Shown: positions 1 through 64,000 of the stretch, in pieces
Layout of the letters: every line of letters begins with the position of its first letter
How positions within the stretch are numbered: the stretch's first letter is position 1
NCBI GenBank assembly: GCA_965644265.1
Contig: OZ286472.1
Coordinates: 11,284,001-11,348,000 of the forward strand
Direction: 5' to 3'
Length of the DNA stretch: 64,000 nucleotides
Source: Glycera tridactyla
Lineage: Eukaryota
Translations under genes and position numbers: made by a program
The notes under the pieces: model-generated
Seen by the model: the letters and a program-made list of their open reading frames with translations, nothing else
Told to the model about the DNA's origin: nothing
The model's database searches: none

Positions 1-444
1 ATATGCAAGCTATCCTGGTGAGAATTTCATCCCCCAATTACATTCTGAATGCCTTTCAGTCAAATCCATTGCATTTGTTAATGCTGCCTGAAAAGGGTCA
101 AATTCAACTCTGAATGCAGACATCAAACAATGAATGATGAACAACCAGGAGTTAGTTCCACGCATATAACCTCAACATTATGCTTCAAAATCTGTATCTT
201 ACAAAATATCAACGCAATCACTGATACGTCAAAAATACTCATAGATGTTGAACAGATGAAAATATAAACACAAATTGGCTCCCTTCTGGTCAGAGATACT
301 TTGGAAATGAAACAGACACAGGAAACAATATATATGTCAGGGATCAAATGAAATGAATCTGAATGCAGATTGCGGACAATAGGAAAGTCAAGTGTAAATC
401 TATTAGGGCCCTACTTATCCTACAACAGGTTTCACTCACTCGTT

Positions 445-453
445 CACACACAA

Positions 454-521
<68 letters not shown>

Positions 522-660
522 ACAAACACTAACACTAAAACACACAAACACTAATACTAAAACACACGCTATCAATCTTCCATTAACTCACTCATTTACT
601 CACTTTGCGGTCACTCACACAAACTCACACACACTCACCCACTCTCTCTCTTTCTCTCTT
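445..660. repeat. (CA)n microsatellite with degenerate CA/CT flank
   Basis: Direct inspection. Confidence 0.95.
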
Positions 661-3600
661 TCAATCCTCAGATTGACCCAGCTATTGACAGAATAGAGAC
701 AGGAGTGCATGGATAAAGAGAGAGGCATGATTGACCGGGAGTTCCAGATAATACCTATGACCAAGAAAGGATGCCAATCATATTAAAATATGATATAAAA
801 CATAGAATTAACTCTCAGAGTACCATCATTCACATTAAATGATTGTAAATACTTGATACAGTTCTCAATCCTGAGAAGTAATTATAGTGGTGCGAGCAGT
901 GCACTTGGGATGACATTCATCAATACTACTGTCATTCTTCCTAGATATCCTAAAGTGATACTTTCAAAACTTGAATATCTTCAATAAAATGAAATCTCAT
1001 CAGTGAGTACAACAGAGGAATCCTTCCAAGATTCGATCTGACATTTTCAGATTATATGGCACTAGACCTTTGGATTAATGTCCCTGTGAAATGTTTCAGG
1101 GGATATTTCACTTGGGAACAAATGAATTACAAAATGGATATGAATCATTTGCAGTTTCTTCAAGGCTCGCTAAATACTAATTTGATCATGAATCTGGACG
1201 AATAAACATGAGGAGGAGTTTTTTGTTGCTAATCAGCCAACATGATCATTTTCATCCAGGTATCAATCCACAGCACATTCTGAGATACAGTTTCCTCCAC
1301 CTAGCTGTTTGACCTCTGGCAGATAGATGCTAGAGAAGACAATAGCATGAAGCAAAGACACAGGATTGCTCTACTCAAATTTGAGGGTATACAGTGACCA
1401 CATTTTTCCGTCATCTAAAATCATGATTACCGATTTCTCAAATTTGGATAAAACAACCCTTAATATGATGGAGAGATTGCAATTTTTTCAGGTTTTGATG
1501 ACTAACTGATACTAATATTGAATATGATCTTTTGTAAGCAGAGTAGGATCAGGCAGATAAGTTGATCATTTTACGCATAATGGCAGAATGAGACATTTCT
1601 CTATTCCGCAAAATGCTATCAATGATGGGGGTAGGAAAGACAGTACTCCGAGAATATACAACCCATGAGAATGATAATCTAACATTCTAACAACAGTACA
1701 CCTACGCGATACAACACTGATATGAAACACAGACGATATCGTTATCGCCTGAGTTGATCTGACCGAAGAGGGATTTAATACTACCACAAATACTCTGAAG
1801 CATATTACAGACTACAAGTTGGAAACAAGCCCTAGATGTATGCAACAAGCAGCAAAATATACACAGGAGAGACCAATCACATGACAGGGGACGAGCTGAC
1901 AATAACATTCCAGTGTTTTCATGACACTATGAAATCTCCACTAGTCGTAAATATTGTATAGTTGTTTGGTGTATGTGTGTAAGTATATGTCTCTCAGGAT
2001 ATTCTGTACTTGTGTTTGATCGTTAACTACTGACACAAATATGCACATGTCTAGAAATTACATACTCAAATTATCCACTTTTTTTATAATTATACGATGA
2101 ACTTCCTTGATGCTCCCACCTTTGCAAAGTATCTAGAAAACTGTTTGAATCAACTGAGCTTGGGTATGTTATGTGATAAAAATCAGAATATTATGTACAA
2201 ACTATTTCAGATAATTCTCTTCTAAATGTATAGATCTATGATGAGGTATTTCCATTGAAAAAACACCAAATTATTCATTGTCTATACAATATCTATAAGT
2301 GTGGGACACTATATGATTTATGCACAAGCAAATCATATCTGATGAAATGGTGCATATGGCTCGATGCTTTTCAGAGTATGAGTATTTTTCAGCGGACACA
2401 GTCTTCTAAGATGGAGGATTTTGTGGTTTGCGCATACTGATATTTCGGCCGGGATTAATTTCACCTCAATCACTGCAGAGACAGCATATACCATGAGCAA
2501 GTGCCTCTCTGCTGTCAGTCACCAAAGTAGTCCTAAGCCAGGCATGACGATTACAAAAGAAACACGGCAATCGAGCTTCACTATCCGTGTATATCTTACA
2601 TTGTGATTGGCAATTACAATGCCAACTGATACATATGCCAAATGAAAAATTCAACTCTATCAAGATGATGAACTACCAGCAATTAATAACCAGAATATTC
2701 ATGGAAGAAAACTAAAAACGACTCGCTGAACAACTTTTCTACAACTTACGTAGCAACTGATATAAGCACAGATTTTACGCTACATATAATATTTTACTAT
2801 AATCTTTGTACCAAATTACAATGGAAATATTTCATACAGCAAATCTATTTTTCAATAACAAATATTGAATCATGATGATGAGTTATTTGAGAACTGTTTT
2901 CTGTATATCTCCAAGATACATAATTGACTTTCTACCCTATGTTCCTCTTCGACACTCATAACAATGCCTTGAGAACAATCTCCCACTAATTTAAAATACT
3001 GAGTTGAGATAATCGAAATCCGCGAATGGAATTGAATGACACATGACAACTCAACATTTACAGTCAACAAGGTCATTTCCAAGGGCACAGACACATGCAG
3101 ACTAACACTGGTACATATAATTGGCAAGCACACTGAGCCACTGCAAAACATCATTCTCATTACTGATTCATTTTATCGTATCAACCTGACTGGCAGAAGT
3201 ATGGAACTGAAGGAAGTTGATACGAGACATGGTATACCATTACAGGAGTGAGACTTCCAAATGAATTCACTATTATTAGTATTTTTCCATTGAAAAAAAA
3301 CCACTTAGCCAGGAACTGAACTCCATCTGAATCCCAGAATTGATGTGTGAGATAATCTAGCTAGATGAAAGTCATTGACAAATACCATGATTCACATTAA
3401 GCAGTGTATATCATGATTTTTCATGTGGAACCAGTCTAAAGCCTCCAATTTTGATTCCATGTATCATGACAAAAAGACAGTGGCCTACTGTCATTTCCAC
3501 TGTCCCAAGAATCAGGTTACATGAGCATAAACATATCATCTATCTACAATGCCCATTCCAATGTGTAACATTCAGCCATATATTGTTGATAATTCTTTTT

Positions 3601-4025
3601 TGACCAGAGATGATTCTCAATATTGCACAAAGATTTCTATTCAAAAAATACAAGAATATCATGCATGAATTCACAAATGTTTGATTCAATGCATTGCACC
3701 ATTACACTATGTAGGAAGGAAGTGAATGATTCAGAATTGTTGTTATATTTCAACAAATCTATCTTGTGATTTTTCATGGAAATTCTGGAAACGTACATCT
3801 CAAAATGAATTTTCAATTGTTGATAAGTTCAAATTAAGGACTTCTATAGACAGCTTTCAGTCTTAAGAGCATCCAGGATGCTATCCTACTTACTGCATGG
3901 GTTGATAGAATCAAGGCAGTGAACTATACTAATGATAGTGATCTCAAACTTTCTTGGGTTTACACCCCTCTTCTCATGAACATTCGGAGCAACAACTGAA
4001 ATGTGTGGTGTCAAAAACTCATCAC

Positions 4026-4044
4026 AACACACACACACACACAG

Positions 4045-4093
<49 letters not shown>
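4026..4093. repeat. (CA)n microsatellite
   Basis: Direct inspection. Confidence 0.95.
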
Positions 4094-4096
<3 letters not shown>

Positions 4097-7000
4097 AAAA
4101 GCAGAGAGCATTTTCCCCAAAATGCTCACACACAAGGAGCCTGCCTAAATCCAGCCATTTTGTTATGATGAGGACAACTTCATCAAAATATTGTCCACAT
4201 AGTTGAATTGAAATATTTTGAGGAGAATTGATCATATTCCTACAGAAAGAATTCCTGATAATACCCTACATCCATCCTCTGGTGTCATTTAGCCATTACA
4301 ATACTCCTGTGATTGTAAAATAGATTCACTCAGGAGGCATATTCCATTCAAGGATGGTCTGCCATTCCGGGCCCCACCAGGCCTTGAGGAGAATCACAAT
4401 AGAAATACTGGCAAGGGCTACAATGGTCAGCATGAAGCAGAGAGATGCCTGAGAGAGGTTTTAAAAAATGCATTTTCATGGAATTGATGACCATATCATG
4501 GAATAAACACCATACATTATCGAAGTATGGAGGCATGAATGACTTGACAATCGATTGGGTAGGCATGAATTCTCTCCTCACCATGTTCCTCTTCGTTGTA
4601 CTTGATTGCTGTGTGCAAATTACAACGTCGTATCAGAGCAAGCACTAGGGGGCAATCTCGTATATGTTTTCAAGGTGAAACCAAGGGTAAAGTCATACCT
4701 GGGTCAACATTTATGCCAGTACCTAAGATATGAATCCCCCAGTAACCAGTCATTTTACTGCAGTGGACAACATAGTACCAAAGAGTATATGTACCTCCTA
4801 GAATGTGCAATGTACATGTATATGTTTAAAAGATTAATGAGCTGGATTTAAGATAGGCTTAATTGATGTGAGCATTGAATGATGATTTTTTAAGAAATTT
4901 TCATTCACATGTGATATGGTGATTTATCTAAAGCTGTAGAGTCTATGTTGTTTGGACATTGTGACAGTGATCTTGCAAGCACTAAATGATGGCACAACAA
5001 CAGACCCAATGGACATGCAATACACACCAACTAATGATGTTATGAACACAACTTCAAAGCCCTATGTAAGTACACATCTTACTACAAGGATGTCATGGAC
5101 AGAGCCATGAATCAACTTCACACATGATAAATTGACTGGATAAATTGTGTGGTTTACTTTCTACAATCCTGATATCAATACTGGTCGTATCAGATGTAAT
5201 GATAAGATATAGATTGATTTTTATCATCCAGATCATGCTGCTAATTTTCTGTGTATGTGTTAACATGCTGTGTGCTGAGAGAAAAAAGTGCACTACATAT
5301 TGTTTATTATGGCTCACACACAGCGTTCCTGATAATTCCGGCTCATTGTCAAATTTATTTGCCCAAAATTATCTCTCAGCTAAATAGTGAACCTAAATGA
5401 AGGCATTCGCAGTTGGTCCAATATCAGTGGATGGAAAACTTGCCAAATAAATACATATAAATGTGTCAATTTCACCATTTAGAAATATAAGATTTACAAT
5501 GATTTATGAGATGAAAATTATTTCTGAGATTATTGTTGCAGTGTTTATTTCATATGTATGAGGGCATATTTTGAAATATGAATAAATCTTTTTGTCTGCA
5601 TGATAAATCACCTAATCAGAGAACCACTGCATACAACTTGCCACAAACATTCTAAAACTGGACTGGCCGAACATCATCAGAAACAGCAATGTAATGAAGT
5701 ATTCCTATCAAAATTCCGAGAATGAGGTTTAGTCACCGACTAGGAGATGTTCGATATAACAGAGAGAAAGACACCACTGAGGACTAAACACATCCCCATA
5801 ATGGTGATACAAGAAGAGATGAATTTGTTTCGGGATGGATATTGGCTTAGTATTCAATGCAACATCTGGAAGCATTTTGTTATTGATTTGCTCCTGTTTC
5901 TGATTGCAGTTGGCCACCAACTATGAGCAGGCTTGGGGACAGTCTCTCCGATCCATACAGTGCATACGACTAGCGTGGAGGCTACAAGATAAATTAGGTC
6001 CCATATTCCTGGCGCATTCACCAGCTGAATGCGATACAAGGCCAAAAAATTGTCCAATATGATAACCATGCCTAAATAAACTGACACAATCCATAAAATA
6101 TTTAAGTCTGAATGCATACCATAAATTCATTATTTTCTAAAATGAATAGAGATTTTTTTTTCATGAAATGAATAAAGATTTTGAATCCAATCATGAAATT
6201 TCAGACAGGGTTAGAAATATAGACATCTGCTTTTCCCTTTGCAGATTAGGTATATGAAATTATTCATTTTGAAAGATGTCTATGGCTGACAATTTAGACA
6301 TAGTTCACTGATTAGAATTTCATCAATTCCAATATTTGGTAAAATAGAATCCACAGTCTCAAACATACTTGCATATTAACAAAATCTGAAACTTCTTGAC
6401 ATGAATGAAATGATACCAAAGTGCTCATTAGTTTCTCCTACAATTTTGTGTGGACTCACAAATAACAATGAATTGGTAATCATCCTCAGAAGTATCTGAG
6501 ATTTTTTGAATGAAAATTATAGAAAATCTTCAATCATAGAATTTGTTTGTGAACAAAGTTATTGACAATGTGATGGAGCTCTGAGAGACAGCTATAAGAC
6601 CTTGACATCAATGGGTAAATATGGGGCCACTCTTGAATCATATCATCAACTAACCTTTCATCAAATTTCTACAGCAGAAGGGAAAGACTGTTGGTTTGCG
6701 AGAAAAGAATGAATACATAGATATAGATATATGCAATATGGCTGGCAGTACACAGTAGACTACGCACAAAGAAGACTAAAATATTGAACATGGAGAATAT
6801 ATATGGAGAGAGATATGTATACAAAGGGGAAGATGGGAGAAAACTTGCTTTTACGGTTTTTGCGAGAGGAGACCCTCCGTGTGAGTTCTGCTGAAAGAGT
6901 CGGCAAAAAAAGCCCCACAAGAGTAAAGGTGTTCGACAGATTGGGCGACTGAGTGCCCAATGAGGTGTGCAAATTAAAAACTGATAAAACCAACACAAGA

Positions 7001-9112
7001 ACACATGACAAACACTGTACAGCGGCCACAGAAAGAGAGAACTCAAGGACTTATTCTCTCCTGAACAAGAAAGCCCCCCCCCCCCCCCAAATCACAACCG
7101 CTTCAATATTATTCTATAAATCAACTGCAAAGAAAACCACATTTCATATCATTATCATCATGTCATAAGAAGACTAATATATCAGCCACTCCAGGTATAC
7201 CTTCGTCATCCGGGTGATGTAGCTGGTGAAAATGACATATGCAATTTGATAGTTTTATATTTACATGTGATGATTGATTCCACTTCTCCTCTGATCAATA
7301 AAGCCCTATCACTACTAGTTCAGGATTTTGAATATTGTATAGAATATTACTTATTGCTGTAAAGTAATCAGATTTTACATGACAGTTTGATGGGTTTGTG
7401 CTCTCAATCAAGAAGCAAAAGTTTTTTCAAGATGCAGGATGGCTAGTATTTTTTATACATCATCATTTCTTCTCTTCAGATTTGAATATGATTGAACTAT
7501 TGAGGATTGTCACATACCCTGTCTTGTTCAGATTGATAAGTAAAGACTGTGAAAGCATGATTGTGTTAGTTTGGTGGTCTATATCAAATGCACTTGAACT
7601 TTGGGGAGCAAATTTTCTGTAGGAACTGGCACGTGGCTGAAGCTTGCTGCAATTAGCCCTGTGATGACTGACTATTGAACATTCTCAGGATATGTAATGT
7701 GTATCAATTCTTAATCATATATGTATAGTTCGGTCCACGGTATTGATCTATCTTAGAAACTTGATCAGTGCTTTTGAAATAGAAATTCACAGTACTCAAA
7801 GTACTCATGGTACTTGATGCAGTATGGAAGTTAGTCGCTCATTTACAAAGAATTCCCGATTAAAATCTTGATCATCCTAACCAATATACACCTCTGCATC
7901 ATAATCCTTTAATCTGATGGATCACTCAGAAATTTAATAGTGAGAACATATGGCCGTCATGTAAAAACGCAATACCAAAATTTGGCGGAAAGTCACGAGG
8001 CCGATCTCAACTTTTTCAGGACAGAGAATGAGGACTTCTATTTGTAATATTGCTACATTGGAATATCTGATGACATTCCATATTAAGTGACATACATCCT
8101 GCATCATGTGGTACCTATTCACAGAAAAATAATAACTGAGCATTTACAATTCTTCTATCAATGGGGTAATTATAATGAATATCATTCAAACGTATCATTG
8201 GAATGTATAAACATATACAGCTCAATAGGCAAAAGCTGGTTTGAAATTGGCACTGCGGAATTGAACCATCGGAGAAGAAACACACGGAAAAATACAGTTG
8301 AGAATCATATATAGAGACAAATATACTGAAGTGCTACAGAACCATTACTTGATCCTTCTTTTTGTAGATTACAAAAAACTACTGAAATTGGTACAGAAGT
8401 TCATATATCGCTAAGAAAAATTGTCTCATTGGCCATCAAACAACTACCAAATCATACACTAATGGCTGTGTGTTATCCTAGTATTACTTTGGCTTGACAT
8501 TATCCATTTTGCACGTCTTATATTACCGATCTCATCAAAATATCCATGGCAAATCAATCATATCATACTCAAGAATTTCTCGATTACAACCAGTTGATGA
8601 GTTAACATGGATTCAGATTTCTCCCAAGCTCATGCCAAATTTGGGAATATGCTACTGATCCATATTAAGGCAGAATATATGCTATCAAATGTGGGTGAAA
8701 TTAGATGAAAAATTCATGGTTTTTAATTTGAAACGTGAGATCATTTCTCCATCTGAATGTTGGGATGTCTCTATTTCCTCCATATTTGCGACAAATCCTG
8801 CAGTGACAAATATGGAAAAAATGGAAAAATCCTGATACCAGCTTCAAAGTTCAGTATATGTTTGTGGAACAAAGTAGCACTCTTGCCCCTAAAAAGCACA
8901 TCAGTATATTTTACAAAGTGTTACAGCATCACATGGAATTATCCTTTCCCATGATTTGATCTTTAGCCAAAGGACAGCTCCCAGAACTTACATAAACATG
9001 TATGTTACTTCGTGTAGTACAGTGGTCAGTCGCTACTGAATTTCAACTTTACACAAGTCAAATCCCTATGATGGTGCAAACACAACCCCACACAAAGACA
9101 CAAACACACTAG

Positions 9113-9134
9113 CACACACACACACACACACACA

Positions 9135-9196
<62 letters not shown>

Positions 9197-9203
9197 AACA
9201 CAC
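9113..9203. repeat. (CA)n microsatellite
   Basis: Direct inspection. Confidence 0.95.
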
Positions 9204-10262
9204 AAATTCACATTCACTCTCAATGCTTGACATTTTCCCTGCGGAAGTCCTGATTGACGATGAAAAAAAAGCCAACAATGATCCCATCGTTCTGAACATG
9301 AGAATTGATATAATTGATTCCAAAGAAATTACTAGGATCAAATTCACAAATAGATTGATTGAATTGAGCTCTGATAAAATCATCTCACCACTTATGAGAA
9401 AGTTTCTGAATTATTGGACCTCCAGTTTGGATGACATTTTTCATCAGATGTTATAACATTTGAAGAAAGAGCATTCTCTGACACAAAATGATCAAAAATG
9501 GGGGAGATGGCGGACCAAAAATTATATATAGGCTGGCTATTATCAACAGTGGACAGCTAATAATGTATACTGAGCATAGATATTACAGACACAGTGATAA
9601 CATAGCTGGGCAAATCGAATTAAATGCCACAACAACCCCATGTGATTGCATATTTTCCTCGTCAAACCTAGACCAATGTTCGCCCCTCCTCACATCTCCC
9701 AGGAATTGTATGCGCAGTAACTATGTATGCTACAATATCAAAATATTCGCCAGCATCGGGATCTAGTCGTTGACGCATGCCCGGGCGATTATGACTGATA
9801 GATGGACGTGTGAGCAATCCAGGCCATGTGAGGTCGGTGTGGCATCCATTAACGTGGCACCAATGTTGGCCAATCTGTATCTATTAGTGCAGAGAATGGA
9901 TCGGTGTATGCTTGTAATGTGACGGAGCCAAGCAGCGAGACCGGGACCAAGACCAGGACCGTGTGCCACAATACCCTCCTGCCTCCCGCATCACTCATCA
10001 ATCCTCTCCACCTCTTTGATCATCACACATCTTGGGAAACATTCACAAAACCAAACTAAGGAGGGAGTCTCCAGTTTTCTATGAGAACTACAGCAATTAA
10101 ATTCTCAGTGCTTTTGATCTTTTCAGTGAAATGGATCTCAGCGTCGTCTTCAATTGTAGTTCATTACATGTTCATTGATGTTTAGGAAGCTATTAGTCTT
10201 TCATCTAGCAACTTTCTTTCATTCAATAAGAATCTGCTGCTGAATGGTTGCATGATCTTGGA

Positions 10263-10460
10263 TGAGGGGGAATAGGAGGAGGAGGAGGAGGAGGAGGAGG
10301 AGGAGGAGGAGGAGAAGAATGAGAAGAAGGAATAGGAGGAGGAAGAGGAGGAATAAGAGGAAGAGGAGGGGGAGGTGGGGGAAGCAGAGTGGGAGAAGGA
10401 GGAGAAAGACAAGGAGGAGAAGCAAGATGAGAAGGAAGAAAAAGGAAAGTAAAGAGGAAG
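10263..10460. repeat. (GGA)n / purine-rich low-complexity tract
   Basis: Direct inspection. Confidence 0.95.
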
Positions 10461-13400
10461 TGAATTCAAAAGTATTTTTTGATAATGTAGCTTGGGGGCT
10501 GTGTAGGCCTCGGTCCCAATTCAATGAGGGATCCGGCTTTGTGAATTGCCTTGCTGACACCTGCGCAAAACCAGTTTTCTTCATTCCAAGTATTGCAATA
10601 TCATCAGTACTCTAAAATCTAGTGCTATTATCTCATACCAATTGACAGCTGATGTTACGCAGTCACCAGTGTGTAAATGTCTCAACTCTCTTGAGTTTTG
10701 CAAATGAATGTTTCACAGTGATAAGTGTTGTTGCACTGCATGCCAAGATAAGTGCCTACAACTTCTTTGGAATTCTGCAATGGATCCATAGCAATTAGAC
10801 AAGATGTTTTACTTTTCTTGGAGGTGGCAGCATCTCATCAACTAACTCCACTCTTGAGAAAACCATGCTTCAACCCGAGTATATATCAGGAGCTACTCCT
10901 GTCACGTGATTCTTCCCAGTCACGGGATCACATGACGATTCACCAGCGCACTTGCCACTGAGTTCAAAAAAGAAGCCGGATGGATTTCTGAAAGCTCCTC
11001 GCTTTTACCTTACGTTTTGAGTATCCGTACTAAATCTTCTACCAACATGCTGCAACTAGAATACATCTTAGGCACCCAGCTTGCCATGTTCTGAAAGAGT
11101 GAGCCAAAACTGCATAAAAAATTAATTCCTGGCAGCAAGTGGTTCCAACTAAAGATATTTAGGACACATGTTGTTTTGATCAACTTGGCTGGCTGAATAC
11201 ATGATCAAAAATAACGAATTTGTGTAGCAAGGAGTGAACTAAGAAAGGGAGTGGACGCTCCTTGAAAGCTTCTACATCAAGAATCTTTACACTGTGAGCA
11301 CCATGAAATTTCTACTTCAAAAAAAGAAAAGAAAAAAAAGAGTAAACTATTGATTGCATAGCCCATTGGCCTTACTTCTGGTTCACATTGTGAGATCACA
11401 ATCAATTGCTATGGACCATGATCTCTCGCCTGATTCAAGTTTCAATGGTATGCCCAACTTCTACAGAGCTTCAAAGAATCAAAAGCCATGGCTTCACATT
11501 CCCGGATGCATCTGAAGAAGTATGGCGTTAATCTCATTGAATTTATATGACAAATCTGCTGGCATTATTGGTCACGAACTCTGAAAGAGATATAATGATA
11601 AAGCTGCTGTCTTCTTGGGCAACAAAACGTGAGATTAACACATTTGGCACGTGGGTTGAGATATACAGGTATAACTCATCACGATTAAATGTCTAGTTGC
11701 CAGAGGTATCAACATAGCCTGCGTAATACCATTGGCGGCTGGAGATCCAATTAAAATAAATTCACCAGACTTTCAACTCGAGACCAATCATACCACCCTG
11801 GAATTTGTTTCTAATGAGATAAACATTCAAGGGTTTAAAATATGTTAATCAGTCAGCAGTAACCTCGACCTTGTGTAGTTGTAGTGCACAACGATAAGGG
11901 CACTTTCACCAATCCATTTCGCAACATGTCTCTCATATTGATATTTCACATGGTTTTTGATGCATTCACACTCATCTGAAGATATCCCTGCTGACAGGTC
12001 AACTCCAAGTAGAAATATACCATGAATAATGGGGTAGACAAAATGAATTTGAACATGACAAGATTGATGGTACATCACAGCCGATCATCTGACACCGATC
12101 TAACAGGCATGAATGGACAGGAATATCAATAAGAGAACTGGTCACTATGGTCATACTTCATGGCAAAAGATGACAGTATATTAGAATGTCAGCTTGGCAG
12201 GTTACCAACTTGCCGAATCTGTTGGTCCAATCCAATAATATGTAATTTGTGCCTGATTGCCTGTTGAGGCATGTGGCAGGCTGGTGGGGCCAACTGTTTA
12301 CTCTCAGCGTTTCCTGCTTGCCCTTCCCTCTTATTGCCCAGAGGACAACTGCTCATCATCACAGCTGATGATCTTACACCAGCCTCTCATAACATTCATA
12401 TTAGAATCATCAACAGCACTGATAATCAGGAACTAGCGACTTCTTGTTAGCTACTTGCAAATTTCACCATTGATGAAATTTGTAACATCAAAATGACAGA
12501 AAGGATGATCAAACATCAGAGATGCTATCTCTTCATCAACTTAAACATAGCACGTTATATATATATAGTGAACACTAGACTTTTTCAGGTGCCTTCGGCA
12601 GCCTTAGGCATGTAGTCATGTAATCATGATCTTGTTGCATGATTGGCTTTTAGTCCGCAGCAAATAGTCTGGTGGGAGGTCATTGGCTGTCCCAGAGAGC
12701 ATTCACACCCTACAGATTTTTCATCAAAGATTGGAGTAGTCCTCATTTGTGTTTTTTTCTTGGCTCATGTGTATGCATGCGTGCGTGTGTGTTTGTGTGT
12801 GAAATAAGTAAATATGTAACTTCCCAGTGGACTTTACATTGAAATGGGTATGAATAGATCTCAAAGATATAGTCATGGTGTACAAATGAAATGATTATCC
12901 TTCAATTTTACATCTCCACAAATGATTGCACAGCAGACCACATACCCCAACTATTGAAATGATTCATTTCATGAGAATCATATCAAACACCAACCAATTT
13001 TGAGAATATAAGTGGTTATAAAATCATGTAATTATCCTATCCTAACTTTACATGAGAAAAACCCCTTATTCACTGTTTCTTTCACCCCCCATTCCTCAAA
13101 TGCCAGTTTTGATTGATCACAGTTGATGAGTATCCACACTTTGCAAGTAATATCTCAACTGACACACCGTTTATCTTCAGCCATGACCTCCATGTCACAA
13201 GCCATTTATTAGATACATGCATTGCCTCCTGACAGAACCATCAAGCCATCTGCTTTGCATCTGGGCAGAAGCTTGAGATGAAAAATCTGGGTGAATCACT
13301 GGAATATGTCTGGACATAGATCACGTTCTGCTGACCAAAGATGGACCTTTGTTCTACCCCAATGATCTCATAGACCTATACCAATTGTACTCTCGTATCT

Positions 13401-13672
13401 CAGTAAGATGAAGAAATACTTCTTCTATGGTGAATTCAAGAATGTCATGATGTGATAGATGAATTGAATATTGAATGATTACATGATATATTTATATGTA
13501 TAACCCACCGCAGAGGGGCTATGCTGAATGCATTCTTTGTAATGTGTATACAACCCTAAAAAATGATTACTTACTTACTTACTTGATGACCCTTTCTTGA
13601 TAGTGGATAGAGACTCACATCTGATATCATCCATTCATATTGAAAACATGATTAAGAATAAGAAGATATACA

Positions 13673-13759
13673 CTGTCAAACCTCTCTATAAATACCACCT
13701 GCCTATAAAGACCACTTTTTGATGCGGCTGAAGGCCGTCTTTATAGACAGGTTTGACTG
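13673..13759. mobile_element. MITE family A, short internally deleted copy
   Basis: CTGTCAAACCTCTCTATAAATACC ... GTCTTTATAGACAGGTTTGACTG; matches one end of 60197-60374. Confidence 0.8.
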
Positions 13760-14830
13760 TGTGTTGATATAGGAACTTTCACCTTGGAAGAGCAAATATT
13801 TTCAATAGTAGGGTATTCTTGAAGCATTTTCCATATTTCACAGACAGGAGATTTTGTATCCAAGCTACAGAATTATCATATCCACTACTCAGAATAAACC
13901 TTAAAACATCCCAATGAAAGTGTGTGCCCATCTGATACCGCACTTGTTGTTAAGCTGGAAATGAGCAACAAATCACCAGTGATACTTGCAACTTATTAAA
14001 CTGAGTTTCGTGCTCATTATTTTCAGGAGGCCAATTGGCTGAGGCACGCAACTTCTACGAGAAACACTCTCAACAGCATCTCGTCCCTGATCACGTATGC
14101 ATACTCTTGCCGTCAATGGTGCCAAAACCATACCAGACTTAATGTCTTATCTGAAAGGCAGACTTTAACCCATTTAGTGAAAGTCTAGAAGAGATCTTCC
14201 CTTGATCAAATTGAGATTGGGGTGAATTGGATATCTGCTCTCTTCTTCAGCTACTTACTTATCAGCTGAGAAAATATTGCCAAATCAGAAAAAGGGCGTT
14301 ATTCTGACTACATAGCTTTCAATATCATTAGCAAAATTTGATATAATTAACTCTTGTACCTCTGCAAGATGATGAGATACGTCTGCTATAGTCAATCCAG
14401 GATTGCATGCGAAAGTATGAGCACTGTATAGTTTCGGATTTATTTACTATTATGGTACAATATTTGGGCTTATCCAGATTAATTCGGTCTGCAGAATCTT
14501 AAAACTTGTATCAATTTATAATGTGTTAAGACTTGCTTGTTCTATTGTTTATGCCTTTGGAACTGATTGCAGTTCCAGTTCAGTTGTTACTAAATGGGAT
14601 CGATTGGACCTCAATGTCTGCTGAACACAATGGAAGTACATTTTTCACCTCACTGTCATGCCATATTTGTCAGCTCCCACATCACAAGAAGACACCTGTG
14701 AATGAAAATGCAAATGCACGATGAAGAATGTGAAAGTCGTCAGATGATATGTTGCGTCACCAGAATAATCAGCGGTGACCATCTGTCATGTTCTTATATG
14801 ACTTACTGGAGCTCTTCATTGATATCATGA

Positions 14831-15165
14831 TATCATGTGAAATATCACAAGGGGCATTGACATAAACTCATCATAATGAAAATGTAATTGTATCATGTGA
14901 AATATCACAAGGGGCAAAGACACCACACCGGCAAGGATTGCCATGATTGGAATAAACTCATTATAACGGAAATATAATTGTATCAGGTGAAATTTCACAA
15001 AGAGGAAATACATTTAAACTATGCCAACATGGATCATCATGAATAGAATCTGCTTCTTATCAGATTGTGAAAATAATGGTAGCATGTGAAATGTTATTAG
15101 TAGCAAAGACACCACATCAGTATGGATTGTCATAATTGGAATCAACTTCTTATTATTATGAAAGT
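14831..15165. repeat. Imperfect ~90-bp minisatellite, about 4 units
   Basis: TATCATGTGAAATATCACAAGGGGCA-like starts at 14831, 14891, 14981 and ~15080. Confidence 0.8.
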
Positions 15166-16404
15166 ACTATGACGAGAGCAATATCTGGCTCAATATTGGC
15201 TTCTTGCCCATAAAACATGATTGACTAGGGCAATCCCATCAAATGCAGGTTTGCCCTGAGCAAATCCAAGTGCTCTTAGTCACTATGGTTTCCCAGGAAA
15301 GCCATAGCAACAGAAATCTGATGAAATGATCCCTATAGGATTCACATATCCCGATGAACTCAATAAATAGACCACAAAACATGGAAACATCCCTCATCTG
15401 TAATTGTACCGTACAAATTTGGGGAATTATCGCGAGCATTTATTGGGTATAACAAGGCACTTTGTGGATTCCATCCCCCATCCACCATGGACACGACGAG
15501 CAGTGACGAGCAGTGATGAGCGGTGACGAGCGGTCAATGATCAGTTGTGGCTTACTGTAATGGGCTATTGCTGCTGGCTGCGGGATTGGGATCACTAATA
15601 AATAATGTGACATCACAAAACAAATTAGATGCACAATTATATTAGATGTCGGCCGATATGCCTGATGAGCCAGCTGCCACATCAATCTTGGGTCAGCATA
15701 TCTCACATGCTCACTTGACATTAATGAATATTGGCATCACCAAATATCAAGACAAATCAAGAGATAAAAAATAGCACCGCACCCATCCAGAACAATGACC
15801 ACATCAACAGAACTGTAAAAAGCCACAGCAGAGATGGGCAAGCCATCAGTGAAATGTCAGGTTGGGATTTTAGGCTGGCATTCGAAGTGCCTGAAACCCT
15901 GACCAGGTATTTCACTGATGAACTCTGCTGTGGTTGTTCATGGTTTGGCTGATGTGGTAATTTTGCTGGATGAATGTGGAGTTATCATTTCTTTATTCTT
16001 ATAAATGAAGATTGACTGTTATACATTGGCTCCAGTTGGGAATGTGAAGAATAGGGGAGTTGGGTACAATGTATCGCAACAATTCTTATTCTATGTCAGG
16101 TCAAATTCACTGTCCATCCAGCTTTCATTATAACTGACCATTGTTAATACTGTTAGAATTTTTTTTAATACTTTTGAGAAAAAAAAGGATTGCTCCACCC
16201 ACTTTTATCCCAAGTTCTATGCATGCTACATTGATTCATCGATGTGAATTAAGTCATGAAATGAGCACCTCTACTGAGGAAGTTCCCTCACTCTCGGCAA
16301 TATCACAGGGTGAATCTTCAACATGCATGCAGCAAAGACACTAAAGTCTGTCAAGTTCAATTGTGGTAGGTACATTTTTTGCCTCAGCTTCGTGAATTCA
16401 CATG

Positions 16405-16740
16405 GGATTTAATTGAGACTCACAGACGGACCTTGTTGACATGTCCTATGACTGATAATGTGATTACAGTGAAGTTCCCTTGTATATTTCACCTCAGAAT
16501 GCCAAATATGTTGATTTCACGCTGGTTTCATGGTGTTTTTGGCAGCACAAATAATCGCTGGCAGATTTGCCAAAAACATCGATGAAAGTTGGCATGATCC
16601 TCTTCAGGAGCATGGAGACTACCCGAAACATGGTTTGATAATCGCCTGAAGACCTATGTACACAATCCATTCATGCCACTGAGATCACACGAAAAATGGT
16701 GAATTTATTGTGTGAAACATACCTGCCACAATCGGACAAA
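16405..16740 (+). repeat. Unclassified dispersed repeat, homologous to 58960-59315
   Basis: Shared collinear blocks GATTTAA(T/A)TGAGACTCA, GTTCCCTTGTA(T/C)ATTTCACC, CCAAATATGTTGA(T/C)TTCACGCTG. Confidence 0.75.
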
Positions 16741-18089
16741 GGCAGCTTTTGTTGAACTAGCCAGCGGCATTGGATCTTGCTATATGAGGGATGACAACAC
16801 ATTTCTATTCATCTGAAGTTGATCCATGACTGTTGCTTTTATGTAGTCCCTGTCTGAATGTTTCCCCCTGGGAAAAAGGACCATAGAATGAGAGGCGATG
16901 GATAACTGACAGTAGCCGCTCAATAGATTACCGCACTTCACCAATAAAATGGTTGTCGTGTTGAACATGAAGCATAAAAGCTGAATACATATAACTCCCT
17001 CGTGGAGGAGATATGAGCCAACCACATGATGTTGAGTGTGAAAAAATTTCTATGCCAGGAACCAGAGATCCTTTCAATTTTGTCTTTCATAGAGGAACAG
17101 TCACACTCAATCCCTTCGTGAAATGGATTATTGGTGAGTGATATTAGTCCTAGCAGACAAGTAGTCATTTTGAAAATGGCAGAATTACATTTTCATTTCT
17201 TGTAAATGCAAAGATGCCTGCAAACCAGGGACCATCCATACAGACACCTCCTTACGAGATATCAGTGTTATACTTGCGAAGAGCAACAATACCTGAATGA
17301 GATCGACTCCCTATCGACCACCCACCATGTGGCAGTCGAAGCTTACGCCTGCGCCAATGAACACCTCACATATTTTACGAGCTTTAATCAATTTTGTCAC
17401 CAGGGGGCCTGCTCCAATATTGGATGTTTGGTACTGGATAAACACACCGATTTGATAATGTGAGTGGAATTTATGATGTGCGAAGGGTGAGCAAGGCAAA
17501 TCATTAACACTCATCGATGATCAGTGCTCCCCGTCTGCACCAGGGCTTAACCCACGTGGCCGGTAACTCATTCATCTTATAGAACTCACACTGATACTGC
17601 CTAACACAGAATAGCTACACAAATATTCACACAAAGGGAGATGGTTAGAATTAAACTAGCTTTCATGCTACATTAGTGGAATGCACATTTCAATTGTGTA
17701 TCATGGAATACTTTCATTCTGACCATCTCCCATTGGGTGAAATTTTTCACAAATGGTTTGGACACAAGTATAACCTGATGGAAGTCAGCTCCTGGTGGGG
17801 GTTATTCATCAGCTTTTTTGAGGCAATCTGCATAGCTCAGTGCATAAGACAGCTAGCTCAGTCACAGACTGGTTCGGTGCTTGGTGCCATGCTGAAAATC
17901 CAGGTCTAATACCACAAGAAATCGAATGGTTTCTCAGAATATAATTTGTACAATCCAATGGTGTATCATGAAAGACAGTTTTGTGCTACACAAATCCTCC
18001 CGCTTGTATACTGCCAAGCTTTGTATTTTCTGTTAGAACTGAGAGTGTTTAAGAGGAACATATAACGAATGCAGATAAGATAAAATTCC

Positions 18090-18290
18090 AAAGATCAATA
18101 AAGAAAAATGTCGCCAACACATCCCACTCATGACTGACTCAGCAACACCAAGACCAGCTGAGGCAGAGTTGGACAGGTCATCAGTGTAATACCAGGTCAG
18201 AGTTTCGGGCCTTCAAAGTCCATACCCCTTAAGAAGGGAGACCTGGCAGCCCAGCCAGGATTAAAAGAATCTTGACTTCTGTCCGGGTCT
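18090..18290 (+). repeat. Unclassified dispersed repeat, homologous to 55348-55500 in inverted orientation
   Basis: 32/38 identity for GACCAGCTGAGGCAGAGTTGGACAGGTCATCAGTGTAA, plus a shared AAGAA(G/A)GGAGAC...AAAGAATCTTGA..CTGTCC block. Confidence 0.7.
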
Positions 18291-20083
18291 AAGCCACAAC
18301 CCATCAGCAGCCAATGGATTGCATTCTTAAAAATCATCTGATTTGTTGTTGTGGATTTGATCCTGGATCTGTAGTGTGGCACCAGATGCCTAGCCTCTGT
18401 AGGAGCAAGCAGTTTCATCGACTGAGCTACTCAGTCTGACACAGAAATAGCAGTGGAATAACCCAGTCAGGAGCACACTCCACCTCCAACACTGACAGCA
18501 AGAGACCACATGTTGACCACCCAGTCATACTAGTGAACACANNNNNNNNNNNNNNNNNNNNNNNNNNNNNNNNNNNNNNNNNNNNNNNNNNNNNNNNNNN
18601 NNNNNNNNNNNNNNNNNNNNNNNNNNNNNNNNNNNNNNNNNNNNNNNNNNNNNNNNNNNNNNNNNNNNNNNNNNNNNNNNNNNNNNNATAGCAGTTCGTC
18701 ATTCATTCATTTCACGAGATGAGATGCTCATGATATTCTCATTGGAATCAATTGGTAATTATGAATGCTAACTGAGCAGTAGGTGAAATGGAATTATGCA
18801 AAACAATGGCTGCCACATCTCTCAATATAATCTGCTTAGACAGCCATTTTCTAGTGAGCCGACTCTGCAGACAATCAGGGAATCTACCATGTAGCAAATG
18901 AACAAGTCAGAGACAGACAGATGGNNNNNNNNNNNNNNNNNNNNNNNNNNNNNNNNNNNNNNNNNNNNNNNNNNNNNNNNNNNNNNNNNNNNNNNNNNNN
19001 NNNNNNNNNNNNNNNNNNNNNNNNNNNNNNNNNNNNNNNNNNNNNNNNNNNNNNNNNNNNNNNNNNNNNNNNNNNNNNNNNNNNNNNNNNNNNNNNNNNN
19101 NNNNNNNNNNNNNNNNNNNNNNNNNNNNNNNNNNNNNNNNNNNNNNNNNNNNNNNNNNNNNNNGTGGATACTGGTTCAAATTCCCAGTTAAACTGCAGTT
19201 CCTGCTAGAGTGAAACTTTCCAAAATCACCAGCAATGTTGAGACATTTTGGTCTATAAAGACAATTTGTCTTGAGGTTGGACAAGTATTTGAACAATTAG
19301 AAAATGGAATTGAGAGAACAACAATCCTTGATACAGAAACTGTATTGGGATCCATGTTTCATTCATCATAATTCATGATTTGAGGGCAACACATTTCTTC
19401 TGGAAGGCCGACCTGTTAAATCAGAATTTGAAGGACAATGGATCAAGTAAAGGATTATATCAATCTGAGAAGAAAAGGTGGAGAAATGCATGAATTGTGA
19501 GATTTTCTGTCCACATACCTACAGTAAAAGCAACACAGACTGGGCGTCCCTAGAGTTGTCAAGATTTCCGTTGATCAGACTCAAACTGAGGCTACCCAAG
19601 TAAATCTGGACATGGGTTGAACCGGGCCAATTCCAGCTATTATAGTAATGTGAATTATTTACAGTAGCTTGCAGAAACACCAGGAGGATAAAGTTTTCTT
19701 TTCAAACTCGAGTGGAGAGATCGTGCTTTCATCGGCATGACTTAGTGCATGAATAAAATGGGTCGCTTGACATGACGAGGCCTCCGTTGAGAGAACGGCG
19801 CCGGGGTGAGTTTGTAACCTGATTCATCAGAAATCAATACAAGTCAATTCAGTGGATGCGCTCAGACAGTGGTCTCATCCTATGAACAGTGATGGTGTTT
19901 TCATGTTATCGTGCTCAGCCGTGTGTTGTCCTTTGTTTATGCGAGCATGCCCCTACAGAACCCACCGCCCCACATCACTCCAAACCCGTATTTACTCGCA
20001 ACTGGATTTAAGGAGTGCGACACAATGGCGACTGCAATTCCAACACCAGGCCATGATTACTGAGCTGTCGTAAGATGACTTTT

Positions 20084-20558
20084 GACAACAATTACGCCAT
20101 GCCATCAATTGCATTCAATAATCAGTTTCTCTTTCACTGATCGACGATCACTAGATGTACCTATGCATCCAGATCATAATGATTTGTACAGTGAAACCTG
20201 TCTTGGGAGACCCTTTTTGGGAGACCACCCTTTAATGGGAGACCTCTCATCATCGGCTCTTCTCTATTTGAGATAGTCAAATATACCTTCAATGAGAGAC
20301 CACCTGTCTTGAGAGACTACTTTTTGTTGGCATTTGGGGTGGTCTCCCAAGACAGGTTTCACTGTATTCAACAGGTTTCCGATGTTCAAAGTCTAATTTT
20401 TTTGGAGGATGAGAACAATTAACGCCATGCCATCAATCACTCTCAATCATTAGTTTTTTTCTTACAGAGCGATGATCACTAGATGTGATTATGCATCCGG
20501 ATCACAATGATTTGTATTTGACAGGTTTCTGATGATCAAAGTCAATTTCTTTCTGAGG
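20084..20558. repeat. Two tandem copies of a ~149-bp unit; the first carries the family B MITE
   Basis: ACAATT(A)ACGCCATGCCATCAAT ... GATCACTAGATGT ... ATGCATCC.GATCA.AATGATTTGTA ... ACAGGTTTC.GATG.TCAAAGTC occurs twice. Confidence 0.85.
20189..20364. mobile_element. MITE family B, complete
   Basis: TA-CAGTGAAACCTGTCTTGGGAGACC ... GGTCTCCCAAGACAGGTTTCACTG-TA, with a perfect 24-bp TIR. Confidence 0.92.
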
Positions 20559-21246
20559 TTGCAATCACTGTTTTGATACTGAATGAGGTGGAACTGAGTG
20601 TGTTGTATCATATTCCACTGAAAAGTATCATGCTTTGACATTGCATACAATATCAAATATTGTGCATAATGATATATAGTTCAAATTCGAAGAAAATGAT
20701 GATGATACTTCTAAGCAGGAGCATCATTACATCATGATGCAATATCAATGTTATAATATACCATGGGGTTCACCGCAGGAATGGAACCTGATATGATGTC
20801 ATGGACAGTGGAAGAGTCTATCTAGATGCCCACTACATCACTAAAAAAACCCATGTGTACATTGCCTCTCAGGTAGTTGCCACCTCACAATAAGAGGCAA
20901 AAGTGAGTGCTCCCTGCATACTATTTGCATGTACTCATGTATAACTATATGCAGATTGGCAATGACCCAGGCTATGTGTCTTACTGACCTTGTGGCAGAC
21001 AGAAAATGACCTTCAGGTGTGAAGTCTATATGCCACTGACACATAAATTTACGTCTCGTGATGAACAGTGAGCGGTGACGCTTTCACACATATAGTGGAT
21101 GATGAATATACCTGGCAACCCCCCCCCCCCCTCCATCCCCCCCCCCCTTTTCTGCAAGCACTTCATAAAACTTCTTCTCCTTCACTTCCACTCAAACAGA
21201 CATGACGAGAGGCCATCTGTCCCGGGAGACCAAATCGCCTACAGTA

Positions 21247-21572
21247 CAGTCAAACCTGCTCATGAGACCAACTCTCTATATACAGTGAAACCTGTGACGA
21301 GAGACCCCCTGATCAGAGACCACCTACAATGGGAGACCGCTTTTCCAGGGCAACTTTTCTATCTGACAGTCGAGAGGCCACCTCTTCTGAGACTGCTTTT
21401 TGGTGGTCTCTCATCGCAGGTTTCATTGTAGGTCACCTGCCTTTCAAGATCACCCTGAGCTGTAACCATGATAGTAATGCCAATGGTGAATGACCTCTCT
21501 ATAAAGACCACCTGCCGGTGAAATTCACTTATTGGTGCGACTAAAGGTGGTCTTATCAGAAAGGATTGACTG
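21247..21572. mobile_element. MITE family A, older copy interrupted by a nested family B MITE
   Basis: TA-CAGTCAAACCTG ... GATTGACTG-TA. After removing 21283-21430 it aligns to the reverse complement of 60197-60374. Confidence 0.85.
21283..21428. mobile_element. MITE family B nested in family A
   Basis: TA-CAGTGAAACCTGTGACGAGAGACC ... CTCATCGCAGGTTTCATTG-TA. Confidence 0.85.
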
Positions 21573-24434
21573 TAAAAATTTTTGCTCGTCATGGTTTTCA
21601 TGAGTTGACCACCACCATGGCATAATTGTGTCAAATGCAATGAAAAAGAGGGAGATTATTGGATATAATGGAGGAGAGATAGAGAGGGAGGGTGGGTGGG
21701 CAAGCATGTTAGTACGTATGCATGTCAGGCATGGAGATCAAGTTGCCTTCAGAGGCCACCTGGAGTAAATCCTTTATATTGGAGACAATCAATGTAGCCA
21801 GCCCCTACTGCAGAAATGGCTTGTCTGATTGTTCTCTCCAAGATCCANNNNNNNNNNNNNNNNNNNNNNNNNNNNNNNNNNNNNNNNNNNNNNNNNNNNN
21901 NNNNNNNNNNNNNNNNNNNNNNNNNNNNNNNNNNNNNNNNNNNNNNNNNNNNNNNNNNNNNNNNNNNNNNNNNNNNNNNNNNNNNNNNNNNNNNNNNNNN
22001 NNNNNNNNNNNNNNNNNNNNNNNNNNNNNNNNNNNGTGGGCTTGGGCATTTAACACATATCATGGACCTGTTGCCTGTGCATCATGTCACTGACATGAAA
22101 TTAATAAAAAAAAAGTGTGTGTGGGGGGGGGGGGGGTAAGGGCGGTGTATGTCGCAGAGCATCATGTCATTGACTTGAAATAATTTTCATAAGTGTGTAA
22201 ATGGCTAGTGCCAGGTATCAGCATCCCAAAGCAGATTAATTCATGTTCATCATGTATTTCTATGAAACTGAGAGCAACCTATCTGCAACAGTTGTATGCT
22301 ATGGTTGACCTCGGCAAAGTTAAATGCTACAGTTCAGTTGGCATCTGTTGAGATATACATTTGTTAGGCTGGTATGATGCTCAAAGGAGGAGGAGGATGT
22401 GTCTTCTCTATTCCCCGGAGGTGTGAATGTGTTGCTCGCATGCTGAAATGCATCACACCTTTCACATCATGTCTGGCTGCCAAAATCACTCAAAGCCATG
22501 TATCAATTATTGACCTCATTTCACTGACCCATGGATTTGCTGCTTTCTGTAGTGTGGATAATCAACTACTTTGCACGTATCACATACCTTATATTGCAGT
22601 ATATAGGCCCATACCTGAAGAGACATGCACCCTCTACTTCAACCCATCAATGGTACCAGCGATAACCACTTAAAATGTGTGTCTAAGCCGGAAAATTTTG
22701 TATTACGTGATATAAACGAAAGGCCTGCATCTTTAAAAAGCGATCTTGGCGCCATTGGTATGACTAGTAAGTCACGAGTTTAAAATCCAGATAGACGCGC
22801 ATGGTACTTGCCTATTCCTTTGCGCACTAAGTGTATATTCAGCAAATATATGGTAGATTCAGATTGGTCGATTTGTCCCTTGAAAAGGAATGGAGGGGGT
22901 GCATTCNNNNNNNNNNNNNNNNNNNNNNNNNNNNNNNNNNNNNNNNNNNNNNNNNNNNNNNNNNNNNNNNNNNNNNNNNNNNNNNNNNNNNNNNNNNNNN
23001 NNNNNNNNNNNNNNNNNNNNNNNNNNNNNNNNNNNNNNNNNNNNNNNNNNNNNNNNNNNNNNNNNTAGGGTGTAGAGATTGACATTTGGATGGACTGACA
23101 GGAATGAATATTGGAAGACACGCATTCCTGGGCTGAATTTGACTGCTGAATTTGTACCATCTCACATTCCTCCATGAGACAACGATTGGCTGAGGAAAGG
23201 CTAGGTTAGCGTGAACTTCATCTGTTTCAATCAGCATAATTCGAGAGTGAAGTGCACCAAACAGCTGTTAACTGAAATGCATTCCAGATAACAGCTCCCT
23301 CGTTGAATAATAAAAGTGATATAAACGACCACCACGCCCAAACATGTCAAATCAAATGGTGTCATCTCATGCTAAAACATGGCAAATTGCTTTTCAAATA
23401 CTTGCTGCATATCAGCCCTAGCACTACACTGAACACAAGGTGCTCACTACCATGAGAAGCTGCCCAATTGCAGGATAGTTTTTTTCAAGATCTACTGCAA
23501 AGTTGACATGGTCAGACTTCTCCTAATGAGGGATACCTTTCTTCTGATAACATTTTCAATCTCATTTTATATGATTTCTCAAAAAGGATACAGAATCATG
23601 TGACTGTGAGGAAATCTCATTCTTAACCCCAAAACTAATTAGGAATCCTATCAAAAGTATCAGTCTCTGGAACGATAACAATTCATCATGTGATGAGTAC
23701 TAGAGTCTGTCTAAATGTGATGGATAAGTCTTTCAAGATCACATCTGCGATCAATGTTCAATTGGAATGAGGGTGATCTATACCCCCTTGGCATCTTCAT
23801 TGAGAGGAGATATGATCTTGGTGACAATCACAGGCATGATAACCTTGAGTGCACAAAATATGATAAAGTCAGTCATGGAGTCTTTATTGTAAGGGTAGCA
23901 GCACTATCTCTATGGTTTCCTGCATGAAAATTATGAAAGTATGAACGATGGTGAGATGAACTATTATTGAATTTGAATCTGGTATCCCCTACAATTGTAT
24001 ATACCACGTGATGCTGTATCATGAAAAGTCAGATCCAACCCAAATCCAATCCAATCCTTTTGAAATCCTTATAATCCAGCCTGATAAAGTAATAGAATTA
24101 TAGTCATCATTTTACAGGAATCTATGATTAGAACATGAGCTGAAATGTATATTTTAGCATGAAACAATGTGTCACAATTCCCTATTGAAATTCCCAAATT
24201 ACATTTTCGGAAGTCGTGCATGTGATAGAAGCAGTCGTGGTGTGATTGTGAAGAGTGAGGATTGTGTGGACTGCGTGTAATTGTGGTCCATATTTTTCAA
24301 GAATACTGCATTATTGATCGGCGAACTGTGCTCGTATACATCGATATGATGGTATGAAAAATGAAAGGCAATCATCACATTAGTGATTATTCTATACATA
24401 AGCACCACCACCGAGCATTAGACAAAGCATTCAT

Positions 24435-24458
24435 GCACACACACACACACACACACAT

Positions 24459-24511
<53 letters not shown>

Positions 24512-24630
24512 TGTAGCACACACATGCATGCATGAACATACACATGCATGCATGCATGCATGCACGCACGCACACATACACACGCACACACACACACACC
24601 TATGTATGCATGCACGCACAAACACACCCT
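24435..24630. repeat. Compound (CA)n/(CATG)n/(CACG)n microsatellite
   Basis: Direct inspection. Confidence 0.95.
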
Positions 24631-24743
24631 ATCATGCACACAAAACTCACCCTCTTCTCGACCCCCCACATCCATTTTTTCTCTCACTAATAGTTGGCCA
24701 TACCAGACATCAGAGTGAGAAATCAGTTGTAGTACTGATAGCA

Positions 24744-24856
24744 TTGTTGTCAGTGTTGATGAAGGTGGTAATGGTTCTGATGGCAGTGGTGTTGGTGCTG
24801 ATGGCCGTAGTGTTGGTATTGATGGCAGTGGTGTTGGTTTTGATGGCAGTGGTGTC
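24744..24856. repeat. 21-bp minisatellite (GTGTTGGTGCTGATGGCAGTG-like), about 4-5 units
   Basis: Visible periodicity; source of the VLMAVVL repeats in the ORF track. Confidence 0.85.
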
Positions 24857-25168
24857 TGAAATGACGTTCATATTTGCCATCATTATTCAGAGTACAGTCC
24901 AGTAGCTATTCTCACAGACTGTACACCACCTTGATGACACTATATCAAGAGGATTTTGCTATTAAGATTTTGATAATATCCGATCACATTAGAGATGCAT
25001 TGTGATACAATATTTTACAGTGTTGATTAAAAAAAAAATTAAAAATCCATCAGATGATACAAAGAGTTCAGACGGGTGCCTCCAAAATCGAGTCCACTGT
25101 GAGCAGCTATTGCCCATTTTTCATGTAATGTAGACTCAAAAATGTATTCAAGTGGTTGCTCAAGACAG

Positions 25169-25326
25169 CAGTGAAATCTATGATAAGTCACCAAAAGTGG
25201 TTTCTCAAAAGAGGTGATCTCAAACTAGAGCTATTTTTGACTCTGTCAATTTAAAAGGCTGCACAGGAAAATGGTTTCCTGTCAATGGTGGTCTCTTGTC
25301 TTGGGGTCTCTTCTCAGGTTTTGATT
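25169..25326. mobile_element. MITE family B-like, heavily diverged
   Basis: CAGTGAAATCT..., AAAAGTGGTTTCTCAAAAGAGGTG, GGTGGTCTCTTG, CAGGTTTTGA. Confidence 0.6.
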
Positions 25327-26430
25327 TATTTTGAAAAAATCTCATGCAAGAAATATAAATATGGTTGCATTAAGGAATATAGCTGTGCAATACAGTGGTT
25401 GCTCAATGCAGGTTGACTTGTACATGCATCTCAATCCAGGCACTCAAGGAATAAGACTTCCTCAATTTATCGTGTTTGTTTGTGCCATCTGTACCCATGT
25501 ACATGACCTGGAGATGGGGTAGAGTGTCATATCCCACCCCAGAAGAACTCTCCAAGGCACAAATGGTATTGAACTCATGACACTATGATTGAGGAATGAC
25601 TCTGGTATCTAGCTAACAATAGTTCCCAGGCAAAAACAGTTTGCAATGCATGTAGGTGGATTTTGTAGAAAAGAAATGCATTTGTTGGGCATAATGGAGA
25701 ATAGACAGACTTGTGGCCAGGTATTGGACAACCTCAATGACGGCCTTAAGACCCTGATGACATCAAGAGATGATGCTGCACCCTGCATATTGATCCGACA
25801 GATATTGATATGACACCCACTTCTTCGGCCCTCTGACGAGCAATCACCACAGTCCTGCATGTTTCTGTCAAATTGATGTGCACCGAATAATCCACAATGC
25901 ACAAGTCAAACAGAAACCCTGAGAAATCAGCGTATATAGGCTTATCTAACACTACGATAGATGGAGTTTTCATATATTGGCTGTAGGATTTTGTCATCAA
26001 AATTCGACAAAATAAAATATGCAATGGCATTTTTCATCAGTTGATGGTCCTTTGTAGGGGTACCTCTTCCTGAAGATTCTCCTGTAAGTCACATATCATA
26101 TAAAAGAACTAAGGATTATTTTTGTTGTGTGCGTGTACATACACATGAGCATGCATGCACGCACCCACACACAATGGGTTCGTGAAGGCGAATGTGACAG
26201 AGCTAAAATATGAAATTTCCACTCGATTCCAATGATGCATTCTAGTATTTTTTTCGTATATCATGGATACATCGACCCTTTACAGCACAGTAAGATGTGC
26301 TATGATGTGCATCCCGGAGCAGATAATAAATGAGAAAATATGGGTAAGTGTGTACTTTCACAAGGATTTTCATACTGGCAGAATGACGGCAGTATATTAC
26401 AATGTTTGGTTTGTTCACTCATCATAGTAC

Positions 26431-26462
26431 CCTCCTCCTCCTCCTCCTCCTCCTCCTCCTCT
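26431..26462. repeat. (CCT)n microsatellite
   Basis: Direct inspection. Confidence 0.95.
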
Positions 26463-26904
26463 ACGTGTATCCCTATACTCAACCAGCCATCATGGTGGAA
26501 CTATCAGAAAAATCATGAAGCAGTTTTTGCATATTTACAGAGAAACTTCTCACAAACACATTCATATTCTATTTGTGCTAATACAATAAATAACTTTTAC
26601 ATGACTGCTTTTTTTCTCTGACAATGTTTGGTTTGCTTACGGCACGATGTGTCCATAGTAATGGTGGTTTTTCACTCCCCTTATCCATGCACATCTCTCA
26701 CTCATGGAAAAACTATCAAAAATACCATTTTCACATGCTTGTGTTGAAACTGTTCACAAACACATACATATTCTAGCTGTGAGGCATGATGTATGTTTTT
26801 CTGTGACAATAGTCTGTTCATGGCAAGATGTCATCATGATGCTGGTTTTCTATCCCCTTTTCCATTCATATTACTGTACATAACCAGCTGTCATGGAAAC
26901 ACTA

Positions 26905-27066
26905 CAGTAAAACCTGCAACAAGAGACTGCCCTAAACGTCACCAAAAAGCGGTCTCTCAAAAGAGGTGGTCTCTCGTCAGAGGTATATTTGACTTTATCA
27001 AATCGAAAAGGTGCCCTGAAAAAGTGCTCTCCCATTGGAGGTGGTCTCTCGTCGCAGGTTTCACTG
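26905..27066. mobile_element. MITE family B variant, complete
   Basis: TA-CAGTAAAACCTGCAACAAGAGAC ... GTCTCTCGTCGCAGGTTTCACTG-TA. Confidence 0.88.
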
Positions 27067-29398
27067 TATTAGGAACATCAACCAGTCATTTCAGCCTGAT
27101 CAGATAGAAACTTCTTTTTGTTTTGATATGATGGCGACTGTTCATGCCATTTCCAATGAAAATGTCTGATTCTTCATGATTATGATTTTCAGGATGGCGT
27201 CTCTAAGCACCTGCTGGCAGGGCATTCATGCGCATGCCGTGCGAACATGATGGGGGTGTTTGAAGGGCACTATACAGTAAAGGGTTAAAGATGATCAACT
27301 GCTGCAGAATAGTCAAAATAAGTGCTTGACTATCCAAATATCGGAGGATAGCGGATGCTTTATTTTGACATGTGTCAACAGAATCACAACAGAACTATGA
27401 CATTTGAGATTACAGTCAAATAAGTTCAGACATCAAATCTTGGTCAGTATTTGTCCATGACAGCTAGAAGATGACGAGATGCCAGATGAGGACGATGAAT
27501 CAAATTGCAATGGATTGGTAGGGCATGTCGTGATGGCATAGAGCGCAGGCTACTGGCCATCCCATCAGCTGACAAGATTGGCTAGCCGGCCACGTGCCAA
27601 AGGGCTGACCACTGTGCATCATGACAAATTGTCTCCTGGTACAAACAATCGCATTAAAGGCCGGTGTTATGCTGCTGGGAAACAAAACCCCATCATCTGG
27701 TCATCACCTCCAGTCCTGACCTTGAACATTGCACTCTGACCTCAGAGTATGGCAATCTGCGATAATTCTATACATTTCTATCATTGCATAGAAGATTGCC
27801 AGCACTACTGCCACTCTGTCATTGCAATCTGAAACTAGCTAACTGAGTCAGTTTATTGACTGTCAGAAAACTACACATTGTGAGAAGCTACAATTCTCTG
27901 AGTGAATCAAAGTGATTGTAGCACTTCATATGACCTAAAATACTTTTAAACTTTAGTTATATCGACCTCTGGCTCCCACCATGAAAGCCGTATACATATT
28001 AGTAATATAGTTGAGAGTCAATAAACTTTCCACGATGACGGTCCGATTGCAAACGACCACATATTATCCTGGTATTGGACCAAGGGTCACATTTGCCCAT
28101 CTTTCACTGAGCGAAAAACGAGCATCCTCCTTCCACAAGATGAGGCACGGACCAAATAACCCACTCCTGTGATAACGTCACAGGCAATGTCTCTCTTGTC
28201 ATACAGAGAAAAATCAATAAAACATGCACACCAACACACAAACCACATTCACACACACACATACCACAAACAGTTTCAAAGTCACCCCATAATTTTGGTA
28301 TAGATAAGGAGCAGTGACTCACCCTGATTGCTGGTTGCAGCTATGAAGGGTTTTTCCAACCCCACATCATTCAATGCCAGTTGGAATTTGATGAGTAATT
28401 TTCAATATAATTATTAGAATGTAACATCCATAATTTGGAAGAGCTTAGCAATGCTAGTTTCTGCAAATCTCATCAAAATTGATAAAATTATTGAAGTCAT
28501 CCTTGAACAAATGGTAAAAGTTGTTCTGAATTTTTGAATTAGAAGTGCCCAAAACCCTGATCATGTGTTTCACCGATGACATGCCCAACTCTTGTCTTGG
28601 TTGTTCCTGGTCGTGATGGCATCATCTCTGTGATGGACTCATCTTGTAACGTTATCTTTCATCATGAAAAGTTATCAAACTTGTTTTGTCAATAAACAAA
28701 CTGTCCACTGGAGGATAGTAACATTCTTCCTTCATGATTTTCAACCAAGAACAACCTCTGTATATCAACGATCTGTTCACAAAGACCACTATGTTTTACT
28801 GAAGACTAACCAAGTGTAACTCAACATCATTATGCCGATTGCTTGCCCAAATCCTTGTCCAAAACCGAGTCCAAAATGTATTGCAAATTCCCGGATTTTC
28901 AACATGGGCATCTGAGCAGCAGTGAAAAAGAAAAATGTGTGAGTTTGGATCACAAGCTGGTCCATCATGTACATGCNNNNNNNNNNNNNNNNNNNNNNNN
29001 NNNNNNNNNNNNNNNNNNNNNNNNNNNNNNNNNNNNNNNNNNNNNNNNNNNNNNNNNNNNNNNNNNNNNNNNNNNNNNNNNNNNNNNNNNNNNNNNNNNN
29101 NNNNNNNNNNNNNNNNNNNNNNNNNNNNNNNNGAATATCCTTCTACCCCGTCACAATATCATATATAAACTGGGATGAAAATCCCAAGAGTGGATTCCCA
29201 GAATGAGGGAGCATACACATATATGTATGTGAGTATATGAGTATCTTAACAAGAGGATTGAAGGGTCAAGGCAAATGAGGTCCATAAGAGCGCCATCTTT
29301 CAGATGCTATTCTTCGATTTGTGTCAGTTAGCCCATCGCAACTACATCGGGGATTCGATAATCCAAGTGAGAACACCGCGTGAAAGACAAGTGCATGC

Positions 29399-29417
29399 CA
29401 GCACCCTCTAGTGGCCA
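29399..29417 (-). promoter_or_regulatory. Candidate CTCF site (duplicated at 37958-37976)
   Basis: Minus strand TGGCCACTAGAGGGTGCTG versus consensus TGGCCACCAGGGGGCGCTA gives 15/19, with differences mostly at tolerated positions. Motif match only. Confidence 0.4.
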
Positions 29418-30297
29418 TACATTTCCCATCATGCACCTGAGCTCACCAGATTTGATTAGCTAACTTCTTTGTCATGCAGGATGGAAGAAGTAAAGCTGTT
29501 GATGAGAGAAGAAAAATGCAGCTTCTTCCTGCATATCTTCACGCAGTCTTCATCGCTTTGATCTCTCCGGCTTTAACCCAAAATTATCCAACATGAAAGG
29601 TCCGATTATGAAATCAGATATAAATGACAGGATAGATTCAACAAAAGCATTAAATTATCCTAGATAGACGCCAGTTTGGAAGTAAAATTTGACTCTGAAT
29701 ATATATGAAAACAGAATGCAAATTCAATAAGAAATGAAACAACTTTTTTCCAAAAAAGTGATAGTAGCCAATTTGCATGCAAACTATACATACAGAAATA
29801 ATTCACTCAGACACTATGTCTGCTCTACTGATTGTAACTTGATCATATATGATAAACATCACCTATATTCTTGCTGTAAGTCAGCATATGTCCACTGACT
29901 GAAAATTTCAACTGAAAATTCAATTGATGTGGAATCGAAGCAGATGCTCCTGGTTGCTACGGTTTCTCTATCACCATGGAAACTACCTGGGTTCACTCTG
30001 GTACAGACATACTTAACTTCTTGTGAGATCATCCATAAGGGATCAGCTTTTTATTCCTTAACCAATGTTCAGAATCTCAGTGGGATCAGTAATCGCATAA
30101 TTGCGTGTGAAGTGAAATCCCTCATCCATCCCTCTTCCCAAGCTTCCAGAATAACTCAGATATTTCGAATCTTTCTTATATGTTCTTCATCCTTTATATG
30201 ATTTTAAAACTCCATCTACACCAAGGTTAATCTGTCTGAATATGAATGTATTCCACACTTTTGGGGCGAATTCTTGATAATATGGATACAGCTGAGC

Positions 30298-30444
30298 CTG
30301 CTTGAAACCACCTGCAAACAATTGCGAAGTTCTCACAAAGGCAACCATGAGCAGTCACTCTGATAGTTTTTCAACAGTGAACAACTTTTGTTCAGCAGCA
30401 ACCTGTCTACAAAGACCACTCTTGATACGACTCAGGTTCAGCTG
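30298..30444. mobile_element. MITE family A-like remnant (duplicated at ~38857-39003)
   Basis: AACCTGTCTACAAAGACCAC and terminal CAGGTTCAGCTG-TA. Confidence 0.5.
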
Positions 30445-30800
30445 TAACTGAAAATGGGTATAATGAAATGTGCATGGTGATGAGTACATATCTCCCTCTC
30501 CTGATTAAGACAACCAATGAGTGAATATGTGAAGTGGGGTACAAGAGATCTAGAAGCCACCCAGGACTTCCGCTTAATTCATGGTGACTTGACAATGTCA
30601 AGTTGGCCCAAGCTTCAAGAGGCTGACCTTCCCGACTATATGCCCTAATGACACAAACTCATATTTTTCACACAAAAATTCACATGGAAACGTAATTGAG
30701 ATGAGAAGATACATAATTGATACTTCAGCCTGAGGATAGGTGATGGTGGATTTTCATATAGGTATTAAAAACACAGGTGGCTTCAATACAACAAGATTTC

Positions 30801-33800
30801 CTGTATATAATACCTGTGTTATCAGAAATGTTGAAATGATTTGTATTGTTTGTATTTGAAATTTGTCACCTTAGAGGTTTCTTTGGAATAGCGGGATCCT
30901 GTATACAACCGGAGAGATACTAAAAAGCTTGTTACATGCAATATCTGGCGTCCCACCGGAAACAGCATGCCCGCTTGATATGATTATGAATGGTGTCCTG
31001 TATTTATCATACTAACATAAATTTCATCCAAACCAACATTAGGTCCGATGACATGGATGTGATAACATATGAACATTGAGACTGACATGGGTACTATGAA
31101 GGAACATTTGAGAATATCGTATTGCTTGTCCCTTGCAACCCATCTTTTCTTTATTACTCCGAATTGTTTGGAGATTAACTTGCAATCGCTAAACCAGTCC
31201 ATATTGATAACTGATCAATTTTGTACATTGCTTCTAACCTAGTTAGCCTAAATTTATGTCATCATCTCATCATCACCCATCATTTAATGGTCTCGCAAAC
31301 CCAGTCCCAGGATGGACAAATCTGAGCTTTGATAACACACCCACTTCACGCGTTGTGCCGTTAGCAGTAAAAGGGGCCCCATTTTAACAGAAGAAACAAT
31401 ACAACAAGTCAACTGCTCTTCAGATTTAAATAGACTGAATGGAGTGAGCATGGCCTACCAAAATATACGCAGTGTAACACGCAAAATAGATGATATCAAG
31501 ATACTATTACAAAATAGCCAATTGGACATCCTATGCATGGGAGAAACATTCCTCAACAATAGCATCCCAGATTCAGAGTTATTAATTCCTGGGTATCATT
31601 TCACTCGCTCTGATAGAAGCAACGGCTCCTGTGCTAGAGGTGGGGGTGGTATCCTAATATACCATAAAGAGGATCGTCTTGTAGAATATCTCTCAAACCT
31701 CACTGTGTGTAATGCGGATATAGAGTGCGTTTGGATGAAATTACATTTGACACACACGAAACCAACATATATTGCGAGTGTCTATCGCCCTCCCAAAGGA
31801 AACACTAGAAATGCTTATGAGATACTTGAAAATAAGATTTTGGATTTAAAAAGTATTGGAAACTGTGACATAGTAGTACTAGGAGATCTGAATCAAGATG
31901 TCATTAAAAGAGGACCTAGTAAACAAGCAGTTAACGATTTTTGTGCAGTGTGTAATCTGTCCCAGCTAGTGAATGTTCCTACAAGGGTTACAGCAAGTAC
32001 ATCGACATGTATAGATCATATATATGTATCAGAACCAAACTTGTATAGGATGGCCGGGGCAGTTGACCTTGGACTCTCCGACCATTGTCTTGTATTTTCC
32101 ACTCGAAAAAAGGCCCGTATGTCCAAAAAAAAGAAATATATATACCTCAGGAATTTCAAAGCTGTAGACTACGAAAATCTTTCTGCAAAGTTATATGAAT
32201 TGATTGAAAGAGAGGGCTTTGATAATGAAACTATTGACAATCCTGATACTTTCACGGAAAAGTTCTTCAAGAGTGCTGGTGAGATCGTAAATAATGCAAT
32301 TCCGCTAAAAAGATACTGTGTACAGGAGGGATGCCCCGACTGGGTCACCGGAGATTTCCTTGAGATGGTGAGGGAGCGTGAGAACGCGAGTCACTTATAC
32401 AAGCTAAACCCCTCTCCAGTAAATCTAGAAGAGAAAAATAGACTTTTAAAATTATGCAAAAAGACCAAGATAACACTGCAGAAGGAATACCTTGAAAATC
32501 AACTAATATTAAATAAAGACAATAATCGTAAGACATGGAAAATTATTAGAGATTTTTGGAAAAATAATAGAGGCAACACACATATCAATAAAATTGAGAA
32601 CAAAACCGAACCAGTAGAGATTGCCAATGAACTAAACAGTTTCTTTGGTAGTATTGGTACAAACCTATCCAATCTCATACATGACATCTCTGGTGACCCG
32701 CTCGAGACATTCCCCTTTTCCTACCATGAATGTTTCTCGTTTGAAACAGTTACAATCAATGATGTCCAGGATGTAATATCGACAATATCAGTCAACAAAG
32801 CTGGAAGGGAAGATGGTATACCAGCTAGGGTCTTAGTAGAATGCAGAGCGGTATTGGCCCCCATCTTGAAAAACATTTTTAATTCATGTATATCAACAGG
32901 TGTCTTCCCTGGATGGTGGAAGACAGCGTCTATAGTTCCTTTGTTCAAAGATGGTGACCGCTGCAAAGCAAACAACTATCGGCCTATTAGCCTGTTATCA
33001 CCTTCTAGTAAAATACTAGAACGTCTACTACATCAGCAACTGTATGATTATGTAGAGCGCATGAGTCTACTGTGTCGGGAGCAGTCAGGATTCAGGAGGG
33101 GTCGTTCCACTGGCACATGTCTCTTAGAATACCTTGATAATATCTACCTGGGTATCGAGCGTGGAAGTGCCACTGGGACGATCTTCCTGGATCTAAAGAA
33201 GGCTTTCGACACGGTGGACCATGCGCTCCTGGTACGTAAATTGCAACTCTATGGCTTAAATGTATTATCTCTGTCGTTAATAGGTACCTACCTATCGAAC
33301 CGGTCATGTCAAACTAGAATTGGAACCGTATTATCTGATATCGAACGGGTCTCTTGTGGTGTTCCTCAGGGGTCTATACTTGGACCCTTGTTGTTTAGTT
33401 TGTACATAAATGACCTTCCATATTACCTGAGGGACACCACACTGGATATCGCAGAAACATCAATACGAGATCAAGACAGTGAATCTACACTACAAAGATC
33501 ACTGACTTTAGGAAATGAATCACCATTCCATACATCGCCTCCTAAGAAAATGCTCATATTTAGTAGACCATCTGACCTTAACTGCCAGTTATATGCAGAT
33601 GACATAGCGATAAGTATCACCACAGCTGACCCAATCTGCATGGAATTATCTCTCAACCTTATGATGAAGAAGGTGGCTTTATGGATGAAGCGCAACAAAT
33701 TGTCACTTAACTTATCGAAAACAAAACTCATGGTACTTGGTTTGCCATCCAGACTCCAGCTGTTCGACAAAGTCAAAGTTGATATAGACATGCATGAGCT

Positions 33801-34820
33801 TGAACGTGTTGAAAAAATGAGATACTTAGGGATAGTAGTTGACCCTCGTTTAACTTTCAAATACCATGTCCAGCACGTGAAAGCAAGCACTCTGAGTAAA
33901 ACTGGAGTACTGGGTCGCCTCTGTCCGATTTTGAATCAAGAACTTTCCTTGAAACTGTATAAAACCTTAATACTCCCCATATTCGATTATGGGGATGTAG
34001 TTTTCAACTGTTTAGCTCAACGAGACGCCTTCTCATTGCAGAAGGTACAAAATATTGCCATGAGATATATTTCAAAAAAGTCCAAGAGGTTTAGTATTGA
34101 CAAATTACATAATCAACTTGGCCTACAACCCTTGGCATCTAGAAGATCGGAACACGAGTTGATTCATGTTAATAATAGCTTAAATGGTCATTTCTCTTGT
34201 GAACCAATCTGTGAACTTGCTACCAGTACCCACCAACATGAAACACGCTCAAAAGGAAGACCATATTTAAAAATCGAAAGAATGCACTATTCCTTATGTG
34301 AGCGTAATTTCAGATATAGGGCAGCAAAGCGTTGGAATACTCTCGTAACCAACCGAGCTGATGCAGAGATCATGGAACACAAATCATTTAAGGCATTTAT
34401 GGAAGAACTTCGTTATTTGGAATGAAAAGGTCGATCCGTGATCAATGGGAGATGTTATTTAATTAGTACATATACTAAATTAAGTAGTTCAGTTTATTCT
34501 TGCCAACTGTCCATTCCGAATATTATGTATTGTGTATGTTAAGACCATATCGAGATCATTACGTATAGCAAGCATTAGACATTTTTATAATGCCAGTCGA
34601 AAAAATTTGTCTGGAAGACCAACCGTTTCATCTCACGTACCATCAATTCATTCATACTCTCATAGTCATTTATCACCACACTCATAATCATCTCATAATC
34701 ATATTTGATTGTATGTTAAACGTTTCGTCATCCTGAAAATGTGCATTGCATCATCTTGTATGTGCTTGTCTAATTGTCATGACAAATGTGAATAAAAGTT
34801 TCAAAAAAAAAAAAAAAAAA
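30801..34820 (+). mobile_element. Non-LTR retrotransposon LINE-A (CR1/L2 group, Crack/Daphne-like), apparently intact and very recent
   Basis: Boundaries are set by comparison with the empty site in the duplicate copy (39359/39363). About 640 nt precede the ORF, which is 993 codons of APE-RT. The 3'UTR has AATAAA at 34791 followed by an A-run at 34803-34820. No TSD. Clade assignment is from motifs only. Confidence 0.95.
31444..34425 (+). CDS. ORF2-type polyprotein: apurinic-like endonuclease + reverse transcriptase + C-terminal domain
   Basis: APE motifs YQNIRS, GETFL, VYRPP, GDLN, CIDHIY, SDH. RT motifs NYRPISLL, QSGFRRGRST, FLDLKKAFDTVDH, GVPQGSILGPLLF, YADD, NKLSLNLSKTK, YLG. No stops. 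The track start is GTG 31444; the first ATG is 31450, and the frame is open back to TGA-TAA at 31330-31335. Confidence 0.95.
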   Translation: MSMAYQNIRSVTRKIDDIKILLQNSQLDILCMGETFLNNSIPDSELLIPGYHFTRSDRSNGSCARGGGGILIYHKEDRLVEYLSNLTVCNADIECVWMKLHLTHTKPTYIASVYRPPKGNTRNAYEILENKILDLKSIGNCDIVVLGDLNQDVIKRGPSKQAVNDFCAVCNLSQLVNVPTRVTASTSTCIDHIYVSEPNLYRMAGAVDLGLSDHCLVFSTRKKARMSKKKKYIYLRNFKAVDYENLSAKLYELIEREGFDNETIDNPDTFTEKFFKSAGEIVNNAIPLKRYCVQEGCPDWVTGDFLEMVRERENASHLYKLNPSPVNLEEKNRLLKLCKKTKITLQKEYLENQLILNKDNNRKTWKIIRDFWKNNRGNTHINKIENKTEPVEIANELNSFFGSIGTNLSNLIHDISGDPLETFPFSYHECFSFETVTINDVQDVISTISVNKAGREDGIPARVLVECRAVLAPILKNIFNSCISTGVFPGWWKTASIVPLFKDGDRCKANNYRPISLLSPSSKILERLLHQQLYDYVERMSLLCREQSGFRRGRSTGTCLLEYLDNIYLGIERGSATGTIFLDLKKAFDTVDHALLVRKLQLYGLNVLSLSLIGTYLSNRSCQTRIGTVLSDIERVSCGVPQGSILGPLLFSLYINDLPYYLRDTTLDIAETSIRDQDSESTLQRSLTLGNESPFHTSPPKKMLIFSRPSDLNCQLYADDIAISITTADPICMELSLNLMMKKVALWMKRNKLSLNLSKTKLMVLGLPSRLQLFDKVKVDIDMHELERVEKMRYLGIVVDPRLTFKYHVQHVKASTLSKTGVLGRLCPILNQELSLKLYKTLILPIFDYGDVVFNCLAQRDAFSLQKVQNIAMRYISKKSKRFSIDKLHNQLGLQPLASRRSEHELIHVNNSLNGHFSCEPICELATSTHQHETRSKGRPYLKIERMHYSLCERNFRYRAAKRWNTLVTNRADAEIMEHKSFKAFMEELRYLE

Positions 34821-35429
34821 ACAAGGAGGACCTCGGTCACGTACGATCGCTATCCAATTTGAAGCATTCAGGAGTGAATCCATCAGGATTTTGACCCCAC
34901 TTAAATGATGATCCCAGTTTTAGAGCTCTCATGATCATTTACACTTGCTGAAATGGCAGCTGATGACCTTGTAATCAACAAAGGTTTAGAGTGAAGCCGC
35001 AAGATTTCATTCAAGCTTCATCCCCTCTATACAACCAAATATTCTCCATGATTATCCAATAGCCTGACATAACTTAATGATGAGTAACTCAAGTAAGAAA
35101 ATACTTATTTGGGAATACATTGGTTCGTCACACATGTTGTAATGGATGGCAGCAAGATCTCCCACCCTGTAAATGTGCCACTCATGACTGTTAAGCAGGC
35201 TTGCTATGACTGAATTTCTTCATGTTTGTTTATATCAAGAATACCTGATCTGATTTGAAACTTTATCACACGAGAAATGATGACAGTAGTCATATAAAAT
35301 GCTCATTTGGGCAAACAAGAGAACATCAAACAGAGAACAGGCCTGACAGTATTTCATAACTTGATGGTTCATGACTCGATTGAAGCATACTTCCACACGA
35401 CTTGCAGAAGATACTTTCACAGAAATATA

Positions 35430-35575
35430 GAGTCGAACCTCCTCTGAAGACCACCTCTCTATGAAGACCACCTCTCTATAAAGACCACCCTGAGCTGGGA
35501 CTGTGGTAGTATTGTCAATAGTAAATAACCTCTCTATAAAGACCACCTCCCTTAAAAGCCACTTTTCAATGAGAC
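35430..35575. mobile_element. MITE family A, one end missing (duplicated at ~39972-40117)
   Basis: TA-GAGTCGAACCT then AAGACCACCTCTCTAT repeats, aligning to the reverse complement of 60197-60374. Confidence 0.8.
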
Positions 35576-35592
35576 CAGAATATGTCCAATAT

Positions 35593-36075
35593 CAGGGCTT
35601 CATCTCGTCACTGCAGGAATGAAAGTCATCTTGCGGCAAAAAAACACACTGCAGAGATAAGAGTCACCCTGCGGGGGGGAACCCCCCCCTCCCCCCCCCC
35701 CCCCCCGACAAATTCATTATGATGGACTTGAGAATGGGCAGACACAGCTGCATCATGCTTGAGATAACAATGGCTGACTGTCCACCATGATTTTTAGAGA
35801 AAAAAAAAACCCAGACAGAAGACTTTGTCATCATTGTGTGCAAGAAATGTTGTGATGATGAATAGCACTTCTTGGCAGTATCACTTTCTAGTGCCTTAAC
35901 CAATGCTGTGAAAAATGCCATCATCTCATCATAATGCACTCATCCAAGGCATCTCAGATGAAAGCAACACACTCTTCCTTTTTTTCAAATATATGTAGAC
36001 CTTATTTTAGCAAGAACTCATCAAAGGTGAAACAGTTCACTGAATTAGTCGCAGTGGGAAGAGAATGTAGCCTTG
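35593..36075. mobile_element. Possible CAGGGCT-ended TIR element (duplicated at ~40135-40611)
   Basis: CAGGGCTTCATCTCGTCACTGC versus reverse-complemented CAAGGCTACATTCTCTTCCCACTGC, with an internal G/C homopolymer block. No TSD. Confidence 0.4.
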
Positions 36076-36846
36076 ATTTCCACGATTCCATTATCAAATA
36101 CCACAGAGTGAACAAATCCAACCACTCTCAAATCAGTTTTAGCTATATCAATGCTGTCAGGCCACACTCTCCAAAACCATGAGACATTCCAATACTGTGG
36201 GTTATTGAACACAATATCCAACAGGTCTATATTTCCCTGATTCAGCAGTATCTGTGGTATAATAGAGTGGGTACCATTGAATGTTAGCATCATATGCAGC
36301 ACTGGAAGGATTACAGAAATATTGAGAATTCACATGTGTACTCTTACATGTACAGGTCTGGCTACCTGCAATGAGTCCCCATGACAAGAGACCACCTATT
36401 TTGGAAGAGTGCTTTTTGGACATCCGTTTTCTATTCGACATTATGGTCGGTTGTCTGGTGAGAAACACTCAGGATATACTGAGATGCCTATAAACAATAA
36501 AGAAATGGATTCATTCAAAGATTTGGAGTTTCATATTGACTATGGGGTACTAAAATATCCCATACTGGAGGGCCATGATTCTTACCCCATCAATCATGGG
36601 ATGAACAATTGAATTTTGTGTTTGAATGATATTTGATGCTTGAATAAGAGCATATCAGTTTCATGAGCTGGGATATAGAGTGGGCTCAGAGCGTGCTGCG
36701 TTATTCGTTACCACGGTTATTGGTTAGGCTCAATCATTCAATGAATGCACGGTCATGATCATGTCATTTGTGTGCTGTTCATAGTAGTGGCCTCATCTAC
36801 ACTGGTGCTGAGTGGGGGTAGTGTGTGTGTGTTTGTTTGTGTGTGT

Positions 36847-39800
36847 GATAAGGAGCAGTGACTCACCCTGATTGCTGGTTGCAGCTATGAAGGGTTTTTC
36901 CAACCCCACATCATTCAATGCCAGTTGGAATTTGATGAGTAATTTTCAATATAATTATTAGAATGTAACATCCATAGTTTGGAAGAGCTTAGCAATGCTA
37001 GTTTCTGCAAATCTCATCAAAATTGATAAAATTATTGAAGTCATCCTTGAACAAATGGTAAAAGTTGTTCTGAATTTTTAAATTAGAAGTGCCCAAAACC
37101 CTGATCATGTGTTTCACCGATGACACGCCCAACTCTTGTCTTGGTTGTTCCTGGTCGTGATGGCATCATCTCTGTGATGGACTCATCTTGTAACGTTATC
37201 TTTCATCATGAAAAGTTATCAAACTTGTTTTGTCAATAAACAAACTGTCCACTGGAGGATAGTAACATTCTTCCTTCATGATTTTCAACCAAGAACAACC
37301 TCTGTATATCAACGATCTGTTCACAAAGACCACTATGTTTTACTGAAGACTAACCAAGTGTAACTCAACATCATTATGCCGATTGCTTGCCCAAATCCTT
37401 GTCCAAAACCGAGTCCAAAATGTATTGCAAATTCCCGGATTTTCAACATGGGCATCTGAGCAGCAGTGAAAAAGAAAAATGTGTGAGTTTGGATCACAAG
37501 CTGGTCCATCATGTACATGCAGATAGNNNNNNNNNNNNNNNNNNNNNNNNNNNNNNNNNNNNNNNNNNNNNNNNNNNNNNNNNNNNNNNNNNNNNNNNNN
37601 NNNNNNNNNNNNNNNNNNNNNNNNNNNNNNNNNNNNNNNNNNNNNNNNNNNNNNNNNNNNNNNNNNNNNNNNNNCTGCCGCACATTGAAAAGAATATCCT
37701 TCTACCCCGTCACAATATCATATATAAACTGGGATGAAAATCCCAAGAGTGGATTCCCAGAATGAGGGAGCATACACATATATGTATGTGAGTATATGAG
37801 TATCTTAACAAGAGGATTGAAGGGTCAAGGCAAATGAGGTCCATAAGAGCGCCATCTTTCAGATGCTATTCTTCGATTTGTGTCAGTTAGCCCATCGCAA
37901 CTACATCGGGGATTCAATAATCCAAGCGAGAACACCGCGTGAAAGACAAGTGCATGCCAGCACCCTCTAGTGGCCATACATTTCCCATCATGCACCTGAG
38001 CTCACCAGATTTGATTAGCTAACTTCTTTGTCATGCAGGATGGAAGAAGTAAAGCTCTTGATGAGAGAAGAAAAATGCAGCTTCTTCCTGCATATCTTCA
38101 CGCAGTCTTCATCGCTTTGATCTCTCCTGCTTTAACCCAAAATTATCCAACATGAAAGGTTCGATTATGAAATCAGATATAAATGACAGGATAGATTCAA
38201 CAAAAGCATTAAATTATCCTAGATAGACGCCAGTTTGGAAGTAAAATTTGACTCTGAATATATACGAAAACAGAATGCAAATTCAATAAGAAATGAAACA
38301 ACTTTTTTCCAAAAAAGTGATAGTAGCCAATTTGCATGCAAACTATACATACAGAAATAATTCACTCAGACACTATGTCTGCTCTACTGATTGTAACTTG
38401 ATCATATATGATAAACATCACCTATATTCTTGCTGTAAGTCAGCATATGTCCACTGACTGAAAATTTCAACTGAAAATTCAATTGATGTGGAATCGAAGC
38501 AGATGCTCCTGGTTGCTACGGTTTCTCTATCACCATGGAAACTACCTGGGTTCACTCTGGTACAGACATACTTAACTTCTTGTGAGATCATCCATAAGGG
38601 ATCAGCTTTTTATTCCTTAACCAATGTTCAGAATCTCAGTGGGATCAGTAATCGCATAATTGCGTGTGAAGTGAAATCCCTCATCCATCCCTCTTCCCAA
38701 GCTTCCAGAATAACTCAGATATTTCGAATCTTTCTCATATGTTCTTCATCCTTTATATGATTTTAAAACTCCATCTACACCAAGGTTAATCTGTCTGAAT
38801 ATGAATGTATTCCACACTTTTGGGGCGAATTCTTGATAATATGGATACAGCTGAGCCTGCTTGAAACCACCTGCAAACAATTGCGAAGTTCTCACAAAGG
38901 CAACCATGAGCAGTCACTCTGATAGTTTTTCAACAGTGAACAACTTTTGTTCAGCAGCAACCTGTCTACAAAGACCACTCTTGATACGACTCAGGTTCAG
39001 CTGTAACTGAAAATGGGTATAATGAAATGTGCATGGTGATGAGTACATATCTCCCTCTCCTGATTAAGACAACCAATGAGTGAATATGTGAAGTGGGGTA
39101 CAAGAGATCTAGAAGCCACCCAGGACTTCCGCTTAATTCATGGTGACTTGACAATGTCAAGTTGGCCCAAGCTTCAAGAGGCTGACCTTCCCGACTATAT
39201 GCCCTAATGACACAAACTCATATTTTTCACACAAAAATTCACATGGAAACGTAATTGAGATGAGAAGATACATAATTGATACTTCAGCCTGAGGATAGGT
39301 GATGGTGGATTTTCATATAGGTATTAAAAACACAGGTGGCTTCAATACAACAAGATTTCATAACAAGGAGGACCTTGGTCACGTACGATCTCTATCCAAT
39401 TTGAAGCATTCAGGAGTGAATCCATCAGGATTTTGACCCCACTTAAATGATGATCCCAGTTTTAGAGCTCTCATGATCATTTACACTTGCTGAAATGGCA
39501 GCTGATGACCTTGTAATCAACAAAGGTTTAGAGTGAAGCCGCAAGATTTCATTCAAGCTTCATCCCCTCTATACAACCAAATATTCTCCGAGATTATCCA
39601 ATAGCCTGACATAACTTGATGATGAGTAACTCAAGTAAGAAAATACTTATTTGGGAATACATTGGTTCGTCACACATGTTGTAATGGATGGCAGCAAGAT
39701 CTCCCACCCTGTAAATGTGCCACTCATGACTGTTAAGCAGGCTTGCTATGACTGAATTTCTTCATGTTTGTTTATATCAAGAATACCTGATCTGATTTGA

Positions 39801-41356
39801 AACTTTATCACACGAGAAATGATGACAGTAGTCATATAAAATGCTCATTTGGGCAAACAAGAGAACATCAAACAGAGAACAGGCCTGACAGTATTTCATA
39901 ACTTGATGGTTCATGACTCGATTGAAGCATACTTCCACACGACTTGCAGAAGATACTTTCACAGAAATATAGAGTCGAACCTCCTCTGAAGACCACCTCT
40001 CTATGAAGACCACCTCTCTATAAAGACCACCCTGAGCTGGGACTGTGGTAGTATTGTCAATAGTAAATAACCTCTCTATAAAGACCACCTCCCTTAAAAG
40101 CCACTTTTCAATGAGACCAGAATATGTCCAATATCAGGGCTTCATCTCGTCACTGCAGGAATGAAAGTCATCTTGCGGCAAAAAAACACACTGCAGAGAT
40201 AAGAGTCACCCTGCGGGGGGGAACCCCCCCCCCCCCCCCCCCGACAAATTCATTATGATGGACTTGAGAATGGGCAGACACAGCTGCATCATGCTTGAGA
40301 TAACAATGGCTGACTGTCCACCATGATTTTTAGAGAAAAAAAAAACCCAGACAGAAGACTTTGTCATCATTGTGTGCAAGAAATGTTGTGATGATGAATA
40401 GCACTTCTTGGCAGTATCACTTTCTAGTGCCTTAACCAATGCTGTGAAAAATGCCATCATCTCATCATAATGCACTCATCCAAGGCATCTCAGATGAAAG
40501 CAACACACTCTTCCTTTTTTTCAAATATATGTAGACCTTATTTTAGCAAGAACTCATCAAAGGTGAAACAGTTCACTGAATTAGTCGCAGTGGGAAGAGA
40601 ATGTAGCCTTGATTTCCACAATTCCATTATCAAATACGACAGAGTGAACAAATCCAACCACTCTCAAATCAGTTTTAGCTATATCAATGCTGTCAGGCCA
40701 CACTCTCCAAAACCATGAGACATTCCAATACTGTGGGTTATTGAACACAATATCCAACAGGTCTATATTTCCCTGATTCAGCAGTATCTGTGGTATAATA
40801 GAGTGGGTACCATTGAATGTTAGCATCATATGCAGCACTGGAAGGATTACAGAAATATTGAGAATTCACATGTGTACTCTTACATGTACAGGTCTGGCTA
40901 CCTGCAATGAGTCCCCATGACAAGAGACCACCTATTTTGGAAGAGTGCTTTTTGGACATCCGTTTTCTATTCGACATTATGGTCGGTTATCTGGTGAGAA
41001 ACACTCAGGATATACTGAGATGCCTATAAACAATAAAGAAATGGATTCATTCAAAGATTTGGAGTTTCATATTGACTATGGGGTACTAAAATATCCCATA
41101 CTGGAGGGCCATGATTCTTACCCCATCAATCATGGGATGAACAATTGAATTTTGTGTTTGAATGATATTTGATGCTTGAATAAGAGCATATCAGTTTCAT
41201 GAGCTGGGGTATAGAGTGGGCTCAGAGCGTGCTGCGTTATTCGTTACCACGGTTATTGGTTAGGCTCAATCATTCAATGAATGCACGGTCATGATCATGT
41301 CATTTGTGTGCTGTTCATAGTAGTGGCCTCATCTACACTGGTGCTGAGTGGGGGTG

Positions 41357-41372
<16 letters not shown>
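36847..41372. repeat. Tandem duplication copy 2 (lacks LINE-A; empty site at 39359-39363)
   Basis: About 20 substitutions versus copy 1 by eye over ~4.3 kb, plus a poly-C length difference. Confidence 0.95.
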
Positions 41373-41407
<35 letters not shown>

Positions 41408-41829
41408 TGTGTGAGTGTGTGTGCGCGTGTGTGCGCACGTGTGTTCCTATGTATTCTGATTTGTGTGCACAAATGGACATGTGTGTGTTCTAGAAAAGGG
41501 GCGGGCTTGGTTCAACTGTCTCTGTCCATCCATCTCTTGGGTTCCTCAGTCCATCTGTCCATTTGTCTATGTTTATCTCTCTGTGTCTGTGTTTTCTATC
41601 AGCATCTGAGTATGTCTGTCTCTGTTAGTCTGTCAGTCTGTCTGTCTGTCCATCAGTTTTCCTGTCAGCCTGTCAGCCTGCCTGCCTGTCAATCAATCTG
41701 TCTATCAATTTCCCTTTTAACTGTCTGTCTGTCAGCCTACCAGTATGTTTCTGTCTGTCTGGCTGCAAGTCTCGTTGTCCATCTCGTTCTCTGTTTTGCT
41801 CTTTCTCTCCCTTTCTCTCTTACTTTCTG

Positions 41830-41861
<32 letters not shown>

Positions 41862-41865
41862 TCTC
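41356..41865. repeat. (TG)n followed by degenerate (CTGT)n/(CT)n low-complexity tract
   Basis: Direct inspection. Confidence 0.9.
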
Positions 41866-42835
41866 TCGACTGAGGAGCAATTTTCAGATAAGGGATGAGT
41901 GAAGCAGATGTTTGGAGGGAGATTTGAATGATTTGCTTTCAGCACTTACACTGTACATGCCATGTAAGTCTGACCTCATTTCAAAACGATCACAAACTAG
42001 TCAGAAGGCAACAAATGTGCTCTACTTCCTTTGGAAGTGTGATAGATGTATTTCCTAATGAAATTTTCGTATCATATATAAATATGGGCTGAAGTGGATA
42101 GCCTGGCTTCATGTCCTGTGCCTATGAGAGAAGCCACAATACTATAGCTGCATGATGAGAGAGTATAAGCATGGAGATATGGACCAATGAGAAGACACGA
42201 GAGCATTCAACTGTGTCTAAACACGGAGAGCAAGATACATACTTCCAGTTTGTTGGGTCTAGTTTTGTTTGGTGCTGCCTGGTCTGGTCTGGAGGCNNNN
42301 NNNNNNNNNNNNNNNNNNNNNNNNNNNNNNNNNNNNNNNNNNNNNNNNNNNNNNNNNNNNNNNNNNNNNNNNNNNNNNNNNNNNNNNNNNNNNNNNNNNN
42401 NNNNNNNNNNNNNNNNNNNNNNNNNNNNNNNNNNNNNNNNNNNNNNNNNNNNNNNNCGATCGCCCGCCCGCCCGCCTGCCCGGGAGTGCCTATTCATGCT
42501 GATCACTCCCAACCATATGGTTTGTCAATCTAAAATAATAAGGCAGAAGGCATAGTTCCTCACTACCTCATAAGCAATATAGAGAAACCAAGACCTTTAT
42601 TCTCATAAGATATTCTTGTCTTTTTCAATCATTCCAGGCAGTGAATCCCAGAAGATTCTAGATAATGTCTGCACAGTTCGATCGTATCAAGTAAATTTCC
42701 CACCTGAACATAGTCCAAACAGATTCAACTTTACAAATCCAACTTTTAACACAATGAAAGCAAAATGCCAAAGATGACATTTGAGGAATAAACATTTCTG
42801 GATACTGTCACAAGGTGAATTCTACAATAAAAAAC

Positions 42836-42945
42836 CACTGTAAACATGATCAAAAAGCAGTCTTTCAAAAAAGAAGGTATTTTTGACTATGTTATAAGAT
42901 CGTCACCAAAAACGTGGTCTTGTATCAAAGATGACCTCTCATAGG
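42836..42945. mobile_element. MITE family B-like remnant
   Basis: GGTATTTTTGACTATG and CACCAAAAACGTGGTCTTG motifs; no clean TIRs. Confidence 0.4.
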
Positions 42946-43203
42946 GAATCATTTGTCTGAAGTTTTATCATATATCCCAAAATACGGAACGAAGATGGAA
43001 GCCTCTAGCCCTCGCTGATGTCCTCCTTTGATCACCCTCAGTGGTGATGTGGGCAAATACTGGCGCTGCACTAAAAATACCCACGCTCAGCAGAACCAAC
43101 AAAAGAAATATCTTCTAATTCTTTTATGACTGACATGGGATTCAGATCAGACAACATACAGCAGCCCCCACCCCTTTCTAAACCCACACTGCACTGGTAC
43201 AGA

Positions 43204-43322
43204 TGCACACAGACACACAGGCACAGACACAGACACAGACACAGACACAGACACAGACACAGACACACACACACACATAAACATACACACACATAGTGCA
43301 GTGGCCTCAGCTGGCACTAATA

Positions 43323-43403
<81 letters not shown>
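43204..43403. repeat. (CACAGA)n and (CA)n microsatellites
   Basis: Direct inspection. Confidence 0.95.
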
Positions 43404-43404
<1 letters not shown>

Positions 43405-43563
43405 TTGGATAGATACTCAAACTTACCCACACTCTCACACACAGTTAACTACCAATTGATACACTCACCCACCCACACACTCATCCCAACCAAACACATA
43501 TTTGACTAACAATTAGCGCCCCCCTAGCCCCCCCCCCCCCCCCCCCCCCACACACACAATATA

Positions 43564-43739
43564 GGGCAAAACCTGCGATGAGATACACCCTGACAAGAGA
43601 CCACCTCCGAAGGGGAACTGCTTTTGCAGGGCAGCTTTTCTATTTGACATAGTCAAATATACCTCCAACAAGAGACCACCTCTCTTGAGAGGCCATTTTT
43701 GGTGGCATTTAGGGTGGTCTCTCTTTGCAGGTTCCAATA
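43564..43739. mobile_element. MITE family B, diverged
   Basis: AAAACCTGCGATGAGA ... TTGCAGGTTCC, with GAGACCACCT motifs and the internal hairpin. Confidence 0.8.
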
Positions 43740-43899
43740 TACAATCATGATTCGATAGCAGATGTTGGAGAAGCAGCACCTCTTAGACAATAAATCTATC
43801 AGAAATACAACTGATCAACTAGTCAGACTGCTAATGCAAATGGGTGTGATGGCTTCCTGTTAGAAAAAAGTTTCATGGTACTCACAGTGGTTTTAAGGA

Positions 43900-44255
43900 A
43901 AGTTGTAGCTTTCAGAATCCATCCGGATTCTCACCTCAGCCAGTGTCTACTGAGTTGTGTAGGTGTTGGTGTTACATGCCCAATGGATTGTAGCAAGATC
44001 AAATGACTTGAGAAGCTTCCAGTATATAGGTGAAAGGGTGTGCCGGCCCTGATCCTTGTTGAGTGCAGGGGCCGTTCTGGAGATGCGCACTGCTTCAGCC
44101 GCCCCTCTTTTGAACCAATCGGGTTCCTGATGGAGGATGGTGACATTGAAATCCGAGAAATGGTGTCCAAATTGGGCCATATAAGTGCCCACTGGTGAGG
44201 CAGTGTGATGGTGTTCAGTCCCTCTTTTCTTCAACGCCCTATCAGTAATGGGTGT
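43900..44255 (-). mobile_element. Penelope-like element 3' fragment (GIY-YIG endonuclease C-terminal half + 3' repeat)
   Basis: TDRALKKR...SPVGTYMAQFGHHFSDFNVTILHQEPDWFKRGAAEAVRISRTAPALNKDQGRHTLSPIYWKLL matches the typical PLE GIY-YIG tail (NV.IL..E..WF.RG..EA..I....P.LN.D.GR..L.P.Y). Confidence 0.85.
43902..43943 (-). ncRNA. Decayed minimal type-I hammerhead ribozyme of the Penelope element
   Basis: Sense strand reads CTGAGGT-G-AGAATCC-GGAT-GGATTCT-GAAAGCTA-CAAC: a perfect 7-bp stem II, GAAA, and palindromic AGCT stem III. The core deviates at A9 (T) and stem I pairs poorly. Confidence 0.65.
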
Positions 44256-47200
44256 GAAGGCTTATGTAGCAAATATTATCATTAGGCCTTTCTTATTTTG
44301 CGAGAGAAAGTTTTTCAACAATCACAATTGTAATCCTTGATTCAGCTGCCTCCACAATGTCCATGCCTATTTTCTGGGACTGCAGACAAAGACACAATGA
44401 CAATATCCCGCTAGTTAGTAAATGGCTCGGAGAAAAAAGGAAACTGCAACAGGAAATAGACGAATAGGGGCAGATTTCTCTGCAGCAGCATAGCATGCAG
44501 ATCAGCTGCTGTGAAGAATTTCTCATATGTAATACAATGAAACTGAGAGTTTGGACGATGTTGGATTAGTGAAGGTGGACCAAGCCGGAGATGGACTAAT
44601 GGGTGGGGGGACGTGATTGTGGCTGTCAGGCATGCCAAGCTATCATCTGAACGAGAGAACTAATGGAACAAAGGGAATGACCTGTATGGACGCTCCTATA
44701 CAATGAGCTAAGTGCTAACTCAGCAACACCACTGCTGGTCCAACGAGAAACGCCCATCTGGCCGGCCTCCTCATGTGATCATTCAAATGTCACCACTCCT
44801 CCACTCTTACTATATAACCCTCTAAACATGTTGAATATACATACACTCAAACTATTTACCACATATGTGAACATACCTAGCCCTTCCTAATTCCATTTCT
44901 CTCAAACATGTCCCTTCCCTTACCCTTATCTAAAGTTAAACCTACTCATAACAATCCCCTGTAAGGAAGCATCTGCTTATCTGCAAGATTACTTGCAGCA
45001 AAGCCAATGACTAAGCCAATGCTCCAGACTAACAGTTCTTTAATAAGATACAGTTAGAAAAACACCAGGCATCTTCAATGAGATATGCTCTGCATATAAT
45101 CAATGCTCTCTGAATGCCAGCAGTCTACCGATTATTCAAAATGGAAAAAGGTATGAATGTGAGAACTAAGGATCAGAGTTATGAAAGAGTGTGAGTGAGA
45201 TTAAAAAAGAAAAAAGAGTATGTTCAAACAGTATTCATGTAGGTGTTTATAATCTCAAACGTTTCATTTGTTTTTTCTTTATAACATATTGTACTCAATG
45301 ACTTATCATACATGTGCTGAGCACATGCTCAAAATGAATGCACTCCCTGAGCTTGAAGATATAAAGAAAAGTCACTCAAGTGAACACAGGTCATGAGTTT
45401 TACCTTCATATCAAGTATGAATATGAACTTATTAAGTTACCCTCATATTACCAGTATACTCAGCTCACCACGAATCATGGTGATGCCATTACAAAGATCA
45501 AACTTGGCATTGTCAAGAACCAACAATTACAGCACTAATAAATCCTTCTAAACAGAAAAGAATTGGCAAATTTGAGGAATTATGTGACAGAGTTCAAGGA
45601 GTTAAGTATGATTTAGGGTAGGAAACAGGAATTTTGGCCATGTTAAGCCGAGTGGAGGGCGTTAGCGGTAGCCCCGACGCATATATTCACATATTCCACA
45701 CATCATACTGCCAGCAGCTTGCTGCCGTATTTGCTCCTTAGAGCCATCCGCGACGTCGAGCTTTCTTTATGATAGGGAGACAACGAATGAACGGATGTGC
45801 ACCAATCTCAAAGCTGGCTGGGGTTCACCGGTCAGAATACTCACTGGTGTCCGATGAACTACCCGGTATAATAGTCTGTGCATTTTCTCCTGGCCATAAA
45901 TGGAGCGATAAACTCATGCCTCATGTGGCAATAACTCATGAGATCAGCCTTAGTCAACAGAAAACATCCTTCTCTCGGTTCAACACATTTAGACAGAGTC
46001 ACCATAAAAGCCCTCCCAAAAGAAATGCCAATACCCACCCGCATCACGGGACTGTCATTACCTATCTGATTTGACACGCTTTGGAACATACATCTCAGAG
46101 CATTAATTGAGTCAAAAGTCAGTATTCTGTCCATGTGTATCAACTCAAAAGATCATGTAGTCTATGCGCACCTGATCTATGCCAGCAGAATTCGGCAGAA
46201 ATTCTGGGTAACATGTGAGCACATTTTCCAAGCTTGTCGAAGGACATAATTGGATCTCACAATTACACTTGGTATCTGAGTGCAATTGTTGAGTCTTTTG
46301 CTATTCAGTTGTGTCATATTTAAGGATTATTTAATTGAATAAGTAGATCATCTGCCTATGTCATGTCTGTAGTAGTTTTGCGAAGTAGGTCGATTCTATT
46401 GATGCTGAATGTCATCGACCCATTTTGACTACCGACTCAACCTCGTGGACCGTCACATGCCACTAAGGATAGGCAAGACAGGCCATCCAAATCCCTTGAT
46501 GAGGAACAGATCGGTGAATTCTGGGTTGTACACACACACATAATATGAAGACGAACATCTATAGGGTTGCAGTAGGCTTGACTAAAACTCACCATTCAAC
46601 TTAGGAAGTTTCATTACAAAGATGACAAACAGTTGATTACATAGTGGACAGACGAAATAGAGAACAAAAATTCAAACAAAAAGACAATTTTCTCACTTCA
46701 GATGGTGTGAACGTCGTGTAATCATATCATGTCTTGTGATGTAAATATATTACTTTCCGCATGGTGAACTGGATTGAGGAAGCTTTCGAGCAGTTACAAA
46801 ATCATATTAGTGACGATTCTTTCCCAATAAGAGTAGCTTTTCTCTCCAGTGTTGACAAAAATGTGGAAGTAGAAGGGCAGTAATATGTTTTTATTGGGGC
46901 CATATTTCTGGATTCTGTGACCATCATAGTGATCATCTCAGAGATATGTTGGTGGCAGCGGTTACATCAGTAAATGCCTTCCTGTTTTTTCAACCCATAT
47001 CAACTGCAAGCAAATTTTTGGCAAACTGACTTGAAACTGGCCGACCCCCTCCCACGCTCTTTACCATGTTTGATTGCAGTGGTTAGATCTGTGAAAGCCA
47101 TCTCACTTCTTGAATCCATATCATTGGTCAACACATTTTTATGACCTGGGGTCAACCCCCCCCCCCCATCATCCTCTGCACCATAACTCTTCACCTAGTA

Positions 47201-49079
47201 ACCCTCTCACCTAGGCCCCTCGTTTGCTCACCTCTCAAATTATCTACTTCTCAATTTTCAAATATTCATAGCTGATTAAAATATTGCATTAGTGTGAGCA
47301 ATCGACAAGTGAAACATCACCTGAGTGAAATTCTTTCAAGGAATTCGCTCATCAACAAGACGTGTGGTCCGAGCAGAGAGAAGGGTCAGCATGCAATCCC
47401 ACTCCGGTATATCTGTGACCGGACTCCCCTCAATCACAGGATCACATGAGGAGGCAACACAATTGCCATAGAAGCCAGCAGCTAAGGAAAGAATCCGGTT
47501 GGATCCTTGAAGCTTTGCTCTTAAATAGCAATGGTAAGTATCGTAAAGTGTGACCTTCACAGGCCATGTAATCTCATCAGTGGTAAATTTGAACATATTG
47601 AATATAAGATAAGACTGATGCAGGCGATGAATCTTCATTCATGATCCAGGATTTTTCAAAATGCTCAGTCATATTTGGTCCGTACTCAAGCCTGATGGAC
47701 TTCATTTATTGGCAGTAGTCACTAGCAATTAGGATGAGCTCTTTCTTAGCGTCTGGAGGTAAAGTATAAATGGTCATGTCAGAATGTTGAGCTTTGTAAC
47801 AACTACCAAAATTAGATCAATCGAGGAGTAAGGCTGATCCCAGAGCGGATAGGATTCCCTGTTTAATCCATCACTTGTGGAACTAATGATACTTTCTTGC
47901 ATCACATCTGTAACAATTGCAGCCATTTTCAATCGTTCCTTGCATCATCTGAGAAGCATGCACTGACTGAATGGATGATATCAATCATGCTAGTGATAAT
48001 TTTGACATGAATCCATATTTAAGAATTTCTTATCAAAATGCGACAGAAATGATACAAGATAAAGGAAGGAAAATACATGCTGGATGTTCAAGCTGAATAA
48101 TCACCACATCTGTAAATCACAAAAGCATTCATCCAAAGAAGGAAATCCAGTGGATCTGAGGCTGATCTATAAAGCCATACTGGTGGTGAACCTGAACGAT
48201 ACTTCAGCTGTGTTGGTCAATCTACCTAAACAATCATATCACTGAATATGCACATCCTCCCAAATTTCCTACATTTCTTCCAATTTTTTCATCAGCAATT
48301 TGACACAAAATAAAGAATGAGTAGTGGTAATGGTTGACATTCGCTCTTCCCTGAGATACTGAAAGTTCTTGAACAGGTTTGCATTTCAAAACATCCCTGA
48401 AACACAAGGTATCCACTGATGATGAAAAGTGCAGCCCTTGTAATTTATGCCTGCTATGAAGGCCATAATTTCCTCATCAGAGTTGGATCATATTTCAGTT
48501 GAGAGGTGCCACTTATGCAATGAAGTCTTAGGCCCTTCATCACTATTTTGATCTACATTCACTGAAATTTGTATGGGAAAATGAAAGAGTGGCAGGGGCG
48601 GCTCAAAGCGGGTCTCTGCTCCGTGCCGTAAAGAAGCATCAAGCCGTCTCATTTATGGCTTTCCAATATACACCGAGTCGATTAGGCCATTTAGGCGGCA
48701 AGGCAGATTGTATCCACAATAGCCTAATCACATGGCCCTGTCTCACATCTGAAAAAGCATTGCAAATGTGAGATAAAACTCCTTAAGTAAAGCTGGACCA
48801 GTTCAGTACTGCTTGTCCACAAACTTGATGTTGATGCTGAGTGTGGTGACAGAAACATGCAAACAGTGTGGACGGAAATCTACTATTGCTGCCATGTGGT
48901 CCACCCTAATATCCACACATCATAATAAGAATACCGTATATATCTCCCATCTATTGTTATCCACAAAGTATCCATGCATGAAGCACTATGGATGATGGAG
49001 CAAGTTTGTGGAGATCGAATCCATTCACCTGCAATGTATTTTTTTTTCTCAAAACACTTACTTTCATCCCTTTGCAACT

Positions 49080-49165
49080 ATACTGCCACCAGAGTAACCA
49101 AAAGCAATGGTTGCTTAAGAAAGGTTCTTGCTCAGTAGAGTACATGCTTAGGACAGGTTTGACTG
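49080..49165. mobile_element. MITE family C fragment
   Basis: TGGTTGCTTAAG, TGCTTAGGACAGGTTTGACTG-TA. Confidence 0.55.
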
Positions 49166-49237
49166 TACTTACAAGGACTAATGGTATAGTATTCTCAGAA
49201 TAATGCCTGCTTATCACAGGTTTGTTCATCACAGGTG

Positions 49238-49895
49238 CAATAATATATAGGCATTAGAACGTGTAACTTGTAGTGAATCAACACGGCATAGACTATAGAA
49301 TATGAGATGAAATGAGATGATCCGGGTGGGCAAGAGCATCCTCTTCAATCTAATGTCAGGAAGAAGTAATTTCTTTGATAGGAATCAGTGGGTTATAGCC
49401 ATTTTTATCATGATGTGTATTTTGCTTGTTTCAGAGATGTAATTCATATGGGGAGGATATCGGTTGCCCAGCCGGATATCTGCTATTCAATATGTGATCT
49501 GCTAAGGTTCTGATTAGAGTAATGCAATTTATGTCCTGTAGGATACGAGTACGATCATGTTAAGTAATCGAATTTGTAATAAAATAAAATACAATAAAAT
49601 ACATGCACCCGGGGTGTTATTTTCCTTGCTATGTTGTCTACCGCATCTGAGGGTAGAAGTTGCTGTTCACAGCTTAGATAGCATTCTATCGTATATGCTC
49701 TAGTGACCATAGAGGTTGAATGAGGATTATCCACCAGCTATAATCATGTCCTCTCTCTGATCCATTCAATGACATGTCCCTTGAAGGTGGATTTAGTCAA
49801 GTATAGCTTCTGCCTGATTTCAGGGGGAATTTTGATCCAGGCTTTTGGGCCTCGGAAGGCAAATGCCTTTTGACCAAGATTTGTCCTTGTTCTTG
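49238..49895 (-). mobile_element. Truncated copy of a LINE-B sister subfamily (last ~49 codons + most of 3'UTR)
   Basis: RTRTNLGQKAFAFRGPKAWIKIPPEIRQKLYLTKSTFKGHVIEWIRERT* differs at 6 residues from the LINE-B C-terminus, with about 90% nucleotide identity in coding sequence by hand alignment. The 3'UTR is alignable but more diverged, and the terminal ~90 nt are missing. Confidence 0.9.
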
Positions 49896-50496
49896 AGATT
49901 GAGATTGAGTAACTTTTATTTTTCAACACAACGGGTGTACAACGGTACATTACATACAGATAGCAAAGTACAACCGTAGTGGTTAAGTTCAATAATGATT
50001 ATGCATTGTAACGTGTATATTATGGTGAATCAACACTGCATGGGCAATAAAATATGAGATAGTTGGGAGCGGCAATCCGGGTGGGCAGTAACATCCTACT
50101 CAGTCTGGTACCAGGGAGAAGTAATTTATTAGATAGGAGTCAGAGTGTTAGAACCGTTATTCCATGGTGTGGTTTTTGATTGATTCGGAGATTTTTTAAT
50201 CAAAGGTGTTTCATATAGAGAGGATGTTAGTTGCCCAGCCGGATATCTGCTGTTCAATAGATGATCTTCTATGGCTATGTTAGAGTAATGTAATATATGT
50301 TCTGTTGCATATGGGTACAAACATGTGTAATAGTTAAATTTGCAACACAATACATACGCCATGGGTGCAAATTACCTAGTTATTTGATGTTAGTATATCT
50401 GAGGTCAAAAATTTGTGTTAGCAGCTTTGGATTGCAATGTTTTGATCAAGATCCAGGGACCGTGTTGGCTGAAAGAAGATCTTCAACCAGCAATAT

Positions 50497-53428
50497 TCAT
50501 GTCCTCTCTTTGATCCATTCCATGATATGCCCTTTGAAAGTAGATTTAGTCAGATATAGCTTCTGCCTGATTTCAGGAGGAATTTTGATCCAGACTTTTG
50601 GGCCTTGGAAGGAAAACGCCTTTTGACCAAGATTTGTCCTAGTTCTTGGAAGAACCAATAACGAATCAGTTGCACCCCTGGTTTCATGCATGTGAATATC
50701 TCTGGTTTGGTCAAGCAAATCAGATAGATATAGTGGGGATACCCCCTTGAGACAACTTTGGACCTGTAGTATCAGATGCATTTCCCTTCTCTCGTCTAGC
50801 CGGAGTAGATCCAGTCTCTGGTGCATGACATCTGTGCCCGCCCATCTGTTTTCTAGAAGAATAGTTCTGCAAGCTTTGTTCTGGATCAGTTGCAAAGAAT
50901 ATGACTCCTTTGACCCAATGGATGCATATACTGTGTCACAATAGTCAAGTAGCGGGATCGTCAGGCTATTATACAGTTGTAGTGCAGTGGATATAGACAA
51001 GAATTGCCTGACCCTGGACAATAGATACAGACGTTGGCTGGCTTTGGAGATGACACAGTCTATATGGCAGGCAAAAGTCAAACTAGGGTCGAGAGTAACT
51101 CCTAGGTATTTAAATTCATTAGTAGGACTGATCAATGAGCTGTCCATTGTTAGCTCCAGTGGAGATGAGTTGGATAGATTATGTTTACTGCCAAATAGCA
51201 TGGATTTGGTTTTCCGAACATTGAGGAAAAGCTTGTTTGTTTTGAGCCACCTCTCTATCTCCACTAGATCCGCCTGTAGCTTGCGTGTTATTTCGTCTTT
51301 CTCTCTGCCTGAGCAATACAAAGCTGTGTCATCTGCGTAGAGAATACATTTTGAATACAAAAGAACTGAGTCAATGTCATTGATGTAAATAATGAAGAGC
51401 AGAGGGCCGAGCGTAGATCCCTGGGGAACCCCACAGGTGACCTGGAGTTGGTTGCTAAGAGATCCATTGATGCTTGTTCTCTGAGTTCTACCAGTCAGGT
51501 AAGATTCAAACCAGGACAGTTCTATGCCTTCGATACCATATTTCTTCAGTTTGGATATAAGTCTGAAATGGTCAACGGTATCGAAGGCTTTTTTGAAGTC
51601 TAAGAATACCATAGCTGTAAGATTACCTCTATCCATCTGAGTGAAGATTTCATTGGTAACGTAGAGAAGAGAGCTTTCCGTTGAGTGGGCCTTGCGGAAA
51701 CCAGATTGTGCTTTGTTAAACAAGGCATGTAGTGTGAAAAAGTCATACACTTGACTATGAACAACTTTTTCAATCAGTTTAGAAGTGAAAGGAAGAATCG
51801 ATATCGGCCTATAATTTGAGGGATCATCTCGCTGCCCATCTTTGTAGATTGGGGTCACCTGTGAGGTTTTCCATGCATTGGGAAAAGTGCCTGTATTCAT
51901 ACTTCTGGTGAGAAATTCAAGCATTAGATGAGAGATTACTTGGTGAGAATCACGTATATGTCTAGAATAGATACCGGGGATCCCAGTCGGTTTGCCTTGG
52001 GGAAGGGCAGATAGGAAATCAGAGACAAATTGAAGTTCAGGTAATTTGAATCTAAATTGCTCAGGTGGGGACTGAATTTCTGGTTCACTGGCAAGTCCTT
52101 CCCCAGTTATGTCCTTACAAAGGTTTGGACCAACACTGGTGATGTAACTGTTGTACGAATTTGCCATTCCCATTGGGTCTGTGTAACCAGCTAGTTCCGA
52201 AATATGAACAGAATTTTTCCGCATAGACAATAATTCTCTAAAGACTTTCCATGTCTTCTTCGAATCACCCTTGGATTCTTCAATTTTGTGTTTGTAGTAG
52301 GACTTCTTCAATGACAGCGCCATTGCATTTTCCTCATTTCTGATCCTATTGGACGCAGCAATATGATCTGGGATCCCTGACCTACGAGCAATTTTTCGAG
52401 CATCAGTGAAGGCATGAATAAGTGCAATATATTCTTCTGTTAACCAAGGAACATTTTCTAGCCTGATGTTCATAACTTTGTAGGGTGATACCTCATCACA
52501 AACATGCAGATAGATGGTCAGGAAATTGTCAAAGTCATTGGAAATGTCGTCGGTGAACTGAAAGTTGTCAAATTCAGCATTAAGCCTTGAGCAGAAGACT
52601 TCTTTTGAGTATGATCTGAAACATCTAGCGTTGATTTTTGTTTTTTCTTTCGAGATTTTGCAATGCTTTCGCGAGGTGAGGACCATGTCATGGTCACTAA
52701 GTCCTGTATCCAAGACCAGAGATCTGTTATACATCTCTACCCTATTTACCATTATTATGTCAAGTAGTGTAGTAGCTGTAAGTGAAAGTCTCGTTGGTCT
52801 GTCGATCAATTGAGTGAGCGTTTGCGTTTTCAAAGAGCTTTAGACTCTTGCGTGGGGCCAGATTCTTCAAGTAGTCAATGTTGCAATCTCCTAGTGATAC
52901 AATGTCTTTAGTTGGGATATTGTCCAGAAAGTTTATCTTCTGACTCAGTTCATATAGTCCTTCGTCAACGTCAGCGTCTGGGGGTCGGTATATATTGAAT
53001 ACAAATGTTTTCCTTGCTCTTTCAAGCTCCAGAGACAATGCTAAACTTTCAATATTCTTGGTGCATGTTGATAGATCTGGGCAGTGCATCACCTTCAAAT
53101 TTGACTTGCAATAGCACATGAGACCACCTCCTCTCTTTGGTGGCTGGAGATTTCTATCTTGCCTATGGGTCAAATACCCATTTATTTGCAGCTCAAAATC
53201 CCTAATTTTTGGTGTTAGCCAGGTCTCAGAGAGCGTGAGAGTGTGGATATTGAGATCCTTGATCACATGTTTCAGATTATCAATCTTGGGTTTGAGACTG
53301 CACATATTCTGATGGGCTAGCTTAAGGCCAGGAAGATTCTTAACGTTGTTTAAGGTGGAGTATAATGAATTCTCAGGTGCAACTGGGCCAGGATTTCTCT
53401 CAATATCACCACATAGTAATAACATCAT
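50497..53428 (-). pseudogene. LINE-B ORF2 (2A-APE-RT) split by one frameshift at ~52827-52830
   Basis: The 222-aa frame has HQNMCSL, LSETWL, IYRPP, GDCN. The 778-aa frame has LDIIMVN, SDH, NYRPISILP, QSGFRKAHST, FLDFKKAFDTVDH, GVPQGSTLGPLLF, YADD. Removing one A from sense TTTGAAAACG joins KLFE to TQTLTQLIDRPTR. Confidence 0.92.
53384..53428 (-). other. 2A / StopGo ribosome-skipping peptide MMLLLCGDIERNPG/P
   Basis: Exact match to the D(V/I)ExNPGP consensus with hydrophobic leader, directly N-terminal to the APE domain. This is the known position of 2A in APE-type non-LTR elements. Confidence 0.85.
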
Positions 53429-53703
53429 AAGCTTCCAATGAAAGGGAGTAGATCTGCAATCGGTAGCATGAGCTGATGCTGGTCCTGTTGGAGTCTCATA
53501 GGCACAGCAATGTTGCTGTCTTCCAAATATAGTTCAATGAGGAAAACTGCTAATGAGCAAGATGAATCAAGTTCATCAGGATTTGAGTGGGTGTTTTGAA
53601 TCATTTTTACAAGTAACATGCAGGTACAACAATCATGAGAACAGTTCACTTCTTTTCTGGAAAACATAGTATTGTAATTCAGTAAGTAAGAAATTAAGAA
53701 CAT
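53425..53703 (-). CDS. 92-aa upstream ORF of LINE-B whose TGA overlaps the ORF2 ATG (ATGA); no recognisable domain
   Basis: True ATG at 53703. Sense TTA TGA overlaps ATG ATG at 53425-53428. Coding status is unproven. Confidence 0.3.
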   Translation of the reverse strand: MFLISYLLNYNTMFSRKEVNCSHDCCTCMLLVKMIQNTHSNPDELDSSCSLAVFLIELYLEDSNIAVPMRLQQDQHQLMLPIADLLPFIGSL

Positions 53704-54035
53704 AACAGCACTAGTTTGTCACCCATGTAAAACTCTTTATTGAATATCCTAGCCAAAAGCCTTTACGACACTTGTTGGTAGTTGTAGCTATGTATCTTGT
53801 GTTTCGTTGTATTTAATACAAGACATATTTATGGAAAAAACATCAGTGAAACTATAATAGCAATAAAGTACAGATCTCTGGTTAAAAATTGTCAGTATAA
53901 TGTTATTTGGTGAATATACTCAGTGTTGATCTCAGTCGAGACCACACGCCACCGCCAAGGTTGGGTACTGATGATCAATGATATAGGAATTTCCAGGGTG
54001 GCTAAGTGTATAGGCATAGTCAAGTAACACTCGTG

Positions 54036-54170
54036 TCAGTATTTGGTTGGCAAAATACTGATCCTGAAGATAGCTGGACAACAGACATGCAAAGATCGAG
54101 ACAGTATTTGGTTGGCAAAATACTGATACTGAATTTAGCTGGGCAAGAGACGTACAAAGATCATAATATT
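54036..54170. repeat. Two tandem ~65-bp units, each starting with a palindromic hairpin
   Basis: CAGTATTTGGTTGGCAAAATACTGAT is identical at 54037 and 54102. Confidence 0.85.
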
Positions 54171-54267
54171 TGCTTTCTGTGGTTGGACCAGAGTTGCGCT
54201 GATGTTGAAATTACCTGTCAAGTCGGAGTAGGACTGAGAAATAACGTAGTAGGATAATACTGAACTT

Positions 54268-54610
54268 GTTTGTTCGTTTGTGCATTTGTTCATTCATTTA
54301 TTCATTCATTTCTTTGTTGATTGATTCATCCAGTCACTTATTCATTCAATCAGGTGGACACTCACTCANNNNNNNNNNNNNNNNNNNNNNNNNNNNNNNN
54401 NNNNNNNNNNNNNNNNNNNNNNNNNNNNNNNNNNNNNNNNNNNNNNNNNNNNNNNNNNNNNNNNNNNNNNNNNNNNNNNNNNNNNNNNNNNNNNNNNNNN
54501 NNNNNNNNNNNNNNNNNNNNNNNNNNNNNNNNNNNNNNNNNNNNNNNNNNNNNNNNNNTTCATTCATTCTGTTCTCTATCCATTCTTCTATTCACTCACT
54601 CAGTCACTCC
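54268..54610. repeat. Degenerate (TTCA)n tract spanning an N-gap
   Basis: Direct inspection. Confidence 0.85.
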
Positions 54611-55084
54611 CCCCCCCCCTCCATTCTCCCCATCGTCTCAATTCATTACTTGATTCCCCACACTTATCTTTATCCATTATTATCAATAGAATCACCATAA
54701 TTAGCATTTCTGCCCTGGATACAACTTTCAAGAAGGAGAACAATTCCACATGAGCTGTAACACTTCAATAATATGACAATGAAAATAAGCATAACTGAAA
54801 GAGAAAGTGAAGATCAAATATGGAGAACGTGGACATGTGACAGGATCACACCCCATGTGGTGTTTGTGATGGGACCTACCTTCCAAATACGTGGGTGCAG
54901 CTTCTTGTCCAGTGATGAGAAGAGGATGAGCAACATCTGCAACAAAACAAACAAGAAATGTCTTCAAAAACACTCTCCACACCATCAGATTAGCCACTAC
55001 ACTGGGTCAATTTTTGAAGAAAGAAACCATTGATCATTGCTCTCCAAAAGAAATGAGGGAATATGGAAAGATTTTCCACTACTA

Positions 55085-55166
55085 CAGTGATACCTATGAT
55101 GAGAGATCACCATGGATGTCACCAAAAAGTGGTCTCCCGAAAGAGGTGGTTTCTCCTACAAGAGGT
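55085..55166. mobile_element. MITE family B, one-ended fragment
   Basis: TA-CAGTGATACCT...CACCAAAAAGTGGTCTCCCGAAAGAGGTGG, similar to 26905 onward. Confidence 0.6.
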
Positions 55167-55347
55167 ACACAAGTTGCAATGCAGTGTGATATGCGGGTGA
55201 TTCACTTCCAAATGCATCAAGCAGAGACATCATATGCATGTTTTGCACAGCCATCTCAGGCACCATGCGTATATCAAGTTCACACACTTCTTAGAGGGGC
55301 ATTGTCTTCAATTCTGGATTGACTAGCAAAGGCATGTGGATGGAGTT

Positions 55348-55500
55348 GGACAGGGTTCAAGATTCTTTCATCCTTGGCTGTGTCTCCTTTCTTTGGGGGT
55401 CCCAGACTTAAAGTGATGACCTGTTCAACTTTGCCTCGCCTGGTCCTGCTGGTCATTGTGCCAGATGAGTTTGGTATCATCTTTACTTATGATTGATCCT
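55348..55500 (-). repeat. Unclassified dispersed repeat, homologous to 18090-18290
   Basis: See partner feature. Confidence 0.7.
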
Positions 55501-56220
55501 CATTTTTGGTTGTGTCAGGGTTCAAGTATTTTGGTGTGAATCCTCATCCTCAACTGCCCCCTTGTCTTTGCCCATTGCCAACAAGTCCTCTGGCGTGGAC
55601 TCTCTTCTTTTTAATGAATGAAAATGCGGAAGCATTGCCATGGCTGGCTTCTGGGTGACCTAAACAAATCATGATGTGATGTAAACAACCTGTGACGTCA
55701 CAGAGGTGGCATTGATGGCATCTATGATGTCACAGATCACAGCTTTATTGAGATTTTGTAGAAATGTCTCGCTTCATGAGGGGAGGGGGGGGGGAGGGCG
55801 GGGCTCTGGCCTTGACTCACCTGACTTCAACCGCCACAGGGCTTTCCTATCGAATTCACTATATGCATTCAACACAGAGTGCTATACTGAGACCACATAA
55901 TAGGCTCCGCATAAATCTCTGAACAAGAATGAAGAAGGAAACCTGGACAAAAACACTGAAAAGCCGATACTAGTGGAGTTGTTAGCTTGGGAAGTAGGCA
56001 GTGAGTAATTGGGGATAAGGTTCCATGACAGACAAATTGACACCAACAAAAATGAAGACAAATTGCAATAGAAAAATGACAATATGCTCGTTTTGTGGAT
56101 CAACCACCTCAGCAACTACTGAGATATAGTTGGGCCAATCATCAGTGAAATGGTGGCTTGTCAGCCAGAAATCTTGATTTGATAATTTGCTGACAACCAG
56201 CCAAATTTTTCAGCTTCCTG

Positions 56221-56420
56221 GAATCGAACCTGTCGTGAGCAGGCACTCAATGGAAATGGAAAAATGGCTGCTTAGGACAAGTGGCTGCTTAGGACAGGTG
56301 ATTTTGACATGGGATGGGGGCTGAAAAGAGTTGCTCAAGACAGGTGCATGCATGGGACAGATGAATTTGAGTGAAAATACTTAGGGGGAATTTTTATTCG
56401 AGTGGCTGCTTAGGACTACT
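56221..56420. mobile_element. MITE family C (GTGGCTGCTTAGGACAGG motif), diverged
   Basis: ATCGAACCTGTC start and three TGGCTGCTTAGGAC motifs. Confidence 0.55.
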
Positions 56421-57239
56421 GGCAGCCTGGTAAAAGCTCCCTTTATAGCAGACTTGGCAATATCATTTTTTTTTTCAATTATAGAATATGATAATGCCGG
56501 ATCTGTAATTGGTTTCAGAATTCTATCTGGTCCTGCCCAGCAAATATTCTTTGAAGGATATGATAAAATGGGTCAATATGAGCAATTCTGATACACAGAG
56601 CAGTCTCTGGGGCTCACTTCATATATGAGCAGTCAAAATAGCTCTTTCGGAAATTATTTTGGATCAGACTGACAAAATGTTCTCATTCAGTTGGCTCCTT
56701 ACACAAAACTTTTGGGTACAGCTCATAATACTTGAGAAAATCCCATTTTAAGACAATAGCTGCTTGAAGAGTTCATTCTTTTCTGATGAAGTGAATTACA
56801 ACATGAATAACTACTACACTTATGGTAATTTTATGTGTATTATTGGAAGGGTGTGAAGGGTAATCAGAGTCAGCAAATAACAAAGATGAATTCTTGGTTG
56901 AAGAATACATTTATGTGGCTAGGTATGATGACAGTTTTGCATTGGGGGAAAATTGATTTTGATCATAAGGAGAGAAAATTTAGTCTTATGATGTGTAAGT
57001 TGAAATGTCAGCTGACCTATGATCTAGATGATCTAGAGTTGTCATGGCAGACGCACTCCTACGTCAACTTTGATTGAATTGAACACACAAGAATCTCCTC
57101 TGATGAGCTGCACTACCCGACAAAAGTGCGACCCACACCATCACATGTTGCGACTTCCAACAAGTTATGGATGGAATGCCTCAGGCAAAGAAATCCCTGA
57201 TAAATATGACCATGATGTGCTAAAGGTGTGCGCTAAAGG

Positions 57240-57252
57240 TGTGTGTGTATTT

Positions 57253-57315
<63 letters not shown>

Positions 57316-57325
57316 GTGTGTGTAC
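57240..57325. repeat. (TG)n microsatellite running into an N-gap
   Basis: Direct inspection. Confidence 0.95.
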
Positions 57326-58539
57326 NNNNNNNNNNNNNNNNNNNNNNNNNNNNNNNNNNNNNNNNNNNNNNNNNNNNNNNNNNNNNNNNNNNNNNNNNNN
57401 NNNNNNNNNNNNNNNNNNNNNNNNNNNNNNNNNNNNNNNNNNNNNNNNNNNNNNNNNNNNNNNNNNNNNNNNNNNNNNNNNNNNNNNNNNNNNNNNNNNN
57501 NNNNNNNNNNNNNNNNNNNNNNNNNNNNNNNNNNNNNNNNNNNNNNNNNNGCTATATAGAGATTTGGCTAAAACCTACGAAAAAGTCTGCCAGTCTTGAA
57601 AATGGTAACTTATTTTCTGTACAGCACACCTTCCTCTCAGCTCTTTCTTCAGTCCTTATGTCAAGTTTCTGATAAATTCATGAAATAAATACAAAAACCA
57701 ATATGACATCCAGAATCCTTAATAGAGAACCCAATATGAAACACAGCAATAGCTTGAGTGATTGGTAATTTCCTTACTCATTATATAGTTTCAAGCAACT
57801 AATTTCCCAATTTTAAAAGTAATAACAATAATGACCTAGATGAAGCACTTATTTAAAGATGCCATGGGAGAGGAATCCATCATGTCTAGCCAGCCAGCCC
57901 AGCAGGTGCAGGCAAATTACACCAATTGATCTCTCCGTAGTGACCCAGTGCCTTCAGCTGGCAAAGAAGTTACTGAAATATAATTGCATTCCAGAAAGAT
58001 ATTGAGATCTGATGATGGCCAAGCTTGTGGCTTCACAGTGTGGGAGTCCGATGAGTGATTCACTTCTTCAACGTTGTCTTGTGATAGCTTCGGTCAAATT
58101 ATAGCACAATATGAAAGTCTGGAAAACAGGAGAGAAATTGTTTCTTGAGAATTCCGAAACAATCATATGATAGAATTTTTGACAAAACTCAGAAAGTGCG
58201 ATCACCATTGAGCATAATGAATGGGGACATGTGACTTCACGTTCATGTGAGCCATCACGATTCCTTACTACATAAAAATGTCTTCAAAATAGCCGGATGA
58301 AAGATGCCCGGGGTCGAGGAGACCAGGGTTTGTCTCAGTATCAGCACAGCATTGCCGTGATACCAAATACAAAGTAGGTGCATTTCTCAAGGTCGTGTAG
58401 GAGTTTTTTGACCAACCTATCCATGTCCACAGGAGACACATTCCAAGGTGCATGGGCATTTACCTCCAAACACCCCTTCTTTGTCAGTTTTGGCAGGCAG
58501 ATACATTTAAACTATCAAGAATACAAACTTTGAAAAATG

Positions 58540-58703
58540 TGTTTGAAACATTTTGGGAATGTTCTAGACCCCCTGATGAGATACCACCTTATGGCAGTGT
58601 TTCTATTTGGCATAGTCGAATATACCTCCGATGAGAGACCACCTCTTATGACATACCACGTTTGGGTGACAGTCTGGACAGTATCTTATTGCAGGTTTGA
58701 CTG
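58540..58703. mobile_element. MITE family B, diverged; left end eroded
   Basis: TATTTGGCATAGTCGAATATACCTCC, GAGACCACCTC, and right end GCAGGTTTGACTG-TA. Confidence 0.75.
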
Positions 58704-58959
58704 TATTTGTACAAAAAAAAGCCATATGTCCATTTCCATAGTTACTGTACATTATTCGCTGGTCTCCAGTAATTGCAATATTAGTCAATGTAGATGCAAT
58801 TATTATCTCATCAGAGCGGGGTTGGTGATTTAATGGTGTAGCAAGCTCATTGTATGTATCACTAGTAGGATTATCATACAGAGAATGATGTGAGTATGCT
58901 AAAGCCTGTCAAGTTGTTGTGGTGGGTATGTTACCGCCCTAGCATCGCAAATACGCATC

Positions 58960-59315
58960 AGATTTAAATGAGACTCAATGACAGACTTCATCTCTCTCTC
59001 TGGTGACTAGAAATGTAATCTCATAGAGGTTCCCTTGTACATTTCACCAAATATGTTGACTTCACGCTGTTTCACGGCGAGTGCCACAGCCATACCTTCA
59101 CTGTTCTACATATAAATATTCGCTGATAATGCCAGCGGATTCGTCAAAAAAAAAAATGCAATGAAATGATGGTGTATCCCTATCAAAAGCATGCAGATTA
59201 CCTGAAACCAGTTACAATGATCGCCGAAAGATCTATACATTCCATTTGTGTCATTAAAACTTAAATTGGATGTGAATTGGCAAATTCAGTGTCTGAAACG
59301 TACCCACCACATTTG
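58960..59315 (+). repeat. Unclassified dispersed repeat, homologous to 16405-16740
   Basis: Same shared blocks, same orientation. Confidence 0.75.
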
Positions 59316-60196
59316 GATTTGACAAGGTTTAGTGTGCAATCAGACAGAATTCCCAACAGGAGACCACCAGTTTTCTTGGAAGCTCAGTCCCTTCCAACAG
59401 TTAAATGTCCCTTTGATGAGACCGCCTTCAATGAGATAACGCATGTTTTGTAGAACCACTCTTTGTTATCGTCCAGCTAGGTGAAAAATGTGTCAATACT
59501 GAATGAAATGCCGCTGATCATGAAACCCAAATTCAACTTAAAGTGACATTTAATTCTTCCAGATACAAAAATACATAGATATTTCGACCATTTGGTGGGT
59601 ATAAGAATTATTGTGAAGATTGTGCTTTGAATATGCAGCTATCATAAAAAGTTTTTATCACAAAAGGTTTTATAAATAATTGAAGTGGACTGAAATTGCA
59701 GGTCATACATAATAGCTGAATACCAGCCCTCCGTCACTGATTGGTTGACTAAATCTTGCTTTGTACCACTTGCAAACTGTCATATTGTCAGCTATTATGC
59801 TGATAGAAGTCTTGCCTATTACACCCTAACCAGAACTGCGTATATACAATGAGCAATTTTCAATTAGGTTGAGATTGATGTTCAAATTGTTTTCTTCAGC
59901 ACTCCATCAGAAGCAAGTCAATCAAACAGATGTGACAGATAATTGGTATAAGGATATATGAGGCTTCAGCAACTTGACTCCTGTTTACACTACCCACTGT
60001 TTAAAATCACATATGTAGCATGATACCATTGGTTGTTTCACTATAAGAGTAATGTTCCACCCATATCTAGGCTCTGTCTTATTAGGATAGACATTAAAGA
60101 TCCACCAGAGTATGACACTCTCATCCCTGATAGCATTGCCGTTACAAGTGGGTGAGAAGAAGAGGAAAGTTTGAGCTTGAGTTTGAGTTTGAGATA

Positions 60197-60374
60197 CAGT
60201 CGAACCTGTCTATAAAGACCGCTTTCGGTCGCATCAAAAAGCGGTCTTTATGGGCAGGTGGTCTTTATAGAGAGGTCATTTACTGTTGAAAATACTACCA
60301 CGGTCACAGCTCAGGGTGGTCTTTATAAAGAGGTGGTCTTTATAGAGAGGTGGTCTTTAGAGCAGGTTCGACTG
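60197..60374. mobile_element. MITE family A (pogo/Tc1-mariner type), complete
   Basis: TA-CAGTCGAACCTG ... CAGGTTCGACTG-TA, with internal GGTGGTCTTTATAGAGA repeats. Confidence 0.9.
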
Positions 60375-60842
60375 TACTTTTATTTTCTTTCACGGATTAC
60401 ATTCATATACGATAAGCAGTACATGATATTCAATACAACCGTGAATGAATTCACTGCATCAATGCCTATGTAAATAAATCCCAATCTAGGTGGGTGCTTG
60501 ATGAAACCAGAATTGACACATTAAATCAAAGCATGCTCGCCATGACATGTTTTGTCAAACCAGTGACTCTGTTAGCATTTCTGCCGTACTTTGATCAGCT
60601 ATTTTTTGTTTATTGGTATGATCAGTTATGAACAGGAGAATCACTTCCTGTATGTTGTGTCAACTCTGCCTCCATCTTTGTCAATGTTACTACATTTGAT
60701 ATTCACAATCTTCGAAATATGGATATTATCTAGTATTAATCCACGCCTTGACATGTGCAGTAAAAGCCCCTCTCAATAGGTTTTGGAGCCACTTCAGGTC
60801 AGCCGAAGACAGGGAAGAAAGCCAGAGATGGGGAGAGAGATT

Positions 60843-60843
<1 letters not shown>

Positions 60844-60920
<77 letters not shown>
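60844..60920. repeat. (GA)n microsatellite
   Basis: Direct inspection. Confidence 0.95.
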
Positions 60921-60925
<5 letters not shown>

Positions 60926-61590
60926 AGCCACACCATATCAGCTGCAGTTGTTATAGAGAACAAATCTCAAAGGCCAAGTTGTGACCTGAAACCATGATAA
61001 CACTCGATGGCATCCCATCGTTGCCGTGTGTTGATAATTCGTGTGTTGATAATTCGACAGCAGTAGCATCATAAAGACAACTGGGAAAACACGCAGCTCG
61101 GGGAATCCCCTTGATATCATTTAACTTTATCTCAAGTCAATATTTACAGCATGGCGAGATGCGATTTACAATTCCCCCAAGAGCAGTGCAAACAGTCTTC
61201 TAAACAGGTTGATGTGGTGTCGAGCAGTCAATGGTGCTCTCAGATACTGTAAGATGATCCCAGTCATTGGTGCATCTTATTTTCATCTCGTTGCGATTGA
61301 TTAACATTATTAGCTGAATAGGAGTGAGCTAGCGGAGAGAGAGAGGGATGTAACCCCTCCTCTAGATCTAGATTGCATCACAATCGATTTTACGCACTTT
61401 CTACAAAAGATGAATATTCATACTCATGTTACCCGGAAAAAAGTGTCTACTTGTCGATTTGACTTGCATCACTCAACTGATTTTATTCAGTATTTTTCAT
61501 TTGTTGAATAGCATCTAACTCACTCTCCGGGAGAAGAAATAATGATGGAAATACATGCCAATTGTTCTTACACCATTATTCTTTCAAATA

Positions 61591-61768
61591 CAGTGAAACC
61601 TGTCTTGGGAGACCACTCTTTTGGGAGACCAGCCTCTAATGGGAGACCGTTCTTTATCAGCTCTTCTCTATTTGACATAGTCAAATATACCTCCAACGAG
61701 AGACCACCTCTCTTGAGAGACCACTTTTTGTTGGCATTTGGGGCGGTCTCCCAAGACAGGTTTTACTG
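61591..61768. mobile_element. MITE family B, complete; close relative of 20189-20364
   Basis: Same TIRs (one mismatch), TA flanks, and internal TATTTGAC-ATA-GTCAAATA hairpin. Confidence 0.92.
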
Positions 61769-61812
61769 TAATAGATAGATCTTCATAAAAGGGAGTTCTA
61801 TAATCAGGATAA

Positions 61813-62028
61813 CAGGGCTCAATGTTGCTACTGGTGAGTAGCCAGTGGCAACCAAATTTACCTTCTGGCCAACAAAATTTTAAAGTTAGGAGCCAGCCAC
61901 CCCTAAAATTTGAAAGGTTGTTATTGGAAATGTACAGACTGACTAGCAAAATTTCGCATTTGCTACCAAAGAAATGTCAACTTAGCAGCCAGTTGGCTCC
62001 CAAATATTTTGGCCAACGTAGAGCCCTG
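61813..62028. mobile_element. Non-autonomous TIR element with CAGGGCTC ends (hAT-like)
   Basis: CAGGGCTCAATGTTG versus the reverse complement of CAACGTAGAGCCCTG gives 13/15 identity. No 8-bp TSD seen. Confidence 0.5.
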
Positions 62029-62719
62029 AATGTCATTCTTGCTTTGACTTTTTGAACTCCTCATCCATTAATTTCTTTCATTCATTAACTAGATTAGATA
62101 ATGTGAAATAATTATGTACCACATTCTCATGGCATTCAGGAAATGGTGGATTCCATCAAAGAAAATCATTGGATTCTCTCAAGCATTCATAATTTGGCTC
62201 AGTGTAGCACATAATGAATAATCTGTGTCAACAAATTTGGTGTAAAAAGGGACTTCTGTTGATTAGATTTGTGAGAAATTGCTTTATCATGAAATACTCA
62301 ATGATTTACAACCCATGAATCAGCTACAAACTGCCAAATCTGTGCTTGTTAGTTCAAATGTGGATATCTCATGAGATTTTCAAGACAGCCTGAGTCAAGC
62401 AATTACATTCCAAGAGCAAGCACATTTCCTGCAAAATTACCCCCAGTCCTTCACAAATATAACCTGGAACCAGCGATTACCTATATAGGTAGGGCAGTCT
62501 GGGATATCTGAGGGGGTTCTTAGTCACAAGTTCCACTGTGATCCGATTTCTTTACTGGGTTCTTGACAGTATAATACAGTGGGCAGGGTTTGGTTTGATT
62601 TGGTTGAGGTTCAGTGGCATATATATCAATGCAGAGGATTTTGTATGCTATGTGAATAGATGATCTCTCCCATGCAAGCATCACTCTCACACACCCTGAA
62701 CACAAGTTGATGGAGAACC

Positions 62720-63210
62720 TGAAACGTTGTCAAAATTAGGCCTAATTATATGGAGTGTGGGGATTCCATGATTGAAGGGGGACGAATGATGGAATGGTAG
62801 GTGCACACCTATCCAAGATGGGATGTATACTCCGCCCTTGCATCATGTCAAGAAGAGGAATGTTATCCTGTCAGATGCAGAGATTTCACCGTAATTAATG
62901 TTCAAATATCACCCCAATTGTGGCATGGATGGTCAGGTTGCATGTGGCGTACCATGATCTCACACGGACATTAGTCAAAGCATCCTTCTTATTGGACGCT
63001 TGCATGATGATGCGTCAGTTATTACTTCATAGGCGGGGATATTATTCTCTATATGCTGATGCTCTCCAGTTAAGAATGCCACATTCTCCTCCAGCGGAAA
63101 TTAGTCTTGGTAGGCCTTGTTAAAAATTAGAGAGCCGGCCTTTCAATGGCGTTGCTCTGAAAATGGAGTCACTATAGCTCAATTACGAGCAAACTGTTAT
63201 TCTGTGTTTA
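62720..63210 (+). pseudogene. Decayed L2-type LINE reverse transcriptase fragment
   Basis: QVACGVP* at 62934-62957, then LYADALQL (YAD at 63052), then *LNYEQT at 63175-63195 in the same frame. These resemble CGVPQG, YADDTQL and KLNxxKT at plausible spacing. Confidence 0.6.
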
Positions 63211-64000
63211 CTTTGTGTATTGAAAAATGGTGCTCTTTTAACCCCAACATCACCTGATATATGATGTCTTTTATCACTTTCACCATTGTGTATAACCACT
63301 CACTATCTTGCAACTTACCAAATGTTGGGCATCAACTTGATTTTACAATGGGGGGGGGGGGATGATATTGGATTAATTGCGTAGAAAATGTTGTCAGATT
63401 GTCATAATCTCTTCATGCTGTCTCAATCAGTTTTCCAATTATATTATGTTTTTATCATTTATCTTTGCTTTGAGTTTAGTTCTAATGCTTATATTCATGC
63501 TACCTTGTGAGGGAGAAGAAATAGCTCTCTTAGCTAAGTGAGGGGAAACATCGAGATCAAATCAAACTGAGCAATATCTGTTTTCTCAGGTTTTTTTTTG
63601 ATGGATTGATCATCTGAGATCTTGTATTTCTGTGTTGTAAGTTTACCGTTTTGCTCTCAAAGGGGGGAAGATATCGTCGCATGGACATCCCCCACAAGAG
63701 TCTAAATAAAATTTTCAAACTTCAAACCTGTGATGTGAGAGATTTTATACAGTACATTCTTCCCAGGATATGTTCAAAATGATCCTTTTTGAAAGATCCA
63801 TAGCTCAAAAAGAGTTCTTTGTCATCACACATTTTTTTTAAAGTGCATTCTGAAAAAGGTGTGAAGGGGTTATTTGTAATTATGAGAAGGTGCTACAGGG
63901 TCAGATTCAAAATAATGGACCAGGGTTCGCCCCTGAACATCTAGAGATGCTTAAAAACCCCGGATGGATGTGATAACCATACAAATGGTGAGTTCATTAC

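What the first reader, a model, noticed from the sequence alone, without database searches (positions are those of the whole stretch)
33415..33591. Intact young LINE RT with a ~47-aa in-frame insertion immediately before the catalytic YADD
Seen: LINE-A has 59 residues between YIND and YADD (LPYYLRDTTLDIAETSIRDQDSESTLQRSLTLGNESPFHTSPPKKMLIFSRPSDLNCQL), against 12 in LINE-B in this same window. The insert is stop-free and S/T/P-rich. Its only GT..AG options (85 or 88 nt) are not multiples of 3, so it is not a clean intron. Every other catalytic motif is intact and the copy is very recent. Known: motif 4-5 spacing is short and conserved in CR1/L2 RTs. Inference: an active lineage whose RT palm tolerates or uses an extra loop, possibly a new interaction surface.
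Basis: partly seen in the sequence, partly recalled or inferred. Interest (0 to 1): 0.75.

Follow-up and report, generated by a model that had tools for sequence, protein, structure and literature searches.

The report
Hypervariable disordered loop in LINE RT
A jumping gene (LINE) of this marine invertebrate carries a floppy 20-60-residue extra loop just before the catalytic centre of its reverse transcriptase. The loop is shared, in ever-changing form, by a whole large and recently active clade of LINEs in this genome. It evolves almost freely, so it looks tolerated rather than used.

Summary
The 993-codon APE+RT frame (window 31444-34425) has 59 residues between YIND and YADD, against 12 in LINE-B.

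The insert is not private. Three other LINE-A copies carry it (98.6, 92.8 and 84.6% identical). Every sister subfamily sampled in this genome has its own 33-66-residue spacer. All form one clade (100/100 support).

Outside this genome, all 262 spacers that could be measured in the closest proteins are 10-14 residues.

The flanks of the spacer are conserved. The core varies in length and sequence.

- dN/dS is 0.4-1.4 in the core against 0.07-0.15 in the flanking RT. This holds in three subfamilies.
- AlphaFold2 gives pLDDT below 50 for the core in both a 59- and a 35-residue form.
- The core is rich in S, T, D and N and poor in K, R and aromatic residues.
- There is no sign of an intron, an RNA structure or a tandem repeat.

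My reading: a clade-wide, intrinsically disordered, nearly neutral surface loop between the motif B helix and the motif C strand. It is tolerated by an active RT. An "interaction surface" is not supported.

The window copy is very young, because an empty site lies nearby. It has a private YADDT-to-YADDI change and a 1-nt gap that cuts off the upstream start codon.

The CR1/L2 assignment is not established: the element has a poly(A) tail and no ORF1.

The parts
30796..34822 (+). LINE-A, full element (4.03 kb, single ORF)
   Evidence: The same 5' and 3' ends are seen in three other genomic copies. An empty site in a neighbouring duplicate confirms the limits.
31256..31387 (+). Upstream ATG and short frame. 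This is the N-terminal extension of the ORF in the other copies. Here a 1-nt gap near 31352 cuts it off.
31450..34425 (+). APE-RT open reading frame, 991 codons from the ATG, plus the stop codon
   Evidence: AF2 model: pLDDT 86, pTM 0.77. The best fold match is human LINE-1 ORF2p.
31462..32085 (+). APE-type endonuclease domain
   Evidence: PF03372, E 5.6e-09
32968..33837 (+). Reverse transcriptase domain
   Evidence: PF00078, E 7.4e-32
33364..33414 (+). Motif B (PQGSILGP) and its helix, up to YIND
   Evidence: Invariant columns in alignments A1 and A2. Aligns to human ORF2p up to residue 680.
33415..33441 (+). Conserved N-terminal flank of the spacer (LPYYLRDTT), modelled as a helix continuation
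   Evidence: Conserved in all subfamilies. pLDDT is 93 for this block.
33442..33564 (+). Hypervariable loop core, 41 codons
   Evidence: dN/dS 0.47-1.44. Residues of window 33466-33570 have pLDDT below 50. Only 4 genomic copies hold this version.
33565..33591 (+). Conserved C-terminal flank of the spacer (RPSDLNCQL), leading into the motif C strand
33592..33606 (+). Catalytic YADD, followed by the private T-to-I change at codon 33604-33606
34791..34821 (+). AATAAA signal (34791-34796) and A19 tail (34803-34821)
39355..39364 (+). Empty (unoccupied) target site in a 99.1-99.5% identical tandem duplicate of the flanks

Best explanation
The 'insert' is LINE-A's version of a clade-wide hypervariable loop. 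In one ancestor of a large LINE clade of this genome, the connection between the motif B (RT4) helix and the motif C (RT5, YADD) beta-strand grew from the usual ~12 residues to more than 30. Since then the two ends of the connection have stayed conserved: LPxxLRxxT on the helix side, and an alternating hydrophobic stretch plus CQL on the strand side. The middle drifts by substitutions and in-frame indels. The drift is almost free of sequence constraint, but the middle keeps a polar, acidic composition poor in basic and aromatic residues, so it stays a soluble, unstructured surface loop. By the standard right-hand RT topology (inference), the loop leaves the palm at the end of the motif C strand farthest from the catalytic aspartates. 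That would explain why the polymerase tolerates it. Shown here: the distribution of the loop, its single clade, the relaxed selection, the predicted disorder, the biased composition and the recent activity. Inferred: the loop's position on the outer face of the palm, and that it has no sequence-specific function.
For: The same loop is present in 4 copies. There are 24 distinct long-spacer sequences of 33-66 residues in 12 or more subfamilies, and at least 8 of these have full open frames of 1034-1077 codons. All long-spacer RTs form one clade with 100/100 support, apart from 12-residue outgroups. All 262 measurable spacers outside this genome are 10-14 residues (117 proteins; 145 motif pairs in 136 of 147 proteins). 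HMMER alignments of nearly all 150 best hits among 1.84 billion proteins are split in two, the first part ending at the start of the loop. NG86 dN/dS in the loop core is 0.47-1.44 against 0.07-0.14 in the flanks for LINE-A (Fisher p = 2e-7). The same pattern holds in the 35- and 42-residue families. AF2 gives pLDDT below 50 for the core in both the 59- and the 35-residue forms, with the rest of the RT above 85. Compared with expectation from the loop's own base composition, observed/expected ratios are D 2.5, S 1.7, T 1.6, K 0.26, Y 0.19 and W 0. The empty site in a 99.1-99.5% identical duplicate shows a very recent insertion. A1-private changes are 7 synonymous to 2 non-synonymous, so the source lineage was under selection.
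Against: dN/dS near 1 over 16-41 codons cannot separate neutrality from a mix of constrained and positively selected sites. The biased composition shows some selection on the loop. A comparable insertion, the avian R2 C-terminal insertion, was once taken for a disordered loop and later proved functionally important (PMC11601368). AF2 disorder rests on shallow alignments of the loop, 10-24 rows. The conserved C-flank was not modelled confidently, so part of the extra length may be structured. I had no model coordinates, so the loop's position relative to the other domains is inferred. LINE-A could in principle be mobilised in trans by sister families.
Confidence: 0.75

Rival explanations
1. The loop is a functional surface, for example a host-factor docking or phospho-regulated segment, or a target of a host restriction factor. 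On this view it evolves fast under diversifying selection and contributes to the success of this clade.
For: Several pairwise dN/dS values exceed 1 (1.02-1.44). Length changes rapidly while the frame is always kept. The composition is non-random, rich in S, T and D and poor in K and R. All sampled members of a large clade retain a loop of 33 residues or more. The R2 CTI is a precedent.
Against: No value is significantly above 1. No short motif is shared between subfamilies' cores. The core is predicted disordered. Retention of length may only reflect the lack of pressure to delete.
Confidence: 0.17
2. The extra length is partly a structured extension of the palm, with only the tip disordered. 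The extension would be a longer motif B helix plus an extra beta-strand forming a hairpin with the motif C strand, as human L1 ORF2p has in the same place with ~28 residues.
For: The flanks are conserved, with an alternating hydrophobic pattern before CQLYADD. AF2 continues the helix into the spacer. ORF2p aligns up to the same helix.
Against: AF2 gives low confidence (38-61) for the C-flank and no extra strand in either model. This reading refines the best explanation rather than contradicting it.
Confidence: 0.3
3. The segment is not translated as part of the RT. It would be an intron, or an RNA cis-element embedded in the ORF.
Against: Retrotransposed copies derive from processed RNA, yet all 4 copies and all subfamilies keep the segment in frame. 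No GT..AG span is a multiple of 3. The RNA fold z-score is -0.39. Nucleotide divergence is higher in the loop than in the flanks, 79% against 87% identity. No RNA runs were listed, so splicing could not be tested directly.
Confidence: 0.02
4. It is a private insertion, a pseudogene artefact or an assembly error of this one copy.
For: None.
Against: It is found on four chromosome-scale contigs, and in variant form in hundreds of loci.
Confidence: 0.01

Closest known systems
APE-type LINE ORF2 proteins of the CR1/Jockey-like group (nearest database proteins, e.g. the Exaiptasia 'X-element' RT, P0001)
   Same: The APE + RT + C-terminal domain order is the same, and all RT motifs are present. Identity over the RT and C-terminal part is 32-47%.
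   Different: All 262 measurable spacers in these proteins are 10-14 residues between the (Y/F)IND-type helix end and (Y/F)ADD. This clade has 33-66 measured, possibly up to ~75. LINE-A has a poly(A) tail and no ORF1.
Human LINE-1 ORF2p (PDB 8uw3, 9k6i, 9hdr, 8c8j)
   Same: It is the best structural match for the whole 991-residue model (Foldseek E 1e-30). The motif B helix aligns up to ORF2p residue 680. From my own knowledge of the ORF2p sequence, L1 also has a longer B-to-C connection, about 28 residues.
   Different: Identity is 15-16%. The insertions described in ORF2p are motifs 0, 2a, 3a and 6a, and none lies between motifs 4 and 5 (PMC10830420). The L1 connection is ordered and conserved, not hypervariable.
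C-terminal insertion (CTI) of A-clade vertebrate R2 proteins
   Same: It is a lineage-specific expansion of a loop in a LINE protein that was first taken for a disordered loop (PMC11601368).
   Different: It sits at a different position. It is anchored by a conserved EWE motif and its truncation lowers insertion efficiency. The loop core here shows no conserved anchor and has dN/dS near 1.
Insertions named in non-LTR and group II intron RTs (RT0, 2a, 3a, 6a/7a) and the telomerase IFD
   Same: The principle is the same: extra segments between conserved RT blocks.
   Different: Those are conserved, structured and functionally assigned. This one lies between blocks 4 and 5, is variable in length and is predicted disordered. 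I found no description of one at this position in the four full-text searches.

Membership tests
APE-type non-LTR retrotransposon (LINE) | N-terminal apurinic-type endonuclease domain | tested here: met
   PF03372 and PF14529 hits. L1 EN structures are matched.
APE-type non-LTR retrotransposon (LINE) | RT domain with motif B (PQG) and catalytic (Y/F)xDD | tested here: met
   PF00078, E 7e-32. Invariant columns.
APE-type non-LTR retrotransposon (LINE) | Defined 3' end with a tail, variable genomic copies, and insertion without LTRs | tested here: met
   AATAAA plus A19. Four copies share the same ends. Filled and empty sites are both present.
APE-type non-LTR retrotransposon (LINE) | Target-site duplication | tested here: not met
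   The empty site shows a 10-nt stretch replaced by the element, with 5-nt (ATTTC) and 2-3-nt microhomology and no duplication. LINE insertions without a TSD do occur, so this does not exclude membership.
   The 3' end is AATAAA followed by A19.
   The 650-nt leader holds only short frames, and the element's 5' end is fixed by three other copies.
   No reference LINE library is on hand. The nearest proteins carry only automatic names.
Intrinsically disordered, hypervariable surface loop | Low predicted order, relaxed sequence constraint, length polymorphism, polar composition | tested here: met
   pLDDT below 50. dN/dS 0.4-1.4. Spacer 33-66 residues. Composition.

The most novel reading that the evidence does not exclude
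The B-to-C loop is a fast-evolving functional module that the clade acquired once and keeps. It could be, for example, a phospho-regulated or host-factor/restriction-factor interface on the back of the RT palm. Its diversification among subfamilies would then reflect an arms race or subfamily-specific partner choice. It would also mark a naturally permissive site for inserting modules into LINE RTs.
Probability: 0.15. Interest if true: 0.7.

Novelty: new variant of a known kind. Interest (0 to 1): 0.42.

Why it matters
RT palms are among the most constrained protein cores. The stretch between motif B and the catalytic YxDD strand is short and fixed in every one of the 262 measurable spacers of the nearest relatives outside this genome. 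Here a large, recently active LINE clade carries 20-60 extra, freely evolving residues at that spot. This shows that the position is structurally permissive in a working target-primed RT. That is useful for RT and LINE engineering, because it marks a natural site for tags or fused modules. It also gives a clean marker (a synapomorphy) for tracing this LINE clade. If the loop turned out to be functional, it would be an undescribed 'motif 4a' element. As it stands it is a well-documented curiosity, not a new mechanism.

Tried and rejected
- Intron or spliced segment: rejected.
- RNA structure in the loop-coding stretch: z = -0.39.
- Tandem-repeat origin: none found.
- Captured host or other genomic sequence: the loop DNA matches only the four LINE-A copies.
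- RNA-seq test of expression or splicing: no run was listed.
Those lengths are therefore estimates from match length only.
- Close relatives outside this genome: none above 47% identity and none with a long spacer, in either the word-index search or the exhaustive HMMER search.
- Literature: four full-text searches found no description of an insertion between RT motifs 4/B and 5/C in LINEs. This library lacks Repbase Reports and many subscription papers, so absence is weak evidence.
- Model coordinates are not exposed, so the loop's 3D neighbours could not be measured.
- No consensus of the copies was built.

Full report
**1. The observation**

Window 31444-34425 (+) is one stop-free frame of 993 codons, or 991 from the ATG at 31450. 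Pfam finds an APE-type endonuclease (PF03372, residues 7-214) and an RT (PF00078, E 7e-32, residues 509-798).

Exactly 59 residues lie between YIND and YADD, encoded by 33415-33591. LINE-B of the same window (50500-52833, minus strand; 31% identical over 800 residues) has 12. S, T and P make up 16 of the 46 extra residues. The single usable GT (33479) gives GT..AG spans of 68, 85, 88 and 110 nt, none divisible by 3.

**2. The element**

Three other genomic copies align to the window from 30796 to about 34822. Their identities are 98.6, 92.8 and 84.6%. LINE-A is therefore a 4.03-kb element with these parts:
- a ~650-nt leader without an ORF1;
- a single APE-RT ORF;
- a 3' UTR ending in AATAAA and A19.

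A 99.1-99.5% identical tandem duplicate of both flanks lies at 37859-40836 and is empty. Ten bases (39355-39364) stand where the element sits. There are 5-nt and 2-3-nt microhomologies to the element's ends and no target-site duplication. The lead for this came from note s1-333430. The insertion is therefore younger than that duplication.

Of nine A1-private codon changes, polarised with the 93% copy, seven are synonymous. So most of them arose in a selected, active source lineage rather than after insertion.

Two blemishes are private to the window copy.
- The residue after YADD is I. All other copies and all outside relatives have T.
- A 1-nt gap near 31352 puts the upstream ATG (31256) out of frame. 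In the other three copies that ATG reads in frame into the ORF and adds 66 residues. Sister subfamilies also have frames of 1034-1077 codons.

**3. The insert is not private**

The loop-coding DNA (33436-33575) is found four times in the 2.04-Gb genome, in exactly the four LINE-A copies.

Searches with the surrounding DNA and with the protein find many more distant LINEs. Their RTs align on both sides of the loop but differ in between. Reading 24 distinct, stop-free sequences gives spacers of 33, 35, 36, 41, 42, 44, 47, 49, 51, 55, 56, 57, 59, 60 and 66 residues. Match lengths suggest forms up to about 75 residues.

The first ~9 residues (LPxxLRxxT) and the last ~10-14 are conserved. The last part is an alternating hydrophobic stretch followed by CQL, just before YADD. 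The middle cannot be aligned between subfamilies. At least eight subfamilies with different loops have complete open frames.

In a maximum-likelihood tree built without the loop columns, all 24 long-spacer RTs form one clade. It has 100/100 support and sits on a long branch, apart from seven outside relatives with 12-residue spacers. This points to a single origin followed by diversification.

**4. Outside this genome**

- The word-index search over 5.8 billion proteins gave 120 best hits at 28-46% identity. In the 117 with recognisable motifs, the distance from PQG to (Y/F)ADD is 28-31 residues, meaning a spacer of 11-14.
- The exhaustive HMMER search of 1.84 billion representatives gave no hit above 47% identity. 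Nearly every alignment is split in two, with the first part ending at query residues 172-183, the start of the loop. All 145 motif pairs measured in 136 of the 147 new proteins have spacers of 10-14.

The long spacer is specific to this clade as far as these libraries see.

**5. Selection**

Nei-Gojobori estimates between the four LINE-A copies give dN/dS of 0.07-0.14 for the RT on either side. The 41-codon core (33442-33564) gives 0.47-1.44. The excess of non-synonymous changes in the core is significant (odds ratio 10.8, Fisher p = 2e-7).

The same contrast appears in two other subfamilies: core 0.4-1.4 against flanks 0.07-0.20. In the 35-residue family the deeper pairs give p between 1e-4 and 0.03. 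In the 42-residue family p goes down to 1e-7.

The RT is thus under strong purifying selection, while the loop core is close to neutral at the sequence level. No estimate is significantly above 1.

**6. Structure**

AF2 on the whole ORF (53-row alignment) gives pLDDT 86 and pTM 0.77. The only long stretch below 50 is residues 673-707, inside the loop (window 33466-33570). The conserved N-flank continues the motif B helix with high confidence, and the strand carrying YADD is confident again from residue 711.

The RT domain of a 35-residue-spacer member (64 rows) shows the same picture. Residues 217-234 fall below 50 while the rest is at 86.

Foldseek ranks full-length human L1 ORF2p structures first (E 1e-30). 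By sequence, the alignment to ORF2p runs up to residue 680, the helix after motif B, and stops at the loop.

By the common right-hand RT topology, the start of the motif C strand is the end farthest from the catalytic aspartates. The loop should therefore project from the outer face of the palm. This is inference, because I had no coordinates.

**7. Composition**

Across 12 subfamily representatives (322 loop residues), I compared observed counts with the expectation from the loop's own base composition.

| Residue | Observed / expected |
|---|---|
| D | 2.5 |
| M | 2.4 |
| S | 1.7 |
| T | 1.6 |
| N | 1.5 |
| R | 0.58 |
| L | 0.55 |
| C | 0.34 |
| K | 0.26 |
| Y | 0.19 |
| W | 0 |

So there is selection on the kind of residues, typical of disordered linkers, but not on the sequence itself.

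**8. Rejected alternatives**

- Intron: retrotransposed copies keep the segment, always in frame, and there is no in-frame GT..AG span.
- RNA element: fold z = -0.39, and the loop diverges faster than its flanks.
- Tandem repeat: none found.
- Captured sequence: no other genomic match.
- Direct RNA evidence could not be had.

**9. What is known**

The ORF2p structure paper lists insertions 0, 2a, 3a and 6a, and none between motifs 4 and 5 (PMC10830420). The nearest conceptual precedent is the C-terminal insertion of avian R2. It was first taken for a disordered loop and later shown to matter for insertion efficiency (PMC11601368). That is a caution against declaring this loop useless. Four literature searches found no description of this feature, but Repbase could not be consulted.

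The CR1/L2 label is not established. Two typical features, a microsatellite tail and an ORF1, are absent, and the RT phylogeny against references is not testable here.

**10. Verdict**

This is a real, clade-wide feature that I could not find described. Most likely it is a tolerated, intrinsically disordered and nearly neutral loop. The 'interaction surface' idea remains possible, at about 15%, but unsupported.

Noticed in passing
window 29300-30795 + 34823-36300 versus 37859-40836: A tandem segmental duplication, 99.1-99.5% identical. One copy holds LINE-A and the other is empty. The junction shows microhomology (ATTTC at the 5' end, AAC at the 3' end) and no target-site duplication. Ten bases of the empty site are replaced.
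   Followed up: partly
window 31256-31450: The other three LINE-A copies start the ORF at an upstream ATG, giving a 66-residue N-terminal extension that begins MSSSHHH. In the window copy a 1-nt gap near 31352 ends that frame after 43 codons. The leader also holds several short upstream frames.
   Followed up: partly
window 33604-33606: A private T-to-I change directly after YADD. The T is invariant in all sister copies, all subfamilies and all outside relatives examined.
   Followed up: yes
window 50497-53428 (minus strand): LINE-B: the RT frame (778 codons) and the APE frame (222 codons) are separate ORFs that overlap by about 74 nt. This could be a frameshift mutation or a recoding site. 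Not examined.
   Followed up: no
window 33471-33890 (minus strand): A 139-codon antisense ORF runs across the loop and YADD region of LINE-A. It is probably a chance ORF.
   Followed up: no
L008 (G000:C1:86157164-86160690): Two different LINE RTs lie in one 3.5-kb locus, one with a 49-residue spacer and one with a 12-residue spacer. This is likely a nested or adjacent insertion.
   Followed up: no
P0081: A 964-residue APE+RT LINE protein is labelled in NCBI as a hypothetical protein of a gammaproteobacterial MAG. It is probably eukaryotic contamination of that bin.
   Followed up: no
window 30796-34822: LINE-A has a single-ORF architecture with no ORF1, a 650-nt leader and a poly(A) tail, although its nearest RT relatives are CR1/Jockey-like. 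The abundant 35-residue-spacer family appears far more numerous than LINE-A, which has 4 copies.
   Followed up: partly
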